Part shown: in pieces, positions 1 to 64,000 of the stretch
Layout: each line of letters starts with the position of its first letter
Position numbering within the stretch: the stretch's first letter is position 1
Assembly (NCBI GenBank): GCA_965207375.1
Contig: OZ242274.1
Span: 864,001 to 928,000 of the forward strand
Length of the DNA: 64,000 nt
Source of the DNA: Nitrosopumilaceae archaeon
Lineage (GTDB): Archaea > Thermoproteota > Nitrososphaeria > Nitrososphaerales > Nitrosopumilaceae
Direction of reading: 5' to 3'
Made by a program: the position numbers and the translations under genes
The notes under the pieces: generated by a model
The model's database searches: none
Seen by the model: the letters and a program-made list of their open reading frames with translations, nothing else
Told to the model about the DNA's origin: nothing

Positions 1-1321
1 TTGATAGCAAGTCATTGACGCAGCCTGCAGTTGGAACTGCAATCTTTGCTTTTTCAACACCTAGTGACTTTGCAATAATTTCAATGCCTTCCTCCTTTGG
101 AGTGTATTGTGTGTGTACCCAAATTATTTTATCATAATCGTTTGCAGCCGCATCCTGAAGATCTATACGTATTGGAGCCTGCTCCTTTGAAATCTGCTCA
201 AAACTCTTTTTGTATTTTTCAATGCCATCTGCAACTATAACTACAAACTTGTCAGCCTTGCCCGAATTTGCCAGCTCCATTACGGCATACAGCGCTAGGG
301 CCGTACTTTCACCAATGTCATGTCCCTTGTCTACAAAATATTTTAAAAGAAACTTTGCCTTTTCATAGTCGATTTCATATTCTGCAGCATAGCTTTGGGG
401 ACTGTACAACCTTAATCCTTCAGTCTTTGCATGCGTTCTAATTCCTGCAACATCCTGGCCTTCAGGAGGAAAAACAACATGAACAGATTTTTTATCGTAT
501 TTTTCAGACATGTATTTGCTTAGACCTCCCGATGTTCCACCTGTACCAAATGCGCAAAGCAGCTGATAATCTTTCAACGAGTCACCATTTTGATGTAGCT
601 GTTGATCAATTTCGGGTGCAGTCACTGCCTTGTGCACATCAATGTTGAGTTCGTTATCGTATTGTGCAGTACAAAACAGGCGGTATATTTTTGACAAAAA
701 TACTGCCAGATTTATAATGTCCTGTTTAGATAGTAACGCTTTGATTTCTTCAAGATTCTCATCAAAGATTGTAGGATCAAATCCCAATTCTGATAGTTGC
801 AAGCGAATATTTGCAGCCGTGGCCCGTGCTGCCAACTCATCTGCCTTGTTTTCCATTCCAGGTGCCGGACAAATATCCATGTCTAGATCCATGATTTTGA
901 TATTTTCATTTCGCAGCTCCTCAAACACTCCCTCCTGTAATTTTCTTGAAACAAGTGCTATTACATCAATTCCAAGCTTTGATAGCTGTCCTAGTGCAAT
1001 TCCAAAGTTGCCCGAGGTTGCCTCAATTACTGTCTGATTGCCTTTTAGCTTTCCAGATGCAATTGCATCGTGAATAATATGAATTGCAGCCCTTACCTTG
1101 ATTGAGCCGCTCAACAAGGCAGAATCAAACTTTCCATATATCTTCAAGTCCTTGCCGTCAAGATCCATCTTGTATACGCTTTTTGCACACTCTTTGAGGT
1201 CTTGTGTAAGATCCACTAGCGGTGTTGGATTTACAATTGTATCCTCGCTTTTGTGTGGAGTCTTTTTCCATATTTCTTCCTCAAAGCGTTTTAAAAGCTC
1301 ATTATCAATATCTTGTGTCAT
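1..1321 (-). CDS. PLP-dependent cysteine synthase family protein (3' part runs off the window)
   Basis: Manual translation from ATG 1321 (MTQDIDNELLKRFEEEIW...) gives SGSIKVR (PLP lysine), EATSGNFG and CAFGTGGTSGG motifs; absent from the ORF track because it has no stop inside the window. Confidence 0.8.
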   Translation of the reverse strand, partial: MTQDIDNELLKRFEEEIWKKTPHKSEDTIVNPTPLVDLTQDLKECAKSVYKMDLDGKDLKIYGKFDSALLSGSIKVRAAIHIIHDAIASGKLKGNQTVIEATSGNFGIALGQLSKLGIDVIALVSRKLQEGVFEELRNENIKIMDLDMDICPAPGMENKADELAARATAANIRLQLSELGFDPTIFDENLEEIKALLSKQDIINLAVFLSKIYRLFCTAQYDNELNIDVHKAVTAPEIDQQLHQNGDSLKDYQLLCAFGTGGTSGGLSKYMSEKYDKKSVHVVFPPEGQDVAGIRTHAKTEGLRLYSPQSYAAEYEIDYEKAKFLLKYFVDKGHDIGESTALALYAVMELANSGKADKFVVIVADGIEKYKKSFEQISKEQAPIRIDLQDAAANDYDKIIWVHTQYTPKEEGIEIIAKSLGVEKAKIAVPTAGCVNDLLS

Positions 1322-1439
1322 CAGTATATTCCAAAAATTTTACTTAATTTAGAAGTTTTCCTGTGGGATCTAATAAGGTGCAGCCGATCCCACATTATCT
1401 TGAATTATACATTACTAGTCTTGAGTTTTTTGAGCTGAT

Positions 1440-1667
1440 TCAGTTGATGTTCTGTATCATCAAATGCCTTTCTTAACCATTCATCTCCTCTAGATGTCCT
1501 GTTGTTTTTCCCATGGATTCTGTATATTCTCCTGTTGATGCAGTGATACATGCGGCTCCAGTCATTATCTTTGCTATATTTGATGTACCCTGTTCTTTGA
1601 TGTCGTTGTCTGAATGATGCCGTACAGTTCTATGAATTTCTTCAAAGATGGGACGATATTTTGACAT
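1440..1667 (-). pseudogene. Degenerate DDE transposase C-terminal fragment
   Basis: Frameshifted translation ...RMYHCINRR...HGK... resembles an integrase-core C-terminus; lies among other IS debris. Confidence 0.3.
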
Positions 1668-1699
1668 GTGAGTGGATTATTCATTATATTGTCAGGCAC

Positions 1700-1997
1700 C
1701 TGAGGTTTCCGGAGGGACACTGCACTCCAATCAAGAAAAGGGTGCAAAGCTCACAGAGGAGCAAAAGGAATACAACAAAATCCACTCAAAGAATCGTGTA
1801 TATGTAGAACGTGCAATACGCAGGGTCAAGACCTGGCGTATCATGGGAAACGTATACGGCAATCCACTCATAAAATATGACTGGATTAATGATATTGTGT
1901 GCGGTTTGGTAAACCGTAACATCTGGTGGCGATTGGTTCAGATGGCCTGATTGAGGAAGGGCATCTGGATGGCAGCAGATATGCATGAAAAATAATT
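1700..1997 (+). pseudogene. IS5-family (DDE_Tnp_4-like) transposase 3' remnant
   Basis: LTEEQKEYNKIHSKNRVYVERAIRRVKTWRI motif; homologous copy at ~32600-32776. Confidence 0.7.
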
Positions 1998-2180
1998 ACG
2001 GATCACCTCTCCTGTATGATCTAGATTTGACTTGCAACTCTTCATGAACTTTTGATGCCATGTGTGATTCGTAAGTGGATGAAGATTGTGCTTGAGGCAC
2101 AGTTTTGTAGTGCCGATATTGGTCTTGATTGATTCTAGTACTATCTGGATCTTTTGATCTGGCGTAAACTTGATTTTCAT
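1938..2180 (-). pseudogene. IS3-type OrfA/HTH transposase remnant
   Basis: KFTPDQKIQIVLES...LCLKHNLHP...W HTH_Tnp_1-like pattern; no OrfB follows. Confidence 0.55.
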
Positions 2181-2396
2181 AGTGTATTTCTCCAGTTATC
2201 TGACTTGAGGTGTATGAAAACAAGTGTTCCTATTCTGGCTGGGTCCTCACCACTCTGAAAATATGTTCCAATCTAAATTTAGCATAAAATTTCAGATCTG
2301 GACGGTTTGTATACATACAGCTTTCTAAAATCTATCTGCTATGGATTATTTTTCTTTACACTGTTTGCAATTCTAAAATTGCCGTATTTGTGTAAA

Positions 2397-3965
2397 CTAT
2401 ACCTGTTCTAGTATGCCTAAAACCTTGTTTGGAATGTCATTTAACCTGCTTACTGCCAATGTCTTTTCATAGCCTAGGGTTTTGAGATTGCCTGCAATAG
2501 TGGTGGCCCGTATGGTGTTTGGACCAAAACCAAGAGCTACCATTTTGATTCCTATCGTTTTAAATGATTTAACCATTGCACGCACCGCATTGGGATCTGA
2601 GGGTTCGCCGTCTGTAAGTGTCAGAAAAATCTCCGGACTGCTTGTCTGCATTGATGCAAACATCTTGTCATAGACCTCTGCTAACGGCGTTGCACCGTTT
2701 GCTGCAACCTGCGCTAGTCTTTTTGCACAAATATGATTCCATTTCAAATTTTCCGGCTTGACTAGCCAGCATACTACAGTTCTGTCCTGCGTACTAAATG
2801 CATATACTGAAAAGTTTACCTTCAGATATGACAATACCTCACACAATGCCAGTGTTGCCTTTTTGTATTCTATTTGATCCGCTGATATGCTAGATGAATG
2901 ATCAAGCAGTATCACGATTTTAGTCTTTATTGTATTTTTTAAATCCGTAAAGAACGGCTCTGTGCCTTCAATGAAACTTTCTTCATCAAACTCGTCGCCA
3001 GATATCAGGTGCTGCTCCCTCCAACCTGATTTCCATTCCTTGAATTTTGTCTTTAGCTTGTTGATCAAATCTGCATCATAAATTACAGTCTCATCAGTGT
3101 CATCTATTGCAGGCATTTTTACCCCTATCATTTCTGTACCCAAGCCCCGATTTTCATTTTTTTTATTTTCCTCAACTAGTATCTTGTATTCATCAAATAT
3201 CTCCTGTCCTTGCAATGCTGCATTTGGATCTATCTTGCCAAAGTCTCCTTGCCGATTTTTTGATATCTTTATCAACGCCTGCAATATCTCCTCCTCGTTT
3301 AGTGCCATGCCCTGCCTCATCCATGGCAGCGACACAGGAATCGTCAGTAGCGAATCTATATCCAAAACCTTGATTATTTCTGGAACCTTTTTTTCCATCC
3401 ATTCTGTATCGTAATTGTTTTGTATTGCCTGCTCTAGCAGCACGTCTGCATACTGTTTTGCCTGCTGTATTTTTTCAAGGTGACTACCCTGAATTTCGCC
3501 CTTTATACCTCCAAACAAAAACATCTGGTAAAATGCCTCTACAATTCTTGCTTTTCCGTAAAGCGAGCCTAGTTGCGGCCTATAGTTTAGCGCATATGCG
3601 TAATTAAACACTATTTCATTGTCCATTCCCCTCCAGGTCTTTCTTGCTAGCGCCTCGACTCTCTTAGTTTCAAGTGCGTTTAGTATGAATCCAAACGCAT
3701 GATCGTTGCTTAGTATTTTTTTGCAGTGTCTTATGCGGACTGCTTCATACCACAGTGCAGTCCTAAATTGCCTGTACCTTTGAAAGTTATTTCCCTGATA
3801 TTTGTCAAATGGAAGCAGCGTTATCTTTTTTTCCTTTAGCCATGTTTTTGCCTGGTTTTTGTCTGAAAACTCTATTGTAATGTTTTCAACGCCTGACCAT
3901 CGCCTGACCAAAAATGTGGCAATTTCTAAAAGCGTATCCTTTCTTAATTGGAATGCCTGCATCAT
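2397..3965 (-). CDS. vWA-domain protein (NorD/CbbO-like partner of AAA+ ATPase)
   Basis: MIDAS motifs LLDHSSS, GATP, TDGEP; 4-nt overlap with upstream ATPase. Confidence 0.85.
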   Translation of the reverse strand: MMQAFQLRKDTLLEIATFLVRRWSGVENITIEFSDKNQAKTWLKEKKITLLPFDKYQGNNFQRYRQFRTALWYEAVRIRHCKKILSNDHAFGFILNALETKRVEALARKTWRGMDNEIVFNYAYALNYRPQLGSLYGKARIVEAFYQMFLFGGIKGEIQGSHLEKIQQAKQYADVLLEQAIQNNYDTEWMEKKVPEIIKVLDIDSLLTIPVSLPWMRQGMALNEEEILQALIKISKNRQGDFGKIDPNAALQGQEIFDEYKILVEENKKNENRGLGTEMIGVKMPAIDDTDETVIYDADLINKLKTKFKEWKSGWREQHLISGDEFDEESFIEGTEPFFTDLKNTIKTKIVILLDHSSSISADQIEYKKATLALCEVLSYLKVNFSVYAFSTQDRTVVCWLVKPENLKWNHICAKRLAQVAANGATPLAEVYDKMFASMQTSSPEIFLTLTDGEPSDPNAVRAMVKSFKTIGIKMVALGFGPNTIRATTIAGNLKTLGYEKTLAVSRLNDIPNKVLGILEQV

Positions 3966-4762
3966 GCCTCAAACATCGACGTGATAATGTCGCTTACCTT
4001 TTGATGCTCTACTGTACCCCATTGTGCGTACACATTTCCAAAGACTAGCTCTGCTGCTTCTTTGATGGGAACCTTCATCTCTAGTAATTTTGCATAGGCA
4101 ATAGTTTCTCTCAAGCTGGGCGAATAGTACAGCTCTTCTACTGCTGCTGCCTGCCTTAGAGTATTTGCAAGTTTTATTCCCTGCCTGATTTTGTCATCTG
4201 ATGAATCTGAAACATATTTTTTTACAATGTCAAGCTCTGTGTCTTCTGGAGGATATTCCAATCTGATTCTTACAGGAAATCTGCTCAAAATCTGTGGTGG
4301 CAGCTCCTTTGTCCCAACATGGGTTAACGGATTTATAGTTGCAATCACAAACCATCCCTGTTTGGCATGCACGACCTCTCCTGCAGATTCCTTTAGCGCT
4401 ATCTGGCGCCGGTCATCTAATGCTTCATCTAGTCTTAACAGCACATCTGCCTCTGCTGCATTGATTTCATCTAGATATAACATGCTGCCCTCCCTCATTG
4501 ATTTTATCAAGATGCCCTCATCAAATCCTACCGAGCCGTCTGTTAGGGTTTTGGTTCCAACTAGGTGACTCTCTCTTGTTCTCAAACTGAAATTGATTGA
4601 CTCCAATTTAGCAGATTTGCCTGCCACAAAATCCCTTACTAGCGTGGTTTTTCCCGTGCCCTTGGGGCCAATTACCAACACAAACAATCCAGATTCATAG
4701 GCCTTTGCTAGTGTCTTCATGGAGTCATTCCAATCCAAATATTTTGTCTGATTCATTTGCAA
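3962..4762 (-). CDS. MoxR-type AAA+ ATPase, CbbQ/NirQ/NorQ family
   Basis: Walker A GPKGTGKT, Walker B LYLDEIN, ATINP, SRF. Confidence 0.88.
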   Translation of the reverse strand: MQMNQTKYLDWNDSMKTLAKAYESGLFVLVIGPKGTGKTTLVRDFVAGKSAKLESINFSLRTRESHLVGTKTLTDGSVGFDEGILIKSMREGSMLYLDEINAAEADVLLRLDEALDDRRQIALKESAGEVVHAKQGWFVIATINPLTHVGTKELPPQILSRFPVRIRLEYPPEDTELDIVKKYVSDSSDDKIRQGIKLANTLRQAAAVEELYYSPSLRETIAYAKLLEMKVPIKEAAELVFGNVYAQWGTVEHQKVSDIITSMFEA

Positions 4763-4792
4763 AACAACGGGCTCTTAATTTACAAATAAGTC

Positions 4793-6262
4793 TTAGTTTT
4801 GATACTGGACTAGTTTTGTATTGGATTCATCTAGAATCTGGTGTAATTTCTTACTCCATGTGTCAAATCCTTGAGGGGATTCTGGATAGTTGTAATAGTG
4901 TTCTGTTAGCAGCCTGTTTTGTTTGGTGGTGAATCTGAGCCCATCTGCTAGTTTTTTGTTTAATGCACCGCGAATCATCATTGATAGCTTGCTTAGGTTG
5001 CTAAAGTCAGGATGCTCGCCCTTTGAAATTGCCTCAACATCTAGGTTTCCCAAAAAGTGCTTCATGCCGTAGCTGATTTGCTCATTTGTCAATGTCTGAA
5101 TCAGCCTTCTAAAAATCTCCAATCCTGCCGTCTTGTACCCGTATTCGTCAATGAACTCCTTGTTGTACTTCCATAATCCATTCTCTGTTACATCTCCTGT
5201 CTGAATCGCCTCGACTGCACATTTTCCTACAATGGTTCCTGCAACTAGTGCAGGACCTATGCCCCCTGCATCAAGCGGCTTTGGCATCCATGCAGAGTCT
5301 CCGACCAACATGAAACCGTTTGCCACCATGCAGTCGTTTTGTCTTCTTACTGAAACCTGAAAATTGCCTGTTGCGTTTTGCCTGTCTGCATCATCTGTGG
5401 AAATCTTTGGATTCTTTATTGCACCGTTTCTTTCTACATACTGATCAATTAGCATTGAAACGTTGTCCTTTTTTGCAAGTCTCTTGTTTCTTGCCTCAAG
5501 AAGTGTTTTTTCAACTCCTAGTCCTATGTTTACCTTGTTTTTGCCCTTTGGAAACACCCAGCCATATCCGCCCGGTGCTATGTCTTGATCTAGGTGAATT
5601 ATGCAATAGTCGGGGTCAAACTCTGTCAGGTCCTGCTGCCCGTCTTCAAAGTGCATGATGTGCCGTCCTGTTGATTCTACATCGCGTCTGTCTACCTTGC
5701 GTTCCATTTTTGTAGTGTTTGTAATCTGGTTGCGCAGCATTGATGTCATTCCTGTTGCATCAATTACTATTTTGGCAGTTTTTGAATATGGCTCCTTTGT
5801 CTTGCTGTTGACCCCCTTTACTCCTGTAACCTGATTTTCCTGGTAAATTAATCCCATTAAATTTACATCAAAGTCAAAATCTACTCCCATTTTCTGGGTG
5901 CGCGCATTTTGTACTTCAGGCAACAGCCTTCTGTTTAGCATGTACCCTGCACCATCAAAGGGAATTGATGTCTCACGGTCTGGAGAAAATGCCATGACTC
6001 CCTTTACATGGTGTTCAATTTCAGGCTCTGACCATTTTACCTTGATTCGGTCCGTCATGTAATCTACTGCCTCCTTGCTTACTGCATCCCCGCATATCCA
6101 GCCTGCCACACTTTTTTCTCCAGGCAGATTTGACGGATTTCTGTCTACTACTAGGATCTTTAATCCCTGATTAGAATAATGTGAGGCTGATTGGGCAACA
6201 ATTGTGCCTGCTAGTCCTCCACCTGCTATTATGATATCGTAATCTGTCACAAAAAAGACCAT
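4793..6262 (-). CDS. FAD-dependent oxidoreductase, geranylgeranyl reductase family
   Basis: IIAGGGLAG, DATG, GGYGWVFPK, LVGDSA...GGIG motifs. Confidence 0.85.
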   Translation of the reverse strand: MVFFVTDYDIIIAGGGLAGTIVAQSASHYSNQGLKILVVDRNPSNLPGEKSVAGWICGDAVSKEAVDYMTDRIKVKWSEPEIEHHVKGVMAFSPDRETSIPFDGAGYMLNRRLLPEVQNARTQKMGVDFDFDVNLMGLIYQENQVTGVKGVNSKTKEPYSKTAKIVIDATGMTSMLRNQITNTTKMERKVDRRDVESTGRHIMHFEDGQQDLTEFDPDYCIIHLDQDIAPGGYGWVFPKGKNKVNIGLGVEKTLLEARNKRLAKKDNVSMLIDQYVERNGAIKNPKISTDDADRQNATGNFQVSVRRQNDCMVANGFMLVGDSAWMPKPLDAGGIGPALVAGTIVGKCAVEAIQTGDVTENGLWKYNKEFIDEYGYKTAGLEIFRRLIQTLTNEQISYGMKHFLGNLDVEAISKGEHPDFSNLSKLSMMIRGALNKKLADGLRFTTKQNRLLTEHYYNYPESPQGFDTWSKKLHQILDESNTKLVQYQN

Positions 6263-6308
6263 CGTACTTTGTTATTTAAAACCATCTTGTTTTGATATAA
6301 CAGAATTA

Positions 6309-6376
6309 GGGTCGGATCGTCGCGGCCTCTTCAATGCGCTTGCTCAGACTGGAGCGGCTAGTATTTCCTCATTCCC
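6309..6376 (-). ncRNA. Box C/D 2'-O-methylation guide sRNA
   Basis: GGG-A-AUGAGGA(C)-guide-CUGA(D')-spacer-UUGAAGA(C')-guide-CCGA(D)-CCC; terminal stem and compensatory C/D changes. Confidence 0.8.
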
Positions 6377-6400
6377 ATGTTTTAGTGGTGTTTTTCATAT

Positions 6401-6814
6401 TTAATTTAGTTGCAAGCCAAGCAGAGCCTGATACGCCTGAAGAATTTCTTTTTTGTTGTATACTGGGGTGTAAATCTTTAATTTTATTGCATTTTCTTCT
6501 CCTAGAACTATATTGCCCTGTACAAACTCTTGCTTGTCTAGTCTGATGTATAGGCTAGAGTCATCCATTCTTTGATCAAGTGGCTCTAAAATCTCTGAGA
6601 TGTCTTTTATTTTATCAATTATTTGTCTTGCTGCGTCTTTTGTAATTTGTACTGTAAGTATAGTTATTGGGTTATCAAAGTGGCCTGTTAATTCCTGAAT
6701 ATCAAACTGTTTTTTTGTAATTCCAAATGACTCTTCAAATGCATCATAGAATTTTTTTATGTCTTCGGTGGCATGTATGATGACATCTATTGTAATCTCT
6801 AGTTTGTTACTCAT
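6401..6814 (-). CDS. Archaeal RNA-binding protein (DUF54/exosome-associated family)
   Basis: IIHATED, GHFDNPI, LYIRLDKQ motifs; follows rps3ae. Confidence 0.75.
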   Translation of the reverse strand: MSNKLEITIDVIIHATEDIKKFYDAFEESFGITKKQFDIQELTGHFDNPITILTVQITKDAARQIIDKIKDISEILEPLDQRMDDSSLYIRLDKQEFVQGNIVLGEENAIKLKIYTPVYNKKEILQAYQALLGLQLN

Positions 6815-6832
6815 TAGAATCTAGTATGACAT

Positions 6833-7444
6833 CTATGCTTCTAGCAGTACTGTTTGTGCTGCTGCAGTTCTGACTAGCTTGACCTTTTCTAGACCTACAT
6901 GTCTAACTCTGATTAGTTTCTTGGCTGCAGCCATGATGTCTGAGTTGATCTTGCCATAGCATGTTGCCTGTACGAACTGATCAATTGACATCTGTGGTAC
7001 GGATTTTTCAATTATATCTTTTGCAATTAATCGCAATGCGTGTTTTCTTGAGGTGTTAAGCTGTCTTTGTGTCAATACGATAACTTTGATTCTGAAAATA
7101 TTTCCGTCCTTTGTTTTGGCATCTATTATAAAGTTGATTTTCGAAGAACCGCGTCTTACCAAACTTCTCAAAAACTCTTTTGAATATTCGTAGCGCTTGA
7201 AGATTGATGTTGCCTTTTCGTCTTTTACATTGTCAATTTGGAAATACATCTTGTATTGGTGCTGTGATGGATCTCCCTTTAGAATATCAAACAGTGTGAC
7301 CTCTACGACCCTTCCTACTGCCTTTTCATCATCTGTAATTGGAACGTAAGCTACTGGAACGTTGTTAAATGACTCTGGAGCATATACGTTGACCCATTTC
7401 TTTTCTCTCCACTTATCCTTTACTCGGGTCTTTCTACGTGCCAA
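6833..7444 (-). CDS. rps3ae: 30S ribosomal protein S3Ae (eS1)
   Basis: KDKWREKKW, GRVVEVTL, RSLVRRGSSKI. Confidence 0.95.
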   Translation of the reverse strand: MARRKTRVKDKWREKKWVNVYAPESFNNVPVAYVPITDDEKAVGRVVEVTLFDILKGDPSQHQYKMYFQIDNVKDEKATSIFKRYEYSKEFLRSLVRRGSSKINFIIDAKTKDGNIFRIKVIVLTQRQLNTSRKHALRLIAKDIIEKSVPQMSIDQFVQATCYGKINSDIMAAAKKLIRVRHVGLEKVKLVRTAAAQTVLLEA

Positions 7445-7784
7445 TTACTAACGACCTTTGAATCCAAAATATAAGGTATGCGGAAACATTTTGGCATTTT
7501 GATGGGGCCCTTACATGACACGTAGTGATTTTAAAAAAGAATGAAACCCAAATTCCTGAAAAAAGAGTCTGCATGCCCCATATATTGGACCAAATTTGAG
7601 CACAATGTGCCTGTTTAGTTGGTCATATTTGGTAACGTATGGGATCAAAGAAATTAGAACTTGCGATACAAAAGATTGACGTGCCTAGAGGCAATTATGA
7701 AACAGCATCTAAAGGCACATCAAGATACACTTGATAATGCCATATTTAACTGCCCATGTTGCGAGGCCGATATTTTATGAAGCC

Positions 7785-8454
7785 ATCCCCAGGGGTAAGG
7801 AGAGGAATAGAGTTTCTCAAAGGTACAACTACATCTGAGATGGAACATCGTCTAAAGGCAGAACACTCTGGCAAGTCACGTGAGCGACTACAGGTAGGCA
7901 CTGCTGCGTAGACAGGGCCTAGACCTAGAATCTATACGTAAAATCCTAGGACGAGGTAAGGGCAGCATCTCAAGATGGCTAAACCAGATGTAAAAAGAAG
8001 GACCTGATGCAATACTTGACGGTAAGAGTACAGGAAGACCCTGCAAGCTCTCAAAGGTGCAGCAGGAGGCAGTCAGGAGATCTCTTGCCCAAGATCCAAT
8101 GTGTAGCGGTTTTGAGCGCTAAAACTGGACTGCCAGACTGCTTGGAGTACACATTGAGAACAATTATGGTACCAATACAGTGCATCAGGAGCTCTTGCAC
8201 TTGCGTATGGCATGGGTTATTCCATCAGGGTGCCTAGATCCATACCATACAATACGCCTGACAAGGAGACAATTGACAAATATGTAAAAAACACTATACA
8301 AGCAATTACGTCACATGCATCTGCAGATTATGCCATCTATTGTTTGGATGCTGCAGGATTTGCCGATTCGCAGTTTTCTGCTCGCGGGATTCGTCCCATA
8401 GGTGGACATGAAACTGTAAAGTCTAACTTTAAGATTGCTACCATTGTTTGATGC
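7785..8454 (+). pseudogene. IS630-family transposase pseudogene, interrupted by IS481
   Basis: Frameshifted HTH (KSRERLQ..., ISRWL, GRPCKLS), GYSIRVPRSIP and catalytic IYCLDAAG segment. Confidence 0.7.
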
Positions 8455-9489
8455 TGTATTATATCAAAAGTCGGTCCGCTAATCATCAGTATCCTTCTCC
8501 ATCCATTTTGGGTCACTTTTTCTGATCGCATCAGGTACTTTTTTGTTTCTAAACGCCTGCAATGGAACCTCACAGTGCTCAATGTCCAGTGAAAAGTGCA
8601 GTCTGCGCTCATTGTAATAATCAACATACTCTCTCAGATTTTCATAATGCCATATTTCCTCATCTATGCTGCGGTGGAATCGTTCCAGCTTGCCGTTGGT
8701 CTGTGGATGATACGGACTAGTGTTTATCAGTATGATGTCTCTTTGTAAGAGCTCCTCCTCAAAGAGGGTAGGAGTCCACGTTTTCTTTTTCTTTCTACCG
8801 CTTCGTCCTACAAAACACGCACCGTTATCAGATAGTATGGATGCAGGTGCGCCAAACCGCTTTATTGCAAGTCTTAGTGCCAGTACGGCATTCTCAGATG
8901 TTGCATGTTGAAACAGTGCAGCACCTGTTATACATCTTGAGGCATCATCAAGATATGTGACTAGATTCGTGCCTGTAAAGCGTGGATCTTTCATTTCATG
9001 CCAGTCCACATGCCACATGGCGTTTGCATATTTTCGCTCAAAGCGGACGTATTTTCGCTTTTTTGATTTTGCATCAGATGATATTATCATGCCGTTTTTT
9101 TTCATAATACGGTATACGGTACGATAGCTAATATCATAATTGTCCTGTAGTCTTTTTGCAGTACGCAGTACCCCTACAGGTTCATTCTTGTAGGCCTCAG
9201 TTACTAGACGTATTTGTGTAGATGTAATTCCAATGTGTGGTCTACCTATTTTCACGTGAGTTGTTCCAGTAGCCTGAGCTCTGGCCCATAGTCTTCTTAC
9301 GTGCCTTTCAGTAATTCCAAGATCCTGGGCTATCTGGGATGACTTTATTCCCTTTTTGCGCTGTCTAATTATGTATTGTCTGGATTCCTCTGTCAGTCTT
9401 TTTGCCATGGGTTTTCTTGATCGATGCAGTCTGAAATAATCAGCGATCGTCCTCCTGATCCTAGACGGACTGACTTTTCGTACAATAGA
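8455..9489 (-). mobile_element. IS481-family insertion sequence
   Basis: Imperfect 24-bp TIRs TGTATTATATCAAAAGTCGGTCCG / TCTATTGTACGAAAAGTCAGTCCG; 15-bp direct repeat ACCATTGTTTGATGC at 8440-8454 and 9490-9504. Confidence 0.9.
8479..9408 (-). CDS. IS481-family transposase
   Basis: HTH plus rve core: WHVD, LDDASR, SDNG, PQTNGKLERF, YYNERRLH. Confidence 0.92.
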   Translation of the reverse strand: MAKRLTEESRQYIIRQRKKGIKSSQIAQDLGITERHVRRLWARAQATGTTHVKIGRPHIGITSTQIRLVTEAYKNEPVGVLRTAKRLQDNYDISYRTVYRIMKKNGMIISSDAKSKKRKYVRFERKYANAMWHVDWHEMKDPRFTGTNLVTYLDDASRCITGAALFQHATSENAVLALRLAIKRFGAPASILSDNGACFVGRSGRKKKKTWTPTLFEEELLQRDIILINTSPYHPQTNGKLERFHRSIDEEIWHYENLREYVDYYNERRLHFSLDIEHCEVPLQAFRNKKVPDAIRKSDPKWMEKDTDD

Positions 9490-9889
9490 ACCATTGTTTG
9501 ATGCAATAAATCAGGCCAAAAACGTCCTTCAGACATCTGTAATCTGAAAAACATATCAGGATTTCAAGGGTTGTCTTTTCAGGGTAACCTAAGCTCAGAA
9601 ACTGCACCAATATGCAAAAACATGCCACAACATGTTTGATTTTATGAATTTGCCCATATTCTGTCATGATTTTGCGTTTTGCCTGTGGCTGAAATCTAAT
9701 AGTATAGGAGACAACCAGAAAGCGTTCCATTCTTTTTTGCGATTACTATGGGCTGGATTCAACAAGGAATCTTACGGCTGATCCCGGAGAAATTTACATA
9801 GATGCTTTTGTTATATTTTGTGCTTTTGCTATATTTGAATTGAAATGATATATTTTATATCATGGTATCTGATATATGAAACTAACAGC

Positions 9890-11614
9890 ATGAATAACGC
9901 AAAATATTTCATACCACTCTTTGTATTGATTCTACTAATCCCATCAAGTTTAGTATATGCTGAATCAACAGGAGTGGATGATAAAACAAATAATGAAAAT
10001 CCACACACACTGGGGGACACAACAGGTTCAGTAGGTAATACATTACTTGATATAACAACTTTGGAATCATACAAGATACATCCAGAAATTACTGAAGAAA
10101 TGCTCGAAGTTCTCCCAGGAGAAAAAGCGCTAACTTTAGATTTTGGTGTAGCATATGACGAACTCAATCTGATAGGTTTTGGAATTGAAGAACACATAAG
10201 AGAAGAGTATGTTGAATATCTTGAAGATTTACCAATCACAATATTTGGCAAACATAATAATGCGATACGTGTAGGCATTGATCCTGAGAAACATGATAAT
10301 TTAGATGAGATTAGAGACAAATTTGATATCATGTATCCTAATGTTGAGATAATTGTAGTTCCTGCATTTGTTGAATATGTGGATAACTCTACAAATTATA
10401 ACGACAAGTTTACAAAAACATCTAAAGTAAACAAGGCAATACCTAATGGTAGGGGATCAATTACAGATACCATCAATATTGCACAACCCGCTACATTAAA
10501 CTCCATGAGTGTAAGCATTACAGTTGATCATGAAGACCATGATGAAATGTATATGAAATTAACATCGCCACAAGGAAAAGTAATAACCGTTTTTAGTAGA
10601 GAACGAGGACATGATGATGGGCTACAGACTTTTACATATTCATCTTCTACAAATTCTGGTTTAGCTAGATTAGCTGGCACCGACATATTTGGAACGTGGA
10701 CTTTGAATATTAGAGACGCTTATACTGGAAATGATATAGGTACCTTGAAAACTTGGACATTAAATTTTGATGCAACACCGGTCAAAACTACAGATGGTAC
10801 AAATACAAATGGTACTGAAAATAACGAGGAAAACCTGATTGAACAATTGCTCAACATAATTTTTGGCGATACCAAATGCAATACATTATCTGATGATTGC
10901 GTACCAAAAGTTGCAGGTAGTTACATTTCATATATTGGCCGTCAAGGTGCTGAAAGTCACAGTTCAATTGGACTTGGAGGTGTAAACACAACTGATGGAA
11001 ATTATGGCTTCCTGATTGCAGGGCATGCACCTGGACATGGGGATCTTGGCAAGATTATCGCCCATGAATTAGTTGATACCAATAGCATTGTGAGTTATAC
11101 AGATGCATTAGGAATAGTATCTATCAATAACAATGCAACTAGATCAGGGTACCTTGCAGCAGACGTTGCATTTGTTGAATATCCACAACAATGTATTACA
11201 ACAGAAGATACGTTATGTTATGGACCTGATAATTATACACCTACTGTAAAACCACTTGAGATTTTCAAATCAAATGGTAAAACATACGATGTTACAGGAA
11301 CTGACAATATGTCTCGTGGTGAATCTGTTGCTACTATAGGGTTTGCTTCAAACAAATTGCTTAAAGGAACTGTATATGATTCATTTGAGCGTATTCCATT
11401 ACCTGATGGATATTACTCATACATGGCATTAACTACTACTCGTACACAAAGTGGTGATAGTGGCGGTCCTGTGTTTACTATACCCAACAGTGATGATGAA
11501 GTAGAGTTTATGGGTATCAATTCAGTTTCTATAACAATTGGTGGTGAAACATATTCGGGGGTTGTTCCTTGGTATAGAATACAAGCAGATCTAGGTTTAC
11601 AACCTATTTCCTAA
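9890..11614 (+). CDS. Secreted S1 (chymotrypsin-like) serine protease with proprotein-convertase P domain
   Basis: Signal peptide MNNAKYFIPLFVLILLIPSSLVYA; P domain (LTSPQG, GTWTLNIRD...GTLKTWTLNF); triad LIAGH / ADVAFV / GDSGGP. Confidence 0.75.
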   Translation: MNNAKYFIPLFVLILLIPSSLVYAESTGVDDKTNNENPHTLGDTTGSVGNTLLDITTLESYKIHPEITEEMLEVLPGEKALTLDFGVAYDELNLIGFGIEEHIREEYVEYLEDLPITIFGKHNNAIRVGIDPEKHDNLDEIRDKFDIMYPNVEIIVVPAFVEYVDNSTNYNDKFTKTSKVNKAIPNGRGSITDTINIAQPATLNSMSVSITVDHEDHDEMYMKLTSPQGKVITVFSRERGHDDGLQTFTYSSSTNSGLARLAGTDIFGTWTLNIRDAYTGNDIGTLKTWTLNFDATPVKTTDGTNTNGTENNEENLIEQLLNIIFGDTKCNTLSDDCVPKVAGSYISYIGRQGAESHSSIGLGGVNTTDGNYGFLIAGHAPGHGDLGKIIAHELVDTNSIVSYTDALGIVSINNNATRSGYLAADVAFVEYPQQCITTEDTLCYGPDNYTPTVKPLEIFKSNGKTYDVTGTDNMSRGESVATIGFASNKLLKGTVYDSFERIPLPDGYYSYMALTTTRTQSGDSGGPVFTIPNSDDEVEFMGINSVSITIGGETYSGVVPWYRIQADLGLQPIS

Positions 11615-11831
11615 TTTTTTATTATTATAATAAAATAAGTATGTGTTCCCGTACTAGGGTGAATTTGTGCCTAAATCATTCCATTATGTCTGAAACATCA
11701 GGCATCTATGTTAACCACCCCGGCGCGTACCTTGATGTATCCCTATTGCGTTTCCGTTCCGTGCCTAATTATTTAGTATATCATTTATAGCTAACGCTAG
11801 CAAGCTTAATACCGGATTTGACATGTACAAA

Positions 11832-12923
11832 TCATTTCTGACGTGCCTTTTCCAATTTAGCAAGCTTGCGCTGATACAATCTTGTATTGTGTGACGAATA
11901 TGGTGTCTTTGTGTTCAGAATATGCCATGATATTGTTATCATCTTGTTTGCAACTGCAACAACTGCAAGTGCATGCTTGTCTGCATGTCGCCTTTTTGCA
12001 GATTCGTATATTGATTTCATCCTAGGGTCATGCATTACTGCTACATTTGCTGCCTCGCACATGGCCCAATTCACTATACTGTTGGTGTCTAGTTTCTTCA
12101 TCCTTCCAAGATATTTTTGATCTCCTGACTGGTGTATGGTAGGACACAGACCTGCCCATGCAACAAGTTTCTTTGGATTATCAAATCTTGAAATGTCTGC
12201 AATTTCGACTGCCAGTAGTAATGAAGTATATGTTCCCATCCCTGTCATGCTTGTCAATAGTTTGGCATACTCGTTGTTTGCTGCCTCTTGTTCTATGTAA
12301 TCATTCATTTTGGTCAATTCTTCGGTCAGATGTCTGATCTGTCGGACATATTGCTACAGAATTATTTCATCATGTATTTCATCAAGAGATACAGACTCTA
12401 GATACTGCATTGTCTTTACTGCATATACTTGTACTGTATCAATTGAGACATCATGTCTGTCTAAAAGACTGCGTACTCTGTTTATCACTCGTGTCCTATC
12501 ATGTACTATCTTGATATGCTGTCGTATCATTGCACGTATTCCTCGTATGTCTGGTTTTGGTACATAACACTCTGGAATCATATCCATTCGTAATACCTGT
12601 GCTATCTTTTGTGCATCCACCTTGTCTGTCTTTTTGCCAGTCTTGGCAATTATGGCCATCTTGTACGTATTTGCAAGCTTGATTGGTATACCTGCTGCCT
12701 CAAATTTAGCATAGGTGATATTCCACATGTTGCCTGTAGTTTCACATGCAGCACTGCATGTTTTTTTGTTTCCTGTGTATTTTCGTGCCATGGTTCCTGC
12801 AAACTTTTTAGCATCTGCTACCGTGTTCATATACTGACAGGTCTCAAGTACTCGTCCTGTACCGTTTATGACGCATACGTCACACTTTTTCTTTCCAATG
12901 TCTATTCCAATGTATGTTTTCAT
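11832..12923 (-). pseudogene. IS110 DEDD recombinase, 363 codons with one in-frame TAG at 12354-12356
   Basis: YIGIDIGK, ACETTG, KTDKVDA, HQSG motifs; the two listed ORFs are in the same frame; SD GGAGGTGA upstream. Confidence 0.9.
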
Positions 12924-12959
12924 CCTTTCTTTTCACCTCCTTACGGATGTTTTGACGGA

Positions 12960-13100
12960 TCGGAAGCTGCACACATCTATCAGGGCGCGTAGCCCAATTA
13001 CACAGCAGCTCGGATTGCCCCATTCACGACCAAGGGCGCGTAGCCCATACCTAATCAGGGGTCGATTCATCACTAGTACAGCGCAGGGGTGGTTATCATG
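12960..13100 (-). ncRNA. IS110 bridge RNA (target-binding and donor-binding internal loops)
   Basis: Two stem / internal-loop / hairpin units capped by the identical 15-mer AGGGCGCGTAGCCCA (+ strand 12982-12996, 13033-13047). Confidence 0.8.
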
Positions 13101-13164
13101 TGTTCACGACGTGAACTCATACCTCAAATGTGGTAAGATGGTCTTCACGGTGTAAAGACTGAAT

Positions 13165-13216
13165 AAATATCACACCTAAATTGGGTGCAAAACTCATGAT
13201 TTTGGTATTTTTACGC
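13165..13216 (-). repeat. Dispersed ~55-60 bp repeat, copy 1
   Basis: Reverse complement GCGTAAAAATACCAAAATCATGAGTTTTGCACCCAATTTAGGTGTG resembles 23095-23158 and 32894-32958. Confidence 0.55.
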
Positions 13217-14340
13217 TTAACTTGAATTGATACATTCCGTCAAGGTAGGCAGAAAACAAATTTGACTTTAACAGAGATGTACTAGTCATGCCTTTTGCTT
13301 TTGTAGGTGGTGCAACAACAATGGAATAAATGATGCAATGAAATTACATGTACGCAAAATCTTCTCATCAAAACGTGATTCCAGAAAACATTGCCAATCG
13401 TAACATTCCCACTTTCTAAAGTTCCTTATATAGTCAGGCAGTAAAGCATAAGGATCACCACTATCAGCATAAAATATGCTGCCAGGATTTGATCTTGAGG
13501 GAATAGATTGGAAGAATCCCGATGTCAACAGGCTTTTCGAGGTTCTTACTGAAAAATTTGATCAAATGGATAAACAAATTAAAGATCTACAAAAAGACAA
13601 TCATCTAAAAGATGTAAAAAGTGAACAAGTGATTGCAGAAAATAAACAGCTAAAAGAAGAAATGGTTCAACTAAAAAAACTCATAGCAAAACTGCAAAAG
13701 AAAAAAACAAGATCCAGTCATGTCAGTAGCTATAACACCAGAGAGTACAAGGGATACCCAAAGATCAAAAAACAAAAGACACAGCCAAAATATACACAGC
13801 AAGAATCTGAGACTAACAATCTAACCATAGATCACAAGTTTTGTCCACAATGTGGTAATGCTCTTGCAGATTCATCAAGCAAATACACCAGAAACGGTGA
13901 ATCAATAATAGACGGCAAATGGTCTAACGTCAATATGACCATTGTAGGCAGATACTGCAAAAAATGTGCACAAATGCAATATGCAAAACCTGTTGACTTT
14001 TTGTCCAATGAAAAATTTAGCATCACTATAATGGCAAGAATTTCTACAATGAGACACCTGACTATATCGTATGGCAAAATACAGAAACTCTTGCAGATGT
14101 TTTACGGCAAAAATATGGCAATCTCTACACTAGAAAGACTTGATGCGCAAGCCTCAAAATGCCTAGAACCGCTCTACTATTCGCTTCTTGATGAGATTAC
14201 CAAGGCAAAAATCGTAGGAGGTGATGAAACAGGATGGTATCTAAACGGCAAACTATGCTGGGCATGGGTGTTTCATTCGATATACACGGTAGTATATCAC
14301 ATCTCACAATCTAGAAGCAAAATGGTATCTGAGACGTTTC

Positions 14341-15868
14341 GTAAGTGTTAACGTGGTTTTTACGTCTCTAGAGGTATTTTGTCATCTCTTCTAGATAATT
14401 TAATCCAGCATTTCTCCAAGTCATCACACATGAAAACAAATTGCCCAATGTCTCCATGCTTTTTTCGGATCTAATTCCACCACGTATTTTTCTGTGTACA
14501 ACAATCTCACGCAGTGCACGTTCTGCTGTATTGTTGGTAGGAGGTATGGTAGGATCCAGCACAAACCTGAACAGGTTTGGTAGGGCTCGTCCCAGCTTTC
14601 CCATGAATCTTTTGAGATTGTGCAATGGAGTGTATGTATCAATAATCCTCTTTACACGACGATACAGATTGCGCCGTATTTTTTTGCGCCGTTTATACGA
14701 GATACGTGCAGTTATGGTATCTTTTGCATCTTCATATATTTTCTTGAGAGCCTCTTGTGCACCCAGACATTTTTTACATCCACATTTTTGTGTCTCGTGG
14801 TGCATCTCACGCATGATGTGAGCCCAACATCTCTGGATATCATATACCATGTACGGTTTGTGTCCGTCACAGATGATTGTTCCCTTCCAGTCATCTCCTA
14901 GTATCTCTTCGAGTACGTCTCTTCCCCTGCTAGGCCGTACCACATACAGTGCAGTATTTGTACCTGGAATGTAAAATACCCACGCCCATACGTTTTTGCC
15001 GTTTAGATGTATTGATGTCTCATCTATGTGTAACAGGACTGCAGCCCTGATTGCCTTTAGGAGTTGTTTTGTGGGTGCCGTTAGGCACGCACCAACCATG
15101 GTTATTATGTTGTGTGCAGAAGCTGGAGATATTTTGATTCCCCTCAAGGTCAGTGCTTCTGCGTTTCTGCGATGAGGTAGTCTGTCGATATAATTTGCTA
15201 CTGCCTGTGTTACTATATTGTTGCCATAATTGCCTTTTGTAGGAAAATCAGTCTCTGGGATTATGTCTTTTTTGCCACAGTTTTTGCATGAGCACAAATC
15301 TACATGATGACGTGTTGTTTCAGGTTGTACCTGTGGCGGTACTTCTGTAATGTCACGTATCTGTGTTTTGATAATTTTAAGATCTTTTGAGCCACACTCT
15401 GGACATTTTGCTGGCGTGTGTTGTTTGAATTTTGTAGGTTTTGGCTTGCTTGTTGCACCTTTGTGTCCCTTTGGTGCTCCTCGCTCACCTGTTGTTTTCT
15501 TGTTTTTATCCTTGTTTTTATTATCAGTTTTCTTCTTTTCTGGCATCTTGCGTGATGGTGGAGTGTGTGCGTTATCATAAAATTGGAGTTTTTTATTAAG
15601 ATCAGTGGCAATAGTTTTCAAATTGTGTATGTTGTTTTCTAACTCCTTTACTAGATCTTTTAGTTTTTTTTCGTTGTCATCTTTTTTTTGGATCATGGCA
15701 TCTTTCAACTCCATCATCTGTTCGAGTTTTAGATTCTTAGTTCGTTCGGCTTTGTAGAGTTTTTTGAAATCTGTCAATGTATGGTTTGGCTATTTGACCT
15801 CATTTAGATCATGTTGCCAAAAATTTGATCGTAAATGGTCAAAATCTAGGCACGACGTAAACACTTAC
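14341..15868 (-). mobile_element. IS66-family element (single ORF, ISBst12-like)
   Basis: TIRs GTAAGTGTT(A/T)ACGT; 8-bp TSD GACGTTTC at 14333-14340 and 15869-15876. Confidence 0.93.
14368..15777 (-). CDS. IS66-family transposase
   Basis: Coiled coil, CPEC zinc finger, HIDET, ICDG, QRCWAH, TNNTAERALR. Confidence 0.92.
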   Translation of the reverse strand: MTDFKKLYKAERTKNLKLEQMMELKDAMIQKKDDNEKKLKDLVKELENNIHNLKTIATDLNKKLQFYDNAHTPPSRKMPEKKKTDNKNKDKNKKTTGERGAPKGHKGATSKPKPTKFKQHTPAKCPECGSKDLKIIKTQIRDITEVPPQVQPETTRHHVDLCSCKNCGKKDIIPETDFPTKGNYGNNIVTQAVANYIDRLPHRRNAEALTLRGIKISPASAHNIITMVGACLTAPTKQLLKAIRAAVLLHIDETSIHLNGKNVWAWVFYIPGTNTALYVVRPSRGRDVLEEILGDDWKGTIICDGHKPYMVYDIQRCWAHIMREMHHETQKCGCKKCLGAQEALKKIYEDAKDTITARISYKRRKKIRRNLYRRVKRIIDTYTPLHNLKRFMGKLGRALPNLFRFVLDPTIPPTNNTAERALREIVVHRKIRGGIRSEKSMETLGNLFSCVMTWRNAGLNYLEEMTKYL

Positions 15869-16587
15869 GACGTTTCTAAAGGATTTTGAGGGCATACTAA
15901 TGGGTGACTCTCATCCTGGATGGAGTGTTGCAGACATACTTCAAAAATGCCTGCTACACTATTTCAGGGACATGTACAGAACGCTTGAAAAAAATGACAA
16001 AAAAGAATTTCAGAGCTTCTTTGATGAACTATACAAGATACTAAAATCTGCAATAAAGCTTGGCAAAAAACATGACACAGTACAGGACATTGCAAAGGGC
16101 AGTATAACCAAACTGCAAAAAAGAATCAATGCACTTGCTACAGGAACATATGAGGATGAAGATTGTCTCAGATATGTAAAGCGACTAAAGCGTGAGGGTA
16201 ACTCTTTGCTGACATTTCTAAAATATGATGGCGTGCCGTACCACAACAACGCAAGCGAGCAGGCAATGCGCATATTTGCCATAATGCGAAAAGTATTCTA
16301 CGGTAGTCGCTCAGAGAAAGGCCTCAAAACCACAGAGATACGTCAAAGCATATTTGCCACATGTGAAAGGCGCGATGTAAATCCGTATCCGTTTGTCAAG
16401 GAATATCTGCGTGGCAATATCAAAGAAATCCCCATGCCAAAAGTCACAGTTGCTGCATGATATAATCAAATGTACAGTGTATAATACACAAAATTTGATG
16501 CTGTATGATCATTTCTATAGTCTGGATATGTTCTGTGCCGGTTCATTGTCGTAAACTGCACTAGGGTTTTGCATGCAGTTTCATGGA

Positions 16588-17090
16588 TCATCTAAAAACC
16601 AGAGTAACTTCAGAAGGTCGATCTGTTACTGCCAATCCTACAAAGATTGGTATTGATATTAGGGCAGCATAGAATATTTTTTGTGCACGTTCAATGTCTT
16701 TTACCTGCATATTGTTTTGTTCCTGATGACTTTTAATGCATGTTATGTATTCTCGTATAAAGTTCTCGTACAGCGATTCTGGCTTGGATATAATAAACTG
16801 ACGTACGGCCTCTTCATTTATTCTGTTATTTTTGTCATCAAAGAGCATGTTATACACAATAGGCTGTCTGTATTTACGCGCCTTGTACGCATCTGACGCT
16901 GATTTTATTGTCCATACGGTAATTGACACTTCAAAGATCAGAACCGCTGCAAGTATTGACCCCATATCCTCTCTGGAATTTATGTCTGTAATGATAAATG
17001 TACCAAACCCAACAAATATGATTGAGATGATGCCAGTTGTTGTGATTAAGCTATTTGCCTTTGTGTCTAATCTTTTTTATGGTAATGTAT
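16588..17090 (-). pseudogene. Multi-TM membrane protein, 5' end disrupted
   Basis: The frame extends upstream as RLDTKANSLITTTGIISIIFVGFG but is cut by an in-frame TAA; three hydrophobic segments. Confidence 0.5.
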
Positions 17091-17353
17091 CGCTGTAACT
17101 GTTCTTTTATTTTTTGCAAAAATATGCTTGGTGACTGTGGTTCATAAGAGAGTATATGAAGACATCGATATTATTTTAAATAAACATAGCTAACTATTAT
17201 CATGTTATCTGATGACGAACTCAAGAAAAAACCATTACCTTCACTAGGTGGCATCATACGATATCACACTGTAAAAAATACAGACAAAAAAGATAGTGAT
17301 GAGGCTGGATTAACCGATTGAATTACTAAAGCAAATCTAGACTATTGCAATTC

Positions 17354-17626
17354 TTATTTGCCATGATGAGCAAGCTGAGCGCAGATCTTTTTACCGTCTT
17401 GTGTAAGATTGTACAATCTACCTTTTCTATCGTTTGGATTTAGACATTCCACCAAGTTTCGCGTGGTTAATTCTTTCAACGTTTTGCTTACGTGGGCTTG
17501 ATAATATTTTGTTTTTTCAACTATTTCAGTAGGGCACAGTGCGTTTTCTATCAAAGCCACAAGTATTGTTTGTCTATACTTGCTGGCTAGGACATAGCCT
17601 AAATCTGGATGTGGTTCTTCTTTCAT
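17354..17626 (-). CDS. Winged-helix (ArsR/MarR-like) transcriptional regulator
   Basis: SKYRQTIL...PTEI...HVSKTLKEL...KGRLYNLTQDG; divergent from mod. Confidence 0.8.
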   Translation of the reverse strand: MKEEPHPDLGYVLASKYRQTILVALIENALCPTEIVEKTKYYQAHVSKTLKELTTRNLVECLNPNDRKGRLYNLTQDGKKICAQLAHHGK

Positions 17627-17734
17627 GTATGTATCTTGTAACTAAACCATGCCTGTTCTTTTCTGAATTGTTACAGTTTATCTACAATTTAGAGATCAAT
17701 TATATATAATTTACATACAACATTATCGAGTACG

Positions 17735-20221
17735 ATGGTAAGAAGAGCAAAATCGGATAAATCAGTAAATCAATACACCCATTCAGAATCCAAAAGAACT
17801 AACAATCCCCCTGTAGGTTTAGTCACACCTGCAACAGATCCGGATCATCCAAAAAAGAGATATTCGTATGATCCTAGACTTGACCCACAACTTGTCTGGT
17901 CCGGCAAGCAGGAAAATACAGAGTTTGAGGTAGATACCGTATCACTGCATGTACATGAAAGAATCGATCCTCACACGATTCTTGAAAAGGCAATGAAGCC
18001 ACAACAATTCAAACAGGAAACAATGTTTGGCTATTTTGATTCACCAGAAAATAACCCACCATTACGTAATGCAATTGAATTTTACAAACACGATCAGAAT
18101 TGGTCAAATCGTCTCATTGCAGGTGATTCGTTGATTGTGATGAATTCGTTGTTAGAAAAAGAGGGCATGGAGGGAAAGGTACAGATGATATACATGGATC
18201 CACCGTATGGCATCAAGTATGGTTCTAACTTTCAGCCGTTTGTAAACAAGCGAGATGTGCAGGACGGTAAGGATGCAGATCTCACACAAGAACCCGAAAT
18301 GATAAAGGCATTTAGAGATACATGGGAATTAGGAATTCATTCATACTTATCTTATCTTAGAGATAGATTGATTCTGGCAAAACATCTTTTACAAGATTCC
18401 GGAAGTTGTTTGGTACAGATATCATTAGAAAACGTATCACGATTACGACTAATTATGGATGAAGTGTTTGGAACAGATAATTTTATCAGCATGATCACAG
18501 TAAAAAAAACTACATCATCTACTAGTAAAACCCTTGACTCTGTTGCAGATTATTTACTTTGGTATGCCAAAGATTTTAACAAAATTAAATATTATAATTT
18601 GTTCCAAAAAAAAGAATTCTCAATAAACAATTTTGGATATAAACATCTAGAACTTCCTGATGGCACGCGACGTTCTATGAATCAACAAGAGATTGTTAAC
18701 CCACATGCTATTCCAAATGGTTCAAAGATTTTCATGTATGGTGATTTAACATCTGCTGGTGGAAACGGTAATGTAAAATTTGAATTCGATGGTGAATCTT
18801 TTTTTCCAAGACAAGGCCATTGGAAAGTGTCCACAAATGGTCTTCAAGAATTATCTTCAAAAAGAAGAATAGGCAGACATGGTAAGGGAATAGGCTACAT
18901 ACGATATTTTGATGATTTTCCATACGTACATTTAGACAACATTTGGACAGATGCAACTAGTGGATTTTTGAAAAAAACATACGTAGTTCAAACTAATAGT
19001 AAAATAATTGAACGAGTTATGCTTATGACTACAGAACCGGGAGATCTGGTACTAGATCCCACATGTGGTTCTGGTACAACTGCATATGTAGCAGAAAAAT
19101 GGGGAAGACGATGGATAACATGTGATACCTCAAGAATTGCGATTGCGTTGAGCAAACAAAGATTAATGACCTCGTATTTTGAATATTTCCAATTATTTAA
19201 TCCAGATGAGGGAATATCATCTGGTTTCGAATATGAAACAGTTCCTCATGTCACTTTAGGTTCTCTTGCTAATAACGAAAAGCCTACAATTGAAACTCTC
19301 TATGACAAACCAAGAACAGACAAAACAAAGACTAGAATCACTGGACCGTTTACTGTAGAGACAGTTCCTGCACCAACAATAAAATCAATAGATGTGTTAT
19401 CTGACGAACTAGAAAAATTGATTACAAGTAGCACTGAAATCTCACATCAACAACAATGGCGTGACGAGTTACTCAAAACCGGAATTCGTGGTAAAGGAGG
19501 TCAAAAGATAGAGTTCAGCATGGCAGAATCACATCCAGCTACAAAGTGGATACATGCAGATGCCGAAACAAAAGAAGATTCTCCAAAGCGTGCAATGATA
19601 TCTTTTGGTCCTGAACATGCACCATTGGAACAACGACAGGTAGCACTTGCAATAGAGGAAGCTCAAACGCTTGTGCCAAAACCAAAAATCATAATATTTG
19701 CTGCAATGCAATTTGATCCTGAAGCTGCCAAAGATATCGATGAACTAAATTGGCCAGATACTACTGTACTCAAGGTAGAGATGAACAAGGATCTGCTAAC
19801 AGAAGATCTAAAAAAGAAACGCTCAAGTAACGAGTCTTTCTGGCTTGTGGGACAACCTGATGTGGAATTGCAAAAAGCAGATGACAAATTCATCATTACA
19901 GTAAATGGCTTTGATTATTACAATACAAGAACAGGTGAGGTAGAATCAGGAGGATCTTCCAACATTGCAATGTGGATGCTAGATGCAGATTATGACGGCA
20001 GAAGCCTTTATCCACAGCAAATATTTTTCCCAATGGAAGGAAAGTCAGGTGGATGGAGCAAACTTGCAAAAACTTTACAGTCTCAAATTGACGAGGAACT
20101 AATTGAAAAATATCAAGGAACAGAATCCATTCCATTTGAAGCAGGACACAACAAAAGGGTAGCAGTAAAAATAATTGACGATAGAGGAATCGAGTCATTA
20201 AAAATTATAGATCTTGAGTAA
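17735..20221 (+). CDS. Type III-like R-M DNA methyltransferase (Mod)
   Basis: IYMDPPYG followed by VLDPTCGSGTT (beta-class order). Confidence 0.9.
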   Translation: MVRRAKSDKSVNQYTHSESKRTNNPPVGLVTPATDPDHPKKRYSYDPRLDPQLVWSGKQENTEFEVDTVSLHVHERIDPHTILEKAMKPQQFKQETMFGYFDSPENNPPLRNAIEFYKHDQNWSNRLIAGDSLIVMNSLLEKEGMEGKVQMIYMDPPYGIKYGSNFQPFVNKRDVQDGKDADLTQEPEMIKAFRDTWELGIHSYLSYLRDRLILAKHLLQDSGSCLVQISLENVSRLRLIMDEVFGTDNFISMITVKKTTSSTSKTLDSVADYLLWYAKDFNKIKYYNLFQKKEFSINNFGYKHLELPDGTRRSMNQQEIVNPHAIPNGSKIFMYGDLTSAGGNGNVKFEFDGESFFPRQGHWKVSTNGLQELSSKRRIGRHGKGIGYIRYFDDFPYVHLDNIWTDATSGFLKKTYVVQTNSKIIERVMLMTTEPGDLVLDPTCGSGTTAYVAEKWGRRWITCDTSRIAIALSKQRLMTSYFEYFQLFNPDEGISSGFEYETVPHVTLGSLANNEKPTIETLYDKPRTDKTKTRITGPFTVETVPAPTIKSIDVLSDELEKLITSSTEISHQQQWRDELLKTGIRGKGGQKIEFSMAESHPATKWIHADAETKEDSPKRAMISFGPEHAPLEQRQVALAIEEAQTLVPKPKIIIFAAMQFDPEAAKDIDELNWPDTTVLKVEMNKDLLTEDLKKKRSSNESFWLVGQPDVELQKADDKFIITVNGFDYYNTRTGEVESGGSSNIAMWMLDADYDGRSLYPQQIFFPMEGKSGGWSKLAKTLQSQIDEELIEKYQGTESIPFEAGHNKRVAVKIIDDRGIESLKIIDLE

Positions 20222-23078
20222 AATGGAAGGAATCAAGAATCTCATAATTTGTAATCCATATGATGTTCCCTCCAAGCACTGGAGGTACGACCGCACAAAA
20301 AGAAAATTTGATCTTGTCTCTGGAAGAAGGTCTGCAGGATTCCTTGTTGCTTCCCCAGACAGCAAATCGTTTGATGATCCTGGAATATTCAAAGAACTAG
20401 AACTTGTAAACCGCATACGGGACAGGGTGGATGAGTGGAGAAAAAATGACTATCCAAATGTAACTGGAATCACACGAAATCTGTTGCAGTTTTGGCATGA
20501 TAAAACTAAGAGGGAATATCCATTCTTCTTTTGTCAGTTGGAGGCAATAGAGACACTAATCTGGCTTGTCGAAGCTGCAGATTCTGAAAAGCAGAGAATA
20601 GATATTCCGACAGATGGAGGACTGTTTCAGAGACTATGTTGTAAAATGGCAACAGGCTCAGGCAAGACCATAGTCATGGCAATGTTGATTGCATGGCAGA
20701 TAATCAACAAGGTTACCTATAGGCAGGATTCTAGGTTTTCAAAAAACATACTGGTAATGGCACCAGGTCTTACCGTAAAGTCAAGACTACAGGTATTGTT
20801 TCCAACCAATAATGATAATTTTTACGACATGTTTAGTATAGTTCCTGAATCATTTTATGAAAAATTACTCCAAGGCAAGTTTTCCATACACAACTGGCAC
20901 ACCTTGATGCCAGAAATTGATGCTCCAAGAAGCGTTGTAAAGCTTGGAGCAGAAAGTAACGGAGTATTTTCAAAAAGAGTCTTGGGACATGATTTCAAAA
21001 ATATTATCGTCATAAACGATGAGGCACATCATGCATATCGTGCAGATGCTGAGCAGACAAAAAATATCTCAAAGAAGGAGCTTGAGCGAGACAAGAGATG
21101 GATTGAGGGATTAGACAAGATACATGATGCAAGAAACATAGTAAAATGCTTTGATTTCTCGGCAACTCCGTTTATTCCCTCTGGAAAAAACGTCTCAGAA
21201 GACACATTGTTTGGATGGATAATATCAGACTTTTCACTAAATGATGCAATAGAGTCAGGTCTTACAAAGACTCCAAGAATTGCAATAAGAGATGACAGCA
21301 ACAGATTCTCCAAAGAGTATCGTTCTAGGTTTTATCATATTTACAAAGACGACGAAGTAAAGCCTGATCTCAACCGGAATGCAAAGCCACATGAAAAACT
21401 GCCAGATTTGATATCTAATGCATATCTTCTTTTGGGCCAGGATTGGCTTGCAACAAAGAAATTATGGGACAAGCAGGGCTCTAAGATTCCTCCTGTAATG
21501 ATAACAGTATGCAACAAGACAGAAACTGCTGCAAGGGTAATGTATTCATTTGAAAATAAAAGATTCGATATATCGGAGCTGTCAATTCCGGAATATCTGC
21601 TGCATATTGATTCTACTACGATGAACAAGGCCGAAGAAAAAGAGACAGCAACAAGCAAGTCAAACAGTACAGAGGAAATTCTTAGAGGTAAAGTCGATAC
21701 AGTAGGAAAACTAGGAAATCCTGGAGAGCAGATACGAAACATCGTTGCAGTACAAATGCTATCAGAAGGGTGGGATGCTAGAAACGTAACTCATATCCTG
21801 GGCCTGAGGGCGTTTTCAAGTCAGCTGCTCTGCGAGCAGGTTGTTGGAAGAGGATTGCGCAGAACTTCATATGACATTAATCCAGAAACTAGTCTGTTTT
21901 CTCCAGAATATGTCAATGTATTTGGAGTTCCGTTCACATTTTTGCCTCATGAGGGAGGTGACGGTACTCCTCCATTTCCAACCGATTCAGTTACAGTTAT
22001 CCAAGCCGATTCAGAAAAGATTCAGCATAGGATCTCTTGGCCCAACATTGAGAGAATCGACGTTGACTTTACCACAAATCTTTCAATAGACTGGAACAAT
22101 GTCAATCCGCTTGAATTACGTAGTAATGGTATCAGCACCACTGTTGGAATGGCAGACGTCATTGCAGGCAAGCCAAAGGTAGATCAGATGTCAGACATTG
22201 ATCTGTATGAACTAAACAAGGAAATAAGACTACAGCGAATAATTTTTTTGGCTGCCAAGGACGTCTATACTGTCATGTCTCCAAGCTGGAAGGGAGGCAA
22301 AGAATTTCTTTTGGCACAGATTGTCAAGCTTGTTGAACAGTTCATACATTCAGACAAGATCAATGTAACTGATGTATCTGATGACAATCTAAGAACGAGG
22401 ATGACTATTTTATTTAACATGCAAAAAATAGTATCTCATGTCTGCAAAAGTATAACAGATTCCAATATGGAAAGCAGGCACATAACCCTTCATTCTACAA
22501 AACCAATAAAATCTACATCTGACATGCGTCCATGGAACACAAAGAAACCCGCAGAGTACACCATAAAATCTCACATCAATCTAGCCGTATATGATTCAAA
22601 ATGGGAGATGGGTGCAGGACAGGAACTAGAGAGAAACAAAAACGTAGTATCATGGGTCAGAAACGATCACATTGGATTTGTCATAAAGTATCTGTACAAC
22701 GGAATCATACACGACTATTATCCTGATTTTTTAATCCAGCTCAAAAACAACGTCACTTTGGTCTTGGAGATAAAGGGAAAAGACGACAACCAGAATAAAG
22801 AAAAGCGCAGATATCTAGCAGATTGGATTGATGTCGTAAATGAGGATGGCAGCTACGGCACATGGACATGGGATGTAGCGTTTGATCCTACAGATGTAAG
22901 AGGCATAATTGCAACACATGTAAAGACTGACGTATCTGCAAGACAGCATGCAAAATGTCCCAAATGTGGCAAGACAGCTGCATCACGGCTCCAAACAGAC
23001 AAGGAGTTTGGATTTAGAAACGTGGATGGAATAGTTAGGCCGCAGTCATGGTGCAGAACTTGCAGAGTGAAAAAATAA
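20214..23078 (+). CDS. Type III-like restriction helicase-nuclease (Res, BPTD_3080-like)
   Basis: MATGSGKT, DEAHH, SAT, EGWD, QVVGRGLR, PD...EIKG; overlaps mod. Confidence 0.88.
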   Translation: MSKMEGIKNLIICNPYDVPSKHWRYDRTKRKFDLVSGRRSAGFLVASPDSKSFDDPGIFKELELVNRIRDRVDEWRKNDYPNVTGITRNLLQFWHDKTKREYPFFFCQLEAIETLIWLVEAADSEKQRIDIPTDGGLFQRLCCKMATGSGKTIVMAMLIAWQIINKVTYRQDSRFSKNILVMAPGLTVKSRLQVLFPTNNDNFYDMFSIVPESFYEKLLQGKFSIHNWHTLMPEIDAPRSVVKLGAESNGVFSKRVLGHDFKNIIVINDEAHHAYRADAEQTKNISKKELERDKRWIEGLDKIHDARNIVKCFDFSATPFIPSGKNVSEDTLFGWIISDFSLNDAIESGLTKTPRIAIRDDSNRFSKEYRSRFYHIYKDDEVKPDLNRNAKPHEKLPDLISNAYLLLGQDWLATKKLWDKQGSKIPPVMITVCNKTETAARVMYSFENKRFDISELSIPEYLLHIDSTTMNKAEEKETATSKSNSTEEILRGKVDTVGKLGNPGEQIRNIVAVQMLSEGWDARNVTHILGLRAFSSQLLCEQVVGRGLRRTSYDINPETSLFSPEYVNVFGVPFTFLPHEGGDGTPPFPTDSVTVIQADSEKIQHRISWPNIERIDVDFTTNLSIDWNNVNPLELRSNGISTTVGMADVIAGKPKVDQMSDIDLYELNKEIRLQRIIFLAAKDVYTVMSPSWKGGKEFLLAQIVKLVEQFIHSDKINVTDVSDDNLRTRMTILFNMQKIVSHVCKSITDSNMESRHITLHSTKPIKSTSDMRPWNTKKPAEYTIKSHINLAVYDSKWEMGAGQELERNKNVVSWVRNDHIGFVIKYLYNGIIHDYYPDFLIQLKNNVTLVLEIKGKDDNQNKEKRRYLADWIDVVNEDGSYGTWTWDVAFDPTDVRGIIATHVKTDVSARQHAKCPKCGKTAASRLQTDKEFGFRNVDGIVRPQSWCRTCRVKK

Positions 23079-23094
23079 TTTGCAACATGCTTTG

Positions 23095-23158
23095 ACGTGC
23101 GTAAAAAACTCCAAATCTGTGATTTTTACATCCGGTTTAGGCATCATATCATAAACTC
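23095..23158 (+). repeat. Dispersed ~60 bp repeat, copy 2
   Basis: ACGTGCGTAAAAAACTCCAAATCTGTGATTTTTACATCCGGTTTAGG. Confidence 0.6.
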
Positions 23159-23206
23159 GTTATATTACTACAAAATGAGTGATTATCTCTTGTAATAACT
23201 AATAAT

Positions 23207-23683
23207 TCAATCTAATTCTTTGATTTTTAAAAGTGATCTATTGTTGTCATTTGAAAGTGTCTCTATTTCCAAACACGTTGTCATGATTTTTCTCTCGAGT
23301 AAAATGCAGAGTCTAAGTTTAAAACTTTTTGAAACATAGGTTTCCTCATCAATCATTCCTTCCTCTCTCATGATGTCTAACCATCTTTCTGTTCCCTTGA
23401 AATTAAGCATTTGGAAAATCTTTCGCGCCTTCAAATCATCTGATACGATACAATCACTTTCTCCTCCGGCATCTTGCATAAATGCTATAGCTTCACATTC
23501 TCCTTTGTGGAGTTGTGGGTATTCATTTAGGATTTGTTCCGCCCTTAATTGATTAATTTTTACAATCGTCACTGTCTTTTCCTCAGCTAAATCTTGTAGA
23601 ATTTCTTTTCCTGGAGATTTTTTAATCTCATTGGCAACTCCTGGAATAATTATCTTGTAATGTTTTGACAGCTCAACAATACC
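23207..23683 (-). pseudogene. Truncated PIN-domain (DUF3368-like) protein
   Basis: IIIPGVANEI, LHKGECEAIA, IVSDDLKAR; the N-terminal Asp strand and start codon are missing. Confidence 0.6.
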
Positions 23684-23980
23684 TTATTCAAAATCTATCG
23701 TGAATTTTTCTTTTGGTAATACTGGAGGTTTCTCACCTGCTTGTTTTAGCTTTCTTATCTTGCTGTGTACCTGTTGATAGTTTAACCCAATTACTCTTTC
23801 TATTCTTTGCTGATATTCCTCAAACATCCATAGTATGCCATCTATATGTTTTTTTGTAGATGCCTCTCTGTCAGTTTGTGGAGGCGTAAGAGTTTTTTGT
23901 AGAAATTTTAGTGATTTGGTAATTTCATGCATGTGAAGTACAAATGATTCTTTTTGTGTCAAATCGTTCATATACATCAC
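23684..23980 (-). CDS. Hypothetical protein
   Basis: 98-aa ORF directly downstream of the secreted protein gene. Confidence 0.5.
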   Translation of the reverse strand: MMYMNDLTQKESFVLHMHEITKSLKFLQKTLTPPQTDREASTKKHIDGILWMFEEYQQRIERVIGLNYQQVHSKIRKLKQAGEKPPVLPKEKFTIDFE

Positions 23981-24010
23981 TTGTTATCTTTGTAAATAAA
24001 AAAGGGGAGT

Positions 24011-24704
24011 TTATACCCTATACAGTCCTCTCCAATCCTCATTGCCTGAATTGTCAGATCCCATCAATGGTTCGTATGTGGTTTGAACAGACCAACTTAG
24101 AAGATTTCCGCTATCAATTCCACAATTGCATGTTTGTATGATGTTTCCAGATTGTTGATTGTCAGTCTTCATTGTACAGGATAATCCCTTTGAATTGTTT
24201 CTGACTAAGTCAATTTCTTTAAAATAGACGTTCTCACAATTTGGCCAAAACCAACCCGTACTTTTCGCATCTGGTATGCCCCAATCCCAACTTATGGTGT
24301 CCGTATCTGTATTGATTTTTCCGGTAACCTTTTCTGATGCAGAAACGATTGTCGAATTATCACATGCCTTGTGATAATCATTTACCTCTATTTGTAAACC
24401 TGTAAATGTTCTTGTAGTAATTCGATCACTTGGAGCATATTCTGTTTCCTGTTGTGCAAGTTGGAAAACCTTCAATTCTATTTTGTTTTTTTCTATTTTG
24501 GTAATTTTTGCAAGAATAGATTCTTGTTTTTCTTTAGATTCTGTTGTATTATCAGTTTTGAGTTGTTGACGTTTAATCAAGTTGTACTTTGTAACAAGCA
24601 TATCTATCTCATCACTGATATTGTACTGTTTTTCTGCTAGTGCATAGTCCATCATTGAAAATGGAAGAATTATTGTTGCAATCAATATTGTTTTTATTTT
24701 TCAT
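24011..24704 (-). CDS. Secreted Cys-containing hypothetical protein (ATG 24704 is out of frame by +1)
   Basis: KTILIATIILPFSMMDYALA signal peptide; removing one A from an A5 run after the ATG restores MKIKTILI... Confidence 0.55.
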
Positions 24705-24726
24705 GTTCTTGCATACTCTACAACTC

Positions 24727-24759
24727 TTATATTAAAATTGATATTGACTTGCGGTATGC
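24727..24759 (-). promoter_or_regulatory. Conserved 33-bp promoter element including TATA box
   Basis: 30/33 identical to 41776-41808; lies 22-23 nt upstream of the ATG in both copies. Confidence 0.65.
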
Positions 24760-24887
24760 CTTTTAGGTACAAAAAGCCATTACTTTTTGTACTAGTTTCT
24801 AGATATGTGATTTTTAGCAAAAGGCATCAAATTGCCATGATAAAACCCAATTTGACATTTGATCCCTTGTATTGTGTAATCTCAGAT

Positions 24888-26134
24888 CAGCTAAGCGAAA
24901 TGTGGGCAAAATAGGCCAAAATCCACCAAAAATGCAAACAGATCAATAGGGGCGGCTCCAGATGATTTTCAGTGACTAAACAAAAAACCAAACAGAGCCG
25001 TGAACTATTAAACAATCCACGATTATATCAAGATGCCGCATCTGGTGCCAAAAACATGCTTGCATGCACTACTTGGTCAGTAAGTGACAATACGATATAT
25101 GGAGTTGATGATCTCAGCACCGGAATGTTGAGGGCTGCCATTATGGACTCCTCCGTAGGAGGATGTGCAAATGCAGTAAAACAAAAAAACAGCAACACGC
25201 CATCTGACCGGTGGTATGCATCTGCAATCAAGGGTATATCAGAGGAATCAGTACAGGACGTTTTCCAATTACAGATAGCAAGACAGGTTAAGATTCTCAA
25301 AAAAATGGGAAAGATTCCAAAGAAGGGGATTACAGTTGCAATGGACCTACACCTCATATGCCGTTATGACAGGACACACGGAGAGGAGCTGACTCGTTCC
25401 AAATACAAAAACGGCACAACATACTTTGAGCGTTACATGACGGTTCACTGTGTGGATGATACAATGAGAGTCGTTCTAGCTGCAATACATCTCAAAATGC
25501 TTGATTCCGTGCCTAAATCGGTGAATTTCTTACTCAAAACACTGTCGGATTTGGGAGTAAAAGTTCGTCTGGCATTATGTGATCGTGAGTTTTTCTCAGT
25601 AGATACAATGCAGATGCTGATTCAAAACGACGTATCCTTTTTGATACCTTGCAGGAATACACCAAATGTAAAATCTGCACTAGACGAGTATAGTCGTAAA
25701 AAACGCGATGTAACATCAGAGTGCACACTACAAAACGACTGTCATTCTGTACCGTATACAATGATAGTAGAAAGAAGAAAGGGATCAAAGGATACTGATG
25801 TTGCCGAGGAAAAATACATTGGCTTTGCAACCAACTGTAATACTGTAGACGTTACAGAATATGCAAGTAGGTGGGGGATAGAATCAGGATACGGTAAGAT
25901 AGAAGAATGCAGGGCCAAGACACGAATCAAGGATAATGTATCAAGAATGCTGTGTTTTTATTATTCGCTGATACTGTACAACGAGTGGATAATTATCAGG
26001 GCTATTCTTTGTGATGATACCGCAAGTCAGAGTATTATGACAATGTTAGTTTTCAAAGTACAAATGGATTTTGAGGCAATACGTCAGTCCAAGCCGCCGC
26101 CAGGGTAGGATTTGGGCCACATTTCGCTTAGCTG
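24888..26134 (+). mobile_element. ISH3 (IS4-like) insertion sequence
   Basis: TIR CAGCTAAGCGAAATGTGG at both ends; 5-bp TSD CAGAT at 24883-24887 and 26135-26139. Confidence 0.92.
24972..26108 (+). CDS. ISH3-family transposase
   Basis: VAMD, LCDREFFS, YASRWGIESGY. Confidence 0.88.
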   Translation: MTKQKTKQSRELLNNPRLYQDAASGAKNMLACTTWSVSDNTIYGVDDLSTGMLRAAIMDSSVGGCANAVKQKNSNTPSDRWYASAIKGISEESVQDVFQLQIARQVKILKKMGKIPKKGITVAMDLHLICRYDRTHGEELTRSKYKNGTTYFERYMTVHCVDDTMRVVLAAIHLKMLDSVPKSVNFLLKTLSDLGVKVRLALCDREFFSVDTMQMLIQNDVSFLIPCRNTPNVKSALDEYSRKKRDVTSECTLQNDCHSVPYTMIVERRKGSKDTDVAEEKYIGFATNCNTVDVTEYASRWGIESGYGKIEECRAKTRIKDNVSRMLCFYYSLILYNEWIIIRAILCDDTASQSIMTMLVFKVQMDFEAIRQSKPPPG

Positions 26135-26149
26135 CAGATGAGGCCAAAC

Positions 26150-27412
26150 CTAAATCACATCCTTTTTGACATACTCTCGCAGCACCTTTGGAATTTCTAT
26201 GTGGCCGTCCTTTGTCTGAAAGTTCTCCATAATTGACACCAAAACCCGCGTGGTTGCAACAAGCGTGCTGTTTAGCGTATGTATGTATCTGGTATTCTCA
26301 TTTGTATTGTCCCTGAATCGAATCTTTAACCTCCTTGCCTGATAATCCCAGCAGTTAGAACATGATACAATTTCCCTGTAAGAGTTCTGGCCTGCCATCC
26401 ATGCCTCAATATCCCAAGTCTTTGCAGAGACCTTTCCGATATCTGCACTAGACAATAACATGACCCTGTAGGGAATCTCCAAATTCTGATAAAACTGCTC
26501 TGCTGCCTCTAGCATCATTTCGTGCTCCTTTTGCGAATCTTCTGGCCTTGCAAATACGAACTGTTCTATCTTTTCAAACTGGTGTACCCTGAAAATTCCC
26601 TTTTGATCCCGTCCGTGTGCTCCTGCCTCCTTTCTAAAGCACGGGCTGACTCCTGCATATTTTATTGGCAGAGCAGCACCATCAATTATCTCATCAGCAT
26701 GCATGGCAGCCATCGCATGCTCTGAGGTTCCAATCAAAAACAGGTCCTCATCTTGTACCTTGTATATGACCTCTTCAAAATCCTCCGCAATTACTGCGCC
26801 CTCCATGGCCGCACGATTGATCATGTATGGGGGCTGTACCAAAGAGTACCTGCGCCCTGCTAGAAAATCAAGCGCATACTGTATCAGGGCATGATTTAGT
26901 TTGACCAAATCATCTCTCAAATAATAGAACCTAGCACCTGAAACCTTGGCTGCCCTTTTAAGATCCACTAAATTAAGCCTCTCTGACAAATCTATGTGGT
27001 CTTTTATTTGAAAATCAAACTGTGGTATATTTCCCCATTTTCTAACCTCCATATTAGCAGACTCATCTGATCCGATGGGAATCGTATCATCAATTAGATT
27101 CGGTATGGCAAATGCCAACTTTTCATATCTTGATTTTGTGTCTTCTTGTTGTATCTCTAATTTTTCTAGTTCTGATGAAAGCGTTTTTAGCTCGCTTATT
27201 ATGTTGTCTGCATCTTGGCCTGCCTTTTTTTTATCTGCAATTTGCAGTGCTATTTTATTTTTTTCAGTCCTTATCTCATCTGTTTTTATTATCATCTCCA
27301 ATCTTTGATTATTGGCAGAAATCAAGCCGTCCAAGTCAAAATCAACTGTCCTGTCTTTTAGCATTTTACGAATCTTATCTGGATTCTCTTTGAGAATTTT
27401 AGGATCAAGCAT
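26150..27412 (-). CDS. serS: Serine--tRNA ligase
   Basis: LIGTSE, FRKEAG, RVHQFEK, EIVSCSNC, HTLNST. Confidence 0.96.
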   Translation of the reverse strand: MLDPKILKENPDKIRKMLKDRTVDFDLDGLISANNQRLEMIIKTDEIRTEKNKIALQIADKKKAGQDADNIISELKTLSSELEKLEIQQEDTKSRYEKLAFAIPNLIDDTIPIGSDESANMEVRKWGNIPQFDFQIKDHIDLSERLNLVDLKRAAKVSGARFYYLRDDLVKLNHALIQYALDFLAGRRYSLVQPPYMINRAAMEGAVIAEDFEEVIYKVQDEDLFLIGTSEHAMAAMHADEIIDGAALPIKYAGVSPCFRKEAGAHGRDQKGIFRVHQFEKIEQFVFARPEDSQKEHEMMLEAAEQFYQNLEIPYRVMLLSSADIGKVSAKTWDIEAWMAGQNSYREIVSCSNCWDYQARRLKIRFRDNTNENTRYIHTLNSTLVATTRVLVSIMENFQTKDGHIEIPKVLREYVKKDVI

Positions 27413-27655
27413 TTATTCTATCACCTTTAGAGCCACCTGAATGTGCTCCATTACTTCATCTACTGTGCCTATCAATTTTCTCATATCTCCTTGACTCTTA
27501 AACTCAAAAACAAGCTTGTTATCAACATTTTTCATTTCAAGACTCAAATTTTTTGGAAAATTTACATTGTCTGGCTCTAGTGCCTTTCTGACGGCTTTTG
27601 CCTTTTGCTTGGGCACGTCATTTAGTGTTATTTGGACCTGGCATTTTAACGACAT
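27413..27655 (-). CDS. pcc1: KEOPS complex subunit Pcc1
   Basis: ALEPDN motif; conserved position between recJ-like and serS genes. Confidence 0.75.
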   Translation of the reverse strand: MSLKCQVQITLNDVPKQKAKAVRKALEPDNVNFPKNLSLEMKNVDNKLVFEFKSQGDMRKLIGTVDEVMEHIQVALKVIE

Positions 27656-29039
27656 TGGTTTCTAGATAGTCTAAAAATCCATCTAATTTGTCTTTAGTTA
27701 TTTTTGCCCCAGCTGCTGCATCGTGGCCTCCGCCGATACCCTGAAACTTTTCTGCCCCTACTCTCATCAATTCACTGAGATTGACGTCTGATTTGCATCC
27801 AAACGATTTCCTAGATGAGAATTTTATCTGCCCCTCGTCATTCATGGTTCGCAATATGACGATTTTGCCTGCATTTTTTGGTGATCCTGCAATTAGTGAT
27901 GATATGGTTCCAGTCATTGTTTCTGGAACTAGCCCCACACCATTTACCATTACACAAGTCTCGCTTTCAGATGTTCTCCATCTCTCCCCTGATAAAACAT
28001 TCATGTAATTTCTAATCTTTTTTCTATACTCTGCAAGTATTATCTCTCCTTCCCTGAGGCTTTTGTTCCTGTCTCCCATGCATATTGCCATTCCAACACC
28101 TGATTTGTTGATTCTACCACACGAGTTTAACATGGTTGAAAACTCCCTTGCATCCTTTAGAAAACTGCGGCCGTCCTCTCTTGGAAACGTGTAGGTGTAT
28201 CCGATTAACTCTGACATGATGTCTGTTGCATTTTTTCCTGATGTGTATTGTGTGATTGCCTCAACAAGAGTTCTTTTTTCCTCATCTGTCAACTCTGCAG
28301 GAACCCTCCATCTGCCGCCATCCTTTAGCGAGATTCCTGCGTTTTGTAAAAGTGCATAACACGAATCTCTGTTCCATGTTAATCCTTCAATAAACGGCTG
28401 TGAGGTAAATGCTAATGCATCAGCCAAGGGTCTAGTCTCTCTTCCTACTAGGAGCATGTCTAGTTCTACATCGAGTAACCCTTGCTGTCTTGCATCCTCT
28501 GCAATTTCTGCATTTTTGCCTGTAAATGATTTTTTATCTCCCTGGTCTTGCCTGTCTCCTAGGGCCGAAACCACTGCTATTGCAGACAAATCCCTATTTT
28601 TTTCATCCATTGCCTTTGATGCCAAATATGCCATCCCGCCTGCACAAATCTCGACTCCACCATCTATTCCGTACTTCCAAGCATTGATGACTTTGGAATT
28701 GTCCTTTTCATCCTCTGATATTTCGTGATGATCTAGTACAAACCAATCATCTCCTAACTTTTCACTTAATTTGCTGCCAAAGCCTCCACCAAGGTCTGTT
28801 ACAATATGAAAATCTCTCTGATCTTTTTTCAGCTCATCTACCACGCTTGAACTAAACTCTTTGGATGTTCTTACAGTTACATTTGCACCTGCCCGTATCA
28901 GTGCCTTTGCAATAATACTGCCAGATGTTAATCCATCACAATCTATGTGGGTTGTAACCGAAATTGATTTGCGTGATTTTATAAGATCTGATATTGTGTC
29001 ACTAAAATCTGATAACGCATCGTCCAGCTTTTGAACCAT
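27618..29039 (-). CDS. DHH-family phosphoesterase (RecJ/GAN-like)
   Basis: HIDCDG, TDLG, LDHH, GGGHDAAAG. Confidence 0.9.
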   Translation of the reverse strand: MVQKLDDALSDFSDTISDLIKSRKSISVTTHIDCDGLTSGSIIAKALIRAGANVTVRTSKEFSSSVVDELKKDQRDFHIVTDLGGGFGSKLSEKLGDDWFVLDHHEISEDEKDNSKVINAWKYGIDGGVEICAGGMAYLASKAMDEKNRDLSAIAVVSALGDRQDQGDKKSFTGKNAEIAEDARQQGLLDVELDMLLVGRETRPLADALAFTSQPFIEGLTWNRDSCYALLQNAGISLKDGGRWRVPAELTDEEKRTLVEAITQYTSGKNATDIMSELIGYTYTFPREDGRSFLKDAREFSTMLNSCGRINKSGVGMAICMGDRNKSLREGEIILAEYRKKIRNYMNVLSGERWRTSESETCVMVNGVGLVPETMTGTISSLIAGSPKNAGKIVILRTMNDEGQIKFSSRKSFGCKSDVNLSELMRVGAEKFQGIGGGHDAAAGAKITKDKLDGFLDYLETNVVKMPGPNNTK

Positions 29040-29488
29040 TACTCTAGTTGAGCCACTACTGACTTATATTTCCAATTTTGAGGAATCCTCTTGATTCTCT
29101 TGTAATATACTGCAAGTCTGTGTACCTTTGCCTCAATTAATTCCAAGGATCTAACGTTTCTTCGGTCTCCTTTGTTGGCCTTGAGATGCTTTTGCAAACC
29201 TACTGCCTTTCTGACAATGTTATCAAGATCTTCGGGCATTTCAGATTCTAGGTCATTTTCTTTTAGAATTTGACCTACTGTCTTTTTTGTAATTGGCTTT
29301 GTCAATGGGATAGAATGCTGGTCTCTTAATCTGATTCCAATTTGGCTCGGAGTCAGACCTTCCTTTGAATACTTTACAACTAGCCCCTCTACCTCCTTTG
29401 GACTCTGTGTAATCCATGATGGTGCCCTTACCGTTACGGGTCTAATAGAGTGTGATTTCCCATGTCTATGACTGTGGAGTCTTCCCAT
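29039..29488 (-). CDS. rps15: 30S ribosomal protein S15 (uS15)
   Basis: MGRLHSHRHGKSHS, PSQIG..LRD, LIEAKVHRL. Confidence 0.95.
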   Translation of the reverse strand: MGRLHSHRHGKSHSIRPVTVRAPSWITQSPKEVEGLVVKYSKEGLTPSQIGIRLRDQHSIPLTKPITKKTVGQILKENDLESEMPEDLDNIVRKAVGLQKHLKANKGDRRNVRSLELIEAKVHRLAVYYKRIKRIPQNWKYKSVVAQLE

Positions 29489-29696
29489 ATGCGTGCTGAC
29501 TTTGAAACAGAATTAAACGTTACTTATTGTATAATCGACTCTGGATCTTCGAAATTCACGCCTCATATCATTATATCTGAGACAGACAGGGGGACATTTT
29601 GGCATCTTGTTGCGGATCTCGTTAAAAATTCCCAGATCCTATACTCAGAATAAAGATTAAATAAGTACAATTAGCATTTTAACATAGGTAAACGGT

Positions 29697-30026
29697 ATGA
29701 CTAAAACAATACTATTAGCAGGACTACTGGCCGTTGTCGCAATGGGCACAATGGGTTCCATTGGAGCCGCATATGCTCAATACTTGGGTAACGTAGGTTC
29801 CAATGATGAAACCGGAAAATACACGCTTGAAGAGGCACTTGCACTTCAACATGCAAGAGTAACCTCAGCAAACGCAAACCCAGCAGCAGGTTCAGGTACC
29901 CCATACATTAGCGCCGACGGTGTCGTTGGTGCTTCAATTATTTCCGGTGCAGTCTTTGGCGGAATTGCAGCAGCATTCTTCTTTAGATCTCGTTCTGGAA
30001 AATACGCTGCTATGGGCAGAGGTTAA
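29697..30026 (+). CDS. Conserved AOA membrane protein, candidate AmoZ
   Basis: Signal peptide, helical soluble part, C-terminal TM; sits between rps15 and the amo cluster; identity from recalled synteny. Confidence 0.55.
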   Translation: MTKTILLAGLLAVVAMGTMGSIGAAYAQYLGNVGSNDETGKYTLEEALALQHARVTSANANPAAGSGTPYISADGVVGASIISGAVFGGIAAAFFFRSRSGKYAAMGRG

Positions 30027-30139
30027 ACAATACCACACCTTTTCTATTTTATTAGATCTACTGTATCTATGATGCCTGATCTCGTACATGTTTCACTTGA
30101 CAGAAATCTATATATCGCAGAAATATTGTTCATCATTTA

Positions 30140-30409
30140 ATGACTCCTATAGTAGGAACGTTCCTTAACATCCTTTCAACACTTACGGGACAGTTGGGAC
30201 CAAACTATGACCCACTATTTTACGATGTCATGATTTACATCTTCGGTACCATGATGTTTGTCGTTTTCCTTTTAGGAATTATCGCATTCTGGTTACGTGT
30301 ACACGGTTGGTCTTACAAGGATAATCGTGAGAGATGGGTTGATGAATTAGACAGACACTTTGAGAGAGAAGGCATTGGTTTAATTCCAGACAACGGTAAA
30401 TACTGGTAG
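30140..30409 (+). CDS. Conserved AOA single-TM protein, candidate AmoY
   Basis: One TM plus charged C-terminal tail; own TATA and T-rich terminator; identity from recalled synteny. Confidence 0.55.
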   Translation: MTPIVGTFLNILSTLTGQLGPNYDPLFYDVMIYIFGTMMFVVFLLGIIAFWLRVHGWSYKDNRERWVDELDRHFEREGIGLIPDNGKYW

Positions 30410-30672
30410 CAAAATCTCTTTTCTTTTCATTATTTTTGATATTTTACAGACTAGAGTCTAAATGATTGTTTACAGTATATGGTGAGGTCTTGTCAATGAA
30501 ACTATCGTAAAATAGCAAAGCCTGATTGGGTAACACTTACACCTTCTAAAGTTTCAATTATAAATCAAAATAGAAAGACACAAGGAATCATGACACAAGT
30601 CATTGATTTCGGAATTTGAGATTATCTGTGTTGATTGGAACCATACTGATGTTCTCAAGACAGCAGAGTTTT

Positions 30673-30765
30673 CAGCTAAGCAAAATGTGACCCAAATTCT
30701 TGCCCACGCATCTATTTGAATTTCGGGGTAGATTTTGGCTTATTCTGTCTACTTTTGTTTAGCTG
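30673..30765 (-). mobile_element. 93-bp MITE derived from ISH3
   Basis: Both ends resemble the ends of 24888-26134; 5-bp TSD GTTTT at 30668-30672 and 30766-30770. Confidence 0.75.
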
Positions 30766-30859
30766 GTTTTTCAACAAAGGATTTAACGCCATAGGTACAG
30801 AAAACGTGCAGATAAAAAAAAGCCCAAATCCTTGACATAAAGGTCTGATGACACAAATC

Positions 30860-31080
30860 AGGTATAGTCATAACAAAAGAGAGTTTCAAGGAAATATCTG
30901 CATATGGAAACTAGACCAGAAAGACAACCCATGAGATCAGTCCTGTACTAGACAAAAAACATCAGACATGTTGTCCAAACTGTGGCAATACTCTTTTCTG
31001 AATCTGCAAATTCATACATCAAAACAATTGAAAATGTAGATGATCAGCGGGTACATAACTCTATGGATGGTAATTTCAAA
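30860..31080 (+). pseudogene. Eroded IS66 transposase fragment
   Basis: QTCCPNCGN zinc-finger relic similar to FCPQCGNAL in the 13476 ORF; solo TIR-like TAACACTTAC at 30531-30540. Confidence 0.4.
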
Positions 31081-31399
31081 AAAGAATGGAACGGTTTCTG
31101 ATTTTACCTGTACTCTTAGATTTCAGACATCCTTATTGTCAATGTATACTAGTATAATAAATCATAAATGTCTCAGTCACACGTGTGATGAAATAAGGAT
31201 GGGTGATAACTCAAGCTGACATGTTGCTTATTGTTCTGATCTATCTGTAAGTTGTAATCTAGACTAGAAGCAACTCAAGGCTATGTCATGTTTTCCACCA
31301 ATAGTTACTGTAGAAGAACTTGTGTTTGAATAAATTATTTTAATTGAAATGTGTTATAATTGAGACAGGTTTAAATTAACTGTTGTATTTATACAACAT

Positions 31400-32005
31400 A
31401 TGTTGGTTAATTACAACATTACACAAACCACCTTGAAAATATTACGCCTTTATGCTAGTGATTATAAAAAATCATTTCATATGAGAGAAATTGCACGAAA
31501 GACATCTGTTGATGTAAAAACAATACAACTCCAACTTCAAAGATTAGAAAAATCCAATGTTGTGTCTAGCACTCGCAAAGGAAAAAACAAAGAGTTCTCT
31601 TTGAAACGTGATGTAATTACGCATTATTACATGGTTATGGCAGAATGCTTTGTAACTGCGGTATTTATTCAAAAAAATTTTTTGATAAAAAAAATACTTG
31701 CTGAATTAACATCTTATGTGGATGGGACATTAGTGTTATTTGGAAGTTATGCAAATGGTACTTTTACTAAACAAAGTGATATAGATTTGTTTATTGTAGG
31801 TGACAAGAAAATAGACACAAAAATTGTCCTAAATTTATCTGATATGATAAATAAAGATATCAACATAAAATATGCAAACAAACAACAGTTTTTGAATAAT
31901 TTGTCAAATAACGATCCATTGGCAAAGGAAGTAGTGCTAAAGCACATAATACTCAAAGGTGCAGATAATTTTTGTCAAATGATGTGGGAAAATTATGTTG
32001 CATAA
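31400..32005 (+). CDS. wHTH plus minimal nucleotidyltransferase (MNT antitoxin)
   Basis: LFGSYA...SDIDL. Confidence 0.85.
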   Translation: MLVNYNITQTTLKILRLYASDYKKSFHMREIARKTSVDVKTIQLQLQRLEKSNVVSSTRKGKNKEFSLKRDVITHYYMVMAECFVTAVFIQKNFLIKKILAELTSYVDGTLVLFGSYANGTFTKQSDIDLFIVGDKKIDTKIVLNLSDMINKDINIKYANKQQFLNNLSNNDPLAKEVVLKHIILKGADNFCQMMWENYVA

Positions 32006-32480
32006 TAAAAAATATCTTAGTTGGTGTACGAAACAAAACAAGGGCATAAGACTAGGTGAAATATCAAAAAGTCTACAAAACGCATATCTGAAAAAATCTC
32101 AGGCTGCCCTAAAATCCATGCACATCAATGCAAGAGAAGAAATTAACGAATGGGCAATATCTGCAAGTTATTATGCAAAATACTTTGCAGTATATGCATT
32201 ATTGTCTAGATTAGGCATCAAATGTGAGATACATGATTGTACCATTGCTTTGTTTGGTTATCTTTTTAGTCAGGATATATCTGAGATTCTTTTAAAAGAT
32301 CTACGTAAATCAAAAGAGGATCGGATAGATGCACAATATTATACATCTGACATGTCAGTTGATCTAACTGATGTTATCTCAAAATGTTGCGATTTTGTAA
32401 TTACTATAGAGTCAATAATTGACGGACTAGATCAACAAAAAATAGATCATCTTAGAAAAATAACAAGAGATCTGTTATAG
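31995..32480 (+). CDS. HEPN-domain protein
   Basis: SYYA.Y, H.C, RIDAQY; overlaps MNT. Confidence 0.82.
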   Translation: MLHNKKYLSWCTKQNKGIRLGEISKSLQNAYLKKSQAALKSMHINAREEINEWAISASYYAKYFAVYALLSRLGIKCEIHDCTIALFGYLFSQDISEILLKDLRKSKEDRIDAQYYTSDMSVDLTDVISKCCDFVITIESIIDGLDQQKIDHLRKITRDLL

Positions 32481-32599
32481 TTTTGTTTTTTGATGTCTGT
32501 CCCCGAGTTTGTAATTTTTAACTAATAGAAAAGCACGCCTACTCTCTAAATCCAGGTGTGTAAGAACTTTGACTAGGTTTTTACAGTAAAACATGCCCA

Positions 32600-32776
32600 A
32601 TACGTAGAATCAAGACATGGCGCCTAATGGGAAACATATACCTGAACCACTCAATATGATTGGTTCAATGATATTGTGTGCTGTTTGGCAACCTGTAGAA
32701 TATTGTGGCAGTTGGTTCAGCTGGCCTGACTGGAGCTAGGACCATTCGGATGGCAACAGAGGCGCATAAAAATCAC
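32600..32776 (+). pseudogene. IS5-family transposase 3' remnant
   Basis: Nucleotide homology to ~1816-1997 (AAGACxTGGCG...ATGGGAAAC...GATATTGTGTGC...GGTTCAG.TGGCCTGA). Confidence 0.65.
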
Positions 32777-32893
32777 AAAACTATCTCTAAGGAATATTAG
32801 TACATCAAAAAACAAAAGGTACCCAAAATATACGCAGTAAGATCCTCCAGATCACAAACTTAGTTGTAGTTTGTAACGCTTTAACTTTAAGTC

Positions 32894-32958
32894 ACGTGCA
32901 TAAAAAATTCCAAACCTATGATTTTTACATGTAATTTAGGTGTGCATTTCATAATCTC
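32894..32958 (+). repeat. Dispersed ~60 bp repeat, copy 3
   Basis: ACGTGCATAAAAAATTCCAAACCTATGATTTTTACATGTAATTTAGGTGTG. Confidence 0.6.
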
Positions 32959-33030
32959 AATCTGTTGCAAAAAAACCAAAAGACATTTGTCAATAAAAAA
33001 TTCCTACCAGTCTCAGTTGACTTTTGTACT

Positions 33031-33552
33031 CTAAAGGTCTGGTGGTAAAAAGTCCTTGTCTTTTGTCTCATATTCTTTGGTGGTAAACTCTAGTCTGTAT
33101 GTGGATCCATCTTGGATTGGATGCTTTAGGAATTGTTCTGATTTTACATCATTGACATACAGTGCAGATTTTGATAATTCCATGTCTCTAATTGGATATT
33201 CTGCAATCCATAAAAAGTGACCAATCTCAAAGGTGTGCGCCTTGCTCCATTCTGCATATGCTATGCCGTCATTTGACAAAGTGTACAGGGCCCTTTGACA
33301 CCCGCCGTCCATAAACCCTACATTGGCAGGAACCTCCAACCTGTTATTATCTGCGTATAGTTCAACCTTGAACGAAATCTTCCAATTGGAATCAATATCG
33401 TTAATACATGCACTGTGTGGCTGTGCGTCTAAAAATGGATTTACTACTAGTACCGTTAACATAACTGCAACTGCACCGATTCCTGTACTGATGGCCAGAA
33501 ATCTTATGGTTTTTTTCCTCTTGTAAGGATCAGTAACTCCTGGCCACTTCAT
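33031..33552 (-). CDS. Membrane-anchored hypothetical protein downstream of amoB
   Basis: N-terminal TM, VPANVG...C...LYT...DG motif. Confidence 0.75.
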   Translation of the reverse strand: MKWPGVTDPYKRKKTIRFLAISTGIGAVAVMLTVLVVNPFLDAQPHSACINDIDSNWKISFKVELYADNNRLEVPANVGFMDGGCQRALYTLSNDGIAYAEWSKAHTFEIGHFLWIAEYPIRDMELSKSALYVNDVKSEQFLKHPIQDGSTYRLEFTTKEYETKDKDFLPPDL

Positions 33553-33659
33553 GATATAATTTCCAAAAGATTACTTAAAGTCTTTTCTAAGCAAATAGGA
33601 TTTTTTTTCTGACATGTCAAAGTTTGATATTTAGAAAATGAAAAGGAAAGATGAGGATT

Positions 33660-34232
33660 TTAGATTACTTGCCAAGGTCGTGTAGCGAATGTGATGACGT
33701 AACCAACACCAATGATTATTGATTGATATGCAATGTTAGTATATGGAATTGCTTTGATAATTGGTTCTCCTTCTACGACAACTGTTTGACCTGGACCTAG
33801 TCCTGGACCTACTTGAGCTACATTGAGTTGTGTGTGTACGTGATATACGCCTGCCTCAAGTGCTTTTGCAGAGATTGAGTATGAGATGACATCGTTACCT
33901 GAAATGTCAAAGACATTGCCTGGTGGATCTCTTGCTAGAATTTCCCATCTGTTACCTGCGTTAGTAGATTCTGAGAAGATAGATACCCATCCTCTAAGGT
34001 CTCTTTCTACTAAGCTGACTAGTTTACCACTTAATGTGAGTACTTCGCCAGTTTGTAAGGATTGTCTGTTGAAGGTTTCATCTTCAATTCTAATGAAACG
34101 GCCCTGAAGTTGTGCCTGAACACCGTGTGCCTCTGCAGGTGGCATGATGGATTCAACCCAGTTGAATCCTAACGTACCTAATGCAAGTACTACTGCGAGT
34201 CCAGTTATGATAAGTTTGTTGTTTGTGATCAT
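33660..34232 (-). CDS. amoB: Ammonia monooxygenase subunit B
   Basis: Signal peptide then HGVQAQLQ, YHVHTQLN, TRPWQVI. Confidence 0.97.
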   Translation of the reverse strand: MITNNKLIITGLAVVLALGTLGFNWVESIMPPAEAHGVQAQLQGRFIRIEDETFNRQSLQTGEVLTLSGKLVSLVERDLRGWVSIFSESTNAGNRWEILARDPPGNVFDISGNDVISYSISAKALEAGVYHVHTQLNVAQVGPGLGPGQTVVVEGEPIIKAIPYTNIAYQSIIIGVGYVITFATRPWQVI

Positions 34233-34489
34233 GCTTATCCCTTATATCGTGGAAACAATCTTCGTCGTTATATGTTTTACCTTAATTGCCATGATCGATA
34301 AGATTGGCTTGTTGTTTAACATCAATGCTTAACATTAAAATGTTTAAATTTTATGTTATAATTTATGATGGAAATATCTTAAATTTATATAATTTTCATA
34401 GTATTTTTCCTCTTACATTCTAATTATCAAAAAAAATTGCTCTTATTTGAAACCCTTACTTTATATCTAAAACCTACATCATTGTAATC

Positions 34490-35053
34490 ATGGCACAAAT
34501 GCCGGCATTAATCCCAAAAGAAGTTGAGATTCAGAGACTAAAGAAAATCTGGCTCATCGTTATTGCTATGGGATCAACTGCAGCATCAGTCGAAGTGGAT
34601 AACTTCGTTGATGGTTCTCTACATCAAACATCTATCAGAGACAGCGCATTTACTCCAGCACATTGGTGGCTATATTCACACTTTGTAGCATTACCACTTG
34701 GATGGGGTTCAGTTGCAATCTATGATAGAAAAGTTCCAGTTCTCAGAGGTCCAAACAACTCAATGAACACTGGTCTCAAGATGACCATTCTAGGTTACTT
34801 GGCAACCATGTTTACAATTGGAGTCAATGAGATGTGGCACTTTTGGTTTGTAGAAGAAATCTTTGCAGTTCCAAATCACTGGATGTTTAACATGGGTGTA
34901 GTTGTTGCATTCATGGGAGCACTTGCGTACGTAGTCCGAGTTTATGCTCGACTTGTAGAATTAGGTGCAGAAACACCAGGTGAGAACCCATACGTTGCTG
35001 AAATGTACAAGATGGCCTTGGAAGGCAAACTGTACAGTAGAGCAATCCCATAG
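34490..35053 (+). CDS. amoC: Ammonia monooxygenase subunit C
   Basis: MAQMPALIPKEVEIQRLKK, DGSLHQTSIRDSAFTPAH, NEMWH. Confidence 0.98.
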   Translation: MAQMPALIPKEVEIQRLKKIWLIVIAMGSTAASVEVDNFVDGSLHQTSIRDSAFTPAHWWLYSHFVALPLGWGSVAIYDRKVPVLRGPNNSMNTGLKMTILGYLATMFTIGVNEMWHFWFVEEIFAVPNHWMFNMGVVVAFMGALAYVVRVYARLVELGAETPGENPYVAEMYKMALEGKLYSRAIP

Positions 35054-35225
35054 ACACAGTGCAATCGCACTTTTCTTTTCATTTTTTGATTCAAACAAAC
35101 TTGAATATTGTATTGCCCTTTTCTGTTTTTGATTATCTAAATAATCAAAGTTAGCATTGTACAGTAGAATCTAGACAGAATACATCAGAAATGATTTTTT
35201 GCACATATCTTGTGGTACAATTTTT

Positions 35226-35316
35226 GTACAAACTCAGGTCGCCACCAACTTCATGCCTAATTTTTGAATCTACTTGAAAATTTTATGCCTGAAAAATTTA
35301 CGACCTGAGTATGTAC
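35226..35316. mobile_element. 91-bp MITE, IS66-like
   Basis: 16-bp TIR GTACA(A/T)ACTCAGGTCG; 8-bp TSD CAATTTTT at 35218-35225 and 35317-35324. Confidence 0.75.
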
Positions 35317-36047
35317 CAATTTTTGGTGTTATCTGTAACTCTCGGATTGGAATTAGATACGAACCGTGGGGAGTGGTTCAATAAGATACAATACATGTCT
35401 GGATGATTAGATGAATTTTTAGAGATATGACGACGTGGTGTGAATCTGAATATGGGCAATTTTCCAGAGTTATTCAGTCATTACCATCTAGATTCAATGT
35501 TTTGCATCGGCTTGGGCGCTCTTGTAAAATAACTTGATAATCTTTGCGTAACATAGAATCATAGCACCGTTACAAACCATCTCATCATAATGATGCGCGT
35601 CATAGGGAGGAAAGGCCGCCCAAGAATCAAACTATGAAATGTTGTTTTACCGTGTGCTCTGATCTTATGTCTGATGATTCAGCCTATGATCTCATGGTGA
35701 CTCTTTAATCTGTTTGTCATACCTGAAGAAGGTATCAGAAGAGTTGTCTAGATGTCCCTATCCTTTGGTATTGAATTCTATACTGTGTATCGACTTGTGA
35801 AATAATATGTGTAAAATCATTCAAACCATGAAGGTATACCACTTTCATGATCTTGAGTAATAGACTAAATTCGGCATGACGAGTTTGGTTAACATAGATG
35901 CGTGGACAGTGCATAAAATCGGATATGCGGACACAATAAACATAGCCTCTTACGATCTGACTAATTTGCATCTGCCAGAATAGCACAACCGGAACTATCG
36001 ATGATTTAAGAAAGACTTAAAAAGATTCTAAATGGTATAAATCCAGA

Positions 36048-36410
36048 ATGACTCTTCCTAAAGGATTCGGTTCAGCAGGCGGTTCTGGCGGTTCAAGCGC
36101 AGACGTCGAAAAAATGATCGGCCGTCGTGTCGAGAATATGACTGGAATAATTACATTATCCTTTATCGCAGCATGGCTAGCAACATTTGGAGGAACTGCA
36201 GCAGGATATTTCTATTATCCTTGGGCATATCCAACACCAAGTGGTCACTATGCGTTCATTGTCCTCACAATTATCGAGGCAATTGGCTACATCTTCTCAG
36301 TTAAGGTCTGTGAAGAGGGTTCCAATAAGAATAGCAATGGCCTCGTAGGCGGTGTAATAGCAGCCGTAGCCGTTGGTACAGTAATTATCTCCTTGTACGT
36401 AGGAAACTAG
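36048..36410 (+). CDS. amoX: AMO accessory subunit X
   Basis: MTLPKGFG, IGRRVENMTG, YYPWAYP; located between amoC and amoA. Confidence 0.93.
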   Translation: MTLPKGFGSAGGSGGSSADVEKMIGRRVENMTGIITLSFIAAWLATFGGTAAGYFYYPWAYPTPSGHYAFIVLTIIEAIGYIFSVKVCEEGSNKNSNGLVGGVIAAVAVGTVIISLYVGN

Positions 36411-36520
36411 AAGGACATTCCTTCGGATTTTCTCTTTTTAATTTTGATTTCAAAGGCTAATTTCTGCGATCTTCATCGCGTGGTAAAATTTTATATACTG
36501 ACTACTTTATCATTTTTTTA

Positions 36521-37171
36521 ATGGTCTGGCTTAGACGATGTACTCACTATTTATTCATAGTAGTGGTTGCAGTTAATTCGACCCTGTTAACAATTAACGC
36601 AGGAGACTACATCTTCTACACAGACTGGGCCTGGACATCGTTTGTAGTATTTTCAATATCGCAAACGCTTATGCTTGCAGTTGGTGCAGCATATTATCTA
36701 ACCTTCACAGGTGTTCCAGGAACAGCAACGTACTACGCATTAATTATGACTGTATACACGTGGATTGCAAAAGGTGCATGGTTTGCACTAGGATATCCAT
36801 ATGACTTCATTGTTACTCCAGTATGGCTACCATCAGCAATGTTGATGGATTTGGTATATTGGGCTACAAAGAAGAACAAGCACAGCTTGATACTGTTTGG
36901 CGGAGTACTAGTAGGAATGTCTTTACCATTGTTCAACATGGTAAACCTGATTACGGTCGCAGACCCACTTGAAACGGCCTTCAAGTATCCAAGACCAACA
37001 TTACCACCATACATGACACCAATTGAACCGCAAGTCGGCAAGTTCTATAACAGTCCGGTTGCATTGGGTGCAGGAGCTGGTGCTGTTTTGGCGTGTACTT
37101 TCATGGCGTTGGGTTGTAAACTCAATACTTGGACTTACAGATGGATGGCTGCATGGTCAAAGTGGGACTAA
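36521..37171 (+). CDS. amoA: Ammonia monooxygenase subunit A
   Basis: MVWLRRCTHYLF, GDYIFYTDW, WMAAWSKWD. Confidence 0.99.
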   Translation: MVWLRRCTHYLFIVVVAVNSTLLTINAGDYIFYTDWAWTSFVVFSISQTLMLAVGAAYYLTFTGVPGTATYYALIMTVYTWIAKGAWFALGYPYDFIVTPVWLPSAMLMDLVYWATKKNKHSLILFGGVLVGMSLPLFNMVNLITVADPLETAFKYPRPTLPPYMTPIEPQVGKFYNSPVALGAGAGAVLACTFMALGCKLNTWTYRWMAAWSKWD

Positions 37172-37305
37172 CCAATCCAACCTCTTTTCATTTTGTTAGA
37201 TTTTCTATAACGCATGTTATGCATGGTTATATTTACTAAAAAAATATTGAATAACTTGTGATCTTTTGTTGTCTATCTTGACAATATGTGATTCTGTGAT
37301 TAGTA

Positions 37306-38166
37306 ATGGTGAAGCAACAATACGGTCAGGTTTTACTATCCCCAAAACCATTTGTAAAATGGGCAGGCGGCAAGAGACAGCTACTGTCTACCTTGGAGCA
37401 AAATTTCCCCTCAAAGTTTGAAACATATTTTGAGCCATTTTTGGGCGGCGGTGCCATGCTGTTTCACATACTTACTTTTTCACCAAATCAAAAATGCCGC
37501 GTATCTGATTTGAATTCTGATCTGATATTGACCTATGTTACAATTCGAGACAAGGTTGAACCCTTGATATCCTCACTCAAAGATCACGCAAAAAACTATA
37601 ACAAAGATTCTAAAACATATTATTATCATATCAGAGATGCCACCCCTAGGAGCCAAATTGAAAAGGCATCTAGACTAATCTTCCTTAATCGTACCTGTTT
37701 TAATGGGCTGTATAGAGTAAACAGCAAGGGAAAATTCAACGTTCCATTGGGCAGATATGCCAATCCAAACATTACAAATGAAGAGAATCTACGCACAGTC
37801 AGCCAAATTTTACAGTCAAAAAACGTGGATATTTCGTGCCGTGATTTTTCCTCAATTTTAGATAATACGTCAAAGGACGACCTGGTCTATTTTGATCCGC
37901 CATATCACCCGATTAGCTCAACTGCCAATTTTACCAGCTATACCAATTGTGATTTTGGAACACAAGATCTTGAAAAGCTTGTCAAGCTTTGCGAGGATTT
38001 GGACAACAAGGATGTCAAAGTGATACTGTCAAATTCTGATTCAAAAAAGGTCTCTGATCTATTCCCAAGTAAATGGAGAAAACAAAAAATTGCTGCAAAT
38101 CGAGCAATTAACTCTGACTCTAAAAAGAGGACCGGTCATTACGAGTTGTTGATTACAAATTACTAA
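37306..38166 (+). CDS. Dam-like (D12 class) DNA adenine methyltransferase
   Basis: KWAGGK, EPFLGGG, FNGLYRVN, DPPY. Confidence 0.92.
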   Translation: MVKQQYGQVLLSPKPFVKWAGGKRQLLSTLEQNFPSKFETYFEPFLGGGAMLFHILTFSPNQKCRVSDLNSDLILTYVTIRDKVEPLISSLKDHAKNYNKDSKTYYYHIRDATPRSQIEKASRLIFLNRTCFNGLYRVNSKGKFNVPLGRYANPNITNEENLRTVSQILQSKNVDISCRDFSSILDNTSKDDLVYFDPPYHPISSTANFTSYTNCDFGTQDLEKLVKLCEDLDNKDVKVILSNSDSKKVSDLFPSKWRKQKIAANRAINSDSKKRTGHYELLITNY

Positions 38167-38343
38167 CTGCTTGGAATCAACTATACAAAACAAGATGTTT
38201 GTCTTGGATGTAATTCCAATCATAAATTTTCCAACGGTATGAATCAGTTGATATGTCTCAAGTTTTGAGCTTGATGGATTCTATGCACACAAATTCCTAA
38301 AGATAGAAAACACGTCATACCAAATCATCTTGCACAAAACTAA

Positions 38344-38417
38344 AGCTCCGAGCGGGATCTGAACCCGCGACCTTTACCTTACCAAGGTAACGCTCTACCA
38401 GGCTGAGCTATCGGAGC
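38344..38417 (-). tRNA. tRNA-Thr(GGT)
   Basis: Cloverleaf; anticodon arm TTACC-TT-GGT-AA-GGTAA. Confidence 0.95.
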
Positions 38418-38509
38418 ACAACGTTTTGCAGTATGAATTCCTTATTAATTCTTGATTATTCTTTAAAAGTCTCTAAACTGTTAAATTTCTGTGATTTTTA
38501 GGATCACTT

Positions 38510-38630
38510 GGAGGAGTAATCAAGCCTGGCCAAAGTAAGCTGTTCGGCTTTTGGAAATGCAGGACTTAAGATCAAATAATGGGTGATCCTGTCTCTCAGG
38601 AGTTCGTGGGTTCAAATCCCACCTCCTCCA
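38510..38630 (+). tRNA. tRNA-Leu(TAA) with two introns (~38536-38556 in D arm; ~38571-38585 at 37/38)
   Basis: Acceptor stem GGAGGAG/CTCCTCC, GGTTCAAATCC, long variable arm; removing both inserts yields CAGGA-CT-TAA-GA-TCCTG. Confidence 0.85.
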
Positions 38631-38633
38631 CTG

Positions 38634-39020
38634 TTATTTTGGATTTTTAATTCCCTTGGCGTTTAAAACCTCGTATACATCTGGCAGTGACCAAACAAAT
38701 CCAACATGTACACAATCCTTTTCCTCACATAACATACAGTATAATTCGCCTTTTTGAATTGCAATCTCTGCAATCCTGTTTTTGAGATTGTCCTTTAGAA
38801 TCACCCTGTCCTCATCAACTGAAATCTTTTCTAGTTTGGGAGCATATCTTGCAAAGGTCTCATCCTTTTGCATCATCTCCTCTAGCATGTACGTTACATA
38901 TCCTGCAAAACTATTGACTCCCTTCATTGTCAGGGCGTTCTTATTTTTCTGATAAACATCCTGGAATTTATCATAGACTGATTCTGAAACTGTTATTGAT
39001 TTGAAACCGGCTTTTGGCAT
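38634..39020 (-). CDS. Conserved thaumarchaeal protein, RHH-like N-terminus with C-terminal CxxC/CxH
   Basis: FKSITVSESVYDKF; YCMLCEEKDCVH. Confidence 0.75.
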   Translation of the reverse strand: MPKAGFKSITVSESVYDKFQDVYQKNKNALTMKGVNSFAGYVTYMLEEMMQKDETFARYAPKLEKISVDEDRVILKDNLKNRIAEIAIQKGELYCMLCEEKDCVHVGFVWSLPDVYEVLNAKGIKNPK

Positions 39021-39139
39021 TTTACTTTTCCCTTACCGTACTATACAGTACAGAACTATATAACGGTTATTCTGGCATTTTATTTGACCTGCACTTTACT
39101 GAAATTAGACTTTATACCGCACTGTACAATTAATTCATT

Positions 39140-40039
39140 ATGACTAGAGGCTACAAAACAGAACAACTCAAACAGCAGATTGTTGATTTGTTAGGTGATT
39201 CTAAGACGGGATTATCTGGCGTTGAGATTTCTGAAAAACTTGGAATAAGCAGGGTAACTATGACAAAGTATCTAGGTATATTTGCAGCAGAGGGCCTAAT
39301 CAATCAAAAAAACATTGGAAATATCACGTTATGGTTTGTAGATGATGATATTGAGCAGTTTGATTTTCCAAATGATTATTTTACTGTACAAAAGAAATAC
39401 TCTGAACTTTTAACAAAGTTTTCCCAGAGGCAAATATCTAGACTTGTACAAAACTGCATACATTCTGGTGCTAGTGTCTCAAAGATGATAAACGAGGTCA
39501 TAGTTCCATCTATTTCAACAATAAATGATCTATTTGATGACGGCAAGATAGGTACTGCAGAGGAGAACCTGCTTAGAAACATTGTTTCTGAATCCATCAA
39601 AATACTAGATGCCACTCGTCACCTTGAGGATCCTGCAAAAAATGTAATTATACTATCTGCTGATTCTGACAGTCAGCTGATATCTGATGCCTCATCTACA
39701 CTTTATCATTCAGAGAATTGGACCGTTTTTTCATTAGGTGATATGGCCTCGTCTGCTGATGTGTTGTTTGATTTAGATCTGCAAAAATTACTGTCTAAAA
39801 TATGGAGGAAAAAAACCGAAATAATGCTAGTTACTGTATTTTCTAATTCTGTGGAAGGCCTAAACTTTTTTGCAGAGTCAATTAACATCGTAAAAGAAAA
39901 GTCCGGAAAAAAACTATTCTCAATTCTTTGCGGTCCGGTTGATAAAAAGACTAAACTCGATGCAGACTTGGTAACTGCAGATTTGAATACTATCTTGCAA
40001 TGGTCTGAAACCGTCTTTCAAAGTCATGTAAATAGATGA
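39140..40039 (+). CDS. HTH transcriptional regulator with B12-binding-cap-like domain
   Basis: EISEKLGISRVTMTKYL; VIVPSI...GKIGTAEE. Confidence 0.7.
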   Translation: MTRGYKTEQLKQQIVDLLGDSKTGLSGVEISEKLGISRVTMTKYLGIFAAEGLINQKNIGNITLWFVDDDIEQFDFPNDYFTVQKKYSELLTKFSQRQISRLVQNCIHSGASVSKMINEVIVPSISTINDLFDDGKIGTAEENLLRNIVSESIKILDATRHLEDPAKNVIILSADSDSQLISDASSTLYHSENWTVFSLGDMASSADVLFDLDLQKLLSKIWRKKTEIMLVTVFSNSVEGLNFFAESINIVKEKSGKKLFSILCGPVDKKTKLDADLVTADLNTILQWSETVFQSHVNR

Positions 40040-40042
40040 GCT

Positions 40043-40367
40043 TTGGTTGCTCCCCGTGCCATCAAAGAGATTGAGATACTGTCAAAGGCATATCGTCGTA
40101 GGTGTGCAATAGAGACAGGCTACAGACAGGAACAATACAGACCTAGAACTAGTCGCAATCATCTGTTTCAAACTTTTTTGTTTTTTATTTCTGTTTTCAT
40201 GCGCAACATGTTGGGCATTAAGGTACCCTGATGACGTCCCACAGTCAAGCATGACAATGAGGCAAATGATCGGTGCAGTTATGGTATGTGCTGTACAATA
40301 TATCCGAATTGTTGGAATGCCGTATGATGCAGGTGGCGCAGGATAATGGGTGAATTTCCATCTACTG
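40043..40367 (+). pseudogene. ISH3-like transposase 3' remnant
   Basis: YRRRCAIETGYR...PRTS; ends in ...CTACTG (CAG-type TIR). Confidence 0.65.
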
Positions 40368-40503
40368 TACATACTTATCGTCTATTTTTCAGACAACAGA
40401 ATTTCACTTGTTCAAAACTAGACACTAGTTTGAAAATGATTACCATGCGGGAAATTTTTTTACATAAACTAGAATGTAGGCGTTCTACTAGAGTTCCACA
40501 AGA

Positions 40504-40800
40504 TCATACTTTCTTTATACGAGTAATCAATTTATTTACAAACCATGCAATCGGCAACCAAAATATAATATTTGCTATAACAGACAACAACAAACCAACA
40601 ACTAATCTAGATTCATTTGACATTGATACCGTATCAAAAAGAAGGTAACCTGTGATGGTCCACATGGTAGTTGCAACAATATTTAAATTCATCAATACCA
40701 TATTCTCACCCTCGATAGGGGATACAGCTAATCCTATGATATTAATAAGAAAACCATAAAGTGGAAATCCGATGTATAGTGCAAGTTTTAATTTTTTCAT
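40504..40800 (-). CDS. Small 3-TM membrane protein
   Basis: Hydrophobic ORF 12 bp downstream of the secreted protein gene. Confidence 0.65.
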   Translation of the reverse strand: MKKLKLALYIGFPLYGFLINIIGLAVSPIEGENMVLMNLNIVATTMWTITGYLLFDTVSMSNESRLVVGLLLSVIANIIFWLPIAWFVNKLITRIKKV

Positions 40801-40812
40801 GATAAAAAAAGG

Positions 40813-41754
40813 CTAGGGTACTGTGACCTTAGAATATATGGGATTGGTATCTGATGTGTCCATCATATGATTCCAAGTGTTGCTGACGTATACTGTTTGA
40901 GCAGGAATGTAGGTTTTAGTTTTGGTTCCATGACACACTAGTGTATCAAAAGACCCGGCCCCACATACATAATTATTAGTAGAACTCCAAGTGTTATCAA
41001 ATTTTATTTTGTCGTTGTTATAAATTGAGAACATTTCAATGTCGTGTGTTCTTTTATACATTATGAGCCTTATTTTGTCATATGCTTCATCTATGGTGGG
41101 ATGATCCTCGTCTTTAAAATATAGGGTGTATGTTCTCTCACAGGTTTTAGAATTGTCCTTGTACGATACAAGATACAAGTCATTATTGCCGTTAAAAGAA
41201 TTTGTTTTGAATTTTCCACCGTCAATATCCAATTTTAATTGTTTGTAGCTTGGTGGTGTGGTACTAGGACATGCTGCACTTACAGTTTGAATGCCGGGCC
41301 ATCCTAGCCAATTCACATCTATATTATCTGTGTCTTGTTCTTGCAGTGCCTTGTGCCTTTCATCCTTTATTGTCTCATAAAATATGTACTCTTTGGCTGC
41401 TTTAATTTCTGTATCAGTTAGCACTCTTGTGTTTGATTCGATACGGGATTGCTCAATTACTGTCCCAAAGAATTCGTCATATTTTGTCTTGATCTCATCT
41501 GTTCTTGCTTGAAATTCTTTTGAATTGTAATCTAACAGTGACCTGATGTCGTTTTTGAACTCTTGTTTTACAGTTTCGTCTATTTGAACCCGATACGTTT
41601 GATTTGACTGCATCTGTTTGTCAATATCGTAAGCATTTGTTTTTTCTGTCTCTTCGTTTACATTTTGTGCGTCTGCAAAGGTTACTACCGAAAGTGGTAG
41701 AATCATTGCAACAATCAATGAAGCAAACAAGATGGTTTTTGTCTTTAAAGTCAT
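40813..41754 (-). CDS. Secreted hypothetical protein
   Basis: Signal peptide KTILFASLIVAMILPLS; FKDEDHP, RTHDIE, NTWNH motifs; paired Cys. Confidence 0.75.
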   Translation of the reverse strand: MTLKTKTILFASLIVAMILPLSVVTFADAQNVNEETEKTNAYDIDKQMQSNQTYRVQIDETVKQEFKNDIRSLLDYNSKEFQARTDEIKTKYDEFFGTVIEQSRIESNTRVLTDTEIKAAKEYIFYETIKDERHKALQEQDTDNIDVNWLGWPGIQTVSAACPSTTPPSYKQLKLDIDGGKFKTNSFNGNNDLYLVSYKDNSKTCERTYTLYFKDEDHPTIDEAYDKIRLIMYKRTHDIEMFSIYNNDKIKFDNTWSSTNNYVCGAGSFDTLVCHGTKTKTYIPAQTVYVSNTWNHMMDTSDTNPIYSKVTVP

Positions 41755-41775
41755 TATATCTTTTACTATCTTTGA

Positions 41776-41808
41776 TTATATAAAAATTGATATTAACTTA
41801 CGGTATGC
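41776..41808 (-). promoter_or_regulatory. Conserved 33-bp promoter element including TATA box
   Basis: 30/33 identical to 24727-24759. Confidence 0.65.
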
Positions 41809-42031
41809 TTCTTTTATATTCAGTGTTGGTAAAAATTCTAATTGATGTATTTGGTCTGTCTAGATAAGTCAAGAACAACTCAGAGAAGATTATGTTTTGT
41901 TAATGTGTGATTAAGCTGTTTGTGTAGGCAAAAATCTAGGCAGGAGCAACTAGGAGACAATTTGCATATTGACTTTTACCAACAATTTATGCTAAAGAAC
42001 CGTCGGATCTATTTTAGTCAGCAAAATGATA

Positions 42032-42106
42032 TGGGCCCGATGAGATTCGAACTCATGACCTTTCGATTATCAGTCGAACGCTCCAGCCAAGCTGAGCTAC
42101 GAGCCC
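42032..42106 (-). tRNA. tRNA-Ile(GAT)
   Basis: Anticodon arm TTCGA-CT-GAT-AA-TCGAA; full cloverleaf. Confidence 0.95.
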
Positions 42107-42138
42107 CAAGACTGACATCAAGCCGCAGTCATTTAAGT

Positions 42139-42693
42139 TTAATTTTCCTTCCACTTGATAGAGCATCCAATAGAGGGGTCAAAATCCTTTTCTATTTTTT
42201 GATTTGATAAAAGCAGATTGATATTTTGTATCATGGTTTTTTCTGAAGCCATATCTTCAGGCTTCATGGCATTATCAATACGCCCATGAAATACAAGCTT
42301 GCCATCTTTGTTAAACAAGAATGGATCAGGCGTACATGTGGCTCCATATTTTTTTGCAATTTCTTGCGTTTTATCTATCAGATAATCAAACTCTATGCCT
42401 TTTTCCTTGACTGTTTGCTTCATTGCCTCAAAGCTATCCTCTGGATAGTTTGTAGAGTCATTACTGTTAATTCCCACAATTGCAATTTTGTCCTTGAATG
42501 TATCATGAATTTCTTTTATTGCATCAATTTTGGCTTTAACATAGGGACAATGATTGCACATGAAAATTATCAACAGTCCCTGTTTTGACCTGTAACTGTC
42601 TAGTCCATGATATGCATCATCTGTACCCATTAATTCAAAGTCAGGTGCAGAATCTCCTGAATTTAATTTAATTTGAGATTCTAGCAATACCAT
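42139..42693 (-). CDS. Thioredoxin-like AhpC/TSA family protein
   Basis: CNHCPYV, GATCTPD, SIGCSIKW. Confidence 0.9.
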   Translation of the reverse strand: MVLLESQIKLNSGDSAPDFELMGTDDAYHGLDSYRSKQGLLIIFMCNHCPYVKAKIDAIKEIHDTFKDKIAIVGINSNDSTNYPEDSFEAMKQTVKEKGIEFDYLIDKTQEIAKKYGATCTPDPFLFNKDGKLVFHGRIDNAMKPEDMASEKTMIQNINLLLSNQKIEKDFDPSIGCSIKWKEN

Positions 42694-42775
42694 GCTGTTT
42701 GTCCTCTTTTTTCCAATAAAACCCTTCTCACTTAAAGACAACAATTAAAATCCACACCCGATGTAATCCTTGTAT

Positions 42776-42849
42776 GGGCTGGTAGTATAGCCTGGTAGTA
42801 TACCCGCCTTGCACGCGGGGGGTCATGGGTTCAAATCCCGTCCAGTCCA
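42776..42849 (+). tRNA. tRNA-Ala(TGC)
   Basis: CCCGC-CT-TGC-AC-GCGGG; G3:U70 pair. Confidence 0.95.
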
Positions 42850-42933
42850 TTTCATATTTTACGCACAACGATCCTGCACCAAATTTGTGATTTCTGGATG
42901 GATTTAAATAGGATAAGTTGAACCAAATGTATT

Positions 42934-43041
42934 ATGGCAAGCGCAGTAGACGGATGGCCAGTATGGATTCCACTTATTGTAGGTTTAGCACCAGGTTTGG
43001 TATACTGGTTGGCAATTACCGCAATGAAGAAAAGACGTTAA
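42934..43041 (+). CDS. 35-aa single-TM microprotein MASAVDGWPVWIPLIVGLAPGLVYWLAITAMKKRR
   Basis: TTTAAATA TATA ~25-30 nt upstream, T-rich terminator, basic C-terminus. Confidence 0.75.
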   Translation: MASAVDGWPVWIPLIVGLAPGLVYWLAITAMKKRR

Positions 43042-43162
43042 ACGCCTTATTACTATTATTTTTATTACATTTCTAGCCTACCGTTAGGTTAATCCTGTCT
43101 AAGCTTCTTGTTGATATTTTGATATGTCCTACAAAATTAATCCCTTCATACACAATTGAATC

Positions 43163-44215
43163 ATGAAATCACTACTGTTTGTACTGTTTGCCATGCTGTT
43201 AATCCCTGCTGTATCGTACTCACAGGTTACTGACTCTGTCTCTACAATATCTGTAATTACCACAAATGAGGTTCCTTACGTTTATCAAAACTCACAAGGC
43301 TATACAGTTGTTGTAGGTGAGGTGGAAAATAGAAACTCCCTGACTGCCATGTCTGGTATAGTAGTAAGTGTTACATTCTTTGATGAATTTGGAAATATTT
43401 TAGATTCTGTTCAGGGAACCACAATACTAGATATAGTTCCCCCAAACAGCATCTCACCGTATGTTGTTACATCCAAGGTTGCTGGTTCTAGTGTTGCACT
43501 AGCCTCAGTTGATGTTTCTGCATTTAACTCGTCTCCCACTAAGGAAACCGGTCTTGACTTAGAAACTGTAGATATTTCCTATGGCGAAGAATTGGAATTT
43601 TCAGGAACAATTCAAAACACTGCCAACATTGCCTCATCTGAGACTCTGATTCATCTTGCATTTTATGATGTATTTGATCCGCCCAGACTGTTACATGTGG
43701 AGACACTTGAAATTGGTGATATCTTAGTTGGTGAACAAAAAGAATTTAAATTCTCAGGAATCCCAAATCAAAAGGCTGTAGGATTTAAAATACTGGCAGA
43801 ATCAACTCTTTTACAATCTGACTTTGTAAACGTGAATCTTCCGTCACAGCAAATCATTACCAGGCTTGTAACAATTTCTAATTTGTCAATAATTGACTCT
43901 GATGGAAAAAATCTATCTAGTATGCCTGTAGGCACCACCGTTGAGATTGGTAGCAATCTGCAATTCCAAACAACTGCTGATGATAGAATTCAACCCTACG
44001 TGTATTATGTTCAAATAAAACAATCTGGCCAAACCCCCTTTGTAGAATTTTTGGGCAGCTCAAGCGGTAATTTCTATGGAACCCCTTCTGAATATGCCTC
44101 AGTTTCGTGGACTCCCCAAAAGCCTGGATTGTATTTTGTTGAAACATTTGGCTGGGATCAAAATCATGTTCCTATTGCATCAAAGGGCCCCGTAGCTATA
44201 ATTTTGGTCAACTAG
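43163..44215 (+). CDS. Secreted FxLYD-like Ig-fold repeat protein
   Basis: Signal peptide; VVGEVEN...TFFD and GTIQN...AFYD repeats. Confidence 0.7.
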   Translation: MKSLLFVLFAMLLIPAVSYSQVTDSVSTISVITTNEVPYVYQNSQGYTVVVGEVENRNSLTAMSGIVVSVTFFDEFGNILDSVQGTTILDIVPPNSISPYVVTSKVAGSSVALASVDVSAFNSSPTKETGLDLETVDISYGEELEFSGTIQNTANIASSETLIHLAFYDVFDPPRLLHVETLEIGDILVGEQKEFKFSGIPNQKAVGFKILAESTLLQSDFVNVNLPSQQIITRLVTISNLSIIDSDGKNLSSMPVGTTVEIGSNLQFQTTADDRIQPYVYYVQIKQSGQTPFVEFLGSSSGNFYGTPSEYASVSWTPQKPGLYFVETFGWDQNHVPIASKGPVAIILVN

Positions 44216-44246
44216 GTTTATTTTCAAATGCTTTTGTTGTTATTTA

Positions 44247-44711
44247 ATGACACGTTATGATACTGTGGCCATGGGGGGAACATTTGATCTTTTACACAGG
44301 GGACATTTGGAACTGTTAAGAAAGGCATTTTCTATCTCCTCATTTGTCATTATTGGATTAACTAGCGACTATTTTGCAGCAAAACGAGGCAAAATCACAT
44401 TTCACAATTACATCCAAAGATTTGAAAATCTCACCTCCCTGATTTATAAAAATTTTCCAAATTCCAGCTTTGAAATCAGTCAATTAGATGATGATTTTGG
44501 TCCTGCAGTTTTAGAAAACAGAGTCCAAGCTCTAGTGGTCAGCAATGAGACCAAAGAACAGGGGGCAAGACTAAACAAAATCCGCAAAGACTGCAACCTT
44601 TGCCCAGTCGACGTGGTTTTAGTCCCAATGGTCATGGCACAGGATGGAAAACCGATATCTAGTACGCGTCTAAAGGCCTCTGAAATTGACTTTGATGGGA
44701 ATTTGAATTGA
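44247..44711 (+). CDS. coaD: Phosphopantetheine adenylyltransferase (archaeal type)
   Basis: GGTFDLLHRGH, LVVSNET, ISSTR. Confidence 0.88.
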   Translation: MTRYDTVAMGGTFDLLHRGHLELLRKAFSISSFVIIGLTSDYFAAKRGKITFHNYIQRFENLTSLIYKNFPNSSFEISQLDDDFGPAVLENRVQALVVSNETKEQGARLNKIRKDCNLCPVDVVLVPMVMAQDGKPISSTRLKASEIDFDGNLN

Positions 44712-44770
44712 CCTAAAACTCTTCTAACTTTGAGCTATTCTGATAAAACAAAACTGTACAATTCGTATAC

Positions 44771-45100
44771 ATGGCAATCATTAACCGCATGCTCAAAAAA
44801 CTAGACGATGATGTGTCTTACATGCAAAAGGGACTCCAGCCTGAAAGCCTCACTCATTGGTATGATATAGTTATTCGGGAGGCAAAAAGATTGGCTCCTG
44901 CACATCTGCAGCAAAAAATCAGCGTCAAACAGGATCCAATACTGCTTATGAAATTTAACCTAGATATTTCCAAGCGTGCAGTCAAATATTTTATGATGGC
45001 AGTAGATGACAATTTAGATAAAATGCCATACACTACAAAGCTATATTTTCTAAAGGTGCAAGAGACTCTTACTTGTGAAGTAGACCGGTCACTAGTCTAG
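44771..45100 (+). CDS. Hypothetical protein
   Basis: 109-aa ORF in gene-dense backbone. Confidence 0.7.
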   Translation: MAIINRMLKKLDDDVSYMQKGLQPESLTHWYDIVIREAKRLAPAHLQQKISVKQDPILLMKFNLDISKRAVKYFMMAVDDNLDKMPYTTKLYFLKVQETLTCEVDRSLV

Positions 45101-45378
45101 ACCTTTATAATTTCCACCTGACTATCATGTGTTGCAGCCGCAGTGATCTTGTGCTCGTCTTCAAGTACTGATTGGATAAAATCTGCAAATTTTTCTACCT
45201 GTGTGGCATCTTTTAGCAAAATGCTGTGTACTGATTCATCCTTGATTGCAATTATAACCTCGTTTTCTATTATGTTTAGAATTTTTTTGATGTATGTCTC
45301 TTTTTGTTGTGCTGCAAAAATCAGACTAGCTAACTTTTGTGCCTCGTAGATGTCTTCACAAATTATTATTGTCTTCAT
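45097..45378 (-). CDS. Hypothetical protein
   Basis: Overlaps the trpS stop by 4 nt. Confidence 0.7.
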   Translation of the reverse strand: MKTIIICEDIYEAQKLASLIFAAQQKETYIKKILNIIENEVIIAIKDESVHSILLKDATQVEKFADFIQSVLEDEHKITAAATHDSQVEIIKV

Positions 45379-46487
45379 TTGTTCTCAAACAAGAATTTGT
45401 CTAATTGGTCCTTTGCCTTTTGACGTCTTTGTTGATGTGTCTGCAAAAATTCGTTTATTTTTTGGATCAAGATTGCCTTTAGCTCACCTGTCAGCATACT
45501 GCCTGATTTGTAATTATCATGAATCTGTTTTAATTTCGAGTCATCTGGTTCAAAAAATATCCTCAGATACTGATATGATACGTCAATGTCCGGATTTGCT
45601 CCTAGTCTCCTGTGCTGTTCTACATCTGGCTGCCCTCCAGAAAACGCATACTTGTTAATTTTCTTTTTTACCGTACTTGGTGTATCAGTTGTGTATATGG
45701 TACCGTTTTCTGCAGATGCCGACATCTTACCTCCTGGCCCATGTAGTGACGGAATCATGATGTTGTGAATCAGGCTGGGCTTTGGCCTCCCAATTTTTGG
45801 AGCAACATCTCGTGTAAGTCTAAAATGAGGATCCTGATCTACGCCCAATGGTATCAGTACTGGCTTGTCTTCGATAAAGCAGGGTGCAGATTGCAGCGAC
45901 GTATAAAATATCATTCCTATGTTGGTCTGTCCAGAAAAGCCAAAGGTTGCCTTTGTGTTAGAAAAGTTAATCCTTTTTGCAACTTTAGCTGCAATTGGAT
46001 ACAGACTCTGTATGTTTTGCGTATTGATGATTATCTTTGTTTTTTCAGGCTTGAATCCTAGTGCAATAAAATCTAGTGCATTTTCATATGCAAAACTTTT
46101 TGTCTGCTCTAGTGTGAGATTCTGCTTTGAAAAGAATTTTTCATCGTCTGTCAGCTGAAAATACATGTTGACGTCAAATTTATCTTGTAGCCATTTGGCA
46201 AAAACCCACGGAACTAGATGCCCAATGTGGGTATGTCCTGACGGGCCACGGCCCGTATACAAAAAGAATTTGTCTCCCTTTTGATATTGGTCCAAAATTC
46301 GATCTAGTTCCCTATGTGAGAAGAAAATTCCGCGCCTAAGCATAAAATGATCCTCGCCTGCTGCATCCTCGATTTTATCTAAAAGTGACTGTGATATTTT
46401 CTCTGTTCCAAATTGCTTTATCAGCTTGTCATAATCAATGTCTCCCTCAACATGCCATGGAGTCACAACAAAATCATCAGTTGACAT
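45375..46487 (-). CDS. trpS: Tryptophan--tRNA ligase
   Basis: YTGRGPS, HIGH, DQDPHF, KMSAS. Confidence 0.96.
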   Translation of the reverse strand: MSTDDFVVTPWHVEGDIDYDKLIKQFGTEKISQSLLDKIEDAAGEDHFMLRRGIFFSHRELDRILDQYQKGDKFFLYTGRGPSGHTHIGHLVPWVFAKWLQDKFDVNMYFQLTDDEKFFSKQNLTLEQTKSFAYENALDFIALGFKPEKTKIIINTQNIQSLYPIAAKVAKRINFSNTKATFGFSGQTNIGMIFYTSLQSAPCFIEDKPVLIPLGVDQDPHFRLTRDVAPKIGRPKPSLIHNIMIPSLHGPGGKMSASAENGTIYTTDTPSTVKKKINKYAFSGGQPDVEQHRRLGANPDIDVSYQYLRIFFEPDDSKLKQIHDNYKSGSMLTGELKAILIQKINEFLQTHQQRRQKAKDQLDKFLFENK

Positions 46488-46532
46488 TGACAGAAACTTA
46501 GGTTAAGGTTTAAAAAGTCTTTTTGGGACTTT

Positions 46533-47924
46533 TTGCTATTGTCGCAGGTCTTTCATGACATTGAAAAAGAAATTATCAAGGCATTACAAGATTCTGGACA
46601 ATTAACTCCTGACAAACTTGAACAACAAACAGGCCTGTCTGCTGATCAAATAAGACGTGGTATAGAATGGCTCCGGCTCAAGGGCCTAGCAATTGTAGAT
46701 GAGACAAGTACAAAAACTGTTTCTTTGGGAAAAAACGGCATTGATGCATTAGAGCGAGGTCTTCCTGAGCGCAGACTGCTTGATTTAGTCAGGGCTGGCA
46801 CCTGCAAAATATCTGACCTGCAAAAGCAAATGCAATCACTTTTTGGCCCTGCCATGGGATTGGCAAGACAAAACAACTGGATTGAGACTAGCGGCAATGA
46901 GGTACATCTCAAGATGTATCCTGACAAATTAGCAGAAGAGCAAATTGTCTCACGTATAGGAAGAAACAAAATATCACCTGACTCTATCTCTGGCTCTCTT
47001 GATTCTATGAAAAAACGACCAGACTTTCTCATTGAAAATGTCTCAAAGTCCAAGACCATCAGCTTGGCTGACTCTGCCAAAAATCTAAATGTCAGTGATT
47101 CAGAGGGGGCAATTGATGTAGAGGCTACAGTTCCACTGACCCCACTTGCACGCAGACATCCGTTAAAGGAAACAATTGATGAGATTCGTGAAATCTTTGT
47201 CGCATTGGGTTTTACTGAAATTACAGGCAATCTTGCCCAGTCAAGTTTTTGGAATTTTGATGCACTGTTTACGCCACAGGATCACCCTGCACGAGAGATG
47301 CAAGACACCTTCTTTTTAGATAAAATTAACTCAAGACAAACCGGCACGCCGCAGCAAATAAAAAATGTGTCTACATCTCACAAAAAGGGCTGGAGGTACA
47401 TGTGGGATATCAGGCAAGCCCAAAAAATGGTTCTGCGAACCCATACTACTTGCGTTACAATCAAGCATCTTGCACAAAACAACTCCGAAGAAATTCGTGC
47501 ATTTTCCTTGGGCAGAGTTTTTAGAAATGAAAAGGTAAGCTACAAGCATCTAGTAGAGTTTACTCAGGTTGAAGGAATAGTTGCAGGCAAAAACGCGACA
47601 CTTCGGGATTTGATGGGAATCCAAAAAGAGTTTTACCGACGCATTGGAATAGACAAGGTAAAGTTTTGGCCCACATTTTTCCCATATACTGAACCGTCAT
47701 TGCAAACTATGGTGTACAATAAGAGACTGGACAAGTGGGTGGAGCTATTTGGAATGGGAATCTTTCGACCCGAGGTCACAAAACCATTGGGAATCAAAAG
47801 GCCAGTCTTGGCATGGGGCGGCGGAATTGAAAGAATTGCCATGTTAAAGTACGGATTAGATGACGTTCGCGAGTTTTACAACAACGATTTAGATTGGTTG
47901 AGGACTGTATCAAAATGCCAGTAG
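46533..47924 (+). CDS. pheS: Phenylalanine--tRNA ligase alpha subunit
   Basis: WNFDAL..PQDHPAR, LRTHTT, FPYTEPS. Confidence 0.96.
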   Translation: MLLSQVFHDIEKEIIKALQDSGQLTPDKLEQQTGLSADQIRRGIEWLRLKGLAIVDETSTKTVSLGKNGIDALERGLPERRLLDLVRAGTCKISDLQKQMQSLFGPAMGLARQNNWIETSGNEVHLKMYPDKLAEEQIVSRIGRNKISPDSISGSLDSMKKRPDFLIENVSKSKTISLADSAKNLNVSDSEGAIDVEATVPLTPLARRHPLKETIDEIREIFVALGFTEITGNLAQSSFWNFDALFTPQDHPAREMQDTFFLDKINSRQTGTPQQIKNVSTSHKKGWRYMWDIRQAQKMVLRTHTTCVTIKHLAQNNSEEIRAFSLGRVFRNEKVSYKHLVEFTQVEGIVAGKNATLRDLMGIQKEFYRRIGIDKVKFWPTFFPYTEPSLQTMVYNKRLDKWVELFGMGIFRPEVTKPLGIKRPVLAWGGGIERIAMLKYGLDDVREFYNNDLDWLRTVSKCQ

Positions 47925-49549
47925 TTGAGTTGAATCTTTTTAGATTGCAGAAATTATTGGGGGCAAAAGTTTCCAAAAAAGCAATCATTGAGACGCTGCC
48001 ATTTTTAGGATTAGACATAGAGTCTGAATCAAAAAGCAACATAAGGGTCGAATACAGCCCCAACCGGCCTGACTATTCTACTGATTACGGTATTGTCATG
48101 GGATTAGAGGGTTTACTGGGAATAAAAAAAGGAGGAATCAAACTAACCATAAAAAAATCCAACTATAAAATTGTGGCAAATTCTTCAGTATCTAAAATCC
48201 GCCCATATGTGACTGGCATATGTGCCAAGGGTGGCACCATAGATGAGGAGATGATAAAACAACTGATGAGTATGCAAGAAGACTTGCATTTTGGCATGGG
48301 CAGACGGCGAAAAAAATCCTCAATAGGAATTCATAATCTTGATGCTGTATCGTTTCCGTTGCGATACTGTGCATTGCCTAGAACTCACAAGTTTTGTCCC
48401 CTAAATGAAACAAAAACCATGACCGTAGATAAAATCCTGACAGATACTCAAACCGGCAGAGATTATGGCCATCTGCTTGGTTCCTCCAGACGGATTCCGA
48501 TGATTTTAGATTCTCAAGCAAAAACGGTGTCATTTCCACCCGTTATCAATTCCTCTGCAACTACAGTTACCACACAAACTAGGAATCTATTTGTGGAGGT
48601 AACTGGCATGAACAAAGACGACATTGAGGATGTCTTATCTGTAATTTCGGTCATTTTGCAAGGGGCAGGATTTACCCTGTACCAGGTAAAAATATCTGGA
48701 GCAAAAAACTCTACTCCGAAATTACTTGAGCAAAAACTCACACTTGATCCTAAAATGGTTTTAGATACTTTGGGATTGAACATATCTGATAATACAATTG
48801 TCTCCTGCCTGAAAAAATCTAGAATTGCAGCATCTTTATACCGCAAGAAAATCAGGTGTGTCATACCCCGGCATCGCTTTGATATTTTTGGCCCGATGGA
48901 TATTGTAGAAGAGGTTGCCTTGGGATACGGAATTGCAAAACTAGAACCAAAACTTTCACCATCCCAAACATTGGGCGAATCTAGCAGTATGGCCACAAAT
49001 TTGCGCATAATTGATGATGTGTTTGTAGGTCTGGGATATACCGAGGTTCTAAATTCTGGTCTTACTAGTAAGGGTGTGTTGTGTGATGCAACAAATCGTG
49101 ACTCTGAATTTGTATCAGTACTTGATTCAAAAAGCCAAGAGCATACAGTTCTCCGCAATTCTCTACTGCCTGGTATAGTCAAGAACCTTGCAGGCAACAT
49201 ACATAGGACGTATCCGCAAAAAATGTATGAGACAGGAACCGTGTTTTTGCCAGGCAAACCCATAGATGAGCAGATCAATTTAGCAGCAGTTCTAGCATAC
49301 GGGGACGCAAATTTTTCTGAATTAAAATCGGTTTTACAGTCTGCCCTCAAGGTTGGATTCAACTTTAACATCAAAACCAAGACATCCTCAGATCCACTTT
49401 TTGCAAGAGGCCGTGCTGCAGATGTATTAATTGATGGTGTACCAGTTGGCACAATTGGTGAGATCAATTCTAAAACACTACAATATTTTAAAATACGCGT
49501 ACCTGTGGTAGGTTTTGAAACAAAGCTAACTGGATTAATATTTGATTAA
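47915..49549 (+). CDS. pheT: Phenylalanine--tRNA ligase beta subunit
   Basis: MPVV start, PNRPD, RFDI...DIVEEVA..YG. Confidence 0.95.
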   Translation: MPVVELNLFRLQKLLGAKVSKKAIIETLPFLGLDIESESKSNIRVEYSPNRPDYSTDYGIVMGLEGLLGIKKGGIKLTIKKSNYKIVANSSVSKIRPYVTGICAKGGTIDEEMIKQLMSMQEDLHFGMGRRRKKSSIGIHNLDAVSFPLRYCALPRTHKFCPLNETKTMTVDKILTDTQTGRDYGHLLGSSRRIPMILDSQAKTVSFPPVINSSATTVTTQTRNLFVEVTGMNKDDIEDVLSVISVILQGAGFTLYQVKISGAKNSTPKLLEQKLTLDPKMVLDTLGLNISDNTIVSCLKKSRIAASLYRKKIRCVIPRHRFDIFGPMDIVEEVALGYGIAKLEPKLSPSQTLGESSSMATNLRIIDDVFVGLGYTEVLNSGLTSKGVLCDATNRDSEFVSVLDSKSQEHTVLRNSLLPGIVKNLAGNIHRTYPQKMYETGTVFLPGKPIDEQINLAAVLAYGDANFSELKSVLQSALKVGFNFNIKTKTSSDPLFARGRAADVLIDGVPVGTIGEINSKTLQYFKIRVPVVGFETKLTGLIFD

Positions 49550-49732
49550 TTACGCCTTCTAGTGCCCAAGAGCAATCACGCAGACGGATTAGGATGATGT
49601 AGATCGTATTGATTCCTGTGATTTCTAATTCACCCAGGCGTGGTACATTCGGGCAACCCCCGGTTAGAAAACCCAAGATAGGTTTAATGGCTAAAATACC
49701 GATGATCTTGTGCGAGTCAGAACCGGGGAACA
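49550..49732 (-). ncRNA. Unassigned structured RNA candidate
   Basis: GC-rich intergenic block with multiple long stems; G-U pairs favour the minus strand. Confidence 0.55.
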
Positions 49733-49777
49733 TTTTACATCAAAACAATTAAACACAAAAAAATTCTAAATTATTTC

Positions 49778-50197
49778 ATGGTAAATTACTGGCTGGCAAA
49801 GCAGGAACCTGACGGACCACGAGGTTATGATCTTGACCAGCTAAAATCTGATAAAAAAACTGCCTGGGATGGAGTACACAACAATCTTGCACTCAAACAC
49901 ATGAACAATATGAAAAAAGGCGATCTTATATTTTTTTATCATACCGGTAAACAGCGTGCAGCAGTAGGAATAATGGAAGTAATAAAAAATCCGTATCCCA
50001 ATCCTAAAGAGGACAATAAAAGATTCATAGTCGTTGATGTAAGGTATAGGGAACATCTAAAGAATCCGGTAACTCTTGAACAGATGAAAAAAGAATCAAA
50101 ACTCAAAGATTGGGAACTTTTACGCATCTCTAGGTTGTCTGTGATGCCGGTTCCCAAAGATATTTGGAACCACGTCCTTAAAATGTCTAAAAAATAG
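49778..50197 (+). CDS. EVE-domain protein
   Basis: YWLAKQEP, WDGVHN, MKKGD.IFFYH, SRLSVMPV. Confidence 0.9.
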   Translation: MVNYWLAKQEPDGPRGYDLDQLKSDKKTAWDGVHNNLALKHMNNMKKGDLIFFYHTGKQRAAVGIMEVIKNPYPNPKEDNKRFIVVDVRYREHLKNPVTLEQMKKESKLKDWELLRISRLSVMPVPKDIWNHVLKMSKK

Positions 50198-50243
50198 CAA
50201 TTACAAGCGCTTTATTGATATACCTCTATTTGTCAAGTTATAC

Positions 50244-50483
50244 ATGGCAACAGCTTATGTTTTAATAAACTGTGAATTGGGCTCCGAAGAAGCAATTATT
50301 CAGCAACTAAAGGGTCTAGAAGGTGTCAGAGAGGTTCATGGAACCTTTGGCGCATATGATATCCTTGCTAAAATAGAGTCTGATACCGTTGAAAAACTCA
50401 GAGAAACAATTACCTGGAAAATTAGAAAGATCGAAAAAATCCGTTCAACGCTGACTCTGATGGGCATAGAAGGCCAAACATAA
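50244..50483 (+). CDS. Lrp/AsnC ligand-binding domain protein
   Basis: AYVLINC, GAYDI, STLTL. Confidence 0.9.
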   Translation: MATAYVLINCELGSEEAIIQQLKGLEGVREVHGTFGAYDILAKIESDTVEKLRETITWKIRKIEKIRSTLTLMGIEGQT

Positions 50484-50494
50484 CTTTTTTTATT

Positions 50495-51058
50495 ATGCAA
50501 CTACATTTTATCTTTGTAATTAGGGATGGAGAGTTAGAGGCACGCAGCAAGGAGTTTGAATATGTCAAAGAAATGGCAAAGTTTTTTGCAGTATGGGCCA
50601 AAGAAAAATTTTCAAAGGATTTTACTATACAGTCTGATATCATGATTACAAAACCCCGTGGACTGTTTCGGCGCCTTGACACACATACGCTGATAGATGA
50701 TCACCGTTCCCGTGGACAAGACATTTATCATTTCTATCTGGCACACTTTAGACCTTTTTGGACCGATTGCACATGTGAAGGGTATCATGCAGAAAACTTT
50801 GGTATGATCTGGTGGCAGAAACCAAAAGACGATGACAAATTATTTTTGGCAGAAAAAAACTGCACTACAGTATCTCATGAAATTGCCCACGAACTGTTAA
50901 GACAAAATGGCGTCAAAAAATTCACCACTCTAGTTCATGACACATGGGTAAAACATTTTTTTGCTGATCTGCCATTTGAGCAATATGGCTCTGATTTTAA
51001 ACCTACAACTGACAAGCCACATTTTTTAACCATTGATACCCAGAGTCTACAGATATAG
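50495..51058 (+). CDS. Hypothetical protein with zincin-like HExxH
   Basis: VSHEIAHE. Confidence 0.7.
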   Translation: MQLHFIFVIRDGELEARSKEFEYVKEMAKFFAVWAKEKFSKDFTIQSDIMITKPRGLFRRLDTHTLIDDHRSRGQDIYHFYLAHFRPFWTDCTCEGYHAENFGMIWWQKPKDDDKLFLAEKNCTTVSHEIAHELLRQNGVKKFTTLVHDTWVKHFFADLPFEQYGSDFKPTTDKPHFLTIDTQSLQI

Positions 51059-51134
51059 TATTTACAATCTTTGCATTGTGTTATACTATATCTTTGGATT
51101 ATCTTGATATTTTTTAAAACCAAACAAAATGCAT

Positions 51135-51770
51135 TTAGCATTTAGTTACAGAGTAAATATTGTTTTCAAAATTAGCCGTTTTAAAATCAAGTTTGTTTTC
51201 TGGATCATTTGATCTTGCCTTGTTAAGATTTTCTAATTCTACTAGCGCCTCTCCCTTGAATCCAACAGATGAGCCAAAGACTGCATCAGTTAGCATCGTT
51301 CCATGATCTCCCTTTTTGATGTCATCTACAATTGTGTAAAATTTTATGGTGTCTCTTTTGTTTACCTGTTTTCCGGTTGCCTTGTTTGTTGCAACTGCAA
51401 TGTACATTCCATTATTTTTTACTGCCACAGGTAACTTGTGGTTTTTACCTGATGCGCCAGGAATGGACTCGTTGATTAAAACCTCACACTTGTGGTACAT
51501 GCTAGATACATAAGCATAGAATCTGTATTGGGCAAAGTGACCTGCCTCATCTTCTTTGCATTCGACAAATATTCTGTGCAACAGTTCTAATGCCTCATCA
51601 TTCATGCTTTGTAATCTGTCATCTATGCGTCCCCGTTCCAACAATTCTGAATTGCATTCTTTTGAAACAAGCTCTAAAATGAAATCTGGCAGATTGTAAT
51701 TTTTTAATGCAGCAACAAACGATCCTGCCTGCGACATTCCGAATTTTGGAAAACCTTTGTTGACCATCAA
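51135..51770 (-). CDS. Conserved hypothetical protein
   Basis: 211-aa ORF; GASGKNH suggests a restriction-endonuclease-like C-terminal fold. Confidence 0.7.
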   Translation of the reverse strand: MMVNKGFPKFGMSQAGSFVAALKNYNLPDFILELVSKECNSELLERGRIDDRLQSMNDEALELLHRIFVECKEDEAGHFAQYRFYAYVSSMYHKCEVLINESIPGASGKNHKLPVAVKNNGMYIAVATNKATGKQVNKRDTIKFYTIVDDIKKGDHGTMLTDAVFGSSVGFKGEALVELENLNKARSNDPENKLDFKTANFENNIYSVTKC

Positions 51771-51860
51771 AATCTACCCCTAACTCTCCTCGTTTACAAA
51801 AATAGCTGTTTTGGCTTATAATTGTTAAGGAATAAATCCAAGCCATTTGGGAATATTTGT

Positions 51861-54128
51861 GTGAAAATAGAAACAACTGCCGATTTGGTATCTAATGTTT
51901 ATAAAAAAATTGATGAAAAATCTGCCAATTACCGTAAAATTATCAACAGACCATTGACGCTGGCTGAAAAAATTCTATCTGGACATTTTCATCAAATCCC
52001 TGACAAAAATCTTGATCATGGCAAAAATTATGTTTTTCTAAGACCTGATAGAGTTGCATTACAAGATGTAACCGGTCAAATGGTAATGCTACAGTTTATG
52101 CTAGCAGGACTAAAACAGACGACGCTTCCAACAACTGTTCACTGTGATCATCTCATCCGTGCACAAATACAGGGAGATGCCGACATGAAGACATCCCTTG
52201 ATGAAAACAGCGAGGTTTTTCAATTTCTACAATCATCTTCTAGCAAGTACGGTGTAGGATTTTGGAAACCGGGAGCTGGCATCATTCATCAGGTAATTTT
52301 AGAAAATTATGCATTTCCTGGAGGACTGATGATTGGAACAGACTCTCACACTCCAAATGCCGGAGGACTAGGCATGCTTGCAATCGGAGTGGGAGGCGTG
52401 GATGCTGCCGAGACAATGGCCGGAATGCCTTGGGAGCTTCTTTATCCAAAACGCATCGGCATAAAACTTGTAGGCAAGCTTCAGGGATGGAGCGCACCAA
52501 AAGATATAATTTTAAAGGTTGCACAAAGTCTGACAGTTTCTGGTGGAACAAATTCCATTGTTGAATACTTTGGTCCTGGCACAGAATCAATCAGCTGTAC
52601 AGGAAAGGCAACCATTACAAACATGGGTGCAGAAATTGGCGCAACCTGTTCTGTGTTTCCTTATGATATTCGAATGGAGACATTTCTAAAAAGCACAAAC
52701 CGCAGGCACATTGCAGAGCTTGCAAATAAAAACAAACATCTTTTGACTGCTGATCCTGAAATAGAACAGTGTCCTGAAAAATATTTTGACAAGGTAATTG
52801 AAATCAACTTATCGACACTAGAGCCCCACGTTGTAGGACCTCACACCCCTGACCTAGCAAGACCCATATCAAAACTAGAATCAGACGTCCAATCAGAAAA
52901 CTATGTTGATGATATCTCTGTTGCATTAATTGGAAGCTGTACAAATTCTTCGTATGAGGATATGTCTCGTGCAGCTAGTCTTGCAGAGCAGGCAAAAGCC
53001 AAAGGACTTTGCTCAAAGGTTCCATTGCTAGTAACTCCAGGCTCTGAACAAATACGCAGTACCATACAGCGTGACGGTCAGATGCAATCCCTTGTAGATA
53101 TTGGCGCAACCGTCCTAGCAAATGCATGTGGCCCTTGTATCGGCCAATGGAGGCGGCCAGAATTAAAGGAGGATGAACAAAACACGATTGTAACCTCATT
53201 TAACCGAAATTTCCCGGGGCGCAACGACGGCAGGCGCCAAACCTTTAACTTTATTGCTAGTCCTGAGATGATAATTGCCCTAGCATTAGGCGGAAGTCTC
53301 TCCTTTAACCCAATAACTGACCAATTAACTGCAGCTGACGGTTCTAAATTCAAACTAGAGCCTCCTGCACCTGCCCCAGAGGTCCCAGATAACGGCTTTA
53401 AAACCCCAGAGGGCATATATCTTGCGCCATCTGATGATCCTGACTCTGTCAAGGTAATAATTGATCCTGCAAGCAAACGACTGCAAAAGTTAATGCCGTT
53501 TGATGCTTGGGATGGAGGGGACTTTGTTTCGCTGCCTTTGATGGTAAAGGCCAAGGGAAAGTGCACTACCGATCATATCTCTCCTGCGGGGCCATGGTTA
53601 TCTTTTAGGGGGCATCTTGATAATCTCAGTGACAACATGCTTTTAGGTGCAGTCAATGCATTTACCGGCGATGTGGGCAAGGGACGCAACATACTGTCAC
53701 ATGAAACTGACATGTTTCCTAGTATTGCACGAGACTATAAGAAAAATAATCTAAAATGGATAATTGTGGGCGATGACAACTATGGCGAAGGCAGTAGCAG
53801 AGAACACGCTGCCATGACTCCAAGATATCTTAATTGTGCTGCCGTAATTACCAAAAGTTTTGCACGAATTCACGAAACTAATCTCAAAAAGCAGGGAGTA
53901 TTGGCACTTGTCTTTGAAAATCCTGACGATTATGACAGAATTTGCGAATCTGACAAAATCAGTATAGTTGATTTGCAAAATCTGGCACCTGATGAATCTG
54001 TCAGATGCATACTTGCTCATCAGGATGGTACACAAGACGAGATTTCCTTGATACATTCTTACAACAATGCCCAAATTCAATGGTTCAAGGCAGGATCTGC
54101 ACTAAACGTTCTTAGAGCAAAACAATAA
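51861..54128 (+). CDS. Aconitate hydratase (mitochondrial-like)
   Basis: HCDHLI, GTDSHT, IGSCTNSS, ACGPCIG, TTDHISP, GSSREHA. Confidence 0.95.
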   Translation: MKIETTADLVSNVYKKIDEKSANYRKIINRPLTLAEKILSGHFHQIPDKNLDHGKNYVFLRPDRVALQDVTGQMVMLQFMLAGLKQTTLPTTVHCDHLIRAQIQGDADMKTSLDENSEVFQFLQSSSSKYGVGFWKPGAGIIHQVILENYAFPGGLMIGTDSHTPNAGGLGMLAIGVGGVDAAETMAGMPWELLYPKRIGIKLVGKLQGWSAPKDIILKVAQSLTVSGGTNSIVEYFGPGTESISCTGKATITNMGAEIGATCSVFPYDIRMETFLKSTNRRHIAELANKNKHLLTADPEIEQCPEKYFDKVIEINLSTLEPHVVGPHTPDLARPISKLESDVQSENYVDDISVALIGSCTNSSYEDMSRAASLAEQAKAKGLCSKVPLLVTPGSEQIRSTIQRDGQMQSLVDIGATVLANACGPCIGQWRRPELKEDEQNTIVTSFNRNFPGRNDGRRQTFNFIASPEMIIALALGGSLSFNPITDQLTAADGSKFKLEPPAPAPEVPDNGFKTPEGIYLAPSDDPDSVKVIIDPASKRLQKLMPFDAWDGGDFVSLPLMVKAKGKCTTDHISPAGPWLSFRGHLDNLSDNMLLGAVNAFTGDVGKGRNILSHETDMFPSIARDYKKNNLKWIIVGDDNYGEGSSREHAAMTPRYLNCAAVITKSFARIHETNLKKQGVLALVFENPDDYDRICESDKISIVDLQNLAPDESVRCILAHQDGTQDEISLIHSYNNAQIQWFKAGSALNVLRAKQ

Positions 54129-54132
54129 GACG

Positions 54133-54287
54133 TGGGGCCGACCGGAATCGAACCGGCGACCTACGGGTCACTACAGCTCCAAACTCACATCATTTTTTCA
54201 TCAGTAGTTTGAATTTTAACCTCTGGAGCCCTTAGCGGTGATCTTTTTCGTAGACACTGTCGCCCTACCAGGCTAGGCTACGACCCC
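54133..54287 (-). tRNA. tRNA-Trp(CCA) with two introns (~54232-54258 in anticodon stem; ~54169-54222 at 37/38)
   Basis: Removing the inserts gives ACGGG-CT-CCA-GA-CCCGT; T arm GCCGG-TTCGATT-CCGGT. Confidence 0.85.
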
Positions 54288-54373
54288 ACGAATTATCAGT
54301 TATCAGACTTGAATTTTAAGTTATATTTGGTCAAGCTTTATTTGTCAAAACCTTGTTAATGATTTTATACATA

Positions 54374-54904
54374 ATGGTTAAACCGGTAATTCTGGCAGTG
54401 GCTGCAATTCCTGCAATTTTTGCAATTATGATATCTGTTCCAATGCTGACTAAAACTGAGATCCCATACAGTGCTGCAAATCCCACCGATTCAATCTCAT
54501 TAGAGTATACCACACATCAACTCAAAACGATATCCTTTGGTGTAACAGAACGTGTTGGATCTGTAAAAAGCGAAATTTTAACAGTTGAAAACGATGGTGC
54601 TGCAACTTATACCCTGATTCAACACGGCACCTCAGAGCCTGAAAAAAAATTCAGAGTAGATGAGGCAACCATGCGTAAACTAACTGCATTTATCAAAGAA
54701 ACCGGAATTGTCTCAATTCCTACAGAGTCATTTCCTGTAACCGGTGATATATCAGAGTATCAAAAATCCACATTGAAAATTACACTCAACGACTATGATA
54801 CACAAATCAGCTGGCCAGAACAAAATGCTACTGACAGCTTTATTCCGCCTCTACTTACTCAAATTGAATTAGAACTTGATGATATAGTTGATGCTATTGA
54901 ATAG
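54374..54904 (+). CDS. Membrane-anchored hypothetical protein
   Basis: N-terminal hydrophobic segment; upstream TATA. Confidence 0.7.
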   Translation: MVKPVILAVAAIPAIFAIMISVPMLTKTEIPYSAANPTDSISLEYTTHQLKTISFGVTERVGSVKSEILTVENDGAATYTLIQHGTSEPEKKFRVDEATMRKLTAFIKETGIVSIPTESFPVTGDISEYQKSTLKITLNDYDTQISWPEQNATDSFIPPLLTQIELELDDIVDAIE

Positions 54905-54919
54905 GTACAAATACGGAAT

Positions 54920-55903
54920 ATGCAGATTAATCATATGATTTCATTAGCAGGTGATAATCCAAAAGCCAGAGGAATCGTTGATGGAAATTTAGATTCTGTT
55001 TATACAAAACAAGGAACATCCACCCTTAAGCGAGGTTTTGCCCACATGCTCAAAAACGGAGTAGTAATGGATGTTACAACAGTACAACAGGCCCAAATCG
55101 CAGAAGATGCAGGAGCAGTATCTGTCATGGTTTTAGATAAACTGCCTTCTGATGTCAGAAAGGCAGGAGGAGTTGCAAGAACTGCAAGTATTAAAATAAT
55201 TGAAGAAATAATGGACTCTGTTACCATTCCTGTAATGGCAAAATGCAGAATAGGACATGTGTATGAGGCGCAAGTTTTAGCCCAAACCGACGTTGACATG
55301 ATTGACGAGTCTGAAGTTTTAACTCCTGCTGATGAATCTCGTCACATCTGGAAGTGGGATTTTACTACTCCATTTGTCAACGGTGCAAGATCCCTTTCAG
55401 AGGCGTTAAGAAGAATTGATGAGGGTGCTGCAATGATTAGAACAAAGGGAGAGCCTGGAACCGGAAATGTTGCAGAGGCAATAACTCACATCAAAAAGGT
55501 AAACGAAGAGATACGCACAATAAAGTCCATTTATGATTCTGGGGATAATCAGGATCTAATCAGGATGTCAAGGGAGTTTAGGGTATCTTTTGATTTAGTT
55601 GAGCAAACAGCAAAACTTGGCAGACTACCTGTGGTTAATTTTGCAGCAGGTGGGATTGCAACACCTGCAGATGCTGCATATCTAATGTCCCTAGGATGCG
55701 ATGGAATCTTTGTAGGTTCTGGAATTTTTAACTCTGATGACGCACAAGAGCGGGCACGCTCAATTGTCTTGGCAACAACATTTTGGGACCAACCAGACCG
55801 GGTAAAGGAGGCACAAAAAATGATTGATGAACGCCAATCAATGCTAGGACTAGATGTAAAAACACTGGAATTACGCATGCAGGACAGAGGCGGTCAGGCA
55901 TGA
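54920..55903 (+). CDS. pdxS: PLP synthase subunit PdxS
   Basis: [28 protein letters not shown]. Confidence 0.96.
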
Positions 55904-56517
55904 CTTTACAGCTGGGCGTTTTGGCAATTCAGGGAAATGTGCATGAAAATGTATTCTCCTTGGAAGATTCTGTACGTGAGTTAAATCAGGATGCTGTTGT
56001 TTTGGCAGTAAAAACACCTAAACAAATAGCTAAACTTGACGGACTGATTATTCCAGGTGGGGAAAGCACCACCATAGGACGGCTCTCGTTGGCAAACGAC
56101 TCTCTGAAGCAAATAAAACAAAGGGTTGAATCTGGAATGCCTGTTTTGGGTATTTGTGCTGGCATGGTTTTGCTTGCAAATGATGCCCGTGATAAAATAG
56201 TGGGAAAAACTGGACAGCCACTGTTTGATTTTTTAGATATTAAACTAGAAAGAAATTCGTTTGGAAGGCAACGTGAGTCTTTTGAGGCTATCGTTTCCTT
56301 GGATTCTATAGGAATCAAAAGACATGACGGTGTCTTTATCCGTGCACCTGCAATTACGTCCGTATCAGGAGATATCACAGTACTGGCAAAGTTGAATGAA
56401 AAAATTATTGCAGTCAAAAAGGGAAACATTATTGGTATTTCATTTCATCCTGAACTCACCGATGATCTGGCAGTGCACAAATACTTTGTAAATTTGGTAA
56501 AAGATTCAAAGCAATGA
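55900..56517 (+). CDS. pdxT: PLP synthase glutaminase PdxT
   Basis: PGGESTT, GICAG, FIRAP, FHPEL. Confidence 0.96.
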
Positions 56518-56891
56518 TGTTAAAAGAAATTCTCTCTGATCTAGTTTCTATTGATGATATCTTGTTTGTCATAAGGGCAAATGGTGTTACCGGTGAGATT
56601 CGCAGTGATACCCTTGATATTTTTGAGCGTGAAAAATACATAAATCTTGGAGACAATGACGGGCCCTGTCACATGCATATTAGTAAGGAATTGATAAAAC
56701 GGGCAGAATTTATAACTGAGCAAAAACCTGAACGAATCAGTTTCAGTGTTAGATTCTTTGATGAATATGACAAACGAGTTCTTGCCTGTTTTTTTACAAA
56801 AATGTATGATGATAACGGAGAACTCAAAGAAGACAAAAAGCAGCTATTTGATGAGCTTTGTACAAAGTACAATCAAAAAATAATCTTCTAG
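56514..56891 (+). CDS. ChuX/HutX-like heme-utilisation carrier protein
   Basis: ...GEI...YINL...HMHI...SFSVRFFD pattern. Confidence 0.6.
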   Translation: MMLKEILSDLVSIDDILFVIRANGVTGEIRSDTLDIFEREKYINLGDNDGPCHMHISKELIKRAEFITEQKPERISFSVRFFDEYDKRVLACFFTKMYDDNGELKEDKKQLFDELCTKYNQKIIF

Positions 56892-57722
56892 ATTATCTTT
56901 ACATGCAACTATTTAATTACATACACATGGAGAAAGTTTGTCGATCTCTATGTTTGTTCTATGTTTTAATAATTATGATAGGGATTAAGTAACCTATACA
57001 ACGAACAGTTGCAATGACTAGAACAACTTGTGCAGCAATCATAATTACAATTATGCTTGTATCAGTGGGACTATCTAATGCGATTGTTCCTAATGCCTTT
57101 GCACAAGGCAGCGGTTCATCTGTTGTATGTGGATTGATGCTGTGCTCTGAATATTCTGGAGGTAGAGCAGCATATGAGGAAAACTGGGTTATGGCATTTC
57201 TAAATCCTAACCCTGTGTCCAAAATGCACCATGATGATACACGTGATACTGCTTTGATATCTCCGCACAATGCTGATGCAGAATTTGCAGCAAAGCTTGA
57301 TGTCTTTATCCACAAGTTCGAATTGGACAAGATTTCAGCCCAAGAGGCACTAGATGAAATCGTCAACATTCATAATCAGTATAAAAGTGCAGGAATCACA
57401 TCTGATATCATCGAAGCAGTTGATGAAAAAATCGCTCTGATAAACTCTGGCAAACTCTCAGGAGCTGCTGCAGTTGAGGCAATACACCTGACAGCAGAGC
57501 CACAAAACGTAGATCCTGAATACATTGGGGCGCTAGATGAATATCTGCACAAATTCGAGTTGAACCAATTATCTGCAGATGAATCTATTGCAGGTGTAAT
57601 TGAGGTACACGACGAATTGACTTTACTACATGTTTCCTCTGATCTTGTAGATACAGTTGGCATTCAAATCAACATATACAGATCAGGTGAGGATTCAGCA
57701 GAACACATTTTGGAAAAAATTC

Positions 57723-59504
57723 GTAACTGTTTCGCTTTTTGAAGCTCTCTCAGATAGTCATGCGCAACATCCCCTATCATTTGCAATTTGCCATTACTCA
57801 GGATATAATATACAGAAATAATGCTATCCTGGACTGTAGGAATTTTGTAAAATGTCATAAAAGACAGTATTTTGAATCTTGCTAGTTGCAAGTATTGTAA
57901 ACAGTATGGAATTGGCCTCCATGCCTGCAGCAGAACGATTCCCACCTCCATCATGCCGTATTGATACAAAACGCCGGTTCATTCTCTCCACTCCGTTGTT
58001 GTCAGGTTCAATCCCCTCCATTGTCAGAAACGTAGTGGTGTAGTATCCTTCCCTCCTCCATCTCTTTTGGAACCTGCGTATCGTGCCGTGCTTGTCATCT
58101 GTCCATTCTGCATTCATAAGCTGACGCATTTGACTGTCAAGACAGTTGGCTGCCACCTTTCTTGAGTGCATATCAGTTATCTTGTTTGCAGTATAGTGTT
58201 GCTTGCATAGATGTTCAAGTTCGTTTAGAAACTGTAGTACATCTCCCTTGGGATTGCCGTATTTGATTTCTTTTTTTGGCAGCCGAATCTGGTGTGCCAT
58301 GCACATCTGATGAATCAGTCCTATGTGTAGCCAGCCCGGATACGAGTCATGCGATGAAACTCCCTTGTATCCAGGCAGAAATTTCTTTAATGCCTCTATT
58401 TTTCTGGTTTGGGATACCTCCATCAGACAGTTATTCTTGCCTAGTGCAACTAGCACGTATCCTTGCTTGCCATCAATTGGCCACCAGAACTCGTCACACA
58501 TTAGGTTTTGCTCCTTGAGAATATCTTCTCTTATGGAATCCCGCATGGGTGTACATTTTTTGGCCAATGACATCTTGTCGCGATATGCTGCTGCGCGTGA
58601 TATGTTTACCCCCATTATGTCCTTTGAATGCTCTGCAGTCCTGCCGTGCGACATGCCTGACAGGTTCAAAGATGTGATTGCAGCCGTATGGCTTGATGAT
58701 CTACGCGCATACTTGTCCACTCCTGGAATGGGCTGGGATTTTTGCTTTTTACATTTAGAACACCAGCGTCTTTTCATGTTGAATAGTACGTTTTCCCGTA
58801 TGGTTTGTACAATGGTGGCCACCCTATCGTATTCACTAGTTATCGTTTCTGACATCTTTGCGCCACAGTCAGGACAGCAAGGATCATCTATTGTTTCTTC
58901 TCGGTCTATGTTGTCTGGTCGCCTGTTGATGGTGGCTTTTTGCCCCTTGGGTCTACCCCTAGGTTTGTCCTTGTTACCTGATTTGTCTGCTGCAGTTACT
59001 GCCTTGATGCCGTTTTTCTTTGCTCTTAACTCTTGGTTTGCCTTTTGATACTTTTTGTTGTCTTTGGTAAGAGATGTGTTTTCTATAATCAACCTGTCTG
59101 ATTTCTCTTGCTTTTTGGATATTATCTCAGATACCTCTTTGACATTATTTGTACATGACATCTTGTCAATGCCGGTTTGTTGCAACCACCATTTACAGCA
59201 CCTGCACTCTTTCTCAAGGCACGGTCTATCTGCGTGTGGTATGTTAGATTGGGCCTCAGAACGGGTCAATTCTTTTTGCCCCTGTAATTCTGATTTGATA
59301 CTGCTAATTCATTTAGCTTAAATAGGTAATCTACGAGTCTGTTTTGCTGGTGTGCTTGTTCCATCATTTGAAAGCCGATGGAACATTACATCATGCATGT
59401 TTTAGATAGAATGTAAAGAAAATTAGATCAACAGGTACGAATTACTTGGCAAGCAAATCTGAGGCATATAACTAGATTGAAGCTTCAAAAAGCGAAACAG
59501 TTAC
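57723..59504 (-). mobile_element. IS66-family element
   Basis: Perfect 24-bp TIR GTAACTGTTTCGCTTTTTGAAGCT; 8-bp TSD AAAAATTC at 57715-57722 and 59505-59512. Confidence 0.95.
57824..59269 (-). CDS. IS66-family transposase
   Basis: CPDCG, MCDEFWW, HDSY, QMCMAH, DNNGVER. Confidence 0.9.
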   Translation of the reverse strand: MTRSEAQSNIPHADRPCLEKECRCCKWWLQQTGIDKMSCTNNVKEVSEIISKKQEKSDRLIIENTSLTKDNKKYQKANQELRAKKNGIKAVTAADKSGNKDKPRGRPKGQKATINRRPDNIDREETIDDPCCPDCGAKMSETITSEYDRVATIVQTIRENVLFNMKRRWCSKCKKQKSQPIPGVDKYARRSSSHTAAITSLNLSGMSHGRTAEHSKDIMGVNISRAAAYRDKMSLAKKCTPMRDSIREDILKEQNLMCDEFWWPIDGKQGYVLVALGKNNCLMEVSQTRKIEALKKFLPGYKGVSSHDSYPGWLHIGLIHQMCMAHQIRLPKKEIKYGNPKGDVLQFLNELEHLCKQHYTANKITDMHSRKVAANCLDSQMRQLMNAEWTDDKHGTIRRFQKRWRREGYYTTTFLTMEGIEPDNNGVERMNRRFVSIRHDGGGNRSAAGMEANSILFTILATSKIQNTVFYDILQNSYSPG

Positions 59505-59981
59505 AAAAATTCATAAAATAATTGAATCTAAAAAGGCAGAGATCAAATCTGTAGATGGTCAAATGATACCAAAAGAATTGCCCCCAAATACTGTTGACAT
59601 GCCTGTAGGTTCAGGAATTTTAGGATGTGAGAAAAACAACATGTGCTATGTTCCGACACACTTGACAGTTAGTGCAGGAACCACTGTAACTTGGATTAAT
59701 TCTGATGGTTTAATTCCTCATACAGTAACTGCAGGCTGGCCTGATTCAGATGCAATAGGTCTAGACTATCCCGGAGGCAATGGATTTGACAGTGACTTTA
59801 TGTCCGGCGGTGCCACATTTGAACATACATTTGATGTGCCAGGAGAATATGATTATTACTGTCTGTTACATCCGTGGATGACGGGCTCTATCAATGTAGA
59901 GTAATCCTTTTCTTTTTTTAGTAATTATCTAGATGCTATACATATTGTACAAAAAATGAATACATTTTTTGATCCTGAAAT

Positions 59982-60803
59982 TTACATAGATGTAAAAATA
60001 TACGGCGTATCTTTTTTCTGATCCATGGTCCAGCATGTTGGCAAGACAATTACATTTTTTACATCAAGACCGATTTTGTCAATGACAAAACCCCATCCCA
60101 ATTTTTCCTTGCTTCTTGAGAATTTTTTCAGCTGGAAACTTCCCATAAACACAAATGCTGATTCATTTTTTAGATTCCCATATGTAGATACTTTTGCAAT
60201 GATGCTTTTTGCCAACATCTCGCCCATCTCTGGTAGTCCGCCTATGAAAAATACCGGTTTTGTCAGTCCTAATGTGAGATAGTCAAATTCATCTGCATCT
60301 GCATGTTTTATGCCAAATCTTATGCCTGTGTCTTGTGCTATTTGCTGCTGCAGCTCCGACAAGCTCTCATCAATCTCAATTCCAAAAGACTCTAATCCGA
60401 CAATCTGTCCGCAATATGCAATTCTTCCGTCTCCAGAACCAATATCTACAATTTGCCTCATCCCCAATCTTTTTGATTCTAGTGCCACCTGATATGCTGA
60501 GAGAATCCACGTTGGATAAAATGGCTGATTACTTACATCATGCTTGATGCTGCTTATCCAATATTGATTAATGTCTCCCTCATAAACAACACATGGAATT
60601 TTTAAAATTTCCATTTCAAAGGAATTGTAGTATATTGGGTTTTTCCTAGCAAACTCATGCAGCTTTTCTAGCACCGATATCTCAATTGGAATTAAATCAG
60701 AAGATTCCTTTGGAATGGCCTCCCTAATGTGCCCATTGCCCTTGTATTTTCTAACAAACTCTGCCTTTAATTTTGAAATTGAACTATGTATATGCTCCAT
60801 CAT
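59982..60803 (-). CDS. SAM-dependent methyltransferase-like protein
   Basis: VDIGSGDGRI, GIEID. Confidence 0.75.
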   Translation of the reverse strand: MMEHIHSSISKLKAEFVRKYKGNGHIREAIPKESSDLIPIEISVLEKLHEFARKNPIYYNSFEMEILKIPCVVYEGDINQYWISSIKHDVSNQPFYPTWILSAYQVALESKRLGMRQIVDIGSGDGRIAYCGQIVGLESFGIEIDESLSELQQQIAQDTGIRFGIKHADADEFDYLTLGLTKPVFFIGGLPEMGEMLAKSIIAKVSTYGNLKNESAFVFMGSFQLKKFSRSKEKLGWGFVIDKIGLDVKNVIVLPTCWTMDQKKDTPYIFTSM

Positions 60804-60806
60804 GAC

Positions 60807-63122
60807 TCATTGTAGATTGTGCATCGACTGCAAATCCTTTTTAAAATCGGCAAGATTTTCAGGAACCTCAATTGCAATAGAGTCACGCAACGATAACTCT
60901 TTTGATTTTTTCTCATTCCACACATTGGAGTTAAATCGCACTATATCCTCTGTAAGTCCTGTCAAATCTTTGCATTGTTGCGGCTCTGCTTGTCTCTCCA
61001 AGTGTATGCTGTTTTTAGAGTATAATGTCTGCCAAAGATACTCTGTGATAAATGGCGCAATTGGTGCTAAAAGTTTGAGGATTGTAGACAGTGTATAGTG
61101 TAGCGTATATACTGCTGCATCTCTTTGCTCATCTGAAAATCCTTCACCATAGGCGCGTTTTTTGACCATCTCGATATAGTGTGCAGCAAACAGATTCCAG
61201 ACAAATTCTCTAATTGCAATTGCAGGTACAAAGAAATTGTACTTGTCGTATCCTTTTTTGCATTCTTTGACTAGGCAGTCAAGTTCTGATAAAATCCACC
61301 TGTCAACTGCTGTAGGTTTTGCATCCTTGATTACCTCAAAACTAGACAAAAATCTTGAAACATTCCATAGCTTGCTTAGAAATTTTTTTGTACCCTCTAT
61401 TTTTTGCTCGTTACATCTAAAGTCAGAACCGTGACTTACCTCGCTTGCACTCCAAAACCTAAACGTATCAGCTCCGAATTTTTCAATTACTGGGAGGGGA
61501 TCAATTGAATTGCCCTTGCTCTTGCTCATCTTCATACCCTTCTCATCTAGACCGTATCCCATAATCCAGGCCTCGCCCCATGGTTTTTGTCCGGTCAGCT
61601 GATCACATCGCAACAGCGTATAGTACAGCCAGGTTCTTACAATGTCCTTTGCCTGCGGTCTAATTGCTGCAGGATATGTCTTTTCAAAGAATTTCATGTC
61701 CGTGCCATACCTTGAAACAAACAGTGGTGAAACACTAGAGTCCATCCACGTATCAAATGTCCTATCTTCGCCAATAAATTCTGCCGAATCGCATTTTGTA
61801 CACTTGTCTAGAGGACATTTTTCCTTCCAAGGCTGATAGTACCTTCCAGGTTCTGGAACATGTGGCTCAGAACAGCTCTTGCAATACCAAATTGGAATTT
61901 CTGTACCATAGTACCTTCTTCTTGAAATCGGCCAATCAATTGAGATCGAATCAAGCCAGTTCATCAAAATTTGCTTGTGCATTGAGGGATAAAATGTAAT
62001 TTCAGAGCCTAGTTTTTGCATTTTTTTGACAGACTCTTTTTGTTTTAGGTAATATTCCTCCATTGGAATAATTTCTATTGGAATTTTACTTCTCTCTGAA
62101 ACAGGTGTTCTGTGCGATATATCTTCGATCTTTTCTACAAATCCATTTGATTCTAAATCCTCAATTATTTTCTCCCTTGCCTGTTTTGGTCTCAGACCTG
62201 CATATGCTCCTGCAGCTTTTGTCATCTTGCCATCTAGTCCTATTGCAACAACTTCTTCTAGTTTCATCTCTCTGAACAGCGCAACATCGTTTTGATCACC
62301 ATAGCTGCACACCATTACTGCACCTGAACCAAAATCCTGCCGAGCCAAGTGATGCGCCTTAATTTGGACCTCTGCCCCAGTTAGTGGCACTATCACCTTA
62401 CTTCCAACAAATGCGGCATATCTAGAGTCTTGAGGATTTACAATAATTGCCTTGCATGCGCACAATAATTCCGGTCTAGTACTTGCAATGATAATTTGCC
62501 TGTCTGTATCTTTTATCTGAAATTTCATGTGAACAAGCCTTGTCTGCAAGTCTTGATACGCAATTTCTGCATCGGCAATTGTAGTACCTGAAACCCAGTC
62601 ATAGTTGTTGGGTCTTGTTGCAAGAACAATTTTGCCTTTCTTCCACAGTGTGATAAATGTGGACTGTGTTAATGCGCGATATTCTTTTGAATCTGTCCTG
62701 TAATGGTTTTTTAAATCACCGCTCAGGCCAAGATTTGTCATTATTAAAATCATCTCTTCTTCTAAATCGTCAAGTGCTTCTGTGCACAGGTTTAAAAACT
62801 CATCACGTCCTGTTTCTCTCATCTTGATGTTGTGTTTTTTCTCGGTGTAAAATTCTACGGGGAGTCCATTTCTGTCAATTCCTATTGGAAAATAGACATT
62901 TTTTCCATTCATTCTAGCTGTTCGTGCAATCATGTCAATTTGACAATAGTGGGCAGCAGCACCTATGTGCCAAGGCCTGCCGGAGGGATATGGAGGAGGC
63001 GTATCGATGGTATAGTTTTGTGCGGATATAGTGAAACTGTAAATATCATCTTCCTGCCATTTTTTTAACACCTGTGCTTCAAGCTCAGGATTCCATGCCT
63101 TTTGAGTAATTTTTGGGTTCAT
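60807..63122 (-). CDS. valS: Valine--tRNA ligase
   Basis: IDTPPPY..HIG, DWPISR, KMSKSKGN. Confidence 0.95.
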   Translation of the reverse strand: MNPKITQKAWNPELEAQVLKKWQEDDIYSFTISAQNYTIDTPPPYPSGRPWHIGAAAHYCQIDMIARTARMNGKNVYFPIGIDRNGLPVEFYTEKKHNIKMRETGRDEFLNLCTEALDDLEEEMILIMTNLGLSGDLKNHYRTDSKEYRALTQSTFITLWKKGKIVLATRPNNYDWVSGTTIADAEIAYQDLQTRLVHMKFQIKDTDRQIIIASTRPELLCACKAIIVNPQDSRYAAFVGSKVIVPLTGAEVQIKAHHLARQDFGSGAVMVCSYGDQNDVALFREMKLEEVVAIGLDGKMTKAAGAYAGLRPKQAREKIIEDLESNGFVEKIEDISHRTPVSERSKIPIEIIPMEEYYLKQKESVKKMQKLGSEITFYPSMHKQILMNWLDSISIDWPISRRRYYGTEIPIWYCKSCSEPHVPEPGRYYQPWKEKCPLDKCTKCDSAEFIGEDRTFDTWMDSSVSPLFVSRYGTDMKFFEKTYPAAIRPQAKDIVRTWLYYTLLRCDQLTGQKPWGEAWIMGYGLDEKGMKMSKSKGNSIDPLPVIEKFGADTFRFWSASEVSHGSDFRCNEQKIEGTKKFLSKLWNVSRFLSSFEVIKDAKPTAVDRWILSELDCLVKECKKGYDKYNFFVPAIAIREFVWNLFAAHYIEMVKKRAYGEGFSDEQRDAAVYTLHYTLSTILKLLAPIAPFITEYLWQTLYSKNSIHLERQAEPQQCKDLTGLTEDIVRFNSNVWNEKKSKELSLRDSIAIEVPENLADFKKDLQSMHNLQ

Positions 63123-63931
63123 TTTCCTGCAATGTTGGATATTATGTGTGAGCCTTTATTATATCCCTCATAAATGTAAACGCCTACTGCTTCGACATTT
63201 TCTGGAAGTTTTGGTGACAGCAATTTTATCAGCTCCGTTGACAAGTTTTCAACTGTTGCCTCTCCTTTTAATAGATATGTCGTATGTTTTGGAACCTGTA
63301 AATCAAACATTCCTTTTGGACCTTCAAAAGAAATTCTGTAATGAATGTCGTCTTGGGACCGGAGATATCTCTCATTAATAAAAAATTTATGATCAAAAAC
63401 TCCTATTGCTTCTTTGATTATTCTTTTGGCCTCGCCAAAATCCACTAGCAAATTATTCTTCATCTGTCCTACTAGTTCTACCATCAGCGATGATGTATGT
63501 CCATGCAGAATAGAGCATTTTTCAACCAATGGAAGTATGTGCGCATAATCAAACGCAAATGAAGGATCCTCTAAAAATATCGAGCCGGTTTGAGGTGCTT
63601 TATCATAAAACACAATTTCCTCTAATTCCTTGATTTGAGCCGCATACTGTGGATGTCCCACTGCCATGATTTTTTTGTCTGGAAATTTTTCCTTTATTGC
63701 TTTGTATTTTGCAACGTCTTTGTCACAGTCTATTACTTCAATTAATCCCTCATCTGTTTTAAAATCAATCTTGATTAGTGGATCCTCATTAATTGTTACA
63801 TCATATTCGTATTGATGATTCAAAAATGCCAACATTTGTGCGATGGATAGTTCTGTTCGAGAGCGCATCAAATTTTCTTTTTTATCCAAATATCTAAAAT
63901 CTGAATCTACTACTGTGGGATCGGCAGTCAT
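63119..63931 (-). CDS. queD: 6-carboxytetrahydropterin synthase with extra N-terminal domain
   Basis: FDYAH, CSILHGH, DFG, FDHK, TVENL. Confidence 0.82.
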   Translation of the reverse strand: MTADPTVVDSDFRYLDKKENLMRSRTELSIAQMLAFLNHQYEYDVTINEDPLIKIDFKTDEGLIEVIDCDKDVAKYKAIKEKFPDKKIMAVGHPQYAAQIKELEEIVFYDKAPQTGSIFLEDPSFAFDYAHILPLVEKCSILHGHTSSLMVELVGQMKNNLLVDFGEAKRIIKEAIGVFDHKFFINERYLRSQDDIHYRISFEGPKGMFDLQVPKHTTYLLKGEATVENLSTELIKLLSPKLPENVEAVGVYIYEGYNKGSHIISNIAGK

Positions 63932-64000
63932 TTGGTGACTCTTTTTGTGTTCAGTATATAAATTCTGGAGGGTTAAAGGCGTAACCTCAGGTTTGTAGTG

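Follow-up and report, generated by a model that had tools for sequence, protein, structure and literature searches.

An IS110/IS1111-superfamily insertion sequence of an ammonia-oxidising archaeon with a predicted guide RNA upstream of the transposase gene

The stretch of DNA analysed here (64,000 nucleotides, referred to as the window) carries an insertion sequence whose upstream non-coding region holds short segments resembling both the sequence around the element and the ends of the element itself. This raises the question of whether the region encodes a bridge (seek) RNA, which would direct the transposase to its target. A reading made from the sequence only had proposed this and had placed the element in an ammonia-oxidising archaeon; amoA is present in the same window, in agreement with that host. 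Ammonia-oxidising archaea are ecologically important and genetically intractable. Bridge/seek-RNA recombinases are under development as programmable DNA-insertion tools, and to our knowledge all characterised ones are bacterial. The terms "archaeal bridge" and "archaeal IS1111" are absent from the multi-term literature matches listed, and such an RNA was not found described in the literature on IS110 or bridge RNA together with Nitrosopumilus, Thaumarchaeota or Nitrososphaera; the supplementary tables of Durrant et al., of Siddiquee et al. and of a 2026 intergenic-atlas preprint may list such elements. With a probability of roughly 0.9, the locus is an RNA-guided element of the IS110/IS1111 superfamily with IS1111-type ends and guide order, and with the guide RNA encoded upstream of the transposase gene. 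It is a well-supported member of the known bridge/seek-RNA class and not a new kind of system.

The element, its transposase and its copies

The insertion sequence occupies positions 11705..13106 on the minus strand, as do all features given below, and is 1402 bp long if, following the IS1111 convention, a single copy of the TG core is counted at the left end. A search for other copies, proposed in the sequence-only reading, gave four copies in the genome (98–100% identical), all of which share this span. Contigs of public runs stop at 11700-11704 and at 13106-13107, i.e. at the element edges. The contigs of four such runs across 11300-13500 are short and end at repeat ends; none of these spans the element or links the left flank of the window copy to its right one. 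A circle junction did not appear in them either, which contigs of this kind could not be expected to reveal. Among the sequencing runs on record that contain the stretch, none is registered as RNA. All four runs show A>G at 12356, which is the collapsed majority form (CAG) and hence uninformative on the window copy.

The transposase gene (11832..12923) is a pseudogene in the window copy, where an in-frame TAG is located at 12354-12356. The other three copies have CAG at that codon and encode an intact transposase of 363 aa. The open reading frame (12923-11832) matches DEDD_Tnp_IS110 (PF01548, 5.9e-27) and Transposase_20 (PF02371, 2.7e-21), i.e. the N-terminal DEDD/RuvC-like and C-terminal Transposase_20 domains that define the IS110 superfamily, and scores 223.8 bits with the NCBI model NF033542 ("IS110 family RNA-guided transposase", cut-off 140), so that the family assignment made earlier holds. 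Matches in the PDB include ISCro4 (1.1e-15) and IS621 (5.1e-14). Residues D8, E61, D100, D103 and S266 of an intact copy are identical to the aligned residues of the ISCro4 chain 9t56_A, and by motif and position they probably correspond to D11, E60, D102, D105 and S241 of IS621. All five residues and intact ends are kept in the three intact copies. The nearest plasmid-borne relatives are haloarchaeal genes annotated as "IS110 family transposase" (31–34% identity).

The left end begins with the left TG core copy (13105..13106), which forms the invariant alignment columns 1-2 (TG before the left end in 13/13 aligned relatives). The invariant positions of the left end in these 13 relatives are T1, G2, A8, T9 and G10, with ATG at positions 8-10. 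A 7-bp extension, TGAACAC, precedes the left subterminal inverted repeat (ATGATAACCACCCC, 13086..13099), 13 of whose 14 positions are complementary to the right repeat (GGGGTGGTTAACAT, 11708..11721), which is followed by a 3-bp extension, AGA. The right TG core copy is located at 11703..11704. The pattern CAT-NNN-TG was present in 27/27 right ends listed, in a search that demanded the core dinucleotide of the guide itself (TG in these 27 rows); an independent search by the repeat only gave TG in the well-matched rows and TA in one. The 14-bp subterminal repeats matched at 12 or more of 14 positions in 22 of the 67 rows listed, many of the other rows being truncated remnants. As a general definition of the right end, an ungapped repeat search was discarded, as it fails on elements with indels or truncations.

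Structure of the predicted RNA

The 181-nt non-coding region 5' of the transposase gene contains two modules, each made up of a stem, an internal loop and a hairpin, at the place and on the strand at which the sequence-only reading had seen them. The predicted structured bridge/seek RNA (12954..13071) was delimited by RNAalifold, the covariance model R1 and pair counts. An outer stem (13071-13064 / 12961-12954) encloses both modules. Module 1 has the stem CCCC (13061-13058) / GGGG (13021-13018) and the cap GGGC-UACGC-GCCC (13046-13034), module 2 the stem GCUGC (13009-13005) / GCAGC (12970-12966) and an identical cap (12995-12983). The identity of the two caps, pointed out earlier, is found here and in the closest relatives, but not beyond these.

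Both the minimum free energy fold and the centroid fold of the single sequence contain the two modules. The folding energy of the whole stretch is ordinary (z = -0.59, single sequence), and the support for the structure comes from comparison. With 13 relatives, RNAalifold returned the same five helices, with compensatory changes in 17 of 25 pairs. Among 74 distinct hits of the covariance model, 90.4% of cells pair compared to 68.2% in shuffles, an alignment that is fitted to the model and thus biased towards the structure; double-sided changes were found in 23 of the 25 base pairs, the covariation score was reached by none of 500 shuffles, and slid controls pair at 27–45%. Two internal loops, a basal stem, capping hairpins and covariation, the structural features expected of a bridge RNA, are hence all present.

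Of 151 genomes sampled from the order, 22 hold the RNA according to the covariance model; as an aid to genome annotation, the model picks out at least 80 such RNAs in the DNA searched. An Rfam scan of the window copy gave no family at threshold, with snoR19, L20 leader and U8 at chance level only (E 1.2–4.3). The 127-nt region downstream of the transposase gene has no match to the model. Haloarchaeal relatives (32–34% identity) show the same layout and matching guides, and a bacterial relative (L128, on a Sphingobium plasmid) gave a partial, insignificant match only (E = 0.44).

Guides, target flanks and element ends

In the target loop (loop 1), the 5' side (UGAUUAGGUAU, 13047..13057) is complementary to TG and the right flank. 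The right target half of the window copy, CCTGAT (11697..11702), pairs with AUUAGG of this side at 6/6 positions, one of them a G-U wobble, and the core TG supplies the second wobble. The pairing with TG plus CCTGAT noted earlier thus stands with six Watson-Crick and two G-U pairs, but the ninth nucleotide then included, a U, is invariant in the family and no guide position. The 3' side (UUGGUCGUGAAU, 13022..13033) consists of a linker, the left-flank guide GUCG, the core UG, a handshake AA and an invariant U. It corresponds to the left flank, TG and the first two nucleotides of the element; the left target half of the window copy, GTCG (13107..13110), is the same as the segment directly before UG. 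In the sequence-only reading, the guide here had been given as GUCGUGAAUG and a 10/10 match to the target had been claimed. The final G of that guide is the first G of the 4-bp stem; of the match, the six target nucleotides (four of the left flank plus TG) are confirmed, but the two that follow belong to the handshake with the donor and not to the right flank. The guide segments measure 4–5 + 2 + 2 nt in the 3' side and 2 + 6 nt in the 5' side.

Across relatives, guides and flanks change together. The left-flank guide matches at 4/4 positions in 34 of 59 unique pairs, compared to 0.3% of cross-pairings, in which guides and flanks of different elements are combined; two or fewer of the four positions match in 12 of the 59. 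Hits were excluded from these counts where a loop side was under 11 nt or where a contig end cut the flank. The right-flank guide pairs at five or more of six positions in 16 of 22 unique pairs (3.2% of cross-pairings), with three or fewer positions paired in 3/22; L065 and L117 are among the flank misfits. The right ends used here came from a search anchored on the donor guide and a partial repeat match, and a right end was left out if its repeat matched at fewer than 9/12 positions, or at fewer than 12 where the guide had a mismatch. In 60 of 77 rows the target-loop handshake is the same as positions 1-2 of the element, and AA, AC and AT covary. All counts of this kind overstate the number of events, since related sequences are not independent.

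These counts bear on whether the two hairpins might instead form a cis-acting leader of the transposase mRNA, acting for example in translational control, with the protein picking the target and the matches reflecting a shared repeated target. The structure does stop 14 nt 5' of the ribosome-binding motif GGAGGTGA. Most copies in this genome also sit in similar repeats, so that identical flanks alone are no proof of guiding. Against a leader, flanks vary across genomes and the loops vary along with them at the rates given above, one copy in this genome has altered guide and flank together (see below), and the RNA is required for transposition in published family members, as described in PMC11187229 and PMC11208160. 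A leader is therefore very improbable, and we retain the guide RNA.

In the donor loop (loop 2), the first five nucleotides of the 5' side (UGUGUAAUU, 12996..13004) are complementary to left-end positions 2-6, and the AUAGA+UG of the 3' side (UGAUAGAUGUGU, 12971..12982) equals the last five nucleotides of the right end plus the core. The earlier matches of loop 2 are thereby borne out, with UGUGU reading element positions 2-6 by complementarity and AUAGAUG repeating the last 5 nt of the right end and TG. The 5' side covaries with the left end along the anti-diagonal (42 unique pairs). For the 3' side, the repeat-only definition of right ends was kept, which avoids circularity; the match was 7/7 in 6 of 8 unique pairs and 6/7 in the other two, and ATAGA, ATAGG, ATGAG and ATGGA covary between loop and right end. 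The core is left unpaired by the last four nucleotides of the 5' side. Apart from this one exception, loop 1 covaries with the target flanks and loop 2 with the ends, so that the division into a target and a donor loop, taken over in the earlier reading from IS621-type RNAs, applies to this family. The three nucleotides that come after the core in the donor loop 3' side were considered as a handshake guide for the right flank and rejected, as the matches are not consistent.

Empty sites, the search for which had also been proposed, fix the core. Three uninterrupted paralogous sites were found, whose sequence is that of the two flanks of copy C rejoined around a single TG. They read GTCG-TG-CCTAGA and lie inside the terminal repeat of IS66-family elements. 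One of them is located within the window as an unoccupied perfect target (15845..15856), 12 nt inside an IS66-family left terminal repeat that starts at 15868; the adjoining open reading frame (14368-15777) matches DDE_Tnp_IS66 (9.7e-39). Since the empty sites contain only one TG, the core is TG and not AT or T as suggested before, and the rejoined target given then had 2 nt in excess. In the uninterrupted paralogs seen, the two flanks of copy B were not contiguous. Partridge and Hall are said to have described in 2003 a similar habit for IS4321 and IS5075 (IS1111 family), which reportedly enter the terminal inverted repeats of a different transposon family at one fixed position. Like these, the present element inserts within terminal repeats of other transposons; IS4321 and IS5075 are bacterial and reportedly use Tn21-family repeats, and the present element uses those of IS66-family and related miniature elements in an archaeon.

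Copy D differs from copies A to C by three nucleotides in the 3' target guide (GGUC to UUUU), and its left flank ends with TTTG instead of GTCG. The sequence GATTTG-TG-CCTAAA is present uninterrupted at two other places in the genome. As judged from these sequences, copy D is a natural re-targeting event in which guide and flank were altered together; the changed guide fits the copy's own site, which implies movement after the change.

The following mechanism would account for these findings. The 5' non-coding region would encode a bridge (seek) RNA with two pseudo-symmetric modules. The 5' side of the target loop would pair with the transposase-sense strand (TG and 6 nt of the right target) and the 3' side with the opposite strand (4–5 nt of the left target and TG), and two further nucleotides would, once strands are exchanged, pair with element positions 1 and 2 as an IS621-like handshake guide. 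The donor loop would read the circle junction likewise, its 3' side covering the last five nucleotides of the right end plus TG and its 5' side left-end positions 2-6. A tetramer of the DEDD/Ser recombinase with the RNA may then recombine the excised circle (right end-TG-left end) with GTCG-TG-CCTRRT at the TG common to both. In this genome, the natural targets lie inside the terminal repeats of IS66-family and related miniature elements. The sequences themselves establish the copies, the ends, the core, the empty sites, the RNA structure and the covariation of guides with DNA; production and binding of the RNA, the chemistry, the circle and the right-end promoter discussed below we infer.

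Relation to known elements, strand and activity

Among the IS1111-family elements with a seekRNA are ISEc11, ISPa11 and ISKpn4/ISPst6 (Siddiquee et al. 2024, PMC11187229). As described there, these elements share with the present one subterminal inverted repeats (14 bp here, about 11–13 bp there), terminal extensions of 7 bp on the left and 3 bp on the right, the use of specific repeated targets without duplication beyond the shared bases, and an RNA in which the guide complementary to the top strand stands 5' of the bottom-strand guide, with an overlap at the insertion point. Unlike in IS1111, where the RNA region lies downstream of the transposase gene apart from rare exceptions such as ISMtsp17 (PMC11187229), it is located upstream here. 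The host is archaeal, unlike those of the IS1111 seekRNA elements of that report, and the likeness is one of ends and guide order.

With IS621 and ISCro4 (IS110-type; Durrant et al. 2024, PMC11208160; Hiraizumi et al. 2024, PMC11208158), the element has in common an RNA upstream of the recombinase gene, a DEDD plus Ser recombinase, two pseudo-symmetric internal loops (target first, donor second) which each read both strands around a 2-nt core, and, on the target loop's 3' side, a donor-matching 2-nt handshake guide after the core. Compared to the accounts in PMC11208160 and PMC11208158, it has TG as its core in place of CT and carries subterminal inverted repeats, and its donor loop 5' side leaves the core unpaired. 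All four loop sides are reversed relative to IS621: the 5' side reads the top strand and right half here and the bottom strand and left half in IS621. The sequence-only reading had remarked on an apparently opposite polarity, which is correct relative to IS621 but no anomaly, as the same order is already published for IS1111-type seekRNAs (PMC11187229).

The reversed polarity might be an artefact if the element were an ordinary IS621-type bridge system with the RNA made from the other strand or in another register, since either strand can form the helices. The G-U pairs in the stems and the G-U wobbles in the guide pairing fit the transposase-sense strand only. Read from the other strand, these stem pairs would become A-C mismatches (for example at columns 55/290, with 11 U-G, and at columns 54/291, with 9 G-U), as would the two U-G wobbles of the window copy with its target, and in neither frame are loop sides and target halves arranged as in IS621. 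Furthermore, the 14-bp subterminal repeats with 7- and 3-bp extensions are hallmarks published for IS1111 (PMC11187229). The artefact is thus scarcely credible, and the RNA is assigned to the transposase-sense strand.

The locus provides a fully readable archaeal example with defined ends, a TG core, guide lengths, empty sites and the apparent natural re-targeting event, and lets one ask whether a guide order and subterminal repeats of the IS1111 type are tied to a particular place of the RNA gene. In the window copy, RNA and ends are intact but the gene has a nonsense codon, and any movement would require transposase from the three intact copies. That nonsense codon, at least eight truncated or deleted remnants in the genome and three perfect target sites that are still unoccupied would also fit a fossil family, in which the guides worked once and all copies are now inactive. 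In contrast, three intact 363-aa reading frames with all five catalytic residues and intact ends are present, the intact copies differ from each other at just 38 of 1408 aligned columns, and the guide change of copy D suits its own site, implying later movement. A fossil family is therefore unlikely, though to be reckoned with.

A more far-reaching reading, which we put forward tentatively and at somewhat less than even odds, is that the elements of ammonia oxidisers and haloarchaea form a distinct archaeal lineage with IS1111-type ends and polarity and an IS110-type upstream bridge RNA, with a TATA promoter in the right end, targeting of transposon repeats and re-targeting within one genome. 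Guide polarity would then be tied to the ends rather than to where the RNA gene lies. Such a lineage would be specialised in the terminal repeats of other transposons, copy D being a case of re-targeting in a single genome. Provided that it is active, it would offer organisms lacking genetic tools a compact programmable recombinase that is native to them. A complete archaeal TATA promoter in the right end would drive the RNA and the transposase gene only across the circle junction. The candidate for this outward-reading promoter is a TATAAAT box at the right end (11783..11789); a TA-rich box is found at the equivalent aligned place in 20/20 distinct right ends.

Insertion sequence, genomic copies and core dinucleotide

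The insertion sequence (IS) has a size of 1402 bp and is located at window positions 11705–13106 on the minus strand. Its transposase ORF (12923–11832, minus strand) contains both IS110-family domains according to profile matches (DEDD_Tnp_IS110, 5.9e-27; Transposase_20, 2.7e-21) and is broken by a TAG at 12354–12356. The intact form of the transposase matches the NCBI model NF033542 ('IS110 family RNA-guided transposase') with 223.8 bits (cut-off 140). The closest solved structures are those of ISCro4 (1.1e-15) and IS621 (5.1e-14), and D8, E61, D100, D103 and S266 are the same residues in the aligned ISCro4. Nitrosopumilus and Nitrososphaerales MAGs are the named relatives in which this transposase occurs, and relatives of the transposase itself were detected in 30 of the 201 sampled genomes of the order. 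The host genome comprises 4.3 Mb on 4 contigs, and an archaeal AmoA gene is encoded within the window (36566–37114, plus strand; PF12942, 382 bits). A secreted-looking protein of 589 aa with a proprotein convertase P-domain (6.8e-12) is encoded at 9845–11614 (plus strand), with 83 nt separating its end from the IS's right target half.

A search for further copies, put forward by the sequence-only reading as a check, yielded four full copies in the own genome (98–100% identity; A in the window and B, C and D elsewhere), varying in 38 of 1408 aligned columns, as well as truncated remnants (17 matches in total). Copies B, C and D have CAG (Gln) in place of the TAG; the window copy is therefore a one-base nonsense pseudogene. 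The element span is identical in every copy, from AACACATG... to ...CATAGA, with TG at each side. A subterminal inverted repeat of 14 bp (13/14 matching) is set back from the tips by 7 bp on the left, TG counted, and by 3 bp on the right.

Copy C interrupts an IS66-family element in its left terminal repeat. Empty sites, the second check proposed, were found in three uninterrupted copies of this repeat on contig 1 (1941304, 1824048 and 879868, the latter corresponding to window 15868–15841), which read GTAAGTGTTTAC-GTCG-TG-CCTAGATTTT... The flanks of copy C, rejoined with a single TG, equal these sites letter for letter, and therefore the core is TG and no other base is duplicated. The AT (or T) core of the sequence-only reading is not borne out. 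Further unoccupied uninterrupted repeats depart from this sequence at one or two of the four left positions (GCCA, GCCG, GTCA, GTTG). The miniature elements that house the window copy and copy D have a terminus of the GTACTTGTTCAC type, and uninterrupted relatives exist for both sites. A truncated IS66-like ORF (13476–14351, plus strand; DDE_Tnp_IS66, 1.5e-08) is located directly beside the IS, and 2.7 kb from it a complete IS66-family element (transposase ORF 14368–15777, minus strand; DDE_Tnp_IS66, 9.7e-39) holds a vacant perfect target in its left terminal repeat (15841–15868, minus strand). Insertion is specific and takes place at TG in GTCG-TG-CCTRRT-like sites. The targeting of terminal repeats of another transposon family reportedly has a bacterial precedent in IS4321/IS5075.

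The flanks of copy B (contig 1: 1245892–1247293; loci L059 and L002) lie approximately 45 nt apart in uninterrupted miniature-element copies, and both positions are TG sites (compared with contig 1: 1305376–1305436). This offset points to either a deletion or a second half-site recombination beside the element.

Structure of the guide RNA

In single-sequence folding, the 181-nt stretch from the left tip to the start codon forms two modules inside an outer stem. The upstream regions of 13 relatives (36–67% protein identity) align well, and RNAalifold returned the same five helices for them, 17 of the 25 pairs carrying compensatory changes. The claimed IS110 element with a two-loop RNA is confirmed at this place. 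A covariance model built from the alignment had 8 matches in the own genome and 80 in the 99 compared loci; among sampled genomes, it gave matches in 22 of 151 from the order and in 7 of 151 from the phylum (three outside the own family). Over 74 distinct model matches, 90.4% of the cells are paired compared to 68.2% in shuffles, both sides change in 23 of 25 pairs, the covariation score is reached by 0 of 500 shuffles and pairing falls to 27–45% with slid partners. These figures err on the generous side, since the alignment had been fitted to the model and comes from related sequences; they agree with the RNAalifold result, which is independent. The RNA structure is under selection.

A second, diverged family member (contig 1: 1754044–1754820; 41% protein identity, one internal TGA) has its own RNA (L060, contig 1: 1753567–1753749; 75 bits), the 3' target guide of which equals its own left flank (4/4). 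In two remnants (L061, contig 1: 555714–555822, and L062, contig 1: 1740058–1740166) and one public contig, the 51 nt between two identical 13-nt caps (window 12981–13033) are missing, which joins the 5' guide of the target loop to the 3' guide of the donor loop. A loop fused in this way would match an integrated copy at its right junction; equally, the loss may be simple slippage between direct repeats.

Guide segments, target flanks and element ends

The four loop sides were taken from the model alignment and set against flanks and ends. The 3' side of the target loop (module 1) consists of a linker, 4–5 nt equal to the left flank, UG, 2 nt equal to the first two of the element and an invariant U. 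All four core-adjacent positions match the left flank in 34 of 59 unique pairs and three in 13 of 59, while cross-pairing of unrelated elements gave 4/4 matches in 0.3%. The 2-nt extension equals element positions 1–2 in 60 of 77 rows, with AA, AC and AT covarying. The 5' side ends in YR-U, where YR (CA, UA or CG) is the complement of TG, wobble allowed, and the sequence upstream of it is complementary to right-flank positions 1–6: at least 5/6 positions are paired in 16 of 22 unique pairs compared to 3.2% of cross-pairings. Pairing is poor in 3 of the 22, e.g. at loci L065 and L117.

In the donor loop (module 2), the 3' side corresponds to the final 5 nt of the right end followed by TG. When only the inverted repeat sets the ends, 7/7 positions match in 6 of 8 unique pairs, and ATAGA, ATAGG, ATGAG and ATGGA covary between loop and end. 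The 5' side covaries with the left end along a clean anti-diagonal (positions 6 to 2; complementarity 0.79, 0.93, 0.83, 0.86 and 0.60; 42 unique pairs). No pairing partner was identifiable for its last four nt. The four guide segments track target and ends.

In the window copy, AUUAGG-UA forms 6 Watson-Crick pairs and 2 G-U wobbles with TG-CCTGAT, GUCG-UG equals left flank and core, AA the element start and AUAGA-UG right end and core, while UGUGU is complementary to ACACA. The proposed match of the bridge RNA to its own site and ends is supported by the guide/flank covariation; core, register of the right guide and polarity type had to be corrected. The right guide of that reading, on the 3' side, matches left flank plus TG, and its AA equals the element start. 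Copy D is a natural re-targeting: its 3' guide differs at three positions (GGUC to UUUU), and its left flank ends in TTTG, not GTCG.

Relation to known systems and proposed mechanism

For IS621, PMC11208160 and PMC11208158 describe a 2-nt handshake guide after the core on the 3' side. The loop sides are exchanged in the element compared to IS621, and with both DNAs turned by 180 degrees the layout is exactly that of IS621, target-loop handshake guide included. The guide order is that of IS1111-family seekRNAs, described in PMC11187229 as having the top-strand complement first. The same paper gives subterminal inverted repeats with 7-bp/3-bp extensions as IS1111 hallmarks and places the non-coding region downstream in nearly all members, with rare exceptions, e.g. 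ISMtsp17. Ends and polarity of the element are of the IS1111 type, but its RNA is located upstream. Within the known RNA-guided IS110/IS1111 class, it is a new and well-resolved member from an archaeon, and it combines features in an uncommon way. The literature searches turned up no account of bridge RNAs in archaea; large surveys covering archaeal genomes exist and may already list such elements.

Among plasmid-borne genes, the nearest relatives are annotated 'IS110 family transposase' and come from haloarchaea (31–34% identity). Directly upstream of the gene in the Haloarcula and Halorubrum records, the covariance model gave weak matches (E = 0.0013 and 0.0098 in 6.6 kb). The elements of Haloarcula sp. 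(L127, plasmid NZ_CP142029.1, 398–579 and about 1794–1821) and Halorubrum ezzemoulense (L129, megaplasmid NZ_CP034941.1, 373–590 and about 1790–1817), with 32–34% protein identity, share the end structure, the upstream two-loop RNA and guides matching their own flanks. By eye, the core is TG in both, the subterminal repeat measures 13 bp and the right extension 3 nt; the 3' target guide reproduces 5 nt of left flank followed by TG and AC, and the 5' guide pairs 8/8 with TG and 6 nt of right flank (one wobble in Haloarcula).

By analogy to characterised family members, the element would excise as a circle (right end-TG-left end), and the RNA would be made, with a transposase tetramer binding to it. 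The genomic site would sit in the target loop and the junction in the donor loop, with strand exchange at TG and capture of the incoming donor strand by the AA (or AC, AT) extension. A TA-rich box (TATAAAT, 11783–11789, minus strand) lies approximately 80 nt inside the right end, pointing outward, and is shared by all distinct right ends (20/20) at the corresponding alignment position. It is a candidate archaeal promoter that would reach the RNA and the transposase gene solely through the circle junction, and would then be the archaeal counterpart of the split bacterial junction promoter.

Follow-up and report, generated by a model that had tools for sequence, protein, structure and literature searches.

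A probable two-hairpin box H/ACA guide sRNA downstream of pheT in ammonia-oxidising archaea

INTRODUCTION

What lies between pheT and the EVE gene in the genome of a Nitrosopumilaceae archaeon? In the stretch of 64,000 nucleotides analysed here (the window), pheT (47894–49549, plus strand) and the EVE gene (49778–50197, plus strand) are separated by 228 nt. A first-pass annotation placed in this gap a minus-strand structured RNA of a novel kind, with a possible pseudoknot and a possible role as RNP partner of the EVE protein. Our results instead point to a two-hairpin box H/ACA guide sRNA, encoded on the plus strand, for pseudouridylation of 23S rRNA; we assign this reading a probability of about 0.85, and infer from it transcription, RNP assembly and modification. 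The RNA is most likely a new representative of the well-known H/ACA class rather than a new kind of RNA.

Ammonia-oxidising archaea encode H/ACA proteins. Our searches of Rfam 15 revealed no described H/ACA guide RNA from them, and a full-text literature search, in which the slash in 'H/ACA' limits matching, returned no description of one. In the H/ACA sRNAs of Pyrococcus (Pab/Pf series, Pf9), one to three hairpins each comprise a lower stem, a pocket, an upper stem and a K-turn or K-loop and are followed by an ACA, with 14–16 nt between the target position and the ACA.

RESULTS

A conserved two-domain RNA follows pheT

The gap contains a conserved two-domain structured RNA at approximately 49562–49736 on the plus strand. 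Of 24 other genomes from the family, 19 contain it by BLASTN at 72–86% identity, a level maintained between genera in which the pheT protein is just 44–63% identical. A covariance model matches 118 of 151 genomes across the order, representing 19 of its 20 families; in one family the matches comprised hairpin 2 only. The initial proposal that the gap encodes an unannotated ncRNA of thaumarchaeal type, conserved and built of two structured domains, therefore stands, as does its absence from known families: at gathering scores Rfam gives no match in the window, up to E=10 it gives only two chance C/D snoRNA matches (E 2–4) across 49350–49950, and none of its archaeal H/ACA families matches the RNA. 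The earlier observation that this is not a tRNA, RNase P or SRP RNA also holds, since ARAGORN predicts no tRNA at the locus and the RNase P and SRP RNAs are found elsewhere in the genome. A plus-strand C/D box RNA, suggested by a weak snoR12 match and by GAUGAUG and CUGA-like words, was rejected, since the position of its 'D box' takes part in a covarying base pair and four of 19 relatives lack the segment. A contig scan with the loose pattern CTGGGTG-N25-55-TCCGTCT gave, among the matches listed, chance matches in unrelated bacteria only, and the genome-wide pattern densities refer to patterns defined only after matches had been seen.

Alignment of the locus across genomes, which the first-pass annotation had proposed as a check, revealed covariation as well as conservation. 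Compensatory (double) changes occur in 30 of 34 modelled pairs of a 90-sequence alignment, whose pair counts are biased towards our own model because the alignment was fitted to it. In this alignment 90.6% of paired cells can form pairs, compared with 67.3% in shuffles, the observed values being reached in 0 of 500 shuffles; controls in which the model was slid gave 39–52%. An all-against-all listing of column covariation was too permissive to be informative. Folding energy for the whole region is not better than that of shuffled sequences on either strand (z −0.65 and −0.72). Hairpin 1 alone scores z −0.93, with a minimum free energy fold that differs from the comparative fold, and isolated hairpin 2 scores z −2.39, with a minimum free energy fold that recovers its upper stem. 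The support for RNA structure is comparative, not energetic.

Both hairpins have the architecture of box H/ACA guides

Each of the two hairpins consists of a lower stem, a pocket and an upper stem with a tandem-GA K-turn signature, and carries an ACA one base past the lower stem. The stems covary, and the pocket strands are near-invariant.

Hairpin 1 is enclosed, together with its ACA box, by an outer closing stem (GCCC at 49564–49567 with GGGC at 49651–49654), in which the two modelled pairs both show double changes (CG 65, UA 13, AU 4; and CG 39, UA 16, AU 9). Its lower stem, UCACGC (49576–49581) with GCGUGG (49638–49643), has compensatory changes in 6/6 pairs and 93.9% of cells paired. The 5′ pocket strand GACGG (49583–49587) is near-invariant, its columns across the order being G 70/76, A 75/76, C 72/76, G 71/75 and G 74/75. 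The upper stem (49589–49595 with 49622–49628) shows double changes in 8 of 9 modelled pairs and 94.5% of cells paired, with many G.U pairs. It leads to a K-turn or K-loop signature formed by GA at 49596–49597 (G 70/73, A 72/73) and UGA at 49619–49621 (U 74/74, G 73/74, A 73/74). Beyond this lies an apical hairpin, AUC-loop-GAU (49603–49613), with double changes in 3/3 pairs where it is present; four of 19 family sequences lack it, and the short variants carry a K-loop instead. The 3′ pocket strand UUC-ACCCAG (49629–49637) is again near-invariant (ACCCAG columns: A 72/75, C 74/75, C 74/75, C 73/75, A 74/76, G 60/76). ACA box 1, a hinge or H-like box, follows at 49645–49647 (A 77/78, C 76/78, A 79/79). 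In the free RNA, positions 49586–49588 are able to extend the upper stem downwards.

The lower stem of hairpin 2 pairs CCCCGGUU (49658–49665) with AACCGGGG (49721–49728); its five outer pairs are nearly invariant C-G/G-C and its inner pairs covary (GC 28, UA 16, UG 14, CG 10). The 5′ pocket strand is AGAAAA (49666–49671) in this genome, and column frequencies give the order consensus RAGAG. Double changes are seen in 6/6 modelled pairs of the upper stem (49672–49679 with 49705–49712). The probable K-turn combines a non-bulged strand A-GG (49680–49682; consensus GA-GG, with G 51/81, A 65/80, G 55/80 and G 71/80) and a bulged strand CC-GAU-GA (49699–49705; C 73/74, U 73/74, G 73/73, A 73/73), and this genome has a U in place of G at one of the K-turn GA positions. 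In both hairpins the K-turn or K-loop is recognised by its sequence signature only. The 3′ guide GAGUCAGA (49714–49721) is strongly conserved (UCAG 84/84, G 76/80, A 79/84), and ACA box 2 (49730–49732; A 88/90, C 83/90 with U in 7, A 90/90) forms the 3′ end.

This comparative structure retains some of the helices proposed initially and replaces others. The helix UCCCCGGUU/AACCGGGGG is the hairpin 2 lower stem, CAAGAU/AUCUUG its upper stem and UGCCC/GGGCA the outer closing stem. However, AAUCAC/GUGAUU and AGGA/UCCU are displaced by the covarying GCACGC/GCGUGC and an upper stem of 9–10 pairs, GACUC/GGGUU would connect two pocket strands and never varies, and the proposed pseudoknot ACGCCU/AGGCGU is present, among 18 family members, only in the copy from the window itself. 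The H/ACA class had not been considered, and its hallmarks (two ACA boxes, K-turn GA pairs, pockets and ACA spacing) argue against a novel kind of RNA.

In this genome, the distance from the top of the 3′ pocket strand to the ACA is 16 nt in each hairpin, and in both the tandem GA lies approximately seven pairs from the pocket. The hairpin 1 distance becomes 13 nt when measured from the last base paired with the peptidyl transferase centre (PTC). This pocket-to-ACA geometry fits the 'n+15' rule, by which about 14–16 nt lie between the guide base beside the target uridine and the ACA (PMC7075261).

The genome also encodes the expected protein partners. Cbf5 (368.4 bits), Nop10 (78.5 bits) and L7Ae (96.7 bits) all score above their cut-offs, and a Gar1-like ORF is a weak match at 25.7 bits, below the Pfam cut-off of 29.3. 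In the proposed mechanism, L7Ae would bind the upper-stem K-turn or K-loop and the PUA domain of Cbf5 would bind the ACA. Cbf5, Nop10, Gar1 and L7Ae would thus assemble on the sRNA, and pairing of the pockets with 23S rRNA would place the target uridine in the Cbf5 active site.

The pockets are predicted to target helix 69 and the PTC

The 3′ guide of hairpin 2, GAGUCAGA, forms eight contiguous pairs with UCUGACUC at 2023–2030 of the genome's own 23S rRNA, in helix 69, and its first G lies 16 nt before the ACA. The guide would engage the 3′ strand of that helix. In most families the 5′ pocket strand is complementary to CUCUU of helix 69; in this genome it offers only 2–4 pairs. Predicted targets are U2031 and/or U2029, for which the spacing to the ACA is 16 nt and 14 nt respectively; by our mapping these would correspond to E. 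coli 1923 and 1921. When all 16S and 23S uridines were scored, helix 69 was the best bipartite site for 52 of 85 homologues (U2029 in 19, U2025 in 17, U2031 in 16), and the helix 69 target is identical in 77 of 77 places among 71 genomes. For this genome alone the target scores of 26–27 are near the shuffle null median of 24–25 and below the 95% level of 30. A search for continuous duplexes with rRNA was non-discriminating, giving chance matches of 8–13 bp on both strands.

For hairpin 1, GACGG is complementary to CCGUC at 2694–2698 of the 23S rRNA and ACCCAG to CUGGGU at 2683–2688. The two pocket strands would pair with the flanks of the PTC segment UUUAGA, and the target would be U2689 or U2690. 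This arrangement is non-canonical, with 6 + 5 bp and five target bases unpaired instead of two. When 2–5 unpaired bases were allowed, 42 of 66 hairpin 1 homologues chose 23S 2689; under strict 'UN' geometry the commonest best site was 16S U1317 (32 of 66). Of 27 places with the PTC target, 26 are identical. In the one natural test case (genome G034), in which a C in the paired 23S segment has become A, the guide has no compensating change. It is most likely that hairpin 1 pairs, atypically, with the PTC segment, with 16S U1317 as the alternative. A further candidate, 16S 984–986 (GGUGGU...GGCCGUCG), was rejected because it uses upper-stem bases and fits poorly by inspection; in the run allowing gaps of 2–5 it was the top site for 14 of 66 hairpin 1 homologues and for none of those in family f1, this genome included.

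The non-significant scores in this genome, together with the atypical fit of hairpin 1 to the PTC and the preference for 16S U1317 under strict geometry, raise the question of whether the RNA is an H/ACA-type RNP scaffold that does not guide the predicted rRNA sites, being instead an orphan, a guide for another RNA (16S U1317 or a tRNA; the tRNA-Ala T-arm likewise carries UGGGU...CCGUC) or an rRNA-folding chaperone. We regard this as unlikely. Helix 69 is preferred by the majority of hairpin 2 homologues despite their differing 5′ pocket strands, and the PTC pairing, unlike that with 16S, draws on every near-invariant base of the hairpin 1 pocket (GACGG, ACCCA). Moreover, both 23S regions are described as H/ACA-guided sites in other archaea (PMC7075261, PMC11077068).

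The RNA is always adjacent to pheT and may have its own promoter

In all 19 family loci pheT adjoins the RNA, which begins ∼13 nt past the pheT stop codon on the same strand, and in other families the sequence upstream of the RNA reads as the pheT C-terminus, indicating the same arrangement. Co-transcription with pheT is possible, and such constancy would also be expected of a plus-strand cis element, either the 3′ UTR of the pheS-pheT operon or the 5′ leader or riboswitch of the downstream gene. This explanation is very improbable. The gene downstream of the RNA differs among family loci, no riboswitch family matches, and ACA boxes, K-turn signatures and rRNA-complementary pockets would have no role in a UTR.

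The flanking elements likewise argue against a cis element and for a separate gene. A TATA-like element read from the sequence, TTAATATT (49535–49542, plus strand), lies at promoter distance within the last pheT codons, 22 nt upstream of the outer stem, and T/A-rich boxes occur at a similar distance in relatives of several families (TTAATATT, TTTTTAG, TTTAATA, TTTATAA). It is a putative promoter of the sRNA itself. The element that the first-pass annotation placed upstream, TTTAATTG, cannot be the promoter of the sRNA because it is downstream of the plus-strand RNA. Directly after ACA box 2 there is a UUUU run (49733–49736), and T-runs are found within ∼15 nt past the ACA in many relatives; the run is likely to be an archaeal oligo-T terminator. 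The sRNA gene would be of ∼170–175 nt, extending on the plus strand from ∼49562 to ∼49735 directly after the pheT stop.

The plus strand is favoured by G.U pairs and strand-specific motifs

Watson-Crick helices pair equally well on both strands, and RNAalifold of the minus-strand alignment also recovers the main stems, so that the strand must be judged on other grounds. The novel minus-strand ncRNA proposed at the outset, with its pseudoknot and its suggested partnership with the EVE protein, was based partly on G-U pairs thought to form only on that strand. The 90-sequence alignment, fitted as noted to our plus-strand model, contains 346 G.U cells and 24 A.C cells when read on the plus strand; the minus-strand reading is disfavoured because the former would become A.C mismatches. 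The structure-free MAFFT alignment of 19 sequences agrees, with ∼40 G.U cells in the covarying upper stem of hairpin 1 that would be ∼40 A.C mismatches on the minus strand. Read on the minus strand, the small GGU/GCC hairpin would contain U.G pairs in 16 of the 19 sequences, although this helix is ambiguous at best. Both invariant triplets read ACA, and the pocket strands are complementary to rRNA, on the plus strand only. Of 19 family loci, 11 have an EVE gene next to the RNA and eight do not, whereas pheT is always present, and any link to the EVE protein is therefore weak. With the pseudoknot confined to a single family member, we give the minus-strand reading hardly any credence.

A small protein gene has a negligible probability: an 81-aa ORF (49488–49733, minus strand) and a 47-aa ORF (49609–49752, plus strand) exist mechanically, but the former has no Pfam family and contains the point (∼49563) at which conservation ends, and indels of 1, 2 and 14 nt distinguish the relatives, whose changes are paired and compensatory rather than in third codon positions.

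DISCUSSION

Our results provide a testable prediction, namely that two functional centres of 23S rRNA carry pseudouridines in an abundant microbial group, and use of the covariance model, with its matches throughout the order, would improve genome annotation. If the atypical PTC pocket is real, the known rules for Cbf5 substrates would be extended.

The stem-pocket-ACA layout is the same as in the Pyrococcus H/ACA sRNAs, to which the window RNA has no sequence relation. We know of no described H/ACA RNA, those of Pyrococcus included, in which an outer stem encloses a hairpin plus its own ACA.

Among known RNAs, Haloferax sR-h45 and Sulfolobus sR148 come closest. A tentative extension of the H/ACA reading, possible at best, is that the window RNA is the ammonia-oxidiser form of an ancient, pan-archaeal guide for helix 69 and the PTC, of the lineage of sR-h45 and sR148, adjacent to pheT and distinguished by a sliding 3′ hairpin and a non-canonical 5′ pocket. 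The guide would have been retained beside pheT in the order, with a promoter that overlaps the stop codon of pheT. Its 3′ hairpin might slide, by family, among U1917, U1921 and U1923 of the repetitive target ACUCUGACUCUCU, and its 5′ pocket might loop out the five PTC bases UUAGA, including U2585/U2586. Should this be correct, the five-base loop-out would represent a new substrate geometry for Cbf5.

As described, sR-h45 is an RNA of ∼200 nt with two H/ACA hairpins, K-turn G:A pairs in each and an ANA/ACA box about one unpaired base after each hairpin; its 5′ hairpin guides modification of a uridine of the PTC segment GGGUUUAG (Psi2605), and its 3′ hairpin, which tolerates more than two unpaired target bases, guides Psi1940/1942 of helix 69 (PMC7075261). 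Compared by description, the window RNA would have a like order, with the 5′ hairpin directed to the PTC and the 3′ hairpin to helix 69. There are, however, differences. The linker of sR-h45 is 56 nt and may form a pseudoknot, whereas that of the window RNA is ∼10 nt, pairs with the 5′ end and closes hairpin 1. The PTC guide of sR-h45 (SL1) is of the typical 'UN' type, and that of the window RNA leaves five bases unpaired. In helix 69, SL2 is reported to target loop uridines (E. coli 1915/1917), and the window guide fits the 3′ strand (1921/1923 by our mapping).

Sulfolobus islandicus sR148 is described as an atypical H/ACA RNA that guides U2060 (E. coli 1917) and U2066 (yeast 2266) of helix 69 and works essentially by one 3′ guide, whose duplex can be only 6 bp long (PMC11077068). 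Hairpin 2 of the window RNA is likewise dominated by its 3′ guide, of 8 bp, and its best target, U2031, is the equivalent of U2066, six bases past the equivalent of 1917. Unlike sR148, as far as its published description goes, the window RNA has classic lower stems, ACA boxes and a second hairpin.

A conserved gene at the 3′ side of pheT

In the window, 228 nt separate the pheT stop codon (gene at 47894–49549, plus strand; Pfam B5, B3_4 and beta-chain CLM domain) from the downstream EVE-domain gene (49778–50197, plus strand; Pfam EVE, E = 6e-41), and this gap holds a candidate two-hairpin RNA at about 49562–49736. The first-pass annotation had proposed an RNA gene here, and its conservation is borne out: BLASTN with a 241-nt query recovers the stretch in 19 of 24 further genomes belonging to this family, at 72–86% identity over ∼170 nt as against only 44–63% for the neighbouring pheT protein, and in no genome among 16 that represent other families in the order. 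Of 151 genomes drawn from the order as a whole, 118, belonging to 19 of 20 families, match a covariance model made from a plus-oriented MAFFT alignment and a hand-drawn structure, and so do all 23 sampled from the window's own family; 84 loci were gathered, and 90 matches were aligned to the model. The RNA lies directly 3′ of pheT in 19/19 family loci, whereas an EVE gene, whose product had been suggested as a partner, flanks it on the far side in only 11. The stretch is a real gene, conserved and unannotated, at the 3′ side of pheT. The model matches only the 3′ hairpin in family f15 (loci L186, L191, L195, L205, L210 and L211), the 5′ hairpin being missing or elsewhere, and in genus g29 (L196–L198, L201, L203 and L204) the hairpins are two separate adjacent matches with coordinate gaps of 0–46 nt and no long spacer.

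No Rfam 15 family matches the stretch at gathering scores; up to E = 10 only two chance C/D snoRNA matches appear (E 2–4). ARAGORN places no tRNA there, and the genome's RNase P and SRP RNAs are located elsewhere, outside the pheT–EVE gap. Mechanical ORFs over the RNA (81 aa on the minus strand, 47 aa on the plus) lack frame conservation, and the longer has no Pfam family.

On the plus strand the final codons of pheT include a TATA-like octamer, TTAATATT (49535–49542), which precedes the first stem by 22 nt; similar T/A boxes occur at about the same distance upstream in other families, and T-runs lie 3′ of the second ACA. This suggests an independent small gene with a putative terminator and a putative promoter overlapping the end of pheT, an overlap that would account for the constant gene order. 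Many family members preserve the nucleotide sequence of the box-containing 3′ end of pheT, stop codon included (49532–49549, GGATTAATATTTGAYTAA/G), which may serve both as coding sequence and as sRNA promoter. The element TTTAATTG, previously described as upstream of the RNA, is downstream of it on the plus strand.

Strand and covariation

Folded alone, the whole region gains no stability over its shuffles in either orientation (z = −0.65 and −0.72), and thermodynamics therefore lend no support. In isolation, hairpin 2 (the 3′ hairpin) folds by energy into an H/ACA shape (z = −2.39; matched by 4 of 200 shuffles), and hairpin 1 (the 5′ hairpin) does not (z = −0.93).

In structure-free MAFFT alignments, made in both minus and plus orientation, helices covary by eye, with GCACGC/GCGUGC changing to GCAUGC/GCAUGC, GCACAC/GUGUGC or CCGCGC/GCGCGG, and many positions that are A·C mismatches in the minus reading are G·U pairs in the plus reading, the upper stem of hairpin 1 alone contributing ∼40 such cells in 19 sequences. 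In the 90-match alignment, which is fitted to its own model so that pair counts are somewhat inflated, standard pairs fill 90.6% of cells (shuffles, 67.3%), both sides change in 30 of the 34 pairs, double-change cells number 603 against 186 expected, and G·U outnumbers A·C by 346 to 24 on the plus strand; the MAFFT alignment has the same pattern. None of 500 shuffles reaches any observed pairing measure, and sliding the partners by 1–3 columns lowers pairing to 39–52%. Because G·U so exceeds A·C in fitted and MAFFT alignments alike, we assign the RNA to the plus strand, contrary to the minus-strand reading of the first-pass annotation. From that reading the lower and upper stems of hairpin 2 and the outer stem are retained, while AAUCAC/GUGAUU and AGGA/UCCU give way to covarying alternatives, GACUC/GGGUU links two pocket strands and shows no variation at all, and the proposed pseudoknot is found in just one of 18 family members.

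A probable box H/ACA guide RNA

One base 3′ of each covarying stem stands an ACA box, conserved per base in 77/78, 76/78 and 79/79 sequences for the first and 88/90, 83/90 and 90/90 for the second. These stems close hairpins that open into a large internal loop, or pocket, with two nearly invariant strands (GACGG and ACCCA(G) in hairpin 1, (R)AGAG and GUCAGA in hairpin 2) that would pair with target RNA. The upper stem of each hairpin covaries strongly and is topped by a 5′-strand GA and a 3′-strand (A)UGA in 70–74 of 73–74 sequences, a predicted K-turn signature that a putative K-loop replaces in hairpin 1 of four short family variants. The distance from the top of the 3′ pocket strand to the ACA is 16 nt in both hairpins of the window's genome, with ∼7 pairs between pocket and tandem GA; this spacing is the geometry expected of archaeal box H/ACA guides, for which PMC7075261 quotes an 'n+15' rule. 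An unusual feature is an outer stem, GCCC/GGGC, which covaries and closes around both hairpin 1 and its ACA box. The genome encodes Cbf5 (368 bits), Nop10 (78.5 bits) and L7Ae (96.7 bits), as well as a Gar1-like ORF at 25.7 bits, under the Pfam cut-off of 29.3. Judged on sequence and covariation, the RNA is most likely a member of the known box H/ACA class and not a new kind of RNA.

Predicted rRNA targets

Each homologue was compared with every uridine of the window genome's own 16S and 23S rRNA to find its best bipartite site of H/ACA type, the 3′ arm being anchored 14–16 nt from the ACA. The best hairpin 2 site falls in helix 69 of 23S rRNA for 52 of 85 parsed homologues, at U2029 (19), U2025 (17) or U2031 (16); we take U2025, U2029 and U2031 to be E. 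coli 1917, 1921 and 1923 from alignment to the conserved UAAGGUAGC. The invariant GUCAGA(G) is complementary to CUCUGAC and, in several families, the 5′ strand (UU)AAGAG to CUCUU(AA). Members of the window's family have a weak 5′ arm (2–4 pairs) and a 3′ guide lengthened to GAGUCAGA, giving eight contiguous pairs with UCUGACUC (23S 2023–2030), so that the uridine beside the duplex would be U2031, with U2029 as the alternative. In loci L167–L176, L196–L198, L201, L203, L204 and L209, the pocket strands AGAGAGU (5′) and GGGUCAGA (3′) can pair with helix 69 segments that overlap, and the best-scoring target is U2025 (presumably E. coli 1917). These pairings suggest that the RNA binds in alternative registers or that its target differs from family to family. 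All 77 occurrences of the target sequence that were located, in 71 of 151 genomes, are identical, and CTCTGAC-N1-4-YCTT, a pattern set after the match was seen, has 22 matches in 8.6 Mb (both strands), one of them in rRNA. In this genome alone the best bipartite scores are 26–27, against a shuffle median of 24–25 and under the 95% level of 30. Helix 69 is the likely target of hairpin 2. The 23S genes of six sampled genomes (G163, G058, G151, G092, G132 and G158) are identical over the helix 69 pattern through UAAGGU(A) and then read AAA, AAG, ATT or GAC, which may mark an rRNA intron or insertion immediately 3′ of this point.

For hairpin 1, the strict 'UN' geometry favours 16S U1317 (GGUGAA-UA-CGUC), best for 32 of 66 homologues, over 23S U2063 (17 of 66). 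The 16S pairing leaves C81, A82 and G33 unexplained, whereas pairing with the peptidyl-transferase centre (PTC) takes up every near-invariant pocket base, ACCCAG being complementary to 23S 2683–2688 (CUGGGU) and GACGG to 2694–2698 (CCGUC); it leaves five bases unpaired, UUAGA (2689–2693), instead of two. When 2–5 unpaired bases are permitted, 42 of 66 homologues have their best site in the PTC. In Haloferax the third U of GGGUUUAG is Ψ2605, guided by sR-h45 (PMC7075261). Of 27 places with the PTC segment, 26 agree exactly, and the sole variant (a C to A change in genome G034) has no compensating change in its guide; here the 23S (G034:C37:39752–39777, locus L234) reads GAGAUGGGUUUAG for GAGCUGGGUUUAG, which may be a true variant or an assembly error. 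TGGGT-N2-7-CCGTC, likewise set after the match was seen, has 13 matches in 8.6 Mb (both strands), one in rRNA; both target patterns are rare genome-wide. For hairpin 1 the PTC is a plausible target, though one that we propose only tentatively. The T-arm of tRNA-Ala (42775–42850, plus strand; at ∼42826) also carries UGGGU-7 nt-CCGUC, two words complementary to hairpin 1, probably by chance.

Relation to described guide RNAs

In architecture the nearest described counterpart is Haloferax volcanii sR-h45 (PMC7075261), which is ∼200 nt long with K-turns, one ANA and one ACA box, a 5′ hairpin guiding a PTC uridine and a 3′ hairpin guiding helix 69. In contrast to sR-h45, the linker here is short and pairs with the 5′ end, the PTC pocket is atypical and the predicted helix 69 targets are displaced to the 3′ strand in the window's family. 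In predicted function hairpin 2 resembles Sulfolobus sR148: PMC11077068 describes S. islandicus 23S U2060 (E. coli 1917) and U2066 (yeast 2266) as pseudouridines, both sR148-dependent, with a 3′ guide only and a 6-bp duplex at U2066. This is a direct precedent for 3′-guide-dominated helix 69 targeting. Full-text searches over the main texts of openly available articles, combining H/ACA or Cbf5 with Thaumarchaeota or Nitrosopumilus, turned up no description of such guides. The RNA is useful for annotation and yields specific rRNA modification predictions for ammonia-oxidising archaea; all that is unusual about it is the PTC pocket, which may be non-canonical, and a helix 69 target that appears to slide from one family to another.

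Other observations

The window's genome has 4.30 Mb in 4 contigs (99.95% completeness, 0.06% contamination), compared with 0.8–3.2 Mb in sampled relatives of the same family. At 54133–54287 (minus strand) Rfam reports a 155-nt tRNA (39.6 bits, full model 1–71) that is absent from the ARAGORN output and is probably a tRNA gene with at least one long intron.
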